DNA of 64,000 nucleotides. It comes from Cyanophora paradoxa CCMP329 (Eukaryota; Plantae; Glaucophyta). Below are positions 1 through 64,000 of the stretch, piece after piece. The notes under the pieces were generated by a model. The model saw only the letters and a program-made list of their open reading frames with translations, ran no database searches and had not been told where the DNA came from. The stretch is taken from contig QPMI01000272.1 in NCBI GenBank assembly GCA_004431415.1, forward strand, positions 1-64,000, in the 5' to 3' direction. Position 1 is the first letter of the stretch. Every line of letters starts with the position of its first letter. A program made the position numbers and the translations under genes.

Positions 1-561
1 CTAAACGCGTGGAAATGGAATTAGGCCAGAACTTAGCGCTTGGAACCTCTCGAGCGGTTGCAGAGGTACGCCTTCGAGCTAGCAGCTATCGTACCCTTGC
101 TGGCTAGCACCTAGCGGTCGCGCACGGCCATGGCGCAGGCCTCAGGCGGAGACGCCGCGCAGTCTGTCGGTGATGGCAGCTTCCTAGACAGCGTTCCGCC
201 ATCCGAGCTAGAGGCGTCGCTCACGAGCGCCGCGGCCGAGCACGTGGATCAGATCTGGACCACCAGAACGACGACAGCTAGCACTAGGAGCGCTCGGCGA
301 CGCAGACGCCATCGCCAGAGCAGGAGCGCGATGCTGAGCTGCTCTACCCCTGCCCCGCTCCAAAGAGCCCAGACTAGCTGGCGCTAGAGATTAGCACTAG
401 ACTTGGCTTTTTTAACGTACACCGCATGGAACTCGAAAACCCGTTGAAAATTAGCGATCGCGGAGGTTCCACGCGGCCTCGTTCGTTCATCGTTCGTCTA
501 CAAGTCGCGAGATTAGAGCCTGCTGTGGTTTACAACCTCAGACGTTAAATACCGGACTCCC

Positions 562-1727
562 GGGGCGCGGACCGCGCGGTCCGGCTGCCTGCTGCAGCTG
601 CCTTTCTGTCTATTTCAAGTCTGCCTCTGCCCCGGATACGTGAAATTTCAAGTTAAGTCTGCCTCTGCCTATTTCTGCCTTGCCTAGGTCGGTCCAGGTT
701 GTCAACCTAGGCAAGGCAAGAAGCTTCGCGAAGTCGGCCGTAAAGCACCGCCAGCGACCTGTGGGCCGTGGCGCATTGCGCACGCGTGCACAGTGCCGTG
801 ATGAAACAAACTTGGTCGGATTTCGGAAAATAAAAAAAGTCAAGCTCGAGAGCCGGAGGGGGTCTCGGAGATTCGAGCTGCCGGGGGTCGGGACACGGCT
901 AGGGTACTGCGGCGCGAATCTGACGGGCGCCACGGACTCGACTCAGGAGAGCGACGAGCGTGCACCGGAAGCACCGGGCGGGTAGCTAGGCGCGTTGGCT
1001 AGCTCCCCGGCACCCGCGCCGCCGACCGACCCGACACCCTGCTATCGGCGCGGTCGCACGCCCCTCGCACGACTTTTTTTATTTTCCGAAATCCGACCAA
1101 GTTTGTTTCATCACGTGCTGCTCTAGCTTCCCGGCAGCATCTGCACGCGTCTAGATCTGCCAGGCTGGGCGCGCGGCGCAGAGCTCGAGCTTCGATCTAG
1201 AAAGTTCGCAAGCTGGCGATGCATATGTCGCTGCATCGATATCATGATCATGTCGGCTGCCCGCCGGCGCCGTGTGCCCGGCCGAGCTGGGCGACGAGCT
1301 CAACGCGCATCGATATCATGGCATAGGTCGGCTGAAGCATGCTGATCACTTCAGGCTTTGCCGTCGCATTTACGGAGCGAGCGCGCATCAGTTGCGCCGT
1401 AGGCGCGATGCGTGGGCTGCAGGTCGGAAAAAAAGTCTGCCTCGGTCTGCTAGTCTAGGGGGGGCCCCGATCGGCGCGACCTAGGCTGCTAGGCACCCGA
1501 GGCAGAAAAAGGCAAGGCAAGGCAGGTGCCGGTCCGGGCGGCCCGGCGCGGCCGGGCCCCGGGGTTTCAAGTCGAGGCAGATCGAGGCAGGCCGCCGAGG
1601 CCGGTCCAGACTCCAGAGCCGGGAGCCCGCGGCCTATTTTCAAGTTAGATTCTGCAGGCAGACTCGACGGACCAATCAAAATTACGTCTCTGCCTCTGCC
1701 TCGGACGCCGGACCGGGACCGCGCCCC
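562..1727. repeat. Possible degenerate non-autonomous DNA transposon hosting the 797-1115 MITE
   Basis: Imperfect inverted ends ggggcgcgg...cggtccggc (562-585) and gccggaccgggaccgcgcccc (1707-1727); clusters of CTGCCT/AGGCAG and TTCAAGT motifs near both ends; no target-site duplication found. Confidence 0.3.
797..1115. mobile_element. MITE-like element (319 bp) with perfect 45-bp terminal inverted repeats
   Basis: cgtgatgaaacaaacttggtcggatttcggaaaataaaaaaagtc (797-841) is the exact reverse complement of 1071-1115; flanked by TGC on both sides (794-796, 1116-1118), a possible 3-bp TSD; no credible coding content. Confidence 0.8.
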
Positions 1728-1949
1728 CGCCGCGGGCCCCGGCCCCCGGGGGCCGGGGCCGGGTCCACCGGGCGCCGGCCCGCCGCGGGCCGCCGGCCCC
1801 GGGCCCGCCGCCGGCCCGGCACTGGGCCCGTTCACTTTCCGCAAGTTTCCGGGCCAAATTCCGGCCCAAATAAATAATGAGGCAAATTCAATGATTCGAA
1901 TTCCGGGTGCACGTGACTCGGACCGACTCCGCGCCGAGTCCGCGGTGAC

Positions 1950-2438
1950 TAGGGTTGCCGCTTACACTTACGAACGACTTACGTAAGTGACTTATAATTA
2001 ACTTACACTCTACTTACACTTACGGCCCCCGAAAACCGACTTACGGCCGTAAGTCGTAAGTCGCCCCCCAGGATACCCCCTTCGACCAGCGAAAAACGAC
2101 CTAATTCGGACCCAAAACGATCTAGAAACACTGTAAAGGCGTGTTTCTCGCTTGTTCAGCAGTCAGTGCGCCTGGAATTGAGGTACAAGCAGCCCATCAG
2201 GGGGTTACAAGGGTATGGAAGTCATGCTCTTGAGGGTCTTCAAGTGCTTAAACACGGAGCCAAACTTGTTTAATGTTCGGGCTTAGATCATAACCAATCT
2301 GAACGACAGATTCCGAGCGTTTTCGCCTCGCTTCTACCCCACTTACAGCCGACTTACGGATCGACTTACACTTACACTCCACTTACACTCCCACTTACGG
2401 CGGCTCCAGGCTGACTTACGCCGTAAGTGGCAACCCTA
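1950..2438. mobile_element. Non-autonomous hAT-like DNA transposon (489 bp)
   Basis: TIRs TAGGGTTGCCGCTTAC / GTAAGTGGCAACCCTA (one mismatch); perfect 8-bp TSD GCGGTGAC (1942-1949 and 2439-2446); many subterminal (A)CTTAC / GTAAG motifs. 8-bp TSD and TAGGG ends are typical of hAT elements. Confidence 0.88.
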
Positions 2439-3252
2439 GCGGTGACTCCAGGGTAGTAGTGAGGGTACCCCCGGGCCCTCAGGGCCCCTCCTCGAGTTCG
2501 GGGCCGGGCGTCTTTTCCCTTAAAGAAGATCAAGATCAAGTTTGGCACGTCCTGGCACTTCAAGGCTTGAGACGCAGATACTGCAGCGTGCGATATATAT
2601 AGCCACGTTCGACGAACCAACACATGCACGCATAATTGTAAGCGGCCGGCGGGCCGGCGCCGGGCATCTCGATCGGACTGCAGCTGACCGTGCAGCTCAT
2701 CGTGCCACGCTCACTGCAGCTGCATGCGCACGAGGACCGGCGCATTCAAAACTTTCATGTCCGTGTGTTCTGGGCACCAGGCACCAGCTAAGGCACCAAG
2801 CTAAGGCTGGACGACTATATAGCTAGCTGAAGAATCCTTTTCACGTATGCGATAGGCGCGGGCGCGGGGGGGGGGAGGGGGGGAGGGGGCGGTGTTGTGT
2901 GCAGTGTGTACGAATGGAACAGCAGCTTAAAAAAAATTTTTTGAACCTGAAACTAAGCCATCAAGTCAAGACTCACGATCGATGATGTGTGCACGTCATC
3001 AATAGATCTAAGGCCCTTTGAAGGCTCCCCTACCTACGTATACAGTGCGAGCACTGGGGCGGAGCGGCCAAACTCAGAACCCCGGCCCGCAGCGATTTTG
3101 ACTCTAGAAGCGGCCCGAGAACTGAAAAGCGGAGCGGTCAGCCAGGTAACGGCGACAGCAGGGCTGATGCAAATTCACCTGGGTGTAGTTCATCGATTTG
3201 CTTGCCATAGAGCCTGCTGTTTGGTTAGCACCAGGAGATATGCATCAAGCGT

Positions 3253-6014
3253 TCAATTCAGGAAGACTGGCACACACCCCGGAGCGAGACTGAGTCGCGG
3301 AGGGATTGGGGCGAGGGGGCGGAGACGACCGCGAGATCGGGCCGGTACCCCACCTCCCGCACGGAGCCTGGCAGAAAGCATCAGGGGTACGAGGGTGATG
3401 GAGAGAGGCAGCGGCATGCGGGTACCGGTGACTCCGCGCACGGAGCCCTGCAGGATGGAGGCCGCGGGGCGGGTCTCCAGGGGTACGCCGGCGACCTGGG
3501 TACGCGTTTCAGGCAGGGTACACAGATAGTATGAAGCGGGAGGGGGTACCGTGGGGTTGAAGTCCGGTACGCCGTGGCCCCTGCGGAGAGGGTTCGGGGG
3601 AGGAGGGGAGAGGAGAGGAGGGGACAGGGGTGCGGACGAGTAGTACGAGGGGATGCCCGAGGGGGCGGGCGCGGCCATCGGCTGCGGGGGCGGCGGGGGC
3701 GGGGGGAGGCCCTGGTTGCCCGAGAGGACGACGCCCTGGTTCTGTACCCCCGCGTCAGACACCGCCAGCGCCAAGGCGGAAGGGGGGTACGCGGGCCTGG
3801 GTGAAGGAGGGCCGGCTGCCGAGCTGGCGCCCGCTGTTGCCGTCGCTCCAGCGCCACCGGTCGTGCTTTCGGCCTGGCACGCCCCGGTCGGGCCACGTAC
3901 CCCGTGGCGGAGAAGCTGTACCCCCGCACCGTCGAGGTTCATGTGGCCGGCGTACTCGGCATCGCGGCTCAGCGTCGCGCAGCGGTTGAAGGAGTGGTAC
4001 AGCGTCCAGCTGGGGGGCCGGTGAGGGGGGTACGGAGATTGCGCAGGGGGTACGCACATGAGGAAGGCTGCGCAGCCGACGGCGAACTCGAAGCAGGCGA
4101 TGTACCCCCCGAGGACGGCCATCGAGCCGAACCACCAGCCGCTGAGAGGGTCCAGCGTCAGGAGAGCAGCGGTCGGGTATGAGAAACGAGGAGAGACGCA
4201 CGTGCGCGAGGACGAAGACTGAGAAACGATCTGCGGCGCGGGGGATACGCGAATCAGGAAAGACGATGGTGAACGACGTCTTCCGGGAGGGGGGTACCGT
4301 GGTGGAGAGCGTGATGTAGATCGAGAACTCGCCCTCCGCCTCCGCCTTGCGCGTAGATCCTGCGGGGGTGCGTGATCGAATCGGACGGAGGGGTACGGGA
4401 GGGGCTCCGCCGCGCACCGCGCTCGACGCTCATGGGGTACGCGTAGCGGGGGCCCGAGTCGGTCGTGATGCGCTGAGCCGAGTACGAAACAAAGGAGGGG
4501 GTAGAGGTGGCGACGTAGGTCCACGTCGTGTCACGCTCCTCGGCGCCGGGGTACCGCAGGCCGAGCTGGGGCTACATGTGAGCAGACGGAGGGGGGCCGG
4601 CGGGGGTACAGCGATCGCGCACCATGACCATGCGCCACTCGTCCTGCGGTGGAGGGCACGTGTCAGTGGGCGTCGCGCGGGAACGGGCGGCGGCCGGCGG
4701 ATCGCACGATGGGCGCGAAGCCACTGCGGAGGATAACGAGGCGCCGTCAGGGGGTACAGATCTAGACTGACTGGAGTCGGCGGGGGATGGGAGGGCTGCG
4801 CACTGGATGAGCATGGTGGCGAGGGCCTCGGGGGCCTCGTAGCCGGCCGGGGCGGAGAAGGTCGAGCAGGTGCCGACGAGGGCGCCGTCCGGCCCGGAGA
4901 CGCGCCCCTCCGAGGCCGCCAGGCTGCTGCCCCCGGTCGTATGTAGGCCGGGCAACGTCCTAGACCGCTCGTACTTCTCTAGCTTCTTCTAGAGTTTACC
5001 CATAACTCGTCTAACTCTAGATCTAACTTCTAGAGTCCGTGTGTGTGAGATCCGGTTCTCAGAGGGGCGCGTGCGGGGGCCGCGCACTTCCTGGCGGAGC
5101 CGCGGCCGAACATGGCGTCGAGCGCCGAGCCGTACACACGCGCGTCCGCGATGTTGATCGTCTGCGATCGCGCGCCGCCGCCGCCGCGGTGAGCGGCGGT
5201 GGGGCGGCCGCGCGGCGGTGGGGCGGTGGGGCGGCGAGGCCGGGTCTGGATCTGGATCGGGCTTGGCGGGTGATGCGGCTCGGGCGAACCTGGGAGGTCG
5301 ATGTGATGGGGCACACGACGACCTGCGCGCGCGCCGCTGAGCCCGGGGGCCGGGGCGTTGGGGCGGGGGGCGGGGGCGGGCGGGGGGCCGGGCCTGGGGC
5401 AGGGGGAAGGGCCGGACGTCGGCGGAGGTCGTGAGGCCGTCGCGGAACTGGGGTAGAACACCGCCGCGATCGCCACGAAGCTGCGGCGCCGGCGGCGGCG
5501 GTCGGCCGGCGCGCGGCGCACAGCGTGCGGGCGGCGCCGCGCAGCCTGGCGAGCTGGCTGCGGCGGGGCTAGATTCGCGCCCGTCGCGCTTTGAATGGAC
5601 TAATTAGCGCCCTTCGAGGGCCGCTGGTTGCCGCGCGCGCCCGGCAGCATCGGGTCCCGTGCGGGGCGAGCCGCCCGCGACGCCTCGCCCCCGAGAGGGC
5701 GCCGGTCGGTTCCAGGCCCCCTCCCTAGCATAAACCAGCCCAGATAGTTCCGAGCGCGCGCCGTTATCGCCCGCGACGGCCGAGGCGGTTATCGCGGAGC
5801 TCGCGCACGGCAAACCGAACGCACCAGACGAACGCTGCGATGAAGAGCACCGACTGGATCGAGGCCGAAATCGACGAGAGGCCTTCCAGGAGCGTGTGCT
5901 GGCGGCAGGGGCGATCGGACGCAGCGCGGGCCCCAACCAGCCGAGCGGCGGGCGGCGGGGGCAAACCTGCTGGAAGCGAGCCTCCGAAGGCCTCAGCGCG
6001 CAGCACTTGCCCAT
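3253..6014 (-). CDS. Hypothetical multi-exon membrane protein with Pro-rich C-terminus (apparent 1-nt frameshift near 5450)
   Basis: Spliced exons give MGKCCALRPSEARFQQ|HTLLEGLSSISASIQSVLFIAAFVC|FVAIAAVFYP...; later hydrophobic segment GWWFGSMAVLGGYIACFEFAVGCAAFL; GT-AG junctions. 3' end uncertain; no family recognised. Confidence 0.5.
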
Positions 6015-6089
6015 CGCTCCCGGCGCTTCGGATTCAGGTTGACCCAGCTGGATGGGTACTGTACCATAGCGCCACCTGCGGGTACAGCG
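6015..6089. promoter_or_regulatory. Putative minimal bidirectional promoter/5'UTR region
   Basis: Only 75 bp separate the divergent predicted ATGs at 6014 (-) and 6090 (+). Confidence 0.4.
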
Positions 6090-8357
6090 ATGGCAGGCGC
6101 GGACCTGGCTGCGGCCGCCGTGGAGGCGATCAAGGCGCTGTTCCTTGATCCAAGGACGCTGTACAGCACCGACCCCCTGCAGCCGCTGCGCCTGCAGCCG
6201 GCGCTCTTCCCACGGGACCTCGACCCCAGCGAGCTCGTGCGGCTCGCGCCGAGCGATGCAAAGTCGACGGTCGAGATCCAGCGCGACCCGACGACGCGCG
6301 CGCTCTCCGGATTCGCCGAGGTGGGGGCGCTTCGCCTACAGGCCATCGCCGGCCCGGCTGAGCGTGCGCAGGTCGAAATCGCGAACCCGAATGAGACTGC
6401 CGCCAACTCGTCATCGACGCTGCGACGGCCGGACCCGAACACGGCGTACGTGAAGGGTAGCGTGGCAAACTACCCCTTTGCGCCCGGCGGCTTCGACCTG
6501 CCGCCCCCGAGGCCCCGCGAGCGGTGCCCGGTCGCAGAGGACGAGCTCCTCTTTGAATCCGCATGTGCGCCGCCCGCGCCGCCTCCTCCCGCCGGCGCAT
6601 GACGGGTCCTGACCGGAAGGCCCGCGCCCAGCGCTGCTGATGTGCCCGCCGGGCTTCGAGCGCGGCATCGACTTTTCAGCGACCGCCGCACCCGCCGGCG
6701 AGCCCGAGCGCGGTCCGCAGCCCGCCCCAGCCCGCGGCGGCGCGCGTGCCGCCCTCCGCGCCCCGGCGCGCTCACACGCAGGGCCCGCAGGCGCCGGCGG
6801 CCTCGCGAAGAACGCGCTGGCCCACTACCAGCCCGGCGAGATGCAGGAGGCGAGCCGCGCCCGGGCGGCCCGGCCCGCCGCGCGTCTCCGCCGCTCACGC
6901 CGCGCGCGCCGCCCGGCAGGCCCTGACGCACACGCTCGCCTCCATGATGCACGCCCCCCTGCCCGTCCAAAACGTGCGCCTCCGGCGCTGCGGCCGCGGC
7001 GGCCGCGGCACAGCTGACCCGCCCCGCAGCTCTTCAAGGGGGGTGACGACGAGCTGGACCTGCTGGGCGAGGAGGAGGAGGAGGAGGAGGGGGAGGAGGA
7101 GCAGGAGAAGCCGCCGGCGGCCGCAGAGCCGCCCGCGAGGGCCGCCGCCGCCGCCGCCGCGTCCATCGTCGCCGGCTTCGACGCGAAGGTGCGAGGCCCA
7201 GCCCCGGCCCCGGCTCCGCTCTGCTCTTGTTTGACGCGGCGCAGCCGGCGGAGGCGCTCGGGGAGGAGGACGGCGCGGAAGACCTGGATGCCGTCCTGAG
7301 CCCCATCGCCGTGCGCCGCCCCTCCCGCCCGCCCGCCCCGCCCGCCCCTGGCGCGCGGGCGACGCCCCGCGCCGGCAGAGCCTCCTGGCGTCGCGGGGCG
7401 CCGGCAAGGCGGCCGGCGGCGCCGCGAAGAACGCGAAGGGCGAGGAGGTGCCGGCGCCCCCCCGCACGCGGCTCGCTCGGCGCCTCTGAGGGCCGCGCTC
7501 GCCTCGGCGGGCGCAGGTGTGGGCGGTGACGGAGCGCATCGACACGAGCCGCTTCAAGGAGCTCGTCCCCGGTCCGCCCCGCCCCGCCCCGCCCCGCCCC
7601 GCCCCGCCCCGCCTCCTGAGCGGCGGGGGCGGGAAGAGCCGGCGATGCGGCACCCGTTCGAGCTGGACGCCTTCCAGAAGGAGGCCGTCCTCCACATGGA
7701 GCGCGGCGACTCCGTCTTCGGTCCCCGCCCCGCCCCGCCCCGCCCGCTCGCCCCGCCCCGCCGCGTCGCCCGCCGTCGACGCCCCCGCAGCGGCGGCGCA
7801 CACGTCGGCGGGGAAGACGGTCGTCGCCGAGTACGCCATCGCCCTCGCCCAGCGCCACTGCACCCGGTGCGCTTGTGCCGGCGGGAGGCGCCCCCGCCCG
7901 CCCCGGCTCAAGCCTCCGCGCCGGGCAGGGCGATCTACACGTCGCCCATCAAGACCCTCTCCAACCAGAAGTTCCGCGAGTTCAAGGCCCGCGCCCCCTC
8001 CCTTCCTCTTCCTCGCCGTCGCCCGCCTGAGGGCGCCCGCCTGAGGGCGCCCGGCGCGGCCGGCCCGCAGAAAGTGTTCGGCGAGGTCGGCATCCTCACG
8101 GGCGACGTCTCGGTGCGCAGCAGAGGCCCCGCCCCCTCGCCCCCCGCGCTCCGTCCGTGACCCCTGCGCTCAGGTGAACCCGACGGCGTCGTGCCTGATC
8201 ATGACGACGGAAATCCTGCGCTCCATGCTCTACAAGGGCGCCGACCTCATCCGGTGCCCCCGCCCGCCCGCCTGCCCCGCCCGCCCCCGAGAAGCGTCTT
8301 GCTCGAGCTTCTCACGCCGCCCTCGCCAGGGACGTCGAGTGGGTCATCTTCGACGAG

Positions 8358-8395
<38 letters not shown>

Positions 8396-11300
8396 CCGCC
8401 CGCCTCCTCCCCCCGCCCTGCCCCGCCCCACCCGAGCGAGCGCCCTCGCCCGACCGCCGCGCGGCGCAGGTGCACTACGTGAACGACATCGAGCGTGGCG
8501 TCGTCTGGGAGGAGGTGCGCCCGCGCCGCCCTCGCCGCAGCCAGCGTCGTCGACCGGGCGGGCGGGCCTCGCCGGGGCGGGCGGGCAGGTGATCATCATG
8601 CTGCCGCCGCACGTGAACCTCGTCATGCTCTCCGCCACCGTCCCCAACGTCGTCGAGTTCGCCGACTGGATCGGGTCCGCCCCCTTTGCTTCGCCCCGCC
8701 CCGCCCCGCCCCGGCCTCGCTCCCGTGTCGCTCTACGGGGAAACGCTCGGGCGCTGACCGCGGTGCGGGGCAGGCGGACGAAGCGGAAGAAGATCCACGT
8801 GGTGAGCACGCGGGTGCGGCCCGTGCCCCTCGAGCACTTCCTCTCCTACTCCGGCGAGCTCTACAAGGTCCGGGATCCGCAAATTCCACATATCTCCACT
8901 CCTCCTCTTTCCTCTCGTCAAAGCCGACGTCGGAGCAGATCGTGGACTCCAAGGGGACGTACCTCGGCGCCAAGTGCGCGAGAGATCGCCCGCGTCGCCG
9001 CTCGCGCCGCCGCCGACGCCGGGGCGCAGCCATCGGGCGGCGGTGGCGGTGGCGAAGGAGAAGGGCAAGGGGCGGGGGGCGTACGGCGCGCCGGCGGGGG
9101 GCCGGGGCGGGGCGGGGGCCGGGGCGGGGCGGCAGGACAAGACGCAGTGGCGGGGCACGATCGAGATGCTGCGGAAGAAGAGCCTGCTCCCCGTCATCGT
9201 CTTCTCCTTCTCCAAGCGCCGCTGCGAGCAGGCCGCGTGCGCCCGTCCTCGCTCCCTCGTTCAGAGCGCCTCGGAAGGGCGCGGCTGAGGTAAAACGGGG
9301 CGGGGCCAGGGCGGGGCTGGGCGGGCTGGACCTCTCGACGGGGGCGGAGAAGAGCGAGGTGCACGTCTTCGTGGAGAACTCCCTCACCCGCCTCCGCGGT
9401 ACCCCCCGCCCCTCTCGAGGCCAAGCGCCACAGAGGGCTGAAGGGGCGGGGCCAGGGACGGACCGGGAGCTCCCGCAGATCCTCCGCGTCAAGGAGCTCC
9501 TCAAGCGTGCGGGGCTCCCCGGGCCCACCCCCCGGCCCCGCCCCTCACGAGGCAGCCGCACGGCACGGCAGGCGGGATCGGGGTGCACCACGCGGGGCTG
9601 CTGCCGATCGTCAAGGAGGTCGTCGAGATGCTCTTCCAGCGCGGCCTCGTCAAGGCCCGCCCGCTTCCGCCCACGCGCCCCCCACGGCGGCCCCGCCGAG
9701 CCGGCCTCCGGCCCCCCGCCTCCCCCTCTCACCCCGCCCTCGCGACGCAGGTCCTCTTCGCCACCGAGACCTTCGCCATGGGGGCCCGCCCCTCCCCGCC
9801 CCTCCCCGCCCCGCCCCGCCCCGCCCGCTCCGCTTATGTGGAGGCAGGTGAACATGCCGGCGCGGACGGTGGTCTTCAACGGGGTCCGCAAGCACGACGG
9901 CCGCGGCTTCCGCGACCTCCTCCCCGGCGGTCCGCCCCGGCCTCGCCCCCGCCCCACCTCATTCTCGTGCCCTCGCGCCCTCGCCCTTGGCCCCGCCTGA
10001 CGCCGGGGCGGGCAGAGTACGCGCAGATGAGCGGGCGTGCGGGGCGCCGCGGCCTCGACTCGACGGGCGTCGTCGTGCGCGCGTGCCGCCGTCCCTTCCC
10101 CCCCGTCAACCCCGACGGAGGGCCCCTCTGCAGATCATCGCGTGCTGGGACGACTCGGTGCCGGAGGAGCTCTCCACGCAGAAGCTCGTCCTCGGCCAGG
10201 CCACCAAGCTCGAGTCCCAGGTCCCCCGCGCTTCTCCCCCACTCTTCCCGCCCTCGCTCTTCGTCCGACTCCCCGCCCCCCGCATGCAGTTCCGGCTGAC
10301 GTACAACATGATCCTAAACCTACTGCGCGTGGAGGACATGCGCGTCGAGGACATGATCAAGGTCCGCCCCCGCCCGCCCGGGGGGAGATGGAGGAGCCGA
10401 AGCGCGAAGGAAGCTTGGGGCGCCTAATCAACAGCGCTTCTTAGAGCTGCTGGCCCCCCGTCCACCCGTCAAACAACAGCGCGCTCTCTCGCGCTCTGAG
10501 AATAAGGCTGACCGCGGCTCGCCCGCCGGCAGCGCTCCTTCTCGGAGTTCCACCTGCAGCGGGGCTCGGCCGCCCTCTCCGCCGCGCACGCCCGCGGCTC
10601 CGACCGCCTCGCCTCCATCCCCCAGGTCCCAGCCCCCCCCCCTCCCCACGCCGGCCCCCCCCCCCCACCCACCCCCCCCCCCCCCCCCACACCCACCCCC
10701 GGCCCCGGCTCAAACCGGGGGCAGATCGCGTGCGTGGACGCGGCGTGCGCGGGGGAGGCGGAGGCGTACACCGGCGACCTCCTCCGCGCCTCCGCCCTCG
10801 TGCGCCCGCCCGCCCGCTCCCGCCCCGCCTCCTCCCGCCGCGGGCCTGCCAGGGGCCCTCGGCGCTTCCCTGCATTCGGCAGGCGCTCTCCTTCATTTTA
10901 TCACTGATTTCATCGTTCCCCCGGCAGGGGGCGGCGCTGCTGGAGGCGCTGGCCAAGTCGCGCTCGGCGTCGGCCCTCCTCTGCGCTGGCCGCCTCCTCC
11001 TCCTCCACCAGCCCGCCCGCTCCGCCGCCCCCGCCCCCGCCCTCCTCCTCCGCCCCTCCTCCGACGCCGCCGCCAGCGGCGGCTCCGCCTCCGCCTCGTC
11101 CACCCTCTCGCTCCTGTGCATCGTCCTGGCGCCCATGTCGGCCTCCGGCCAGCGGCCCGCCGCCCCGCCCCCGCCCCCCTCCGGGGGCGCCTCCAAGCCC
11201 CTCCCCAAGGGCATCGTGGGCGGCACGGCGTGGGAGGTCGTCGCGGTACCCCTCCGCGACGTCCTCGGCCTCTGCAAGACGAAGCTCAAGGCGAGCGGGG

Positions 11301-13213
11301 GTACCCCCCTCCTTCCTTCATCTCCTGTAACGTACCCCCTGCCTCAGATCGACGCGGGCAGGATTCTGGACTTCCCCCGCCCCGATCAGGTCCGGCCCCG
11401 CCGCGCGCGCCCCCGGCGCTTCCTTTGTGTCCCAGAGTTCGATCCCGCCCGCAGGACATGCTGGCGGACGCCGTGCAGACCCTCTCCCGCACCGCCGCCG
11501 AGCGCCGCCTCAGGCCCGGCCCCCGCGCCCCGCGCCCCGCGCCCGCTCCTCGTCTGCCCCTCTGATCTCCGGCCGCGGCGCAGCGTGCACTACCCGCCCG
11601 CGGACCGGAACCCGGCGGGCCTTCCCGCCCCGCTGCTCCCCGGGGCCGACCTCCTCGTCGATGTCGTCAAGGAGGGCAAGGTGCCCCGACCCCGCCCTCT
11701 CCGCTCGCATCGCGATCTGGATTAGAGTCCGGCGACGATTAAGATTACAATGCTGTAGATGCAATTTATATTCGATCCCGGGGCCTGATTGACCGCTCAG
11801 CTGAACGACGTCGCGATTGTTGAGGCGGCGTACGAGAAGCGCGACCTCGACGCGGTACCCCCCCTTGCCCTGGATCGGCCCGATTTCGAAATGTCCCCGG
11901 CCCGACTCGAACCGCAGGCCCTCGTCGAGCGCCGCTGCGCGCGGTGCCCCCGTGTCGGCGAGCACGTTCGCCTCGCGCAGGTAGCCCGCAGCGCCGCCCC
12001 CAAAATCCCGTACCCCCTCAAACAAACGCGCACCCTTCCTCCCGCCAGCGCCGGTCGGCCCTCGCCTCGAAGCTCCGCGACATCGCGTTCCGCCTCTCGG
12101 AGCAGGTTTGGACCCCCGGGGCCCTTTCCGGCGGGACTCTCACGTCGTACCCCCCCCCCCCCCCCCCGTCAGAACCTGGCGCTGCTGCCCGACTTCAACC
12201 AGCGCCTCTCCGTCCTCACGGCGCGCCCCCCGCGGACGCGTATCCGGCCCAGCCCTCGCTCACCCGTACACCCGCAGCGCCTGGGGTACGTCGACTCGGA
12301 GAAGGCCGTCCAGCTGAAGGGCCGCGTCGCCTGCGAGATCAACAGGCGCCATCCCGTGCCCCCCGCCGCGCAGCCCCCGTACCCCCCTCTCACCGACGCC
12401 GTACCCCCTGCACCGCAGCGCGGACAGCGTCCTCGTGTCTGAGCTCATCTTCGACAACGTCCTGACGCCCCTCACCCCCCAGGAGGCGCGCCCCGCCCCG
12501 CGGCGCTTCTTCCCTTCGCTTCCCGCCTCCGCAGCTGACGCGCCGGCGCGACAACGACAACGGCAGGCGGTGGCGCTGCTCTCGGTGCTGATCTGCCAGG
12601 ACAAGGGGGCGGCGGAGGACACGGTGGACGCGGTGCTGACGCCGGGGCTCGCGGCGGCGCGGGACCGCCTCTACGCCCTCGCCGCCTCGCTGGCGAACCT
12701 GCAGACGGAGTGCGGCCTGCAGACGCCCGTGGACGAGTTCGTCCGCCAGACCCTCAACCCGGGCCTGATCGAGGCGCCCCCCCCGCCCCCGCCCCGCCCC
12801 CGCCCCGCCCCTCCGGCCCCCGCGGCCCCTGAGATCTGAGGTCTGCTCCAGGTCGCGTACGAGTGGGCGCGGGGGGTGCCCTTCAAGGAGATCTGCGCCC
12901 TCACCCTCGTCCCCGAGGTCCCCCGCGCCCAGCCGAGCCGCGCCGAGCCGCCCCGCTGACGGGCCGGCCGGCAGGGCTCCATCGTGCGCACCATCGTGCG
13001 GCTCGAGGAGACCTGCAAGGAGGCGCGCCCCCCGGGGCCCGGGGCCGGCGGGGCGCGGGCGAAGCTGACGGCGGCCGGCGGGGCGGCGGGGCGGGGCAGG
13101 TGCGGAACGCGGCGCGGGTGGTGGGCGATGCGGCGCTCTACCAGAAGATGGAGCAGGCGTCGGCCGCCGTCAAGCGCGACGTCGCCTTCGCCTCCTCCCT
13201 CTACGTCGCCTAG
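6090..13213 (+). CDS. SKI2: SKI2/SKIV2L DExH-box RNA helicase (cytoplasmic exosome cofactor), about 41 introns
   Basis: Ski2 N-terminal motif RDPTT...[12 protein letters not shown]...PFAPGG; [100 protein letters not shown]; DSHCT-like end [13 protein letters not shown] (TAG 13211-13213). Confidence 0.96.
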
Positions 13214-13514
13214 CCACAGGGCCGCCCCGCTGTGACGCAGATGTGCAGTGGAAGCTCAGCGACAGGCTGCACATGCAGGCCCCACGTCCGTCGCCAATCC
13301 GCTCGAGCTCTAGATCGGTATCTGCGCGTGCGGGCAGCTGCAGGGCATGCACGTGCTCGCCGTACCCCACCAGCGGACAAAATTCCGCGGCCGGTTTTTT
13401 AGAAAGCACGCATCAAAAACAGCTGCTCCACGTCCTGCCCCCGTCGTCGGCGCGTGCGAGTGGGCGGCGAGTTGGATCCAGAGTACAAATACAAGAGGTC
13501 GCGGCGGCTGGGGG

Positions 13515-15257
13515 CTACGGGGCGGCGGGCCTCGGGGAGGCCGACGGGGTCGAGCGCCCCTCCGACGTGCACGAGACGAACCGGCGGTCGCCCGGCATGA
13601 CCGGCTTGCCTGCGCGCCGGCCGGGGGCTCGCCGGGGCGGGCCCGCAGCGACGGGGCGCGCGCACCGTCGGCGTCGACGGGCCCGTTGGGCGTCCACAGC
13701 AGGTTGCTGCCCCGCACCACCTGCCCCCCCGGGCCCCCGTGAGCGCCCCGCGGGGGGCGCGGGGCGGGCGGGGGGCCGACCTGGCCCTCCCCCTCGCCGT
13801 ACACGCCGCGCACGGGGCACGACGCCAGGCAGCCCGCCTGCGGCAGCGGGGCGGCGGGGTCGGCCCAGGGCAGAGGATGGAGGGAAGGGGGTACGGCACC
13901 ACGAGGGCAGGGTCCTCCTCGGGCGGGTCGGGCCGCACGCCGAACGACATCTGAGACGAGGCGCGGCCGCCCGCCTCAGGCGCGCGGCGGGGGCGGGGGC
14001 GGGGCGGGGCGTCGAACTCCGCGCCTGGCACTCGTACGTCTCGAAGTCCGGCGTCATTTTCAGGGGTACGCCCAGCACGTCCGTGAAGAAGCTGCGGGGG
14101 GGGGGGTACCCGTTCTTAGAGCCGGACGGCCGAGCGGCGGGGCGGCAGCAGCACCTCGTGGTGGGGAGCTTGCACCTGCGCGGCGGGGCGGGGCCCGGCA
14201 AGGGCGGCGGTAAGCGGGGCGGCGAGGGAGGGGGGAGGCTGCGGGGCCCCCGGGGGTCCGAGGCGGGCGCCCGGGCGCACATGTTGACGCAGAGGCCCTT
14301 GCAGCCCGACTCCTCCAGGAAGCTGCGGCGGTACCGCGCTCGCCGCCGGTCGGCCGGGCGGGAGGGCGGCGCGGCGCGCCGGACGCGGCGCGGCGGGCGC
14401 ACCGGCACTTCTTGATGAGGACGCCCTCGCCCCCGTCGGGCGCCTCGTTCCGCTCGCACTCGCCCACGAGCCACGAGCAGAACACGGGCGTCACCACGGC
14501 GTTCAGCCTGCCCCGCCCCCTCAAGCTCGGACGCGCGCGCTGCCGGCGGGGCCGGGCGGGGCGGGGCGGGGCGGACCGGGCGGCCCAGCGCGGGGGAGTG
14601 ACGGAGGCGATGCGGCGGGAGATGGCGGTGCCGTAGGGGGGGAAGAAGATGGAGGCGAGCATCTTCTTGACGGCCTCCCGCTGCTCCTCCGGACCCCTCT
14701 GGATCATCATGTACCGGCACTCCTCCACCAGGCCCGCGAACCCCTGCCGCCCGTCGCCCCGGCGGCGCTTCGACGTTGGAGGCGCATCGCGCACCGGTTT
14801 GTCGCTCTTCCAGCCGACGTCCGGCGCCAGCTGCTTCCGGAAAAGCCAGATGAACAGCCTGCGTGGCGGTCAGCGACTCTGCTCGAAGCTCCGCGGGCAC
14901 GCGCTCGCTGACCTGGGGAACAGGCCGTCTTCCTGTGTTGTGTAGCTTCCGGTTTCGGGGTTCGGCTGCACGCGCCACCGCTCCTCCGCCTGCGGACTCT
15001 GCTTCTCCTTCCGCGTGCGAGTGACCGAGCACTCGAACACCGGAGCCGGAGCGTCATGCGCGTGCCGAGGAGGTCGAGCGGTCCGGCGAACCGCTGGAGC
15101 GGCCGGCGGCGGGCCTGCCGACAGGCGCCAGCTGCGCGCGTGGACGTCACGCGCTCGGCCGGGAGCTTGCGGCAGGGCTCCCGCGCGGCCGGACGCACCC
15201 CAGGCTCCTCGCCGGCGGCGTCGGCGCGAAGGTGAAGCAGGCCTCCGGCTGCGGCAT
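13515..15257 (-). CDS. D27: DWARF27-like beta-carotene isomerase family protein (DUF4033), probably plastid-targeted
   Basis: Spliced motifs LNAVVTPVFCSWLVGEC, GVLIKKCRFLEESGCKGLCVNMCKLPT, FFTDVLGVPLKMTPDFETYECQMSFG, CLASC; Ser/Arg/Pro-rich leader MPQPEACFTFAP. Exact 3' end less certain. Confidence 0.88.
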
Positions 15258-15331
15258 CGCAAAGCCGCCGGATTGCACTACCCCGGCAGTTGCACAAGAC
15301 TGCCACAAGTCTGCGACGCAGTTCAGCAACC
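15258..15331. promoter_or_regulatory. Putative minimal bidirectional promoter/5'UTR region
   Basis: 74 bp between divergent ATGs at 15257 (-) and 15332 (+). Confidence 0.45.
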
Positions 15332-16381
15332 ATGCGCGAGAGCAAGAAGGATAAGCAGCTCGAGGATATGCTCGCCTTTTACGGTGCACTGCGACCGCTG
15401 CTGCGCGCCGGCAGCGCGCCGACGTCGCTAACGAGCTCTTCGGTGCCAGGCGCCTACCATTCGAATGATGTCAACAAAATAATGCACGCAATCGGAATCC
15501 CTGGCCTGCTCTTCTCGCTGATGGTCGTGCTGGCTCCTCTGAAGGTTCCGACCGCCGCCGCCCGCGGAGCCTGGCGACGGGGCGATAGCTGAAAGCGCTG
15601 CAGCCTCCAGGCGTCGACGACTTGACCGCGCCTCTCTTCGCACTGAACGGCGGGCTCGCCGTGGCCATCCTGTACTCGATCCTGTTCATCTACCTCGGTC
15701 GGCGCCGCCCCGACGCGTTCCGACGTGCGATTCAAATAACTGAGCGGTCCGAGTGCAGAAACGGTCGCGGGCTGCTGCGCGGCGGCCGTCCTGCTCGCGA
15801 TCTGGGTTGGCGCGAACTACTTCGCGCTCGCGGTCAAGGACGCGTGGATGTGGGTGAGCGCTGGCCTCCTCGGAATCTGTAGCGCGTTTGCTTACCCTCA
15901 CGCGACAGGCGATCGGCATCCACGTGCGCTTGCGCCCCGCCGGCTCCGCGAGTGCGCGCCCCGCCCCCGCCGCTCACGGCCTCCGCAGGTCCTGTGCTGG
16001 GTCCTCCAGTTCGTCGGCCACGGCGTCTTCGAGAGTGCGCGCGCGCATCCGAACTCATCGCCGCTCGCGCCTGACGCCGCCCCGCAGAGCGCCGCCCGGC
16101 ACTGCTGGACAGGTGCCGCCCTCAAATTTGATCCTGGGCGCCCCGCCGCGCCCGCCGACGCGGCCGCGCAGCCTCGTGCAGGCGTTCGCAACGGCGCCGT
16201 TCTTCATTTGCCTCGAGGGCCTCTTCCTGGTGCGCGCAGTCGCCCACCCGCCGCGCCCGCCGCGCCGCCGGGGGCCGACGCGGGGGCGCAGCTGGGCTAC
16301 CGGCCGCAGCTGCGGAGGAAGGTCTTCACGCGCTCTGCGGCGAAGATCAAGGGCTTCCAGGAGAAGAAGCGCGCCGCGTAG
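15332..16381 (+). CDS. MPO1: Mpo1/DUF962 family membrane protein (2-hydroxy fatty acid dioxygenase-like)
   Basis: LAFYGAYHSNDVNKIMHAIGIP, VLCWVLQFVGHGVFE, LVQAFATAPFFICLEGLF, LGYRPQL; stop TAG 16379-16381. Confidence 0.88.
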
Positions 16382-16480
16382 CCCCCGCCCGAGCCCCACG
16401 CGCCCGCCCTCTGGATCCAGCACCTCGGAACCCGTTCATTCTCACAGCGCGCGCGATGGGGCGAGAAGCGGGGCGGGGGG

Positions 16481-18783
16481 CTAGAACTTCTTGCGGTAGA
16501 AGGAGGCGAGGCCCTCGCTGGTCTTCTCGTGCCAGTCCTCCTGCGGGAAGTGCCCGCACTCCCCGATCTGGCCCCCGCGCGCCCCAGATCGGATCGGATG
16601 AGACCGGGGCGGGGGGCCCCGGCGGGCGGGGCGCGCACGGCAACGAGGTCGGCGGAGGGGAGGACGCTCTTGCGGAAGGCCTCCAGGGCCGCCGCCGGCA
16701 CGTACTTGTCCGACGCGCCCCTTCAGACTCCAGGCGTCGGCCGGGCGGCGCGGCGGGCGGGAGGGAGGGCGGGGGGGGCGGGGGGCACCAGACGAGGCGG
16801 GCGGGCCCGGCGTAGGAGGGGAGCTCCTTCTCGATGCGGGCGAGGCGGCTCTTGAGGTCCAGCTTCCGCACCGTCGCCAGCAGCGCGAACCTGCGCCCCC
16901 GCCCGGCTCAGGAGGCGGGGCGGGGCGGGCCGGGCGGGCGGGGCGGACCCGGCGTCGGAGGAGGAGAGGTAGGGGCGGCGGTAGACGTCGCACGCCTCGG
17001 GGGGGATCACGTACGGCCCGCCCGCCTCCAGCGTCCCTGGGCCGCACCCCCTCGGGCCCCGCCCGCCCCGTCCCGCGGCGCGGCGCGCGGCGCGCGGGCG
17101 CACGCTCGACGCTCATGACGTCCTGGGAGATGAACTACGGCGGCGGGTCGCCGGTCGGCGGGGCGGCGTGGCGCGTGCGGGGGCACGGCACCTCGCCGAC
17201 GACGGGGAGGGCCATCTGGGCGAGCTTGCCGGGCAGCCTGCGCCGCGTGAGGGGCCGGCCGCGGGGCGCCGCGGGGGGCGCACTTGGCGGAGGAGGGCCC
17301 GAGGGGCGAGTTGAGGATCGCGAGGCTCGCCACGCGGTCCGGGTGCGCGATCGCGTACTCCATCCCTGTACCCCCCGTCAGGCGGCGGCGGGGGCGGGCC
17401 CGGGGCGGGCCCGGGGCGCGGGCACCGAGGGGCCCGCCGAGGAAGCCCTGCACGACGAGGTGGAACTGGCCCTCGACGCCCACCGCCGCCAGGAAGTCCT
17501 CCAGCGAACGAAGGAACGACTGCGGAGGGGGGTACCGCGTCAATCGGGCGCGAGCAGGGGCGGTGTAGGAGCGGCGGGTCGGGGCGCGCCTTGGGCGTGT
17601 AATCGAAGCCGTAGCCGTCCTGGGGCTTGTCGCTGAAGCCGAACCCCACCTGCGGGGGCGCTAAGCCGGGGTACGCGGTGCCCGGCGGGGGTACGGGCGC
17701 ACAAGGTCGGGGGCGATGGTGCGGTGGCCGACGCGGGCGAGGGCCGGCAGCACGTCGCGGAAGCTGTAGCTCTGCCGGGGCGGCGTCGGGCGGGGTACGG
17801 GATTCTCCGGGGACGGGCGGGGCACCTGGGAGGGGAGGCCGTGGAGGAGCACGACGGGCAGCTGCTGGTTCGCCTCCTGCGGGGGGTACGCTCGAAAGGG
17901 CGGAAGGGGGAGAAGCAGGGCGGGGGCAGGCCGACGGGGGCGGCTAGCTGGCCCATGGGGGCCCGGGGCAGGGGCGGGGCGCCGGGGCACGCCGGCGGGG
18001 GGCGCACGTGGACGGGTACGGCCTCGCGGTAAAAGACCTCGATCGGCTTAGGCTCCTGGCGCGGCGCGGCGTGAGGCGCCACGCGGCCCCCGCGCCGCCC
18101 GCGCCTGCAACGGGCCGGGCCGGCACCTTCGAGTCGTACACGGGGAGGGTGCAGAACTTGCCGCCCTCCATCCTGCGCGGCGATGGGGCGCTGAGCTACA
18201 AGCGGAGGTGCTCCGGGAAGCCAAACCTCGCACCCCTTCAGGCCCATCTTGCTCATGCCGCCGATGCCCTGGCGGCCGCGGCGAGGCGGGACCGGTCAGC
18301 GCGGACCCCCCAATTGCAATTCAAGTGCGCGTGCGCGCGGCGCGCAGCACGCACGCCCTTCTCGTCATTCTGGACGTAAACGAACTCCTGTTCCTGCACC
18401 GTGCGGGCGCGCTGCATCGCCTCCTCGAACCTGCGAGCGCCCGCGCGTCGGTCCGCGAGGACCGGCTTCCTAGGGGCCGCGCGGAGCGTTGCCGCAATAG
18501 CTAGCTCTTCAGCTCACCCGATGGCCTTGGCGCGGTCCGTCGCCTCGGCATCCGAGCTCTCTGCCGGCGCCTCGGCGTGCACGGCGAACCGCGGGCGGCC
18601 CTCGAAGCGCTGGGCGCCGCGCGACTGCGCCTGCACGCCGAAGAACAGCTGGCGCCCCTTCTGCACGGCAGCTGCCGCCGCGCCGCGGCTCTGCGGCTGC
18701 GAGCGCCCGGTGCGCGCAGCGATGGCAGTGGTCGGGCGCGTTGCCGCTGTGACACCGAGACCAGCTACAAAGCACGACTCCAT
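16481..18783 (-). CDS. Alpha/beta-hydrolase fold protein (haloalkane dehalogenase-like, plant plastid-type) with transit-peptide-like leader
   Basis: PVVLLHGLPSQSYSFRDVLPAL, APDLVGFGFSDKP, LVVQGFLGG, LAILNSP, VYRRPYL, GHFPQEDWHEK; leader MESCFVAGLGVTAATRP rich in Ala/Arg/Ser/Thr. Confidence 0.88.
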
Positions 18784-19474
18784 GCCGCTGCTTCCTGGAA
18801 CCGTCGCGCTAGCGCTCCTGCGTGTTATTGAGCCGCGGTTCCCGCCCCGAGTCGAACCCGCCACATAAACCTTCACGGTACTACGAGTCTACGTATACCG
18901 TAGTACGACCCCAACTCGGCTGGTGAGGCCGGCAGTTGGTAGTACAACTTGGTACCCGCCGCCGGCGCCAGCGGCCCCGCGCTTGCAATTGCGGCTTGTC
19001 GATAACGCGCAATCTGCGGCGCAAATCGTGCGCTGAGATGGATCCAGAGGGCGCGCCCGAGCGTCCTGCGAAGCGGACGACGAGGCCTAGCTATAGGGCG
19101 GAATTCGAAGCCGCGCCGGCGCCGCCTGACGCCTACGGTGAGACAGCGCGCGCGCGCGGCGCGCGCATCGATATCGATGTCGCGTGCTTTCGTGCCAATC
19201 CCGCTCATGTCCGACGGCGCGGCAGGCGGGGACACCGGACTTCAAAAAGCTGTTCTATCGACATCGAGCGTGGCGGCGGTCGCGGATGACCATATGCATG
19301 ACCAGCCGCTGGGTTCGAGCGCGCGCCATCCCGTCCGCGCGCGCCGCGCGCGCCGCCGGCCGCGGCGTCGTCATGCCGACGCCGCGCATCAATTTGTAAC
19401 TGATCACTAAGTCATAACCTACGGCAGGTTCCTCCGGGCGCGTGCCGGCATCGCTCTCGCCCGTGGCGGCGGCG

Positions 19475-21442
19475 ATGGCGGCCGGCGGGAGCCCCTTCGA
19501 CGCGCTGCCCGACGACCTCGTCGCCCACATCATCGGGCAGGCGTCAGAGATCAGCTACAAAGACCCGGACGCGCTCTTCGATGTTTCGAGCTCCGGTTTC
19601 CGCACTCGCTCCGACCAGATGCTCCGCGACGTCGTGCGGATCAGCCACGTCTCGCGCCGCTTCCGCAGCGTCGCCCGCCAGCCCGGCCTCTGGGAGCGCG
19701 TGATCGTCAGCAGCCCGAGCGATAAGCTCGCCGAGGTGCTCCTCCGCCAGTCCGGAGAGCAGAGGGAGGCGCTTCGCTCCCTGTGCCTGGCTATCAGCAG
19801 GCGCAGGCAGCTGCAGCCGCAGCCGCAGACCGAGCTCGAGGCCTCCAGCAGCTGTAGCGATGCGGATCCCCACGTCGAGAGCGTTGTCAGGCTGGGGAGG
19901 TCGTTCGGCGGGCAGCTGACTCGCCTTTACCTCAACTTCGACGGCGACGTCAACCCCGCCGTGCTTGCTGCGATCCAGCACTGCCCGCGCCTCGAGCATG
20001 TGCATCCCCGTCGACGTCCCATGCGCACGTGCTCGATCCGGATCGTTGACGGCAGTTGCGCAGCTGTCCATCTCTGGCGATGCTAGGGCTCAGTACGAGG
20101 ACGGGCCGCTGCGCCTGCACGCGCACGCGCACGGCAATGTCCAGGCGCCGGCGCTGCTGGAGCCGCTCGTTCAGGGCTCGCTTCAAGCCCTCGCGTCGCT
20201 CCCCTTGCAGTCCTTGGCACTGATCAAGTGCGCTGCACGTCCACCCCGCCCCCCGCTGCAAGCCCTCGTCTCTAACTTAATGCTCCACAGCTTGCCGATA
20301 ACGCTGGAGACGCTGCAAGCCCTTGCCCCGCTGGCCCCCACTCTTAAACGGCTCCGCTTCACCGCCGTCGTCAGTGGCGCTCATCAACTGCCTACCGTCT
20401 TCTCATCGATCGCTGTTTTCCAGCAGCTGGAGCAGCTGAAAATGGGTGCGCTCGCGTTCACGTTCGATCATTGCATCGTACCGCAGGCCTAGCTACAGGC
20501 GTTCAGACACATCGTGATCGTCGTCTTGCTTCGCAGGTTTCTTCAACGAGGCCGGCGAGCATTTCACCGCAGAACCCTTCGAGGCGGACTTGCAGCCGCT
20601 TTCGAGCCTCTCTTTCCTGCGCAGTGAGCCTTGCGAATTAATATATATTGCGCGATCGGTCATCTCGTGATCGCGATCATGATCGCACCTTCGCGCCCTC
20701 GAGCAGGCTATTATTGCACCCTGTTGGATCACTCGCACCTCGGCTTTTTGAGCGGCATGCGGCAGCTGGAGTTCGTCAGCTTCGTCATGCCGAGAGCTGC
20801 GAACATCTCTCCCCTCCTCTCCATCCCGACGCTGAGGGGAGCCATCCTCCACGTCTCTCCCGTCGCTGACGCTATCAACTCTGCCGAGATAGCGGCATTC
20901 ACTGCGACAGCTTCAAAGCTCTCCGCGCTGGAGGTGCGTGTTGATTGTAATAACATACACACATAATTGTTCGCTCGCTTCGTGGCTCTTAGTCGTACAC
21001 GCAGTATCTCGCACTAATCCTACCGCCTGAATTCTACGAGGCATTGAGTGGAGTCTCCCTGAAGCAGTGGACGCGCCTCAGGCACCTCTCCCTCAGCTGC
21101 TCCAACCTCCACGATGATGTCATCCCTGTCGCTCTCTTGAAGGTAGGCCGGCCCATTCGAGGGAGGTCACCGGGTCAACGTTTCCATTTCTCATCTTGTG
21201 CCGGTGGCCGGTGCACGTGACCGCAGCGCGTGGCGTCGGACGTGCCCTCCCTCGAGCTCCTCGACGTCCGCTCCCCGCTCGCCCTCGGCTCGGCGGGCGA
21301 CTTCGTCGCGGCCTCCTCGCTCAAGGCCCTCCCGCGCCTCCGCCGCCTCGCCTTCGAGGGCGGGGCGGCGGCCGCGCTGGACGCCACCGCGCGCGGCGTG
21401 CTCCGCGCCGCCCTCCTCCACGCCGAGGTCTCCTTCGAGTAG
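19475..21442 (+). CDS. F-box/LRR-like protein
   Basis: N-terminal F-box-like PFDALPDDLVAHII...ISHVSRRFRSVARQPGLW followed by degenerate LRR-like segments (LTRLYLN, CPRLEH, LKRLRF, LRHLSLSC, LELLDVR, LRRLAFE). Confidence 0.72.
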
Positions 21443-21816
21443 TATGCGTCCCAGATTGTCCCTTGATAAGGGCCTCCTTGTTGTTGAATTAACCAGCTTG
21501 AGGCTCTGATCATGAATTATGTATAGGTATACGTAGATGGTTCGCGATTGCGGCTCGCGATCTTGTACGTAGGGGACTTGGAGGACGCTGGCGGCCCGGC
21601 GGCTGCGTGTGCACGTGCACGCGCCGCGCCGCGCCACTCAACCCCGGGGCCAGCGTTCGGGGGGCGACTCGGCGAGGCTCCTCAGTCCCTCTTTGCGATA
21701 ATCGGATCGTGATCTAGAGCATCTCAAGCTCGGCCCCTCGAAGGCACACACGTCTCAGTGAATCAGTGACGATGAGTTAGCTGAATGACAGAGGAGGAAT
21801 GACACAGCGTCCCTGG

Positions 21817-24800
21817 CTAGGCGGTGGATGCGGCGGGGGCGGCGGCGGGGGCGGCGGCGGGGACGTCGGGCACGGCGAGGTCGACAGTGCGGGTGGGCCC
21901 GGCGAGGGAGAGGCCCCGCGCCGCCAGCGAGGCGTGCAGCAGCGAGACGATCTCGTCCCCGATCTGGCCCCGCCCGATCTCAGCCGAGAATCCGGGGGTG
22001 GGGGTGGGGGGTACGCGATTTGGCACCTGGAAGGCGGCGCGGGGCTTGGCGAGGGCCAGGCACTGGCGCGACATCGCGTGCAGCTCCGCCGAGCCTGGAG
22101 GCGGGGGGGTATGCCTCAAACACGGGAGAAAGGGGGGGGGGGGGGGGGAGGGGGCGCACCCTCGTCGGAGAGCCAGCCGGCGACCATCTGGGCGATCTTC
22201 TCGGGGTCCTCGCTGTAGCCCCCGAGGCGGTTGTCGACGACGTAGGGCACGTTGCCCTCCTCCTGCCCCGGGATGAAGCCCGAGAGCATGATCGGCAGGC
22301 CCCGCGACATCGCCTGCCGTGCCCCGCGGCCCCGCCGCTCAGGCGCGCAGCGGAGCGGGCCTGGAGGAGGGGCGGACCTCGCAGATGGTGCCGGGCCCCG
22401 CCTTGGTGATGACGCAGTCCGAGGCCGCCATCCAGTCCGACATGTTCGACACGAACCTGCCCGCCCCCGGCCCCGGCCCCTCAGCGCGGGGCCGAGCGCG
22501 GCAGAGACGGGTCGGGACGGGGGCGAGGGGGGCGCTTCTAGCGTCGCGGTCTGGGGCGGGGCGGGGCGGGGCTCGGGGCGGGCACCCGTTGACGATGACG
22601 GGGACGGGCCACTTCTGGCTCTCGAGCTTCTTCTTGAGCTTGGCGTTGCGGCCGCAGACGACGACGAGCTGCCCGCCCGGCAGCTGCGCCCGCGGCGCCG
22701 CCGGCTTCGCGCCGCCCTTCTCCTGCGTCATGATGCGCGACTTGAAGTCCTCCGGCTCCTTTCCCCCCTGCGGCGGGGTTAGAGGGGGGCCGCGGGCCGC
22801 GGGGCGCGGGGCGGGGAGCCCTCGCCTTGCCGTCCTTGCCGTCCTTGCCGGCGGCGTCCTTCCCCGCGGCCGCCGCCTCCTCCTTGCCCGAGCTCCCCGC
22901 TGCGAGACGAGTGCGATCGGGCCGGTCCGGGCCGGGCGAGCGAGCGAGCGAGCAGGGCGGGGAGGCGGAGCGCCCGCTCGGTCTGTCGCACGCACCCTGG
23001 GCGGGCTGCTGCTGCTGCGGCTGCGCCGGCTGCTGCGGCTGCTGCTGGGCGCCCATGGGGGGCACGCGGACGTACTTGCCGAGCTGGTTGGCCACGGCCC
23101 GCGCGATCTGCCCCAGGGTGAGCAACAGCGCGGCGCCGGGGGTCGGCCCCGGAGGAGGCGCGGGGGCGGGCGGACCTGCTCGACGCGGCCGATGCCGTCG
23201 CCGCCGCCGACGAGGAGGACGACGGGGACGTCGGGGTTCAGGCCGAAGGCCTGCCGCAGCAGCTTCCTGCGCCCCGCGCCCCGCGCACGTCAGCGGGGCT
23301 CGCCCGCGCCAGGGCGGGGCCGGGGCGCGCTTGGGGAGGGCGGGCTCGGCGAAGTCGGCGCGGATGGGGAGGCCGAAGTTGCGGAGCTGGGCCGGCTGGA
23401 GCCCGCGCTCGATGGCCATGTCGTACATCGGCTGGCTCCCCACGAAGCAGCGGTCCACCCGCGGGTCGAACCACGTCGGGTGCCCCGACGCGAGGTCCGT
23501 CACCACCTGCACGCCGCGCGGCCCGGCTCGCACGGGAGGAGGCGAGGAGCGGGGGGAGGGGCCCCGAGCGCACAGTGACGAAGGGGGTGCGGTCGGCGGT
23601 GAGGGGCGGGGGCCCGATGAAGGGCGCGGCGGCGCCCTGGCCGGCCCCCGGCTTCGAGAAGAGCGCGCCCGCCTCCTGCGCGCCGGCGCGGCCGTCAGCT
23701 CCCAGCGGCGCCCGGGGTGCGGGGGTGCGGGGGGGCGGGCCTTGGTCTCCCCGGAGAGGAGGCCGCCGCGGGACATGCGCCCCGCCTCCCGCTTCGCCCG
23801 CATCGACTCCAGGATCCGCAGCGGCAGCGTCTGCGCGCGCTCAGCCGGCGGGCGGGCGGCCGGACGGACGGAGCGGGGGGCGGGGGCGCCTGCATGAGGG
23901 GGTGCGTGGAGACGACGATGTGCGGGTCGTAGCTCTCGAAGAGCTCGGTCATCTTCTTGCGGGAGATCTTCCAGATCAGCTCCTCCGCGAACCGCATCTC
24001 TGCGCACGCGCCCCGCGGCGGTCGACGGGCGGGCGGGGGCCAGAGCCCTCGCGGGCCGGACGCACTGCCCTCGTCCTTGCCGGCGTTGTAGAGCATCGAC
24101 CAGAGCGACGGGTGCGACGCGAGGAAGGCGTACGTCTTGGGGAGCTGCCGGGCGGGGCGGCCTCAGGGGGCGGGCGGGGGCGGGGGCGGGGGCGGGGGCG
24201 GGGGCGCGTGCGTGCCTGGTTGACGGGGAAGGGCGTGTGCTCGCCCCAGAGGTCGACGACGCGCACGTCGTACTTGTCGCCGTACGTCTGCCCGATCGCC
24301 GCCTTGATCGCCTGCGCCGAGGCCCGGTGCCCGCCCCCCGTGTCGCTCATCAGCACGAGGATCTTGTACCGCTGCCCGTCGCTGCCGCCCTCGGGACCCG
24401 ACTCCGAGTCGCCGAGCTGCTTCTCCCTCGCCGCCGGGTTGGGGCCCGCCCCGTCCTGGGGCTTGTTGGAGGAGCTGCCGCCGCTGGGCTTGTTCTGCGG
24501 CTGGCCGGCGCCCCCGGGGCCGCTCTTGGCGGCGCCCTTGTCGCTCGGGCCCGGCTTCGGGTTCTTCTGGCTGTTGGGCTTCGACAAGAACGCGACGTGC
24601 ACGCTGCGCGTCGCGTCGATCGGGTACGAGAAGACGACAGCGCCGCCGCGGCCCAGCTCGGGGAAAGCGTTCCGGCCGCCGATCGCCGTGAACTCGAATG
24701 CGCCGGTCGACGAGTTCAGGAAGCTGAAGGTCACGCCCTGCCCGCGGCGCGGCGCGCCGCTCCGGCCGGCTCCAGCACCGACGAGGGCCGGCGCGTGGCT

Positions 24801-24989
24801 GGGCTGGTACATGAACGTCCGGGAGCCGGCGTCGCGGTGCTGCGGCGGGCAAACGGTGCGCTCCGGCTTCGCCCAGGCGAGGCCCAGGGCGCTGAGGCCC
24901 GAAAGGACCCGGTGCGGAAGCCGGCCCAGAACGTACGCCGTCGACTGCCCGAGAACGCCATCACTCGCACCAACGCTGTGCGGATCCAT
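21817..24989 (-). CDS. MGD1: Monogalactosyldiacylglycerol synthase (GT28, eukaryotic MGD1 type)
   Basis: [106 protein letters not shown]. Confidence 0.95.
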
Positions 24990-25325
24990 TGCGGCCACCC
25001 CCTGGTCGCAGGAACGGCGAAGCTACGTCAAGCGCTTTTCGGATATTCGAGTTCGGGCGAGCGAGCGGGCCCCACAGGCGCTGGATCGACTTCCGCGACG
25101 CACCTGCACACAATGGCGCTGCCCGATCGCCTCGGCCGAAAGATTTTAGAAAGCTGGGTCGGCTGGGGGGAGAAGTACGCGTAGGGTACACCAGCGCTCG
25201 CTTGGGCGCTCGTCGGGTTTTATCCAGGATTCGTCGGGCGATCGCTGTCTGATTTCGCGAGGACTGAACCTCACAAAGCATTCAACGCGACCCGGGCCTA
25301 GCCCGCGGTTTGGCACCGAGCCACC

Positions 25326-27538
25326 ATGTATCCCAACGGGTCCATACAGCAGCAGCAGCAGGTACTAGCTGCTGCCCTCATGCAGCAGGAGCAGCATGCA
25401 GCCATGCTTGCGAAAGCACGGTACGCACCCGCCCCGCGTCGTCCAGCCGACAGCCCAGCGCTGCGCGTGCCTGCGTATCTTGCCGATGCGGCGTTGAAAC
25501 ACCCTTTAAGACCAGAGAAATAAGCCCTGCTTGCTTCGGATGTCGAAGCGGCCAAAGCTGACCCTGTGTGCATCAGGATGGCTGACGCGGCGATGCGGCG
25601 ATCCTACTCCTCCGGGCAGCTTTACGCTCAGGCTCAGCTAGCCCAAGCGAATATCGCTGCGTACCAGGCTGCCCTGGCGAACCAGGTGGCCATCAGCGCA
25701 AACGCGCAAGCCGCTCTTCGAAATGGTGCGGGCGGCCGCGCCGCGGTCTTCGACCTTCATTAACTCGCTGTGATTCCTTTTTTGTTCGGCCAGGCGTGCT
25801 CATGAACGGTCTTGCGCAACCTGGGTTGAGCGCATCTGCAGCTGCAACGGCGGCCGCACTCCGGGAACAGGCAATCCGCGAGCGTGCCGCGCAGTTCAAT
25901 GGAATGAAGCCGGAAGAGCTTCAACAAGTGAGCGGTTTGTGTCGTATCAGCCCACCGGCGCATCTGACCCCCCTCCGTGGCAGACTCTAGTCAAGATGCA
26001 GGCTGACCGCGAGATGCTTGTCGTCGAGAAGGGACAGATGGAGAACGAAGTCGAGCGGCTCCGCACAGCCATGGCAACGCTGTCGGTCGAGCGCCAGGTG
26101 CGTCGAGCTATCGATTGTTGCTTCCCCCCAAGCCAACGCGCACCGTAGGCGGCGCAAGAGATGCTGGTCATGCAACGTGAGGCGTGGGCACTCGAGCGTA
26201 CTGCCCTTGAAAGAAAGCTCGCCCAGCTCCAGGTTCGCCTCGCCTGCCCGCGGACCGCGCGGGTCGCCCGTGACTCATCGAGCCCGCAGAGTGAAAACGA
26301 GATGAAGGGCCGCGAGAAGAAGTCGCTACGCGAGTCCCTCACGAAGATCCAGGAGCTCGAGGGGCGCTGGCGCGAGGAGCGGACCAAGGTCCGCCGGAGT
26401 GGTCTCGGCGAGCGCCCCCGCCGCCTGGCCGCTTACGCCGCGCCGCGCCGTCCGCAGGTGGAGATGCGCATGCTGAGTCTCGAGGTCGAGAACAAGCGTC
26501 TCGCGCGGGAGAACGCGTTGCTGCTGGAGTTCCTGGGCCAGCAGGGCGTGGCCGTGCCGCACCAGATCCGCCAGGAGCAGCAGCAGCACGCCGCGGCGCT
26601 CGCGGCAGCGGCTGCCGCAGCGGCCGCGCGCGCCCAGCAGCAGGCCTCTCCTTACGCCGACTTCGGACCGGTGCGCCCTCGCTCGCTCGCGCATCCCGCC
26701 CGCGCGCCGCGGCCTGTGCGCCTGACGCGGGCGGGCGCAGATGGTCTCGTCGGTGATGCGCTGGCTGGGGAGCGGCGACGAGGGGGACGTGGCGCCCTCG
26801 TCGCCACGCTCCTCGTCCAACGAGCCGCTCACGCACATCCCGCCCCTGGGCGCCTCGCTGGGCCCCAACAACCGCTCCGCCTCGGACGGCTCGCTCCCGT
26901 CCCTCGCCCAGATGGCCGCGGCCGGCATGCCCGGCGTCGTCGGCTCCGGCTTCGAGAAGGTGCGAGGCCGCCCGCCGCCCCCGGCCCCGGCCCGCCCCGA
27001 CTGAGCGCCGCCGCCGCGCGCGCGCGCAGGCCGGCCGGAGCCCGCGCCTCTTCACCCTCCTCCCCGACGTCGCGGAGGCCGCCAGGCGCGAAGACGTCAC
27101 CGCGGCGGCCGCCGCCGCCGCCCTGGCCCAGGCCCAGGCCCAGGCCCAGGCCCAGGCGCAGCAGGCTCAGGCGCAGGCCCAGCACTTCCGCCGCGTCGCC
27201 AGTGCGTGCCCTCTCTGCCGGGGCGCGCTCCCCGCGGCTGACGGCGGCGGGCGCCGCGCGCAGGCCAGGAGCAGATCTCGCCGCAGTCGACCAACTCGCA
27301 CCCGTCGCCGCGGTCCGACGGGCGGGGCGGCGGGCTCGCCGCGCTGGGAGGGGCGCCGCCCTCGCCGGGCGGGGCGGGCGGGGCGGGCGGGGAGGCGGCG
27401 GGGGCCGACACGGACGAGCAGATGGCTCGCATCGCGCGCGCCGCGCTCTCGTTCCACAACCACGGCGCCCGGGCCCCGCCGGCCGGCGAGTCGGGCCGGC
27501 CGCACCGCGGGGAGGACGAGACCCCGCTCTGGGCCTGA
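25326..27538 (+). CDS. Hypothetical Gln/Ala-rich coiled-coil protein
   Basis: Spliced exons MYPNGSIQQQQQVLAAALMQQ..., heptad segments EKGQMENEVERLRTAMATLS and MRMLSLEVENKRLARENALLLEFL, (AQ)n tract near 27126-27180; stop TGA 27536-27538. Confidence 0.65.
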
Positions 27539-28316
27539 CACCCTCTCTTCTTCGTCTTCTTTTTCAACATCGTACATCGGGCGTTTCAATGGGTGCTGTG
27601 TGCTCTCTACCATGCAGCGTTAAGCAAGTTTTTAGGTACAGATAAGGACGGATAGTTTCGGGGGACCTGTCCAGGGTACCGAGTGGGTTGTTGCCTTTGC
27701 TCCAAAATCGTTACCCTAGAATGAAAGTGATGTGTAGTTCCTTACTTTCCAGTAGGTCTGCAGGTGCACTGCTACTCAGTGCGTGTACGCTTAGCGTGTC
27801 TTAGCAATGCTGTTTGGCTTATTAATTTCCGATTCGAATTCGATCTGACTCTTCTGTAGCCTTATTCTGTATCGTGGTCTGAACAATTGCACGGCCGCCG
27901 GACGGATCCGGCTTATTGTCCGCGATGTACGCTTGCGCGCATGTTCGCATGCGCATGCGCCGCGGCGCATGCGCAATGCATGACTCGTAGAGGAACTTGC
28001 AATTAATTGGGAATTCGAAGCCCTTGCAAATTGAAGCTGCCGTCCGACGGTCGTCCGGACCGGATCCGTCGGCCCCGCTCACTGCAGCTGCAGCTGATCA
28101 TGATGCATGAGTACTAGTCACACTCAGTGACTGATCATGAGCCGCAGTGCGCAGCTGGCATGCGCATCGATGCCCGGCCCGCGCACGCGTCCGTGGCCCG
28201 GCGGCCAGCTGCAGGCGGCGGCCTCGGATCATGTATGATCCAATAAATACAATTACGTGGACGACCAACACTACCGGGGGATACGATATGTCGCACATGT
28301 GCCCGAGGCGGCGCGG

Positions 28317-30851
28317 TCACTGGGCCTTGGGCGCGCCGGGGTCGCGGCGGCGGGAGAGGCCGAAGGGGAGGGCGGGGAGGAGGGCGAGGGCGGAGCGGAG
28401 GGCGGCCCGCCAGAAGGAGAACGTGAGCCGCGCAGGGAGCGTGAGCAGGTCCCGCGCCCCGCGCGCCGCCCGCCCCGGCGCCGCGAGCGCCCCCGAGGCG
28501 GCCCGCGACAGCCCCCGCGCCGCCTCCGAGAGCAGGGGGTACCGCGCCTGCCGGGGGGCGGGCGCCGCATGGGCCGAGGCGGGGCCGGCGGGGCTCGCGG
28601 GCGGGCGGGCGGGACGCGCACGGCGAGGGGTCGCCTCAGGCGGCGGAGGCGGCCGATGAGGGCCGACTTGGACCAGTGCAGGATGCTGCGGAGGGTGAGC
28701 GAGGAGGGGGGGAGGAGGGGGCAGGGAAGGGGGGTACCTGGGGAGGGCGTAGTAGGGGTGGAGGACGCGGAATGCGAACGCTGTGATGCGCCGCGAGCGG
28801 CGGCCGTCGGGGTACAGCGCGTCCATCACTGCCGCTGCGCGGCAGTCAGCACGGGAGGGGGGGTAAGGAATAGAAAGGAAGGAGGCGGGGGAGGACCGCG
28901 CGCCGGCGCAGTGCCGGACGTCGCGGGTGGGGTACATGGGCCCCCCGGGCATCGTGAAGGAGTACAGCGCCATCTGCGGGGGGAGAAGGGGAATGCGTCC
29001 CGGGTACAGGGACGGGGAGGGCGCTGGGGGTACGTGCACGCCGCACCTGGAGCTTGATGTCCGTCGCGAGGCTCCGGTCGATGCCCTTCAGCTCCAGGAA
29101 CGCGCTGCGGGGCGCGGGCGGCTCAGCGAGGCGGGGAGCCCTGAGCTCGGAGGCAGTGCCTCTCGAAGCCTAGGGCCGGGCGCACTTGAGGTAGTGGAGG
29201 AGGGCGCGCTCGCTGCGGATGAGCTGCAGCACGCGCACCGATTCCCCCACGAAGGCGCTCCCGACGCCCTGCGCGCCCCGTGGGCGGGCGGGCGGGCCGC
29301 GCCGGCGTGCGGGCGGGCGGGCGGGGCGGACGAGGCGGCCGGAGGCGGCGGCGAGGAGGCGGGAGGGCCGCCTGCTGGAGGAGCCGCCCGCCGCCCCGTC
29401 CGACACCGGCGACGTCGCCCGCGACTCTGCGGCGCGCCCCGGGGCCGGGCCGGGCGGCGGGTCGGCTGGGCCGCGCCGCGCCGGGCCGGCGCGATGGGCG
29501 GCGGCGGCGCGCAGGCGCGCACCGGGGGGGCTGACGCCGGACGAGGAGGCGCAGTCGTCGGCGCCCTCCGCGACGCACATCTGAGGCGGCGCGCGTCAAG
29601 GCGAGCGAGGGGCGGGGGAGGCCTGCGTCTGCGCCTGCGGGGCCGGGCGCACGGCGGCGAGGAAGGGGCGGAGGGCGCTGGGCTCCTCGTAGTGGAAGAA
29701 GAAGCGCTGCACGAGGCCCGCCGTGTCCTGCGCGAACCGCCCCGGCACGCCCGCCCCCGCCCGCCCGCCGGCCCCGCCGGCCCCGCCGCCCGCTCCGCGC
29801 AGCCGGCCAGCGCCGCGTCCCTCAGCGCCTCGTACAGGGCGGCGAAGCGGCGCCCCGAGGTCTCCAGGTCGTACCAGAAGAGCCGGTTCGTGCCTGCCGG
29901 AGGGGGAGCGCCGCGTGGGCGCCGGGGAGACCGCTCGCCGAGGCGGGGCGCGGGGCGGGGCACCCTTCAGGAAGACGTTCATGCGGCGGACCATGCCCTC
30001 CTCCTCCTGGTGCCTCCCCTCGAGCAGCTTCGCGGGAGGTTGGCGCGCGCGCGCGCGCGGGACGAGCGGGGCGGGGCGGGGCGGGCCCAGCGGAAGGAGA
30101 GGAGGGCGAAGACGGAGGGGACGTGGACGTTGCTCCACAGCGCCTCCATCTCGCCGTGCAGCCGCCGGGCCTCCGCCGGCCGCGCGTTGTAGTGCTCCGC
30201 CAGCAGCTCGAAGTAGAGCGGCGCGCCCTCGCCCGCGGCGCCGGCCGACGCCAGCGGCGGCGCGCAGCTGTCCGCGCGCAGGTACTCCAGCACGTCCGGC
30301 TCCACGTGCTGCTTCAGGTTGTCGAACAGCGCGCTGCGCGCCCGCGCGGCCGCCGATCACGCGCCGCGCGCGGCGGCGGCGCCGCCGTAGGCACCTGATC
30401 TGGCCGGCGCGCGCCTCGCCGAACAATCCGGCGGCGCTCGAGAGGACGTGCAGGACCTCGTTGGAGAGCCGCTGCATGAACCGCTCGAAGCGCCCGAAGG
30501 CGCTGCCGCACCCGCTTGCCGACGCCTCGCTGAAGCTGCGGTGCCTCTCGAACGCGTCGAGCTCCTCGAAGGAGACGTCTGCTCCGTGCTCGGACTCATC
30601 GTTCAGGAGCGAGTGGAAGGACGAGGTCCGCGACAGCGAGCGGCCCGGCCAACCACGCCGCGAGCCTGCGCCACAAGGCGCTCAGATCTAGAATCGGGCT
30701 GCGCCAGCGGCGCCTGCACCGCACCGCCCTCGCTGAAAATGAGCGACTGCGCGTCGTCCGGGGCCGCATCCTGATCGTCGAAGCCGTCCGGGCCGGGCTC
30801 GCTGATGGTGTCGCCAGCCAGGAGCTCCTCACCTCCTGGATCGGGCGCCAT
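28317..30851 (-). CDS. Conserved uncharacterised plant/algal protein
   Basis: Motifs YFELLAEHY, LWSNVHVPSVFALLSFRW, TNRLFWYDLET, LYSFTMPGGPMYPTRDVRH, FRVLHPYY resemble a land-plant uncharacterised family (Arabidopsis AT5G59960-like, from memory, not a search). Confidence 0.75.
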
Positions 30852-31816
30852 AGAGCGCGCCACGCGCTGAAGGCTCTTGGAATCCAGCGGGCTGAGTGAG
30901 ATCCCCAGCTAAGGCGTCGTGGAATGCCGCTGATTGCCTTCGAATTCGCCGATTGCCGGACGGCCTCGGAAGGGTGCGAGCTGGCGAAATCTCCGATCGA
31001 CGGGTCACGTACGCAAGCTTTTAGGTACGCGCTCGCGGCTGATGTGGATCGCTGATGTGAGCCGCGGCCGACCAGGGTACACGAGAATTCGAGTTTCGAA
31101 TTCTCTGCAGCTAGCGCTAGCGCTAGCGCTGGCCGGCGCCGCGCCGGCGTCGGGCCCACGTTTCGACAACGTTAGCACTATATGTATACGTATACATATA
31201 TAGCTACGGCTTACATCGACTAAAGTATTAGATCTGCGCATGCGGCGCCGGCCGGCCCGCGAAAGAGCGGGGCGATGGCGGCGGGGGCGGCGTCCGCGGG
31301 CCGGAGCCCGCCGGCGTCGCGCAGCTCGCCGAGTCGAGGGCCGCCCCCGCCCCCGTCCGCCGCGCAGCCTCCAGGAGCGCCCTCACGACCTCCCCCCGCC
31401 CGCCGGGCCGCCCTGCGCGCGCCGCAGCGCTAGCTCGGCCGAGAATCGAGATCGCCGAGTCGAGCTCGCGCGCAGCTGCAGGGCCGGGGCCCGGCCGGCG
31501 TACCCTGCAGGCGACGTGGAGCGGCGTCGCCCCGAGCCGGTCCTGCGCGCCGAGCGCCGCAGCCGCAGCTCGAGCTCGAGCTCGAGCCCCGCCGCAGCTC
31601 GCCCGCTTGCCGAGTCGGCCTCGCTCGGCCGTCCCATGACGTCGATCAAGCGCTTGCGCCCCGCTTCAGAAGCTTTCAATCTATTCTGGTATCGTTCGCA
31701 AAAATGGGGCAGCTCTGCGGCAGTCTCGAGCCGCGGGGGCGGGGTGCAGGGAGCACGGCAAGGGTGGCGGAGGGGCGGGGTTGGGCGGGGCGAGAGGGGC
31801 GCGGGGCGCGCGACGG

Positions 31817-34800
31817 CTATCTTGTCGGCCTGTCCTTCTTCACCGACGCGAACTTGTCGAGGATGAACCTGGCAGGGGGCCGGGTCTGTCAGCCCGGGCG
31901 GGGCGGGGCGGGGCGGGGCGGGGCGGGGCGGGGCGGGGCGGGGCGGGGCGGGGCGGGGCGGGGCGGGCGGGGGGCACGGGGGCGCACTTGGCGGCAGAGG
32001 CGACGTACTCGTTGGAGGAGGTGCGGAGGTACTCGAGGACGGGGAGGCCGTTGGCGGCCTTGATGGCGCGCCGGCCCTCGCTGCTCGACGCCAGGTACCG
32101 CAGCGTCCCCACCGTGTACATCTGCACCGTCTCGTTCCGCGACTGCAGCAGGCCCACCAGCGGCGCCACGCCCCCGCACTCCCGGATCAAATCCTTGTTC
32201 CGGTCTGCCCGCACGCCCAGAAATCATCGAACCAGCACGGGCGGGGGCGGGGGCGGTGGCGGGGGCCGGCACCGTTGGCGGCGAGGTTCTGGAGGGCGCC
32301 GGCGGCGCAGCCCTGGACGGTCTCGTCGCGGGAGGTGAGGAGGGCGACGAGCGGGGCGATGCCGCCGGCCTCGACGATGAGCTCCTTGTTCCGGTCGTTC
32401 ACGCAGAGGTTGCACAGCGCGACCAGCGGGCCGATGCCCCCCGTCCCCTGCTTGCACGAGGCGAGCAGCCCGACCAGCGGCGGGATGCCCCCCGCGTCCC
32501 GGATGATCTCCTGGTTGCGGTCTGCCGGCCGGGCGCCCCGTGAGCCGCGCGGCCGCAGAGGCGGCGGGGCGGGGGCCCCACCGTTGACGGCGAGGTTCCC
32601 GAGGGCGCCGCCGGCGTTCTCCTGGACGGTCGGGTTGGGCGAGGAGAGGAGCTTGACCAGCGGGCCGATCGCCCCCGCGCGGACGATCAGCTCCTTGTTG
32701 CGGTCTGCGGGGAGGTAAGAGGGGCCGGGGCGGGCGGGCGGGGCCGGGGACGGGCGCGGGCGCGCCGTTGCGGCCGAGGTAGCGGAAGGCGGCGGCGGCC
32801 TTCTCCTGCACGCGCTCGCTGCGGGAGGAGAGCAGCTGCACCAGCGACGGGATCGCTCCCGCGTCCCGGATCAGCTCCTGGTTCTTGGCTGCGAGCCGCC
32901 CCCGCGCGTCGGGCCGGGGCCGCGGGTGCAGGAGACGCGGGCGGGGCCGGGGGCGGGGCGGGGGCGGGGGAGGCGCACCGTTGGCGGCGAGGTAGGCGAG
33001 GGCGCCGGCGGAGTTGCCCTGGACCATCTCGTTGGGGACGGTGAGGAGGCGCACCAGCGGCGGGATGCCGCCGGCCTCCCGGATGTGCTCCTCGTTCCGC
33101 ACTGGCCCCGGGCGCGTTGGCCGGGGGCCGGCCGCAGGCGGGGCGGGGGCGGGGCGGAGCCTCACCGTTGGCGGCGAGGTACCAGAGGGCGCGGGCGGCG
33201 TTCTCCTGCACGGCGAAGTTGTCGACCGTGAGGAGGTTCACCAGCGGCGGGATGCCCCCCGCGTCCCGGATCAGCGCCTGGTTCCGGTCTGCGGCGCCGG
33301 CGGCGGCTCGAGCGGCGCGCCGGAGCGGGCGGGGCGGGGCGGGGCGGGGGCCGCGGGGGGCACCGTTGAAGGCCAGGTTCGAGAGGGCGCCGGCGGCCAT
33401 CTCGGAGACCTTCAGGTTGGGCGACTGCAGGAGGGTCACGAGCGGCGGGATGCCGTTCGCGTCGCGGATCAGCTCCTGGTTCTCGTCTGCGGCGCGGCGC
33501 GGCGCGACGTGGCGTCAGAGCTCCTGCGCGGGCGCGGCGCGGCGGCGCGGCGGCGCTGCGGGGCGCACCGCGGACGGCGAGGTTGCCGAGGACGGAGGCC
33601 GAGTTCTCCTGGATGACCTCGTTCATCGAGCCGAGCAGGTTCACCAGCGGCACGATCCCGCCCGCCTTCCGGATCAGGTCCTTGCACTTGTCTGCCCTCG
33701 CCCTCAGCCGCGCCGGGCCGCACGGGCGGGGCTGGGGGCGGACCGTTGACGGCGAGGTTGGCGAGGAGGGAGCCGGCGCACTCGACGACCGGCTCGCTCC
33801 GCCCGCTCAGGAGCGCCGTGAGCGGCGCGATGCCGCCCATGTCCCGAATCGTCTCCTTGTCGCGGTCTGCGCGGCGCCGGCGGCGTGAGCGGCGCGGAGC
33901 CGCGGCGGCACTGGGCCGGGGCCCGAACCGTTCAGGTTCAGCTTGGCGAGGGTCTGGCACGAGAGCTCGCGCAGCGTCTGGTCCGAGCTGAAGAGGACCT
34001 GTACGAGCGGCTGCACTCCGCCGACCGCCCGCACGACCTCCTTGTTGCGGTCTGCGCGGCCGGCTCTCAGGAAGGAGAAAAAGAGGAACGCCGCTCGGCG
34101 CTCACCGTTCTCGTTCGCTAGGTGCGCTAACTGTTCCATCGCGGCCGCTTGCTCTTCGTACGAAAGGTTCTTGGTGGACAGCTTCGCTATCAGGGCCCTG
34201 CGGAAAGGATCAAATCCACGTCCGCATTCTGCGCGAGGGCTGCTCGCACCGAATCCGGTTCGCGGCCTCATCGTTGCTCGAGCGCGGGGTGCGCTCGTCA
34301 TCGCTGTCCAACTCCGCGCCCGGCGCCTTGCTCTCCAGGGATTGGAGAAGGACGGAGATGTCGGTCGTCAGCTCCTGGAAGTGGCGAATCGCAGTGTTCT
34401 CATCGGTATCCTCCGCGCCGGAGAATCCTTTCCCGAACTCGAAGCTGCGCCCGGTAGAAGCGCGGCCCTTGCGCTTGATCGGCTGGCCGGGGGTCTTGAA
34501 CTTGGATGCAGGGACCTGGAAGCAGCAGATCATCCTGCTCTCGCCGCGTTCCGACGCGGCCTTCTGTGTACCGCCGATAGTCTGCATGTGCTGTGTGACT
34601 TCGCCACCCAGCTGCTGCCTGCGAACGGCAGCGACATTAGAAGAGGTCGAACGGAAGTCAAAACCGACGCACAGGTGCATGAGTAACTTGGCTTTCATTT
34701 CGGTCTGAAGTGCCCTCCGAACCAGACGATTTGTGCGCTTGTCGTCCGATGTGAGCCCCAGTTGCGCCGCCGAACGCGGTGTAAGCCCGCTGCCGGCAGT

Positions 34801-34827
34801 CCGAGGAGACGGCCGCGCGCCGTCCAT
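31817..34827 (-). CDS. Armadillo-repeat protein (about 11-12 ARM repeats)
   Basis: Tandem 41-aa repeats such as DRNQALIRDAGGIPPLVNLLTVDNFAVQENAARALWYLAAN; ends FILDKFASVKKDRPTR* (stop 31817-31819); N-terminal non-repeat region from ATG 34827. Confidence 0.9.
31896..31964. repeat. (GGGGC)n microsatellite inside the last intron of the ARM gene
   Basis: About 13-14 tandem GGGGC units; the same pentamer (CCCCG on the sense strand) recurs in many introns. Confidence 0.9.
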
Positions 34828-35121
34828 GCTGAAGATGATGATGCGGCCTCCAAGCTATGCAGCGGCGGTCGAAATGCGGTGTAATCAAAAGGCCACGCCC
34901 AGGTCAACGCCAACGAAGAGCGAGCAACCCCGCTCGCCCCGCTCGGTCAGCCCGGTACGGGCTCGGTTCTACGATCTGAATTTGGAAGCCGCGCAGCGAC
35001 ACCCGCGGCCCTCTCCGTGTTGTCTTGGGGGTACAGGCTCCGAGTCGAGCAACGGCATCCCGGCACCTCCTCGCTCCGAGCCTCGCCCTCGAGCAAAATG
35101 GGGCCTAGGAGCGTCGCAGAT

Positions 35122-38100
35122 ATGAGCGTCGCCGGCTCGCAGGCGGGGCTCAACAGCCAGCAGCAGCGGGAGCTCCTCCAAATGAACCAGGCGGCCGCCC
35201 TTCAGGATCTGCTTCAGGAGGTGCGTACAGCGGGACGGCTCAAGTAGCGCATGGGGGAAGCTTAGCTACGCACTTGGGATCGTTAGCTAGGGCGGCAGGG
35301 CTGATCGCCGGCGGCAGGTCGGAAACCTCAAGAAGGTCGTGGCGAACCTGAGCCTGAAAGACGAGGCAGCCAAGAAAACGCGCTTATCGAAGCTCGACGA
35401 GCTTCTGGGCAAGAAGGAGATGCCGAAGCTACCCCCGAAGAGTGCGTCGCCGAACGACCGGCCCGTGCCGCCAGCTCACGCCGTGCCGCAGACATCAAGG
35501 AGCCCGTGGCGCTGTCTGTGGACGAAAAGGGCTTCGTAAGAGTCGTTCCGGAGGACGCGTATGCTCAGGTGGGCACCCCGCCTTGGCGCGAGCCCGCCGC
35601 GAGCACCGCCGCGTCACACGGCCGGGCGCGGGCGCGCGCAGTCGGCGGACCAGCTGGTGAAGTTCATGGTGAAGGCGCCGGACTTCACGGACCAGGACAT
35701 CTTCCAGGCGGTGCGGCAGCGCACGGCGGCGCAGAAGAAGGCGAAGATGCGCGCCCTCGCCGAGAAGGGCCAGAAGCTGCACGAGGTCAGCGCGCCGGCC
35801 CCGCCCCGCGCGCGGGGCGCTCGTCGAGCGGGGCGGCGCAGGCGCCGCCGAGGTCGGCGAAGAAGCTGTTCCACCCGCTGGGCCCGGCGAAGGCGGGGAA
35901 GGCGAAGGCGGACGAGGACCCGTGGGCGGCGGCGACGCGGAAGCCCGGGATGGAGCTGCTGGTGCCGAACCGGGAGGCGAACGCGTGGAAGCAGCGGCGG
36001 CGGGCGCTGAAGGCCTTCCAGCGCAACGTCGAGCTCTACACCGTCGAGCCCCTCCACGTCCGCTCCGACGAGGAGGCCTCCACCGACGAGGAGGGCGCCC
36101 CCGGCCGCCCCTCGACGCTCTTCAGCTTCGCCGTCTTCGGGGCGCGCCGGTGGCGGCGGGAGTGGTACAAGGGGGCCCGCTTCGCGGAGGTGCGGGAGCG
36201 ACAGCTGGCGATGCGGCGGCGGCTGCTGGGGACGGACGGGCACCGGAGCGACCACCGCATCCGGCCCCGCGAGGTCCCCTACGCCCTCCGCCTCGCCCGC
36301 GGCGCCTCCAGGCCCCCCCAGGCGAGCCCCGCCGCGTCCCCCGCGCCGCGCCCCGCCGCGCCGCGCGGCGCTCACGGGGCGGCGGCGAGCAGCACCTGGA
36401 GCTGGAGCTGCTGCGCTCGTGCGTGTACGCGGCGACGGACATCCGCGAGGCCGCCCGCGCCGTCCTCCCCGGCGCCTACCTCGCCACCCGCTTCCACCGG
36501 TCAGACCCCGCCCGCCCGCCCGCCCCCCTCTTCCTCTTCCCCCGCCGACTTCTGACCGGCGCGCAGCGTGGTGGAGGACGCGTCGCCGGACGGGCGGTAC
36601 GCGCACTTCCGGACGGGGCGCGCGGACTACGAGAAGCTCTTCGCCTTCCCGTTCGGCTTCGCGCTGCCGCCGCGGGGCGCGCCCGTGCGCGTGCACCTCG
36701 ACGTCCGCGCCGCCGCCCTCACCCCGCGCAACGTCCTCGCCTTCGGCCTCTCCGACGGCGACACGTCCGCCCCCCCGCCCGCCCCCGCCCGCCCGCCCGC
36801 CGCTCGCCGGGGCGGACGCTGAGCGCGCGCGCGCAGCTTCGTGGGCTTCGAGCGCGGCTCGGCGAGCGACGGGGTGCTGGGCTGGGCGGTCTCCGGGGTG
36901 GACGACGGGGCGCGGCTGCGGAAGGCGGTGGAGCGCTCGACGTACCAGGGGACGGAGCGCCTGTGCGAGAACTTCGACGTCGACATCCTCATCGTCGACG
37001 GGGCCTCCCCCGAGCACGAGACCGACGTCTACGTGCGCCCCGGCTGGTCGGCCCGGGCGAGGCCGCCGAACCGCGCGCGCAGGTGGGGGCGTGGGCGAAG
37101 GACGTGCCGGCGCGGGCGCCGCTGCTCCTCAAGGGCCACCTGAAGCGGGGCCGGCCCCTCCAGCTCGCCTGCTTCGCCACCGGTGCGGGCGCCCCGTCCT
37201 TCCCCTCCCCGCGGGCCCCCGCCCACTCGGGGCCAGGGCGGCACGAGGAGTACGCCGTGCGCGCCGTCGCTGTCAACGTCTTCGTGCCCCGTGCGCCCGG
37301 CGCTTCGTGCCCCTCCTCGCGCCATCTGACGGCGCTTGGGCAGACGGGGGCGGCGCGCGGGTGCCGCACCTGGACGAGCGGCCGGACAAGCGGCTGCCCG
37401 AGTGGGTGCTGGACTACAAGGGCAAGCGCAAGTCCAACCGCGAGCGCAACGGCCGCCTCCGCGCCGCCCCGGCCCTCCTCGCCTCCGCCCCCGCCGGCCT
37501 CCCCTCCGCAGCCCCCTTGAACCCCACCGGCGCCGGCGCCGGCCCCGCGGCCGCCCCGGCCGCCGCCCGGGCCGCGGCAGCCGCCCGGGCCGCACCGGAC
37601 CCCGCGGCGGGAGCGCTCTTGTCGTCCGGGCCGGGCCCCGCTGCGCCGGCCGCGGCCTCCTCCTCGTCCAGCGCCGCGCCGGCCCCGCGGCAGGCGGAGC
37701 CGGCGGCCGCGCCGGCCGAGGGCGACTACGACATGTTCAGCGGCGTGAACGACGACATGTGGCGGCCCGGCGGCGGCCCCTACGACGCCGGCATCGGCGT
37801 CGCGTTCCCCGAGCCCCACGTACCCCCGTGCGCGGCTGCGGAACGCCCGCGCGTGCTCGGGGGCTGACGCGGGGCCCCCTCCAGGCGGGCGCAGGAGCGG
37901 AAGGCGGCGGCGTGGGCGGCGGCGGCCCCGCGGGCGTCCTGGCCGGTGTCGGACGGGCGCGGCTGGGGCTCGACACCGGGCGAGGGGACGGCCCCCTCCG
38001 CGCTGCGGCCCCAGGTGACCCTCGACCCGTGGCGCTCGCGCCTCAACGTGCACGGCGAGAAGGTGTACGAGGTGCGCCCTTCTCCCCGCCACCCGCCCTG

Positions 38101-38603
38101 TCCCCACGCCGCCGACGCGACGTGGCGCCGCGCAGTTCCCCGGCGGCTCGAACGTGCGGGCGGGGCAGCCGTGGGCGGAGCAGCCGGAGTGGCACCCGGC
38201 AGACGACGGGCGCGGGGCCCTGCCGCTCGCGCAGGCGCCGCGTGGCCGCGAGTACTTCGCCGGCCGCTACGCCCAGGAGGCCGAGGCGTACTGGCGCGGC
38301 GAGGGGTACGGAGGCTACGGCGCCCGGGCCCACGCGCACGCCCCTGCGGCGCCGCACGGGGCCCGGGACCCGTGGAGGGCGTACCCCCACGAGCCGCGGC
38401 ACCGGCAGCGCTCGCACCACGGGCACGGGCACGGGCACCACGAGGCGGCGAGCCACGCGCCGCACCCGGAGGACTACGGCCGCCACGACGGTTACGAGCC
38501 GCACGCCTACCACGAGCACGGGTACCGCCCCGAGTACGGCCAGGGGTACGGCCCGGCGGCGGGGTACGACCATGGCTACGACCAGTACGACGGCTACCAA
38601 TAG
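35122..38603 (+). CDS. Hypothetical multi-exon protein with His/Tyr/Gly-rich low-complexity tail
   Basis: MSVAGSQAGLNSQQQRELLQM...; high-GC3 exons with GT/GC-AG junctions; central globular-looking region (YEKLFAFPFGFALP...FDVDILIVDG); ends YDHGYDQYDGYQ*. Confidence 0.65.
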
Positions 38604-38964
38604 GCGTTTCAAGACATAGCAGCGCGCGTTTGTAATTGCGTTAATTCGATCCTCAAGTGTACATACACGCTCCATCGCCAGATGCGCCCGAAGGGGTGGG
38701 CGCGCGGGGGCCGCATATCCTCCTTATATTCCTCTTTTCCCCCTACTTTCGATCAAATATTAATCTCTCGAGCTCCTACGTACAGGCGCCTTCGATCCGA
38801 GGTTCGATATCGCCTCTCCTATATAGCTCGCGTGGCCTATATATATAGCTCTAGCTCCTCTTTAATCAATTTGTTCCCCTTCGAAATCTCTTCTTTCTCT
38901 TCCTCAAATGCAGGGCCTTCTAACATCTCTCCTTAAATTTATCGAGCACTTTAGTTCCTTCCCG

Positions 38965-41900
38965 ATGGATCAGCGCGTCGTCGACGTCGCGCTGCGGGCG
39001 TCGGCGCTCCTCGGCCTCTCTTCGTCGAGCTGCAGCTGCGCGTGCGAGGCGCGACGTCTCCCGCCAACAGGCGAGGCGCAAGCCGGCGATCGCGAGGAAG
39101 GGCCCGCGCGCGCGCCTGAGCCGTCAGCGGCGATCGGGTGCGTGCGCATTTCAGAATTCTGCGCCCGGCATCGCGATCGCGCGTTCTTCGCCCCGCGAAA
39201 TGATTACGACCCGCGGCCGCCCCGCTTTCGCATGCAGGTGCAAACTCGGGCTCGTGGCGGAAATGCTGGAAGAGACGCTCGAAGCGGACCGCGCCTTCGT
39301 GCTGCACATTTCGCGTGCCACACATGACGGTCGCGACGCTGAAGCGGGCGCCGCGCCTGCCATCATGTTCGACGGGTCAGTTCAATATTCGAATTCTTTA
39401 CTATAGTGAAAGCTTAAAGTGAACGCGTGGCGCAGAGAATTCGAATATCCGGTTGAGCTCGCGCGATTCGCCTTCGCTAATCTCTCAGAGAGCGAGCCAG
39501 TCTACTCCGTTCAAGATGGACGCGCGGCGCTCATCGGGCGCGGCGTTGAGCCGGAACTCGCGAAAGAAGTTGCCGATGAAATTAACGCCGGATCCTGCAT
39601 CTGGCGCCTCTGCTTCGCATTTGGCAAGGTGCCCAGTTGCCGCATATATAGCCGTGAAATAATCTGCTTAACCGCTCGTCCGGTGGGCTGGGCGCAGCCG
39701 TGGGCCCTCGCCGCAGTGCACTCGAAGGAAATTGGTCGGGCCTTCACCGTTGCAGATCGTGACGCGCTGAGTGCGATTGCGGATTGCGGTGCGTCGACTT
39801 ACTCGCACGGTGCTCTGTGGCGCATGCTGCATGCTGATCATGACTGGCTACGCTTGCGCCCGTCCAGTCGGCATGTCGCTCGCACTCGGCTTGCCGCAGC
39901 CATATGCATGGGCTGCGCGCGGAGAACCCGATAGATCTGAACAGCGACCGCAAGAGCTGACACATTCATCCGGATCGAGGGAGGAGAGCATGCGTTCACA
40001 TTCGCTCGAAGACATGTCGTCGACGGTGCAGACTCTGCAGAAGCAGGTTCGCCGCAATTTGCGAAATTGGAAGCATAGGTATAGGCTTCGCTAAAATCGC
40101 TTTTTCGCGATCTCAAACTCGTCGTGCATTAATATAAGAACTGCTAATAATATAACATTTCATGCGCAGCTGGCGGAGCGCACGGAGCTGCTAGACAGAT
40201 GGCGTCTGTGCGAAGCGCTTACTCGGGATATTGACCGCGGAATGCGATTGTTCGTCTTGCAGACCTCGTTTAATTTCCAACCGATAGCCAATTCATCGAT
40301 TTGTCTCGCAGACAACTGACTCTTAACGAAATTCTTTGCAACGTGGCAGGACGCGCCCGAGACCTGTTTCAGGCATGCTCCCTCCCCAGCCCGCGCCCGC
40401 GATCAGTTGAATAACAGCGAATGATGTGCAATAAAGTTTATTATGGTCTCTAAATCTTCCGATTTTATGATCGCATTGTACAACTGACGCGTAGCCAACC
40501 AGGCGGACGTCGTAGCGATCCACGCGGTTTCCGAGGGAGGTGTGGCGGGGGAGGGCCCAAACGGCGGCTCCGAGCCTTTCGAGCGCTATGTCCGTCCCCA
40601 TAGTTTAGACCCCCCCCCCCCCCCCCCCGAAAAAAAATCCGCGTGCGCCCTTAAGCTTCCGGACCTCGCCCCAGTTCGTGCTGCGCTCCGGGGAGACGGA
40701 GGTCACGGAGGAGGTCCTCACGCCGAGCTCTCCCGCCGTCTTGCGCCGACTCGCGGTGCGCGAATTCGAGCTGCGGCGCAGTCTAGTGCAGCGCGCTGAT
40801 CGATATCATGGCCATGGCACGTTTCCAAAGCGCTCGCTGGCAATGGATGGGCACACGTCCTTTTATTGCAACATAGGCGAATTTGTGCAGGTGCACTCGG
40901 TTGCAATTGTTTCATTCCGAGATTGCCATGAATAGTCAAAGTTTTTTTGAAATATGCGTATGCATCGATTTATTGGATTATATTAACATAGCCGATCGCG
41001 ATCGCGATCTTGAATTCGAACAGGACGCTGCAGAGGATCAGGCGAACGTCGCCCGCTGGGCTGCGCCCTTCGGTGTCCGCTCCGCCCTCGAGCGCGCGTT
41101 GGACTTGGGCGAACAGGTTTGATTCCGACAAACCAAATTTAATATCGTTAGCGTATCTGTCTCATGAACACACGGTTCCGACCCGCGGCCGTAGGCAACG
41201 GGTCTGGCCATGGTGACGATCGGGTGGACGCAGCCGCGAACCATGCCGCCGGACGAGATTCCAATCTTTCAAAATCTCACGTGCGCTGCGAATTTGAAAT
41301 GCATCAATATTACTGCATCCCACTTCACTCTTGCAATCGTCTGACGCGCCCGTCTAATGTGCACAGAAATTATCTGGGACACGCGGTAAGTCAGCGGTGC
41401 TGGCGGATCGCGATATCATGCATATGTATCATGCGCTTGAGTTAACGTTACCGATTGAAACATTTCGGGATTCGAATGCGTACGCGTGCCGCAGATCAGT
41501 CAGGAAAACCTCGTTCGCAAACTCGAATCACGCAATCGGCTTCTGCAGAGCGAAGTGCGCTTTTTATAAATTTAAGTTAAATTCTACGTATATACGTCAA
41601 TGTCGAAGTCGTTCTTTAATTTCATTTCCGTGCGTGCATCGCAGCTTTCGCGGGCAAAGCTTCTGCGATCGATGACGCAAGACATTCGATCCACGCTCGA
41701 AACCAGAAGGTTGGCTAACGTTAGCTATAGATCTAGATCCCGGGCTCCCGAATGCTGTACACGCGGGTATAACTTATAATTATGTGCGTGTCCTCAGGGT
41801 GATTGAGAAGACAGCGAGCCTTCTAAGGGACGCGTACGGGGCCGACGCGGTGGAGATCATGGCAGTCGGCACGAAGACGTCGGTACCGAAGGGCGCCCGC

Positions 41901-44900
41901 GCCCGCGGCGAATCGGACGTGCACCTGGAGGGCGGCGAGCTGTGCATCACGGACGTCGCCATGTCTCCCGAGGGCGCACCGGACGAGACTGCGCCGGCCC
42001 TCTGGCCAGTCTTTCGCGGCCGTGTCCAGGTGCGCACGCGCGCTTAAGCTCGCTAATTACAAGTACGCGCATGTGCATGTGCGAGCCCCCATGGCCACGC
42101 GCAAATATGTCACCGTCGATAAAATGAAATCAAATCGGTTTCGCGCGCTCACGTGTTCGTCGTGTTTTCGTAGGCGCTTATGAACAAACGGCCGTTCGAG
42201 ACTGTGCAGATACTCGACGTTCTGAAAGCCCAGGCGCGTGCAGAAGTGAAGCGCTAGCGTTGATTGTGAGCTTCGAGATTGTGAGTTGATATATTTTAAT
42301 GTCAATGCGGCAGGACTGGGCTGGGGAGGAGCCGCGCGGTCCGGAGGGCCTCGCGGAGGATGCGATCGTGCAGGCCGCTCAGAAGCTCGGCGTGCGCTCC
42401 TTGCTCTGGCGCACCACATCGTACGCGGGCAAGGTCCGTGCATTCGATCAACTGGCATGGACCGCAATCGATATCGCCAGCTAAACGTTGCGGTCGCACC
42501 ACGAACGTCCTGACTTGCGTGCCTCGCAGATAAACGGATGCTTTGCGGTGCGGCTTCAGTCTTTGGTCAATAGACATGCTACCGCCGAGCACTGCGGATG
42601 CACATGCGTGTGCCTTCAATTTCGCGGCTGACCATGAGTGCCGGCCGCCGTCCCGACGCCGCACACGTGGCGCCGGCAGTTGCGGTGGCGGGAGCCGGGC
42701 CGCGCCTTCAAGCCGTCCGAGCTCGTCCTCTTCGAGGACGTCTGCGAGGCGCGCCCCCTGCCCGGCCCGCCCTTCAAGAGACTCTAGATCTGTGAATTAT
42801 AATTGAAAACTCGCGCTCGCGCTCGCGCGCAGGCGGTTGGGGTCGCGCTGGAGCACGCGAACCTCATCCAACAGGTGCGCATGCGCATGCGCGGCCCTAT
42901 ATATGCCTGGATCTACGATCCGCACGGCGGATCGGATTCCGAGAGAGTTGAGCTTGTAGCGTTCGCAGGCCCAACAGGACGCCCGCGCTAAATCCGACTT
43001 CCTGTCCGGTCCGCGCCCTAATTTCTTTCGATTTAATCCTGGGCATGGAATCCAAAGGCATTGATTGTGATCCCGCGATCGCGGGCGGGCACGCGCGCGC
43101 GCGCGCAGTGATCACGCACGAGATGCGGACGCCGATGCAGGCGGTGATCGGGATCACGGACCTGCTGCTCGACATGAAGCCCTCCATCGAGCAGCGCGAG
43201 TACCTCTCCGTCATCCGCTCCTGCGGCCAAGCGTCCGCCCCGCCCGCCCTCCCCGCCTCTCCCGCTGCTTAGATCACTCCGGGATCCGTTCGCGTTCGGA
43301 GCAGGCTGGTGGACCTGGTGAGCGAGGTGCTGGACTCGAGCGCCGTGGAGCGCGGCAACCAGCTCCGCATCGCCGTCGCCCCGATGGACCTCCGCTCCTG
43401 CGCCGAGGAGGTCATGGACATGATGCGAGCACCTTCCTTCAATTTAAATCAATTTAGAGCAGAGCGTCGGAACGAATTACAGGAGCCTTTGCAGGTGGCC
43501 CGTGGCGTCGCGGAACAACCTCGCACTCCAGCTTCGGGCGAGTCGACGCCGAATTTATATTCGAGCGCTCCCTTCTGCCCGCCGGCGCCGCCCTCATGCA
43601 CCGGGGCGCCTCGTCAGATGGGCGCTCGGGTGCCGCGCTTCATCGTGTGCGACAAGAGCCGCATCCGCCAGGCGCGAATTCGAAATGCACCCCTCTAGCT
43701 CCGATTCATTACTCGCAATATTCTATAATTGATTATAATGTAATTCATGCTCCCGAGCTCCCGAAAACGTCGAATTCTTTGCTATTGATGCGCATGCTTC
43801 GGTCGATTCAGGTGGCCATCAATCTGGTTGGCAGTGCGTTGCTTTCGAATTCATTATACAATACTAATATTAATCACGGTCGACGTTGCATTTTCGAATC
43901 ACGTTGCTATTTCGCAGACAGCACGAAGTTTTCCGAGGAGGGCCGGGTCATCATGGAGGTGCGCAACAGATACATCGATGTCGATTTATATGCATTTAGA
44001 TGGAGATGTCGATCTTTTATGTTTGTAACTGATCTAATCGACACTTTCTGTGGGCAGATCGAAGCGGAGGGGGCGCCGGGGGAGGACGGGCGCACCCTCT
44101 TCCGCATCACCGTCACCGGCGCGCCCCTCCCCTCTCATCTGCCCCGCTCCGGATCCTTCGAGTTAACAGGCCGCCCTCCCTTCCTCTGCCCGTGGCAGAC
44201 ACCGGGGCCGGCATCGCGGAGGCGGACCAGCGGCGCCTCTTCACGTTCTTCACGCAGCTCGACTCCACCAAGAGCCGCCGGCACCGCGGTGCGCGACCGC
44301 GGGCCGCTCCAGCAAGACTCCAGCAAGAGCCGCGCACCTGCGACCACTGCAATTGACAGCTGCAGGGTCCGCTGCAATTGACGACCTTGTTTGCGCAGGC
44401 ACCGGCCTTGGACTCTTCATCTCCGTGCGCAAACCATGCATTAATATTATTTATATCAATGGAGATGCACATGAATTCGAGCTCGAGGCCGCGAGCGCAT
44501 GAAATATTTAATATTGCGTCGACGCGTCGCCCGCAGCTGCACATCGCGCAGGGGCTCGGCGGGGGGATGGAGGTCCTGTCCACCCCCGGCACCGGCAGGT
44601 CTGTAGACATCGATACCCGCGCCAGTACTCGTGCCCCGTTCCCCCTCCAGATCCGTTCTTTTCACACTGCGGCCGGCGCCGGCGTCGCGCGCGCGCAGCA
44701 CGTTCGCGTTCACGTTCCGCGCGGCGGTGGTGGAGGCGGCCGACCCGCTTCTGCCCCTCCTCCACAAGACCGCCGTCCTCGAGGCCTGCCCTTTACAACT
44801 TTTCTCCGCTTCAGCGCTCCTTAATATAACCAACGGGTGAGACAGGGGGACGCGGTGCTGCGGGGCAAGACCTTCATCGTGGCGGTGGACGAGCCCGTGT

Positions 44901-47211
44901 GGGCGGGCACCATCGCCGTCGACGCCGAGCGCTGGGGCATGCGCGTCGTCGAGGTCGCCCGGGCCCCGGCCTGCTCTCGAGCTCGCCACCGGCCTCGCTG
45001 ATCATCGGATCACGACACTCGGGCAGGTCCGAAGCATCGAGGGCGCAATCGCGGTGCGTGTGCAGATCGAGAGGAGACGCGTGAACCCCGGCCGGCGCCG
45101 GGGCCGGGGCGCGCAGGCGATCGTCTCGCGCGCATGCGCAGGCGGTGCGGGGGGAGGTGGGGGCGGGGCGGGGCGGCGACATCGGGGGCCTCCTCCTCTA
45201 CATGCCCTCCACCGTCCCCAAGGAGAAGACCGGCGACGCGGTGCGCCCGCTCGGGCCCCGCTGCTTTAATTTGATCCGACAGCGAAGAGCCCAATTTCGA
45301 ATTTGCTTGGAGACCCGGGCGTGATCGCGGGCGGGGCGGCGCCGGCCGCGCGCGTTCGCAGGTCGAGCTGCTCTGCGGGGAGCTCGAGCGGGCGAAGGGC
45401 CCCGGGGACCTCGCGCCGGCCCCCTTCATGCCCCTCCGCATCCACGTCCCCCTCGCCCCCTGTGCGCCCCGCCCCGGAGCTCGGGCCGGGCCCCGAGCGT
45501 GCTTTACAGGCTTCGGATTCTAATTTCGCACTAATGTTTAAAAGTTAGAGGTCTGATCATGAGCGGGGCGCAGGGGCGCGGCGGGAGAACGTGTACTCGC
45601 TGCGCCTCCCCATCGCCGAGCAAAACCTCCACGAGTGCGCCCGCCCGCTCCGCTCCGCGCCGCGAAACGCGAAACGCGACCCGATCGCGAGCGGCCGGCG
45701 CAGCTGCCTGGTGCAGGGGTTCCGGGCGCGGCGGGACGCGAGCGTGCCCCGCACCATCCCGACCGCGGCGGCGGGCAGCTGCAGCGAGGCCGAGGTGCGC
45801 GCGCGCGGGGCCGCTCCAGGCAGGCCTAGGGTCGCGATTGAGGGCCGACCGCGGTGCGTGCGCGCGGCTGGGGCCTGCGGGGGCAGATCATGCGGAGGGC
45901 GGACACCCTCGCCCCCGCCTTCGACGAGCTCGAAGAGCCGCTGCGCTCGGCCCTCTCCGGCTCCGCCGAGGCGGCCCCGCAGCCGTGCCTTCCGCGGCCG
46001 GCCCCGCACCCGCAGCCGGCGGACGCCGCCACGCGAGGGGAGCTCGAGCCGGCGGCGGCGGCGGCGGCGCGCGGGGCGCTCCGCATCCTCTTCGCGGAGG
46101 ACACGCCGGCGCGCCTGCCCGCCCTTCCCCTGCAGCCGGCCGCTGGCCCGCCCCCGCCCTCGCCGCGAAGTCACGATCGCGGGGCGCGCAGACGAACGCG
46201 AAGATCGTGATGGTGCAGCTGCGCAAGCTCGGCTACGCGCGCGTGACGCACGCGGGGGACGGGCTCGAGGCGCTGGAGGCGGCGCGCGCCGCCGAGGCCC
46301 GCGGCGAGCCCTTCCACGTCCTCCTCTCCGGTGCCCGCGGCCGAGCTCCAGCGAGCGTTCTCCAATTGCAAGCTTAAATAATATACACCAAGCCCATAGA
46401 TTGAGAGCGATGGCGCAGATCTGATGATGCCGCGGATGGACGGCCTTGAGTCGCTGCGACGGATGCGCGCCGAGCTGCCCCCGGCCTGCCTCCCCTACGC
46501 CGTCGTCATCTCCGGTGACCACTGATTTTCCTGATAAAAAATTCAAGTTTCCTGAGTGTCGCGGGCAGCGAATGTGGGGGCGGCGGACCGCGCCGAGTGC
46601 GCCGACGCCGGATTCGATGCGTTCCTCGCCGTGCGCTTCTCTCCCTCCCTCCCTCCCCCCCCCTCTTCCCCCCTCCCCCCCCTTCCCTCCCCCCCCTTCC
46701 CCCCCCCACTTCCCCGGGGACCCTCCTCCCCTTCTTCCTCCACTCAGCCCCCCAGCCCTCCACGTTACCCCCTTCTCCTCTTCCCCTCTTCCCCGGCTCC
46801 CCCCCCCTCTCCCCCCGCCCCCGCCCCGCCCTCCTCCCGGGACCCCTCCCTCCCTCCCCCCCCCCCCCCCCCCCCCCCCCTCCCGCCCCCTCCCTCGGCC
46901 GCCCGCCGGCGCCGACGCGAGGGCGCGCTGGTGAGCAGAAGCCGGTGCGGGGGTGGGACCTGGAGGGCGCCCTCGGGGTGGCGGCGGAGTGGCTCGCCGC
47001 CCGCGACCGCCGAGAGCCCGCAGCCGGCCACGGCGAGGAGCCGGCGAGCGGCCCCGAGAGGGCCGCAAGCTCGCAGACCGGGGGTACCCATGGCCAGGCG
47101 CGCCGAGCGGCCCCCGCCACGGCCCGCGGCGTCCATCTGGCCTCTGACCGTCGGACCTCGCGATTGCGCATGTGGGGCCGCGGCCTGGGCAGGCGTGCAT
47201 GCAAGAGATGA
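38965..47211 (+). CDS. Hybrid histidine kinase: two GAF-like domains, HisKA, HATPase, pseudo-receiver, receiver
   Basis: GAF-like LEADRAFVL...RAFTVADRDALSAIA and YGADAVEIM...FKPSELVLFEDVCEAVGVALEHA; H-box AKSDFLSVITHEMRTPMQAVIG; N-box NLVGNSTKF; G1 VTDTGAGI; G2 GTGLGL; receiver LRILFAED, DLMMPRMDGLE, GFDAFLAKPV. 5' start and exons at 40.2-41.6 kb are uncertain. Confidence 0.88.
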
Positions 47212-48941
47212 CGGAGGCGGAATCGTAGTCTTCGACGTCGACACCGATGTACTCAAGCTTGTCGACGGCCGCCGGGCGACTCGACGCCTTACTAAGCTGG
47301 CCTGTACATAATTGTGATCATGCATGCATCTGATCATGATCATGAGCGATCATGATCACGTATATATACATTATTCGATTCAATGACCTGTCTTGTATAA
47401 ATAATTGTGAGCAGCTCGCGATCGCGAATCGACATGTACACAACGTACGTACAGACTGCAGCTGTCATGATCACCAGCTGCAGTGCGCCCCCGTTGGCCA
47501 GATTCGAGCGAGCGAGGACTCGCCGAGGAGGCGGCTAGCCGCTGGGCGATGGCCATGGCCCATGGGAGACACGTGCACATCTTCATGACACTGTATATAG
47601 CTAGTACTTCCATTTCGAACTTGAGTTGACGTTCACATGATCATGAGGTCTAGATCTAGATCTAGCGTAGCCGAACGGGGATCCGGAGCGAGTCGACAGT
47701 CGACGTCTGCGTGTGCGCAGTTAGCTATAGCGAGCTCGCGCCGGGCGCCAAATATTTAATGCACATCATAATCGATAGGGAGAGCGGGCCCCCAGGGCGG
47801 CGGCGGCGGCAGGACCGAAGGTGCGGCCGAAGACGCACCTCTCGTCCTGGACTTTCGCGTGCGCATGCGCCGGGCTTTCGAGGAGCCTCCAGATTTCGAG
47901 AGCCTCCGGGCGTCGGCGCCCCACACGCGTACGCACAGACGTACGCGTCGACGGCGGCCGCGGGGGCAGCGGCGTCGGCGGCGAGACACCTACGGCTTCG
48001 TTGACGAGCGGGGCGAGCGGCCTGCCGGCGGCAATGTCCGCTAAGAGCTTCTGGCCCACCGCAAGCTCGCCCGCGAAGCGCGCCATCGCATCCTCGCGCA
48101 TCTGCCACATGCACATCAAGGGTTCCTCGGTCGCTGACACGACCACGAGGGGCTGCAGCTGCACACAACCATTAAACGAACGTCGAACGCGAGCGCGTAC
48201 GGGCCTCGAAGCGAAGGCCACGAACCTTGACGTCAGTGAGGCGGAAAGGGCAGACCTCGGGCGCAGAGTTGGTGCAAGCGTACGTACGCGTCGCCTCGCT
48301 CAAGCTCGCCGACATCGAAAGGGCCGTGCGGCGGCGGAACGAAGCCAGCTGCAGTCGACGTCCTTCGTCCAACAGAGGTCCTCCGGAGCAGCTCGTGCAC
48401 GTGGAACAGGAATGTTGCAAGCGGTCTCAGGCTAGCTATAGTCGTGAGATCGTCCTGGGGGCCTGCGGGCTGCGGGCGGCAAGTCGGCACGGAGGAGCTG
48501 CGGGCTACTCCTCGAATGCATCATGCGAGTGCGCGAGTGAAGGAGCCTCCGAATGTACAGTGAAGGCAGGTCTACCTACGTATCCCCCCCCCCCCCCCCC
48601 TGCAATTAGTGATCGGTCGCCCGCGATCGAGCTCTCCCTTGATCGATTGTCGCGCTTTCCCTTCACCCCTCCCTTGATCGAGCTCGCCCGCGGCCGGCCG
48701 CCGGGCCAGGCACGGGGCTCGAGTGATGCCTCAGGGCCTCGCGGCGGAGCCGTGCGGAGCCGTGCAGCGGAGGGACACGAACATGAGCATGAAATAACTG
48801 AATCATAGGCTAGCGCTAGCGCTCCGTCAGGTGCGCGCTAGCCAGATTGGAGCGAAGGCGTGCACGTGGGCGCGCGGGACCCGGCGGGGCTGGCGCTAGC
48901 GCTGCCAGGCTGGGCGGGCGAGCTCCGGATCCAGGCCTGCG

Positions 48942-49918
48942 CTAGGCGGCCTTGCGCGCGCGGGACTTTGCGGCGACGGCGCCGTAGCCGAGGAGGCCGG
49001 CGACGGGGGAGAGGAGGAGCGGGAGGACCCGCTTGTAGCCGAACGCGTACAGGTACCCTGCGTCGCGCGCGCCCGAACCGAATCAGAATCGGCCGAACGG
49101 ACGAGCTAGAGGGGTCCGGATGGGCCCGAAGGCGGGGGCACCGAGGAAGGGCACGGCGCCGAGCATGTCCTGGTACACGTAGCAGTCCTCCTGCCTCACG
49201 ACCTTTCCTGGGAGCGGGCGGCAGGCCGCGGGGTCAGGGGCAGGCCGCGGGGTCAGGGGCAGGTGGGAACCCAGGCGGGCCAAGACCTTGGTCGTTCAGA
49301 TCGATCTTCAAGATGATACGGACGGGGAAAGAGATGAACGGCAGCCCGCGCATGTAGTACCGCTGCGCATGCAGGACCCGGACACGACAATCAGCGCGGG
49401 TGTGCAAGAGGCCCAGCTGCAGGACGGCCGCAGTGCGGAGTCCTAGGCCTACGCGCCTGCTTCGTGTCGATAAAGAGACGGGCAGGGCTGCCTGGGGGCG
49501 ATCCAGCGACGTGCACGATGTCGACGTCAATGCGGGAGAAGATGCGCGGGAGCATGTAGAACTGGCGGCCCACGCCCGCGCGGCCCGACACTGCGGCGTA
49601 GGATACAGATCAGTGAAGTCGAGCGCATGGCAGCGAGGAGAACTCGTCACCGTTCATCCAAGGATCAGACCACAAGCATGACTCTGAAAGCGATGGAGTG
49701 GGAACGGCGTGAGAGAGGGCGTGATGGAATTGAGCGCGGAGAGGGCCAGACTTTGACGCGCACCATCGTAGTGTTTCTCAAAGACATGGCGCTGCTGGTT
49801 GACGTCGACCGTGTACGCGGCAACGAGGTGCCGGGCCAGCGCAACGAGTCTGCGAAGGAGCGAGCGCGCGGACTCGAGACGCTCGCGGGCGAGCGCATGC
49901 GGATCACGCACGCCTCAT
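48942..49918 (-). CDS. SnoaL/NTF2-like fold protein
   Basis: Spliced reading MRLVALARHLVAAYTVDVNQQRHVFEKHYDESCLWSDPWMNVSGRAGVGRQF...LKIDLNDQGKVVRQEDCY...SRARKAA*; Y-x-x-x-x-x-W-x-DP and GKVVRQED fit NTF2-like patterns. Start codon uncertain. Confidence 0.65.
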
Positions 49919-50200
49919 CGTACGCCATCGTATTGCCTCCGGCCGTCCGATCGCAGCAGCGAGTGGCGCCGAGTGACGGCGAGTGTGCCGGCCGGGGTAC
50001 CGTTGATCGATGCCAAGTTTCGTCTGGCTCTCCTTGTACGCAAGGAGGGCCTCGGCGGCGCTGCCGGGGTGGCTCGCGAGCTCGCCGTTGCGACCTAGAC
50101 TCGCGCAGCTGCGGCCGGCACGAGCGATCGGCTCACGTACGCGATCGCCCGCACGGCTGCCCGCCACGGCTCACGGACGTCACTGCAGCCCTATTCCAAC

Positions 50201-53200
50201 ATGCTCGAGTTTTCCTGGGGTCGAGGACGCGTCTGGTCCGCTTCGCCGCCGATCACGCTGGCTCACGGACGCCAGTCGTGGGCGTCGCTGCAGCGCCTCA
50301 CAGCGGTGCTTCCCCGCGTTGGTCCCGCATCTTTGGCTATTGCAGCTAACGCTGCATTCGCAGCAAGGGTCCGCCCGTCGACCGCGAAGCGAAAACAGGC
50401 AGGAGAATCGACGCCGTCGCCGCCCCTACCTCCTTCGCCCGCGCCCAGGCGCCGCGAGACGAAGCCTGCGGCCAAGGATGCGGCGAAAGCGGTCGCGGGC
50501 ACTTCGCTGAAGTCCGCGGCCGACGTCACGCGGGAGGACTACGCGTGGCTGTGCCGCGAGGTCTGGCGACACAACCGGTTGTACTACGACGAGGCGCGTC
50601 CCGAGATCAGCGACGCCGAGTTTGACAGGCAAGCGGGCGAGGCATCCGCTCGTTCCGCGCCGGAGCCGCCGCTGACGGGCGGCGGCGCAGCCTCCTGCGG
50701 ACGGTGGAGGATGTGGAGGGGCTGCACCCCGAGTGGGTCCTCCCGGACTCGCCGACGCAGCGCGTGGGGGAGCGCCCGACGCCGCGCCCGGGCTTCCGCA
50801 CCGTGCAGCACGAGTCGCCGATGCTCTCGCTCGCCAACACGTACTCCAAGGCGGAGCTGGAGGACTGGCTGGAGAGGCTGCGCAAGGGCCTGAGCGTGCC
50901 GGACGGGGAGCCCGACCCGAGCCTCTGCATCGAGCTGAAGGTGGACGGCGTCGCGATCTCGATCACGTACGAGCGCGGAGTCCTCGCGCGCGCCGTCACC
51001 CGCGGCGACGGTGCGCCCCCCGCGCCGCTCCGCGCTTCGATACGCGCTGAGCGTCCTGCAGGGTCCGTCGGGGACGACGTGACGGAGAACGCGCGGGCGA
51101 TCGCGGGGCTCCCGTGGCGCCTGGAGGGCGACCCGCCGGAGCGCCTGGAGGTCCGGGGCGAGGTCTACATGCCCGTCGCCGCCTTCGAGGCCCAGAACGA
51201 GGCGCGGCGGGCCGAGGGGCGGCCCGAGTGGGCCAACCCGCGCAACGCCGCCGCCGGCTCCCTCAAGCTCCTCGACCCCTCCCTCGTCGCCCCGTGCGCT
51301 CCCGGCCGCCGCCCCGCGTCGCTCCCTTGCGGCCCGCTCACGTGCCCGGTCGGCAGGCGCGGCCTGCGGGCGGTTCTCTACGCGATCGCGGGCGAGTCGG
51401 GGCGGGCGCCGCGGCGGCAGGCGGAGGCGCACGAGGCCATGGCGCGCTGGGGCCTCCCCACCCTCCCCGCCGACCTCACCCTCCCCGACTGCCACTCCCG
51501 GGACGAGGCGCGCCCCTCGCCGCCCCTTGCCGCCCCGCCCGCCGCTCACGCCGGCCGCCCCGCGCAGATGTGGGCGTGGATCGGGCGGGTGGAGGCGCGC
51601 CGCCCCTCGATCCCCTTCCTCATCGACGGCGTCGTTCTCAAGGTCCGCCGGCGCCCACCGCTGCGGGCGGGGGCCCATCGCGTCCCCGCCGACGGGACCG
51701 CCGGCGCAGGTGAACGACTCGGCGAAGCAGTCGGCGCTGGGCTCGACGGCCAAGCACCCGCGCTGGGCCATCGCCTACAAGTTCGCCCCCGCCGTCGCCC
51801 GCGCGCGGTGCGGGGACGCCCCCCTCCCGCAGCGAACGCGGGGCTCACGCCGGCGCGGCAGCGTGCAGGCGATCGTGGTGCAGGTGGGGCGCTCCGGGGT
51901 GCTGACCCCCGTGGCCGAGTTCGATCCGCCGGTGGCGCTCGCCGGCTCGGTGGTGCGGCGGGCCTCGCTGTACAACCTCGCGGAGATCGCCCGCCTGGAC
52001 GTCCGCGTCGGCGACGAGGTCCTCGTCGCCAAGGGCGGCGACGTCATTCCCAAGGTGGGCCCCCTCGAAAAGGAGGAGGAGGGGGACGCGCGCCTCAAGA
52101 GGGGGCCGCAGGTGCTGGAAGTCGTGGAGCAGCCGGGGGAGGCGCGGGGGCCGGCGTGGGAGCCCCCCTCGGAGTGCCCGTCGTGCGGCGGGCCCGTCCG
52201 CGTCGAGGCCCTCTCGCCGGGCAGCGCCCCGACCCTCCGCTGCGTCAGCGCCGTGCGCGCCCTCCCTCGCCTCCCACCGCGGAGCGCCCGCCCGCCCGCC
52301 CGGGCCGCTCACGGCGGGGCGCAGGGCCGGTGCGAGGGCCACCGGCTGCAGCGGCTCGCCTATGCGACGGCCCGCGACGCCCTCGACGTCCACGGCCTCT
52401 CCGCCGTGCGGGCCCCGCGGCCCTCTCCCTCCCTCCGCCTCGCAGCGCTGACCTCGGGGCGCGCAGGGCGTTCTGGCGAAGCTCGTCGAGGCCGGCCTCG
52501 TGGACCGCCTCCCCGACCTCTTCGCCCTCGACCGTGCGCGCCTGCCCCCGAGGGGCGCGCGCTGCCCCGCCTGAGAGCGGAGCAGCGGAGCGGCTGGCCG
52601 GGCTGCGCGGCCTCGGGCCCAAGTCGGCGGGGAAGCTCGCGGCGTCCCTGGAGCGCGCCCGGCGCTCGTGCGACCTCACCCGCCTCCTCATCGCCCTCGG
52701 TGCGGTCCCCGCCCCGATTAGCAGATTGGCGGCTCGGTCTGATGCCGCCGGGGCCCAGGCATCCCGCGCGTCGGGCGGCAGACGGCGGAGGCGCTGGCGG
52801 CGGCGCTCGTGCCCGGGCGGGCGGCGACGGCTCGCGAGGCGGCGCACTCGCTGACCCGGATGAGCCCCGCCGCGCTCACCGAGCTCGCCCTTTCCGTCCC
52901 CGGCATCGGCCCCGTGCGCTCTGCTCTCTCTCCTCCCGCTTGCGCCTCCGCGCCTCGCCCCCCGCCCCCCTCTCACGTGTGTGGGCGCAGCTGACGGCGG
53001 AGGGCCTCGTGACCTTCTTTGGCGCGAAGGAGAACCGCGGCGACCTGCGGGCCCTCCTCGAGGCTGGCTTCCTCTCCGAGGTGCGGGGGGGGGGGGGGGG
53101 TGGGGGGGGAGGGGGGGGGGGGCTAGGGGATACGTGGTTCTTTAGCGTTCATGGGGGCCGTGGCGCGGCCGGCCTCGCTCGGGGCTCGCCCCGAAGCGAC

Positions 53201-53841
53201 AGATGGCCGGGCCAGCGCGGCGCGGGGCGGGTCTTCCGTCCTTCGCCGCGTCCGCGCTAAGCCGCACCGTCCCCTAGAGCCCGATGCACATCATAGTACG
53301 CCGCGCCGCGTCCCATCGGCCGTGCGTCTCCATGGAGCACACATTCCACTTATTCCCTGCCCGTAGCGCAGAGGCCTAGCTAGCCTCGCCGCGCCTCTTA
53401 TCCCCAGGAGTCACAGCGGCGGGCATCTGACGCTGGCCCGGCAGGACACGGCACCCCGGGCGGCCGCGCCAGCCGCGCAGGAGGCGCCGGCGGGGGAGCT
53501 GCCGCTGGCGGGGCTGAAGGTGCTGGTGACGGGCCGCGTGCCCGGCCTGTCGCGGGCCGAGGCCCAGGGGCGGGTGCGCGAGCTGGGCGGGCAGCTCTCC
53601 TCCGGCGCGACTGTCACCCGCGGCGTCTCCCTGCTCGTGAGCGCTCCTCTGTGCGCTCCTCTTGGCTCCGCGTCTCACGCGACGGCGACAGGTGGTGGGC
53701 GAGGGCGCGGGCGCCGCGAAGCTCGAGAAGGCGGCCGAGCTCGGGACGCGCGTCCTCCCCGCTGAGGAGTTCGCCCGTCTTCGGCCCGGCGACAGGCTCC
53801 CCGCTTCCGAGGCCCCGCCGGCGCCCCCGGCCTCCTCCTGA
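50201..53841 (+). CDS. ligA: NAD+-dependent DNA ligase (bacterial LigA type) with about 14 spliceosomal introns and N-terminal leader
   Basis: Domain Ia HNRLYYDEARPEISDAEFD, SPTQRVG, PMLSLANTYS, motif I ELKVDG, TRGDG, EVRGEVYM, WANPRNAAAGSLK, IDGVVLK, PRWAIAYKF, OB-fold VQVGRSGVLTPVA, KGGDVIPKV, Zn finger CPSCG...C...C, HhH GLGPKSA / GIPRVG / GIGP, BRCT VLVTGRV...GAAKLEKAAELG; stop TGA 53839-53841. Confidence 0.96.
53153..53345. repeat. 193-bp direct repeat, copy 1 (inside a ligA intron)
   Basis: Matches 54037-54229 with 3 substitutions by manual comparison. Confidence 0.9.
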
Positions 53842-54036
53842 GGCCGCTGTACCATCACGCCCTTTCTCCTTTCTTGAACTTCGCGCGCTTTCTCGCATTG
53901 CTTTTTCGGATGTCTTGCTACACGCCCCTTGTACTTTACTATATGCATATGCAGAACTGTCTCCAAGGATTGCGCCATGCTTTTCTTTAGACGCCCGCCA
54001 GACTTCGACATTGAGCTCTTTCATTTGATCTTTTTG

Positions 54037-54229
54037 GGGGGCCGTGGCGCGGCCGGCCTCGCGCGGGGCTCGCCCCGAAGCGACAGATGGCCGGGCCAGC
54101 GCGGCGCGGGGCGGGTCTTCCGTCCTTCGCCGCGTCCGCGCTAAGCCGCACTGTCCCCTAGAGCCTGATGCACATCATAGTACGCCGCGCCGCGTCCCAT
54201 CGGCCGTGCGTCTCCATGGAGCACACATT
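54037..54229. repeat. 193-bp direct repeat, copy 2 (downstream of ligA stop)
   Basis: Matches 53153-53345 with 3 substitutions. Confidence 0.9.
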
Positions 54230-54433
54230 TCCCTTCCCGAACTCACCCCTCGTAGAGCGTTATTCTTCCCCTGCCCCCGGAGGCCTAGCTATAGGCCCAG
54301 CTGGGAGAGCACAGGCACCGCCGCCGGACTCGTGGGGGCCCACGTGCACTGGGGGGGCGCTACACAGCGATCGGTAAAAGGGCAAACCGCTCCATCCCCC
54401 CTGGGGGGCAAGCCCGCGGTACATAATTCGGCC

Positions 54434-55315
54434 ATGGCGTTCGCAGCGCCCTGCTTCGCGGCGCGTCCGCAGGCGACGCCCAGCGTCCGGCAAGCGTCTA
54501 GCTCGCAGCTGCGCAGCCAGGAGCCCGAGCGGAGCCTGCTCAGCTCCCGTCAAAGCGGGCTCTTTGGCGCGAACCTGCGGCGGTTCGAGTCGAATGACAG
54601 CATCTCGTGGCATGCGGATGTCACTTGTATGGCCAAGCCGGCGCCGTCCTCCACTCCATCCACGTCGGCACCGGCTGCGGGGGTCCCCCCCGTGCCTCTC
54701 ATCGGCGCCGGCATTGCTATCGCTGCCGCTGCATTCTACGCGTACAAGAACTGGCCCGAGAGTGAGCACGTCCCCCATTTCCGCGCAGGCGATGCTCTAG
54801 AGCTTTCCCGGCGACGCTCACCAACCGCAGTCCAGGAGAAGATCAAGAAGGGCGAGCTCTTCAAGGCGGCCCCTCCTCCGGGCTCTGTCGATGAGGACGA
54901 CGACGGCGAGCCGAAGAAGGGCCCCGTGCTCTACAACTACGAGTGCACCAAGTGTGGCATGGTCATCTTCCCGGCGCCCCACGCGAAGATCTGGACCAAG
55001 GTCCGGGCGATCCCTGGAGATCCTTACCGTCCCCCGAGTGCATAGCTGACTGGCGTCCGATCCAGTTCATGGACGAAAAGACCGGCGAGCTCCGCGAGGA
55101 CTTCAAATGCACGAACCCGAAGTGCGGTGCGGGGCGTGAGTCTTTCGTGAAGAAGATACCGAAGAAGGTGCGCGCGCCTTTCCTCTTCCTCTTCCGGCGC
55201 TCACTTGCTGCTGCAGTTCGATCCGTCGCGCCCGCCGCCGCCGCCGCAACCCCGCGAGGCGCCCGCGGCTCCCCCGGCCGCCCCGACCACCGACGCTTCC
55301 GGCGAGTCTGCATAG
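54434..55315 (+). CDS. Rubredoxin-like protein with transit-peptide-like leader and one transmembrane helix
   Basis: Leader MAFAAPCFAARPQATPSVRQASSS...; TM PLIGAGIAIAAAAFYAY; YECTKCGMVIFP ... DFKCTNPKCGAGRESF; three introns; stop TAG 55313-55315. Confidence 0.82.
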
Positions 55316-55883
55316 CTTTCTCTTTTCCTCGCCGGCAGCTATGAAACAGTTTTGATAATGGTTCCTCCTGGGGTTTCTTTTCTTTCACTGTAACACGTTT
55401 TTCCTTGTCGTGGCTCTCTTGGATTAGTGTGAGTGCATTCTCATGATCAGTACATATGCTTCTAGCTTGAGAATGAACTTCGGAATTCGAAAGCTTCCTA
55501 GACTCCGAGGCTCCAATTCAAACATGGTGCCACCCGCGACTCGGCGAGACGGGCAGTGGTTGGGGCGACGCCGGGCCCCCGAAAGGAAGGAGAGGCCTAG
55601 GGAGGAACCGGGCAGATGGAAGCAATCGAAGTTTGATGCATATGGCGGCGCGCACAGGGGGCTGGCCACGGGTCCGCGGCTCGACTCCAGCCGCTTCCAC
55701 TTCGAGCTGGGCTTAAGCACTGCGGCATGCGCATGCGGCTCGAGCTCATCGTCTTAGCTAAGCGCGCCAACCATAGCTAGACCCGCTTGCGCAGGCGCTG
55801 AACACTGACAAAAGCCTATGAGTTGGCAGCCAACGCAAGTTAGCCTTCGGACTTAGCTAGCAACCGGAGATAGCGAGGACCAT

Positions 55884-58800
55884 ATGGCAAACGCGTACGA
55901 TAGCTACAGCTATCTCAGCGACACCCGAGGGCCGAGCGACTGGGACTTCGAGGCGTCTGGCTACACCGGCCAGTCCGGCCTGTCGAGGGCGCGCTCGGCC
56001 GTTCCATCGGCACTTCGGGCCGCTTCCAGCCTCGGGGCCTTGATCGTCCCGCCCGCTGCCGGTCCGCAGCGCTGCCGCGCGCGCTCTCCATCTTTGCACT
56101 GACGGCCGCGGTCCCCTGCGGATGCTGCGCAGAGAGGCCAAAGACGACTACCGGCGGGCTGCGCGGGAGGGCGATCGGCGCTTCAAAGACAGGAGCCTGG
56201 GTGGGCCGCGACGGCCACGTCGAGAGCAATGTCCACTTCAAGAAGCGCTCGCAAGGAGCGCGCCTGGGCGCCAGCAGCTCGGCGGGGGGTGCCCGGCTTG
56301 CCGCCCCCGCGCTCCTGCGCCGCTGAGGCGTGCGCGCGCCCGCAGCGCTGCCGGCGGTGCCCCCGCTGATGCACCCGGAGTGGAACCGGCCCTCGACCAG
56401 CGCCTCGGCCCTCTCCATGCGGCAGCAGCTCTTCACGCCGAGCGGCACCGTGCGCCCGCGCTCGCCCCTCGCGCCCGCCGCGCGCCGACGCCCCCGCAGA
56501 TCCGGCCGGCCTCGCGGGCAGCGCAGAACGCGGGGCGGCGGCGCGTGCTCCTGGGGCGCGACGAGGAGGAGGAGCAGCGGGTGCGGGGCGCCCCTCCCTC
56601 GGGCCCCCCCGTCGCCCCTGACGCCCCGAGACGCGGCAGGCTTCCTCCGCGGCGCTGCAGCTCCTGCTCCCGCCGAAGACGCCGGGGCCCGGGGCGCGCG
56701 GGGGGCCCCGCTCGGGGCCGGAGAAGCCGCCGGCCAGGCGCTCGGGGTTCGACCCGCGGAACGCGATCCAGCAGGCGCGCCCCGGCGCCCCGCCCCGCCC
56801 CGCCAGTCTGACTTGGCGCAGATGTGGGACAAGGAGTTCGCGGCGATGATGGCCGAGTCCGAGGTCCGCGCCCCCCGGCGGGGCGACACGAAGCAAAGCG
56901 GGGCCGAGGCGGCGGGGGCGGCGGGGGCAGGTGGAGGCGCAGAAGATCGTGGACCTGCGCTCGCGCCTCCTCTCCCAGATCATCGACGAGGAGGGCTTCC
57001 ACCTCGAGAAGGCCCCGCGCTCGCCCGCCCAGCCGGCCCGCGGTCGCCCCTGGGCCGAGCGGGCGGGCGGGGGCAGGTGCGGGGCGCGTTCGACGGGACG
57101 GAGGAGGCGGCGGTCGAGTTCCTCGAGGGCGCCGAGGAGTGGCTCCAGGTCGGGCCGGGCCCCCTTGCTCCACGGGGCGCCCCGCCTGTTCTGAGGGGCG
57201 GGTGGCGGGGGCAGCGGAAGGAGGACGAGGTGTGGGCGGCGGCGGGGCTGGACCCCGAGGAGCCCGTCTTCGCCCGCGAGCGCGAGCGCGTCCACTCCGC
57301 CGCCCTCGCACGCAGGTGCGGCCCGCCCCGCCCTCGGGGAGGGGCGAGGGGGCTCTGAGGGCGGGGCGGCGCGCAGGGACGAGATGGAGCAGCGGCGGGC
57401 GCTGCGGGGCGTGCGCAGGCTCAACGAGGACCCCTCCGCGGCGGCGGGCGCGGCGACCGGCCGGCGCCGTTCCAGCTTCGGCCTCGGCCTCAACGGCGGC
57501 GGCGGTCCGCTTTCGATCCCCCGTCCTCCTCCCCCTTCTCCTCCGCGACGTGAGCGGGGGCGGGGTGCAGGGGCGCGGGTGCGGCGGGGGAGCGTGATGA
57601 TGCTGGAGCGGCCGGAGCCGCCGCCGCACGACGCGGGCGAGGACGCCCTCCAGCTCTCCCGCTCCTCCCTCCTCCAGGCGCGCACCCCTCCGCCCCGGCC
57701 CCGGCCCCGGCCCCGCTTCCGCCCGCCCTCGGCCTGAGCGCCGCGCGGGCAGGACGCGCTGGAGCGGGCGGGGGCCCCCGCGGACGGCCGCGAGGACACC
57801 GCCCAGGGCCAGAGGTGCGCGACCCCGCGCTTCTCGGCAGCTCGGCAGCTCGGCAGCTCGGCCTCGGTCCCTGAGGCTCGCCCGCGCGCGCCGTCCCGCA
57901 GGCAGTGGGCGGTGGAGAAGGAGATGGAGCCGGACGACCGGGCGCTGGAGCTGATGACGGCCGCCGCCGCCGCCGCCACACGCCGCGCCCTCGACGAGCT
58001 CGAGGAGCTCAAGGAGCGACGCCGGGCGGGGCACCCCGTCACCGTCCGCGTCTGCGTCTCCTGCACCACGCGGGCCCGCCATGCTTCCGCCCCGCCCTGC
58101 CTCTTCCGCCCCTCCTCTCACGCTCTCGCGGGGCAGGACACGCACGGGGAGCGGCAGTGCCTGCAGGAGGCGAGCGGGATCCCGGCCCGGCCCAGGCGGG
58201 GCGGGGGAGGGCGGGCGGGCTGAGGGCGGGGCGGGGGCGCAGGAGGTGGCGCCGGCGCTGGACGCGTGGGGCGCGCAGTACGGCATCCGCTTCGAGTTCG
58301 TCGACGCCGCCACCCGCGGTCCGCCCCGCCCCTGCCCCGCCCCCGCCCGCGCCTGCCCTTGACGAGGCGGGCAGCGGCGCGGACGCGGGCGGAGCGGGCG
58401 CCGGAGGTGAACGCGATGTACGACGCCCTCGACCGCGTCGACGCGTGCGCCCCGCCCCGCCCCGCCCCCTCTGCACGAAGGAAGACCCCGATCTCGGGCG
58501 GGCGGGGCGCAGGTGCCGGCCCTTCTTCGTGGGGATCGTGACGCAGCGCTGGGGCGAGGTGCCCCCGCGCTACACCGACCAGCCCGGCGGCCCCGCGGCG
58601 CCCCACGCCCGCTGGCTCGACCTCTGGAAGCCAGGCTTCTCCGTGCCCGCCCCCCCGCCCGCCCCGCCCGCCCCGCCCCGCCCCGCCCCCCTCGCCTGAC
58701 CCGAGGGGCCGCGGGGCAGTTCACGGCGCTGGAGCAGGTGTACGGGGCGGTGCGGCTCGGGGCGCAGCTGGCGAGCCGCCAGCACGCCTTTGTCTTCCTC

Positions 58801-61800
58801 CGCCACGACGGCTTCCTCCAGCGCGCCACCCGCGACCAGCACGACTACTTCCGGCGCGCCCCCCGCGTGCCGCTACCCCCTGGAGGGGGGTACGGCGCTC
58901 TGACGGGGGCGCAGGGACCCGCCGGAGACGCGGGCGCTGGACGAGCTCCGCCTCGACAGCCTCCGCCGCTTCCTCAAGCAGTCCCCGGGGTGCGCCCCGT
59001 ACCCCTCAACCGCCGCATTCCTGTACCCCCGTGAGGTTGACCGCTGCTGTAAGGGTGGAGTGCTACGGGTACTCGTGCGTCATGGACGACCTCTGGGACA
59101 ACCTCGGCCGCGGCGGCTGGCGGTATCCCCCTTCCTCTCATCCTCCTCCCCACTTTCCAACTTTCGGCGCAGGGTGACGGGCCTCTCGGCCTTCCGCGAG
59201 TCGGTCATCGCGTGCATCAAGCGCTCCGTCATCGCCGAGTTCGCCCTCCAGGCCCGCCCCGCCCCCCCCGCCCCGCCCCGCCCCGTACCCCCCTCCCAAC
59301 TCATCCCCCCCCCAGGACCTGCCGAAGGAGCACCGGATGGAGCGGGCGGCGCAGGAGGCGTTCATGCGGGAGCGGGCGGCGCCGTTCTTCGGGCGGGGGG
59401 ACGCCCTGCGCGCCGTCGCGCAGTTCGTGCACCACTGGGCGCACCCCCACGGGCCCCACCAGCGCCCCGGCGACGCCGCCCTCCTCCTCGCCGGTCCGGC
59501 CCCCGCCCGCACGCCCGCCCGTGCCCTTCCGAGGCTTATTCCAGGCGGGGGGCAGGGGAGGCGGGGATCGGGAAGACGGCGACGCTCGCGCGCTTCCTGC
59601 GCGAGGCGTGCGACTCCCGCACCGCCTTCCCCGGCGTCCGCGTGCGCGTACCCCCCCCCGTCTTTCCTCCGCATGTGCCCCCGTTCTCCGCCCCTCGAGC
59701 GCCCCCGGCAGGTGGCGTACGTCTTTGTGGGGGCCTCGGTGCAGTCCTGGTACGCCCGGGACGTCCTCAATGTGCGTAGCCCCCCGACCCCTCGCTCCCC
59801 CCGCCGTCCTGCTCGCCTCAAGGGCCGCCTCGCCTCAGTGGCTGTGCGAGGAGATGGAGGAGAAGCCGCGGCGGGCGGTGGAGACGAAGCTCCTCGACGA
59901 CCGCCGCGCCCGCCCCGCCTCCCCCTCCTTCCTCGCCGCCAACCCCACCTTCGTGCCCCCGCTCCAGGCCCGCCCCGCCCCTCGCCCCTAGGGGAGGCCG
60001 GCCTGAGCTCGGGGGGCCCCGCCGCCGCGCAGGAGGTGCGGCGGCCGCAGTACGAGGAGCTGGCGACGCGCTTCCGGGAGCTCGTGTGGCGCTACGACCA
60101 GCAGAAGCTCCTCATCGTCCTCGACGGGCCCGCCCGCCCGCCCCCGCCGCCCCGCCCCGCCCTTTCGTTCCGCTGTTCGAGCGGGGTGCGGGGCGGGGCG
60201 GGGCAGGGCGAACCAGATGGTGTTCGGGCAGGACGACTCGCCGACGGCGTGGATCCCGCACTGGGCCGACGTCTCCGGCTTCGTCAAGATCGTCGTCTCC
60301 TCCATCGACCCCGCCCCCTTCCTCGGCCGCGTCCGCCCGCCCCCATCCCCTCCTCCTCTGATCGCCCGCGCGCCCTTCTTCTGAGGCGCGGGCAGCTGAC
60401 GGAGGCGCCGACGAAGTTGGCCCGCGCGCCCCCGGCGGCCCCCGCGCCGCACGGGCAGCACCAGCACCACCACAACGAGGAGTCGAACGTGGTGGTCCTG
60501 CGCCCGCTGCTCAAGGCCGAGAGCGAGGCCCTCCTTCAGGCCGTGCGCTGCCGCCCGCCGCTCCTCCCGCCTCCGCCTCCGCCTCCGGCCCCCGCCCCCC
60601 CGCCCACGCCCACGCCCGCTCGCAGGACGAGGTCGTCGCGTCGGACAAGGACGCCGCCGTGCGCCCGCCCGCGCCCCCGCCGCGCCCACGGGCCCCCAAG
60701 GCTGAGGCCGCGCGCAGGCGATCGGGGAGGGGGCGGCGGCGAAGCGGGACGGGGGCAAGCCCCTCTACCTGCGCCTCCTCGCCCGCGAGCTCGCCGCCAC
60801 CGCCGCCCCCGTCCGCACCCTCCCCTCCCACCCCTCTCCGTTCTTCTTCTTCTCAGGGTGGGCGGGGCAGGGTGCGGGGCTGGGGGCGGCGGCGGCGGGG
60901 CTGCCGGGGACGGTGGACGGGCTGCTGGAGCGGGTGCTGGCGCGCCTCGAGTCGGTCCACCGGCGCGACGTCGTCCGCGGCACCCTCTGCCTCGTCGCCT
61001 GCGCCCGGTCCGCCCCGCCGCGCCCCGTCCAGAAGAAGACGAAGAGGCTAACGAGGGGCCGGGCGGGCGGGCGGGGGCCAGGCACGGGGTGGCGGTGCGG
61101 GACCTGCGCGAGCTCCTCGCCCTCCTCAACTGCCCCGTGCCCCAGGAGGCCCGCGCGGACGGGCGGCGGGCCGCTCCCCTCTGCGCTGACGGGCGGGGGG
61201 CAGGACCTGGACGAGCTGCTGGCGCCGGGCTCGGCGGCGGGCCTCAGCGCGCTGCTGCGGCGGAGCCCTGGGCGCGAGGAGGACGGCGGCGACCACCTCG
61301 CCTTCATCCACAGGCGCGCCCGCCCCCGAGGACCAGAGCTAGAGTCGGAGCCTCACGGGGGGGGGCGGGGCGCGCAGGGAGGTCAAGCGGGCGGTGCGCT
61401 GCCGCTACCTCCACGCCTGCACGGCCGGCGGGGACAAGGACCCCAAGGCCCGCCCCGGCCCCAAGGGCCCCCCGGGCCCCGGTGCGCCCCCCCCCGCCCC
61501 CGCCCCCGCCCCCGCCCCCTCCTCTCAGGGGCGGGCGGGGCAGGGTGCCTGGAGTACCGGGCGGGGGACGCCGACTGCGGGCACCTCGCCCCCTGGAGCG
61601 GCGCCGTCGTCCTCGGGCCCTGGGAGGACAAGGGTGCCCCCGGCGCGCCCCCCGAGCTAGCTCGCGTGCGCCGGCGCCGACGCGGGGGCGGGCGCCGAGC
61701 AGAGGGGCGCGTGCACCGGGCGTTGGCGCGGCTGTACCTCTCGCGGGCGGTGAGCCCGGCGCGGGACCGGCTGTGGCACACGCGGCGGAGCGCGGAGTGG

Positions 61801-64000
61801 GTGGAGCTGCGGCGCCACCTCGCCCTCGGCCTCTCCTGGGACCTCGTCTACCGCGCCGAGAACGCCCTCGGTCCGCCCCGCCCCCCGCCCCCCGCCCCCC
61901 GCGCCTATCCGACTCTCTCTCTTTATATCCGACCTCCGCGGCCCCGCAGCGATCAGCGGAGCGGCGATGGACCCGCACGAGGTAGGCCCCCGCACCCCTC
62001 GCCGGCCCCCCGCCGCCCCCTCCTCACTCCCGCGCCCCTCTCTCGCAGGTTTGGGTGCGCGGCCTCGAGCCGGATCGGCTCTCGCGTGCCCCGCGCCCGT
62101 AACCCTCCGCTTTCGCCGCAGTCGATCGTGACGTCGCTCCACCGGCGGGCCCCGTTCCTCGCCGGTCCGCACCCCGCGCCTCGGGCCGGGACCCGGGGCC
62201 CGCCTCACGCGCCCGCACGCAGGCTTCCCGGGGTACTCGCACGTGCCGCCGGGCGTGCCGACGCCGCGGGAAGCCCTCGGGAGCCGCGCGGCCGCCCCCG
62301 TCGCGGGCCCCGGCGCCCCGGAGCGGGAGCGGGACTCGCCGCCGCGGGCGCGCCCCTCCAAGTCCGTTGGCATCAACTCCCGCCTGGACCTCGGCCCCGA
62401 GGCGCGGGGCGGCGGCGGTGGCGGCTCCGCTGCCGCGCCCCCCTCCTCCTCCCTGAACCTCGCCGGCGCCGGGCGGGCCGCGGGGGCGCCCTCGAAGCCG
62501 CGCTCGACGCTGGGGGTGGGGGGCGGGGCGGCGGGGCGGCGTGCTGCGGCCGACCTGCGCCCCGCCTACGCCGACGAGCCGGGCCTCCTCCGCCTCGCCA
62601 GCCTCCAGTACCCCGTGCGCGTCCTCCCGCTCCCCCCCCCCCCCATGTACCCCGGCCAGGCTCCGACGCCCCCGGGGGCACGGGCAGTGGATCGGGGCGG
62701 ACGCGCGGGCGCTCTCGGGGGCGCTGGCGGAGGACCTGCCGCTCGCCCTCCTCGACCTCTCTGGCAACCCCGCCCTATCCCGCGAGCACGTGCGCACCCC
62801 GCCCCCCCACCCGCCCCGAGCCCCGACCGTTTGCCCGGCCGCCGGCCCCGCGCGCCGCTCTGACGCGGGGGGCGGCCAGCTTCGGGAGATCTTTTCGTCG
62901 CTGCGGGAGAACCGGACGCTGCGGACGCTCTGCGTGGCGGGGACGCGCCCCGGGGAGGCGGCCGTCGCGGAGCTCGCGTCGGCCCTCGCGGAGAACGGGA
63001 CGCTGACGGAGCTCGACCTCTCCGACTGCGGCCTGCGCGGGGAGGCGGCGGCGGCGCTGGCGCGGCCGCTGGAGAGCCGCTACTGCGCCCTCCGCTCCCT
63101 CCGCCTCTCCCGCTGCGCCATCGCCGACGACGGGTCCGCCCGGGCCCCCACCGGAGAGGCGCCTCTCGCGCTGGGCTCTGAGGGGGCGCGGGGGCAGGTG
63201 CGCGGCGCTGGCGGGGGTGCTGCCGCGGGCGGCGCGCCTCACGGCGCTGGACGTGTCGGCGAACGGGATCACGCACCGGACGGCGGTGGCCCTCTTCAAG
63301 GCCCTCGGCGAGAACGCGACCCTCAAGCACCTCGCCCTCGCCGCCAACCCCATCGGCGTCCGCCCCGCCCCGCCCCGCACGCCCCGCGCGGCGCGGCCGG
63401 CCGACTCGGGGCGGGGCAGGACGAGCCGCTCTCGTACCTGGCGGCGAGCCTGCGGCAGAACGGGACGCTCACGGGGCTCGTCTTCGGGAGCCAGTCCGCC
63501 GGCCACGCCGGCATCGGCTGCACCTCCGAGGCGCGGCCCCCTCCCCCCCCCCCCCCCCCCCCCCCGCCCCCTCCCCGCCCCCGCCGAGGCCTGGGGCGCG
63601 GGCGCAGGGGGCGTCGGCGATCGCGGAGGCGCTGGAGCAGAACCGCGCCCTCACCTCCCTCGACCTCGACAGCAACGGGGTGGACGACCGGGGGGCGGCC
63701 GCCTTCGTCCGCGTCCTCCGCTGGAACCGCTCCATCATTCACCTCGACCTCACCGTCCGCCCCGCGCCCCGTCCCCCGCCCCGCCTCCTCGCCCCATGCC
63801 CGGCGCAGGAGAACCGGTGCGGGGAGGAGGCGCTGGCGGCCGTCCGAGACGCCCTCCGCCTCAACCGCGAGTCCGCCCCGCTCCCGCCCCTCTCCAATCC
63901 GCTTCGGGCCCTAACGGGGCCCCCCAGGTACTTCTGGCGGCGGGACGCGCAGCGCGGGGCCGCCGGGGCGGTCCCCTCCGCGAGCCTCGCCTCCGTGCGG
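55884..64000 (+). CDS. Large STAND-type NTPase: DUF4062-like domain, NACHT/AAA-like domain, RNI-type LRRs (3' truncated by window)
   Basis: TVRVCVSCTTQDTHGERQCL, CRPFFVGIVTQRWG, FTALEQVYG, AFVFLR (TEP1/NWD-like N-terminal domain); FFGRGDAL; Walker A LLAGEAGIGKT (about 59556-59578); Walker B LLIVLDG; PLYLRLL; LRRs NGTLTELDLSDCGL, LTALDVSANGI, LTSLDLDSNGVDDRGA. Whether 55.9-58 kb belongs to the same gene is inferred. Confidence 0.78.

What the first reader, a model, noticed from the sequence alone, without database searches (positions are those of the whole stretch)
50201..53841. Intron-containing, nucleus-encoded NAD+-dependent DNA ligase with a leader peptide: candidate organellar ligase
Seen: a complete LigA (Ia, KxDG adenylation core, OB, Zn finger, HhH, BRCT) interrupted by about 14 introns of the same style as neighbouring host genes, so it is not bacterial contamination, plus a roughly 105-aa Ser/Ala/Arg-rich, acid-poor N-terminal extension. 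Established: eukaryotes normally use ATP-dependent ligases; NAD+-dependent ligases are typical of bacteria, some archaea and some viruses. Inference: this alga may use a bacterial-type ligase for plastid or mitochondrial DNA replication/repair.
Basis: partly seen in the sequence, partly recalled or inferred. Interest (0 to 1): 0.85.

Follow-up and report, generated by a model that had tools for sequence, protein, structure and literature searches.

The report
Cyanophora's chlamydial-type NAD+ DNA ligase gene
This is a real, expressed, 16-intron nuclear gene of the glaucophyte alga Cyanophora paradoxa for a complete bacterial-type (NAD+-dependent) DNA ligase with an import-style leader. The gene and its chlamydial ancestry were already published in 2019, so what this work adds is a corrected start and leader.

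Summary
The LigA gene is real.

The true start is ATG 50010, with an in-frame TGA six bases upstream. That gives 17 exons and 855 aa, with 139 aa ahead of domain Ia.

The new N-terminus, MPSFVWLSLY, has the Phe-within-10-residues mark of Cyanophora muroplast transit peptides. It has no acidic residue before position 64 and no second in-frame Met.

All LigA domains and catalytic residues are present. NCBIfam LigA equivalog models score above their cut-offs.

The gene is tig00001155_g7324 of Cyanophora paradoxa. Price et al. 2019, Table S8, lists it as a manually validated chlamydial gene-transfer candidate shared with red algae. My trees agree: it pairs with another eukaryotic protein, and that pair joins Chlamydiota with 100% SH-aLRT support.

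Organelle targeting, most likely to the muroplast, is still an inference. I found no localisation or activity data.

Two other first-reader notes of this scan cover this same stretch; none covers other DNA.

Verdict: already known, modest interest.

The parts
50001..53964 (+). Minimum extent of the mRNA as seen in spliced transcript contigs
   Evidence: contigs of 2621-2699 nt (X1, X2) and partial ones (X6) begin at 50001-50009 and end at 53893-53964.
50004..50006 (+). In-frame TGA just upstream of the start codon
   Evidence: It lies inside contigs X2 and X6.
50010..50136 (+). CDS exon 1, from start ATG 50010. N-terminus MPSFVWLSLY..., with Phe4.
   Evidence: First start codon after a stop in this frame.
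50189..50305 (+). CDS exon 2 (leader).
   Evidence: joints 50136>50189 and 50305>50364.
50364..50628 (+). CDS exon 3: Pro/Ala/Lys-rich end of the leader, then domain Ia (50537-50626)
   Evidence: Aligned to E. coli LigA residues 16-36.
50691..51010 (+). CDS exon 4: adenylation domain, motif I K-V-D-G at 50938-50949, TRGD at 50998-51009. It follows a GC-AG intron.
51062..51293 (+). CDS exon 5: adenylation domain, RGEV (51154-51165) and NPRNAAAGSLK (51235-51267)
51357..51507 (+). CDS exon 6: adenylation domain. It is followed by a GC-AG intron.
51568..51642 (+). CDS exon 7: motif IDGVVLK (51625-51642)
51710..51807 (+). CDS exon 8: end of the adenylation domain, PRWAIAYKF (motif V Lys)
51862..52054 (+). 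CDS exon 9: OB fold
   Evidence: (OB 2.6e-25).
52112..52252 (+). CDS exon 10: Zn finger Cys 1-3 (CPSC at 52175-52186; RC at 52238-)
52325..52405 (+). CDS exon 11: fourth Zn-finger Cys (GRCEG) and start of HhH
52467..52533 (+). CDS exon 12: HhH
52586..52699 (+). CDS exon 13: HhH (GLGPKSA)
52759..52913 (+). CDS exon 14: HhH (GIGP), with a 12-residue insert relative to E. coli
52991..53080 (+). CDS exon 15: end of HhH
53081..53444 (+). The one long intron (364 nt). It starts with a G-run and holds a 199-nt repeat (53153-53351).
   Evidence: The contig record numbering leaves no letters between 53080 and 53445.
53445..53636 (+). CDS exon 16: linker and BRCT
   Evidence: BRCT 26.2 bits, cut-off 21.3.
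53692..53841 (+). CDS exon 17: end of BRCT, Pro/Ala tail, stop TGA at 53839-53841

Best explanation
This is the nuclear gene tig00001155_g7324 of the glaucophyte Cyanophora paradoxa.

Shown:
- It is transcribed, and 16 short introns are spliced out. Fourteen are GT-AG and two are GC-AG.
- It is translated from ATG 50010 into an 855-aa protein.
- Residues from about 140 onward are a full-length LigA with every catalytic residue in place.
- Its ancestry is chlamydial: it arose by an old gene transfer that at least one other eukaryote shares. Its codon usage now matches the host.

Inferred:
- The first 139 residues act as an N-terminal import signal followed by a Pro/Ala-rich linker.
- The protein enters a DNA-containing organelle, most likely the muroplast (cyanelle). 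Phe4-Val5 is the mark that its Toc75/Omp85-type import recognises.
- There it adenylates its motif I lysine (the KVDG lysine, E. coli K115 equivalent) from NAD+ and seals nicks during plastid DNA replication and repair, as LigA does in bacteria.
For: - Spliced contigs from three runs in two studies carry all 16 joints, while the DNA run is unspliced.
- The ORF is open from 50010 to 53841, with a TGA at 50004.
- NCBIfam LigA equivalogs score above their cut-offs. Pfam finds the adenylation, OB, HHH_2, HHH_5 and BRCT domains.
- E. coli LigA (2OWO) aligns over residues 16-668 at 2.5e-129. Conserved are K115, D117, G118, R136, E173, R200, D285, K290, K314 and the four Zn cysteines.
- P0001, the EukProt protein tig00001155_g7324.t1, is 100% identical over the matched stretches.
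- Price et al. 2019, Table S8, lists that id as a chlamydial LigA, 'Gl + Rh (98%)', manually validated.
- All five named proteins among the top 120 hits are Chlamydiota.
- Trees under LG+G4 (117 rows) and under LG+C20 PMSF (56 rows) both pair it with a eukaryotic protein (98-99) and join that pair to Chlamydiota at 100 SH-aLRT.
- Leader: Phe4, no acidic residue before position 64, 18 Arg against 6 Asp+Glu, and no second Met, so only one isoform is possible.
- Cyanelle transit peptides carry Phe in the first 10 residues and are enriched in Val. Adding Phe makes foreign transit peptides work (PMC4510345).
- The eukaryotic sister protein P0270 also has a leader of about 107 aa, with Phe6.
- GC3 is 0.93.
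Against: - No localisation, import or enzyme data exist for this protein.
- A 262-protein cyanelle proteome lists no DNA ligase, but it lists no DNA polymerase or gyrase either, so it is uninformative.
- At 139 aa the leader is about twice the median cyanelle transit peptide of 63 aa.
- Phe near the N-terminus is not exclusive to cyanelle proteins. In PMC4510345, 13 of 53 non-cyanelle proteins with start positions in the 21-40 and 51-80 bins had it (the authors read these bins as mitochondrial plus still-unknown cyanelle proteins).
- Arg-rich, acid-poor leaders also fit mitochondria. Paulinella has both mitochondrial- and chromatophore-targeted LigA copies.
- The red alga C. merolae serves both organelles with ATP-dependent LIG1 alone.
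- Three residues differ from E. coli: R208 is K, Y35 is F and H23 is Y. K at R208 and Y at H23 are seen in all three chlamydial relatives read (P0002, P0004, P0020); F at Y35 in two of them (P0020 keeps Y).
- My trees hold no cyanobacterial LigA.
Confidence: 0.55

Rival explanations
1. The same active LigA is imported into the mitochondrion, or into both organelles through an ambiguous presequence, and seals nicks in mitochondrial DNA.
For: - The leader is Arg-rich and has no acidic residue for 63 residues, which suits mitochondrial presequences too.
- Paulinella has nuclear LigA copies predicted to carry mitochondrial targeting peptides.
- Organellar ligases are often dual targeted, as with LIG1 in C. 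merolae.
Against: - Phe4-Val5 is the specific hallmark of cyanelle transit peptides.
- No mitochondrial predictor or proteome was available, so this rival was not really tested.
Confidence: 0.27
2. The protein stays in the nucleus or cytosol as an extra repair ligase. The N-terminal extension is a disordered linker with basic, NLS-like patches (KRK, RRR) rather than an import signal.
For: - The second half of the extension is Pro/Ala/Lys-rich with short basic clusters.
- Its length exceeds that of typical transit peptides.
Against: - The hydrophobic Phe-containing start and the long acid-free stretch look like a transit peptide.
- There is no internal Met to make a leaderless form.
- The eukaryotic sister protein keeps a long leader that also contains Phe.
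- Cyanophora also has ATP-dependent ligase genes: the supplement of PMC6704402 lists ligase 3-like and ligase 4 hits.
Confidence: 0.08
3. The gene is an artefact: bacterial contamination, or a decaying transferred pseudogene.
For: The nearest relatives are bacterial, at about 44% identity.
Against: - Sixteen spliceosomal introns are removed in transcripts from two studies.
- The 855-codon ORF is open and every catalytic residue is kept.
- GC3 of 0.93 matches the host.
- The gene sits in a 64-kb window with other intron-bearing genes.
Confidence: 0.01

Closest known systems
tig00001155_g7324.t1 (P0001), the published Cyanophora paradoxa model. Price et al. 2019, DNA Res 26:287, Suppl. Table S8: 'DNA ligase (NAD(+)) LigA', chlamydial HGT, Gl + Rh 98%.
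   Same: It is the same locus. It is identical across the LigA domains and has the same proposed origin.
   Different: - The published 810-aa model has a different leader. It shares only MPSFVWLS and then uses splice sites the transcripts do not show.
- It also carries a 6-residue micro-exon (SPMHII) taken from the long intron.
- The RNA contigs support an 855-aa product.
- The paper does not discuss localisation or function.
LigA of Chlamydiota (Waddliaceae, Chlamydiia; for example P0020, P0037, P0064, and the unnamed P0002 and P0004)
   Same: - Nearest bacterial relatives, at 40-44% identity over the read-through adenylation query and 44-45% over the whole protein.
- Same domain order.
- Shared K at E. 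coli R208 and, in two of the three read, F at Y35.
- One clade at 100 SH-aLRT.
   Different: The bacterial proteins are 663-668 aa with no leader and no introns. The Cyanophora gene is far more GC-rich.
E. coli LigA (PDB 2OWO), the reference NAD+-dependent ligase
   Same: All six modules align, and the catalytic and Zn-binding residues are conserved.
   Different: - A 139-aa N-terminal extension.
- R208K, Y35F and H23Y.
- A longer Zn-finger loop (C-x2-C-x18-C-x5-C against x14).
- A 12-residue insert in HhH and a longer linker before BRCT.
Nuclear-encoded LigA of Paulinella micropora/chromatophora, with chromatophore (crTP) or mitochondrial targeting peptides (PMC9450145)
   Same: A bacterial-type NAD+ ligase encoded in a eukaryotic nucleus and predicted to serve the DNA of an endosymbiont-derived organelle.
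   Different: It comes from a separate endosymbiosis and uses different targeting signals. That paper assigns those genes a 'eukaryotic' phylogenetic position. I did not compare the sequences.
Organellar ATP-dependent DNA ligase 1 (C. merolae CMK235C, Arabidopsis LIG1)
   Same: It does the job proposed here, sealing nicks in plastid and/or mitochondrial DNA.
   Different: It is an unrelated cofactor class (ATP) of eukaryotic origin. Its localisation was shown by GFP, whereas none has been shown for the Cyanophora LigA.

Membership tests
NAD+-dependent DNA ligase LigA | Whole-protein match to curated equivalog models | tested here: met
   NF005932 scores 630 bits (cut-off 369) and TIGR00575 scores 596.8 (cut-off 444.45), covering model positions 2-662 and 2-651 (on P0001).
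NAD+-dependent DNA ligase LigA | Adenylation domain with the motif I lysine (KxDG) and motifs III, IV and V | tested here: met
   Pfam PF01653 at 2e-76. K-V-D-G, TRGDG, RGEV, DGVVLK and AYKF align to E. coli K115, R136, E173, K290 and K314.
NAD+-dependent DNA ligase LigA | N-terminal domain Ia carrying the NMN-binding residues (E. coli Y22, H23, D32, Y35, D36; the residue list is from my own knowledge of the Shuman laboratory's mutagenesis) | tested here: inconclusive
   It aligns from E. coli residue 16. Y22, D32 and D36 are kept, H23 is Y and Y35 is F; of the chlamydial LigAs read, all three have Y at H23 and two have F at Y35. Pfam Nlig-Ia reaches only 18.8 bits against a cut-off of 27.
NAD+-dependent DNA ligase LigA | OB fold, four-Cys zinc finger, HhH array and C-terminal BRCT | tested here: met
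   OB 2.2e-26, HHH_2 9e-9, HHH_5 8e-8, BRCT 26.2 bits (cut-off 21.3). The four cysteines align to E. coli C408, C411, C426 and C432. The Pfam zinc-finger model itself does not hit.
NAD+-dependent DNA ligase LigA | Nick sealing that needs NAD+ and not ATP | not testable with these tools
   Needs recombinant protein.
Cyanophora muroplast (cyanelle) stromal transit peptide | Phe within the first 10 residues, hydrophobic N-terminal module enriched in Val | tested here: met
   MPSFVWLSLY has Phe4 and Val5. The criterion is from PMC4510345.
Cyanophora muroplast (cyanelle) stromal transit peptide | Ser/Ala-rich, acid-poor, length about 11-110 residues (median 63) | tested here: inconclusive
   The composition fits: 27 Ala, 15 Ser, 18 Arg, and the first acidic residue at position 64. 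But 139 residues precede domain Ia, so a transit peptide plus a linker must be assumed.
Cyanophora muroplast (cyanelle) stromal transit peptide | Import into muroplasts and cleavage | not testable with these tools
   The published cyanelle proteome lists no ligase, polymerase or gyrase.
Chlamydia-derived gene of Archaeplastida | A well-supported clade with Chlamydiota that excludes other bacteria | tested here: met
   100 SH-aLRT in both trees. Published support is 98%.
Chlamydia-derived gene of Archaeplastida | Not closer to cyanobacteria (plastid donor) or alphaproteobacteria (mitochondrial donor) | tested here: inconclusive
   One Rhizobiales row falls far away, and alphaproteobacterial plasmid copies are 34-36% identical. 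None of the five named proteins among the 120 best hits is cyanobacterial. But I could not obtain a named cyanobacterial LigA for the trees.

The most novel reading that the evidence does not exclude
The muroplast, the most cyanobacterium-like of all plastids, seals its replication nicks with a ligase that is neither the cyanobacterial nor the host enzyme. Instead it uses a chlamydial LigA kept since before glaucophytes and red algae split. In that case plastid DNA maintenance would be a further function supplied by the proposed chlamydial third partner, and organelle DNA replication would be tied to the plastid NAD+ pool.
Probability: 0.4. Interest if true: 0.45.

Novelty: already known. Interest (0 to 1): 0.3.

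Why it matters
The identity of the plastid DNA ligase is still unsettled in plants: the Arabidopsis plastid ligase "remains unclear" (PMC4166229). In the one red alga tested, the ligase is ATP-dependent LIG1.

A LigA shown to sit in the Cyanophora muroplast would give a second solution to that problem. It would also add DNA maintenance to the mostly metabolic list of chlamydia-derived functions in Archaeplastida.

In practice, the corrected start matters.

Tried and rejected
rejected. The spliced mRNA puts it out of frame.
- **SPMHII micro-exon and the leader splice pattern of the published model P0001:** not seen in any spliced contig.
- **Joined protein:** I sent no joined (spliced) protein of my own to any search or fold tool. 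Searches used single exons, stop-free in-frame read-through references (window:50692-51642, window:51710-52405, window:50626-52851 with a region) and the database protein P0001. In scripts, exons were translated one by one. Only the three leader pieces were concatenated, to count residues, and the whole CDS, to compute GC.
- **Cyanobacterial comparators:** Two tblastn searches of plasmids gave none either. The cyanobacterial alternative is therefore excluded only indirectly.
- **Bad rows in the first tree:** L006 and L030 were mistranslated long branches, because the longest ORF lay in the wrong frame of GC-rich DNA. I left them out of the second tree.
- **'Careful' tree:** the search did not finish in time. 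The support values reported come from quick searches.
- **Cyanelle proteome supplements:** they list no replication proteins at all.
- **Literature searches for a characterised plastid LigA in algae:** nothing found.
- **Pfam on the leader exons and on flanking ORFs:** nothing found.
- **ESM Atlas:** generic LigA clusters only, one of them with Chlorophyta as the commonest known phylum.
Full report
**What is in the sequence**

Translating the three forward frames of 50100-53950 shows LigA-like segments that hop between frames. From the DNA I derived 15 exons and 14 introns. All phases fit and there is no stop up to TGA 53839-53841.

- Thirteen of those introns are 51-77 nt long and one is 364 nt.
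- The commonest donor is GTGCGC or GTGCGG; a few differ (GTCCGC, GTGGGC, GTGAGC). Two introns are GC-AG (donors at 50629 and 51508).
- Pfam on single-exon and stop-free read-through references gives the NAD-ligase adenylation domain (8e-49) and the OB fold (2.6e-25).

**Transcript evidence, and the correction it forces**

Public runs of the same organism hold about half of the locus's words. That is what a spliced mRNA would give.

When laid on 49700-54100, contigs of 2621 and 2699 nt from runs X1 and X2, and partial contigs from X6, reproduce all 14 of my joints. These runs come from two studies. The DNA run X10 is colinear with the genome. Once the tool's stated positional ambiguity is allowed for, the two odd-looking joints resolve to GC..AG.

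The same contigs also skip 50137-50188 (52 nt) and 50306-50363 (58 nt). The second skip shifts the frame.

- From ATG 50010 it stays open through all 17 exons: 2568 nt, 855 aa, no internal stop.
- A TGA lies six bases upstream of ATG 50010, inside two of the contigs.

The gene therefore has 16 introns (median 59.5 nt) and starts outside the coordinates given. Exon GC is 0.75 and GC3 is 0.93.

**The leader**

139 residues precede the first domain Ia helix.

- It begins MPSFVWLSLY.
- It has no acidic residue before position 64.
- It holds 18 Arg, 27 Ala, 15 Ser and 17 Pro, against 6 Asp+Glu.
- It contains no second Met, so no leaderless isoform can be made from this mRNA.
- Its second half is Pro/Ala/Lys-rich.

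**The enzyme**

The database protein P0001 is the same gene. It is 100% identical over the matched stretches; the 82% figure against my read-through query simply reflects the intron-derived residues in that query.

- P0001 passes both general LigA equivalog models of NCBIfam.
- It carries the Pfam adenylation, OB, HHH_2, HHH_5 and BRCT domains.
- It aligns with E. coli LigA (2OWO) over residues 16-668 at 2.5e-129.
- Conserved in that alignment are K115/D117/G118, R136, E173, R200, D285, K290, K314 and the four zinc cysteines.
- Three residues differ: R208 is Lys, Y35 is Phe and H23 is Tyr. Lys at R208 and Tyr at H23 occur in all three chlamydial relatives I read, and Phe at Y35 in two of them, so these are family traits rather than decay.

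That these residues are the catalytic ones is established knowledge of LigA enzymology, recalled from memory and not tested here.

**Whose gene it is**

P0001 is the EukProt entry tig00001155_g7324.t1. The 2019 paper on the improved Cyanophora paradoxa assembly uses these ids. It reports 67.6% genome GC and many short introns, with a mean of 9.2 per gene and a mean length of 86 bp.

Its Supplementary Table S8 lists exactly this id as 'DNA ligase (NAD(+)) LigA', distribution 'Gl + Rh (98%)', manually validated. It is one of 35 well-supported chlamydial transfer candidates.

Other follow-up agents of this scan also name Cyanophora for this genome. Two other first-reader notes cover this very stretch and call it chlamydia-like.

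**My own test of the origin**

After P0001, the best 119 hits are proteins of about 640-700 aa (plus two shorter fragments) at 39-44% identity. All five that carry a name are Chlamydiota.

I built two trees.

- **Tree 1** had 117 rows: these hits, representatives from the exhaustive search, and 80 named genomes from more than 20 phyla. It used LG+G4.
- **Tree 2** had 56 rows and used LG+C20 PMSF.

In both trees Cyanophora pairs with P0270 (SH-aLRT 99 and 98). The pair then joins all named Chlamydiota and the top hits at 100, apart from Bacteroidota, the Planctomycetota-Verrucomicrobiota rows, Pseudomonadota and the rest.

P0270 is eukaryotic by two signs. Its 90%-identity cluster holds an MMETSP transcript. 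It also lies on contigs next to a GNT-I glycosyltransferase gene. It too has a leader of about 107 aa, with Phe6.

Limits of this test:
- Both are quick searches.
- The Cyanophora row has a deviant amino-acid composition.
- No named cyanobacterial LigA was available.

**How it most likely works**

Shown:
- The gene is expressed and spliced.
- The reading frame is intact.
- LigA membership holds by sequence.
- The ancestry is chlamydial.

Inferred:
- The product is imported into an organelle.

The case for the muroplast rests on published work on cyanelle transit peptides. In that work Phe lies within the first 10 residues, Val is enriched in the N-terminal region, the peptides are rich in Ser or Ala, and adding Phe makes green-lineage transit peptides work in Cyanophora (PMC4510345).

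Against this:
- The leader is twice the median length.
- Phe is not exclusive to cyanelle proteins.
- Paulinella has LigA copies predicted for mitochondria as well as for its chromatophore.
- C. merolae uses LIG1 in both organelles.

I put the muroplast at roughly one half, mitochondrial or dual targeting at about a quarter, and the remainder on the other readings, chiefly a nuclear or cytosolic role.

**Novelty**

The gene, its annotation and its chlamydial origin are published. A nuclear-encoded LigA predicted for an endosymbiont-derived organelle is also on record, in Paulinella.

What I add is the RNA-supported gene model. I found no study of the protein's location or activity.

**A procedural note**

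P0001 served as the full-length stand-in.

Noticed in passing
window 53153-53351 and 54037-54235: A 199-nt direct repeat, 97% identical. One copy lies inside the only long intron of the LigA gene. The other lies about 70 nt past the end of its transcript, ahead of the next gene. There are only these two copies in the window. A separate 235-nt contig at depth 5.6 in run X1 covers 53180-53414, so this piece may be transcribed or retained at a low level.
   Followed up: partly
window 50629-50690 and 51508-51567: Two of the 16 introns use GC-AG splice sites (GCAAGC and GCGCGC donors). Both are confirmed by transcript joints.
   Followed up: yes
window 53081-53125: The long intron opens with a run of about 40 G (GTGCGGGGGG...). 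Similar G- or C-runs occur near 8360-8418, 10628-10696, 46799-46897 and 63537-63584. Read laying skipped 53075-53130 as repeat.
   Followed up: no
window 50626-52851 (frame 2) and 51083-53257 (frame 3), + strand: Stop-free frames of 742 and 725 codons run straight through exons and introns, because the DNA is so GC-rich and several introns have lengths divisible by three. In this genome, ORF length alone says little about what is coding.
   Followed up: partly
P0270; L081 11-2221: The eukaryotic sister LigA (736 aa, in a cluster with an MMETSP transcript) has a leader of about 107 aa with Phe6. It shows no BRCT domain in Pfam, unlike the Cyanophora protein. Its organism was not identified.
   Followed up: partly
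window 54044-55045, + strand: The downstream ORF of 333 aa is probably part of the next gene (g7325), which an older model had fused to the ligase gene. It has no Pfam match.
   Followed up: partly
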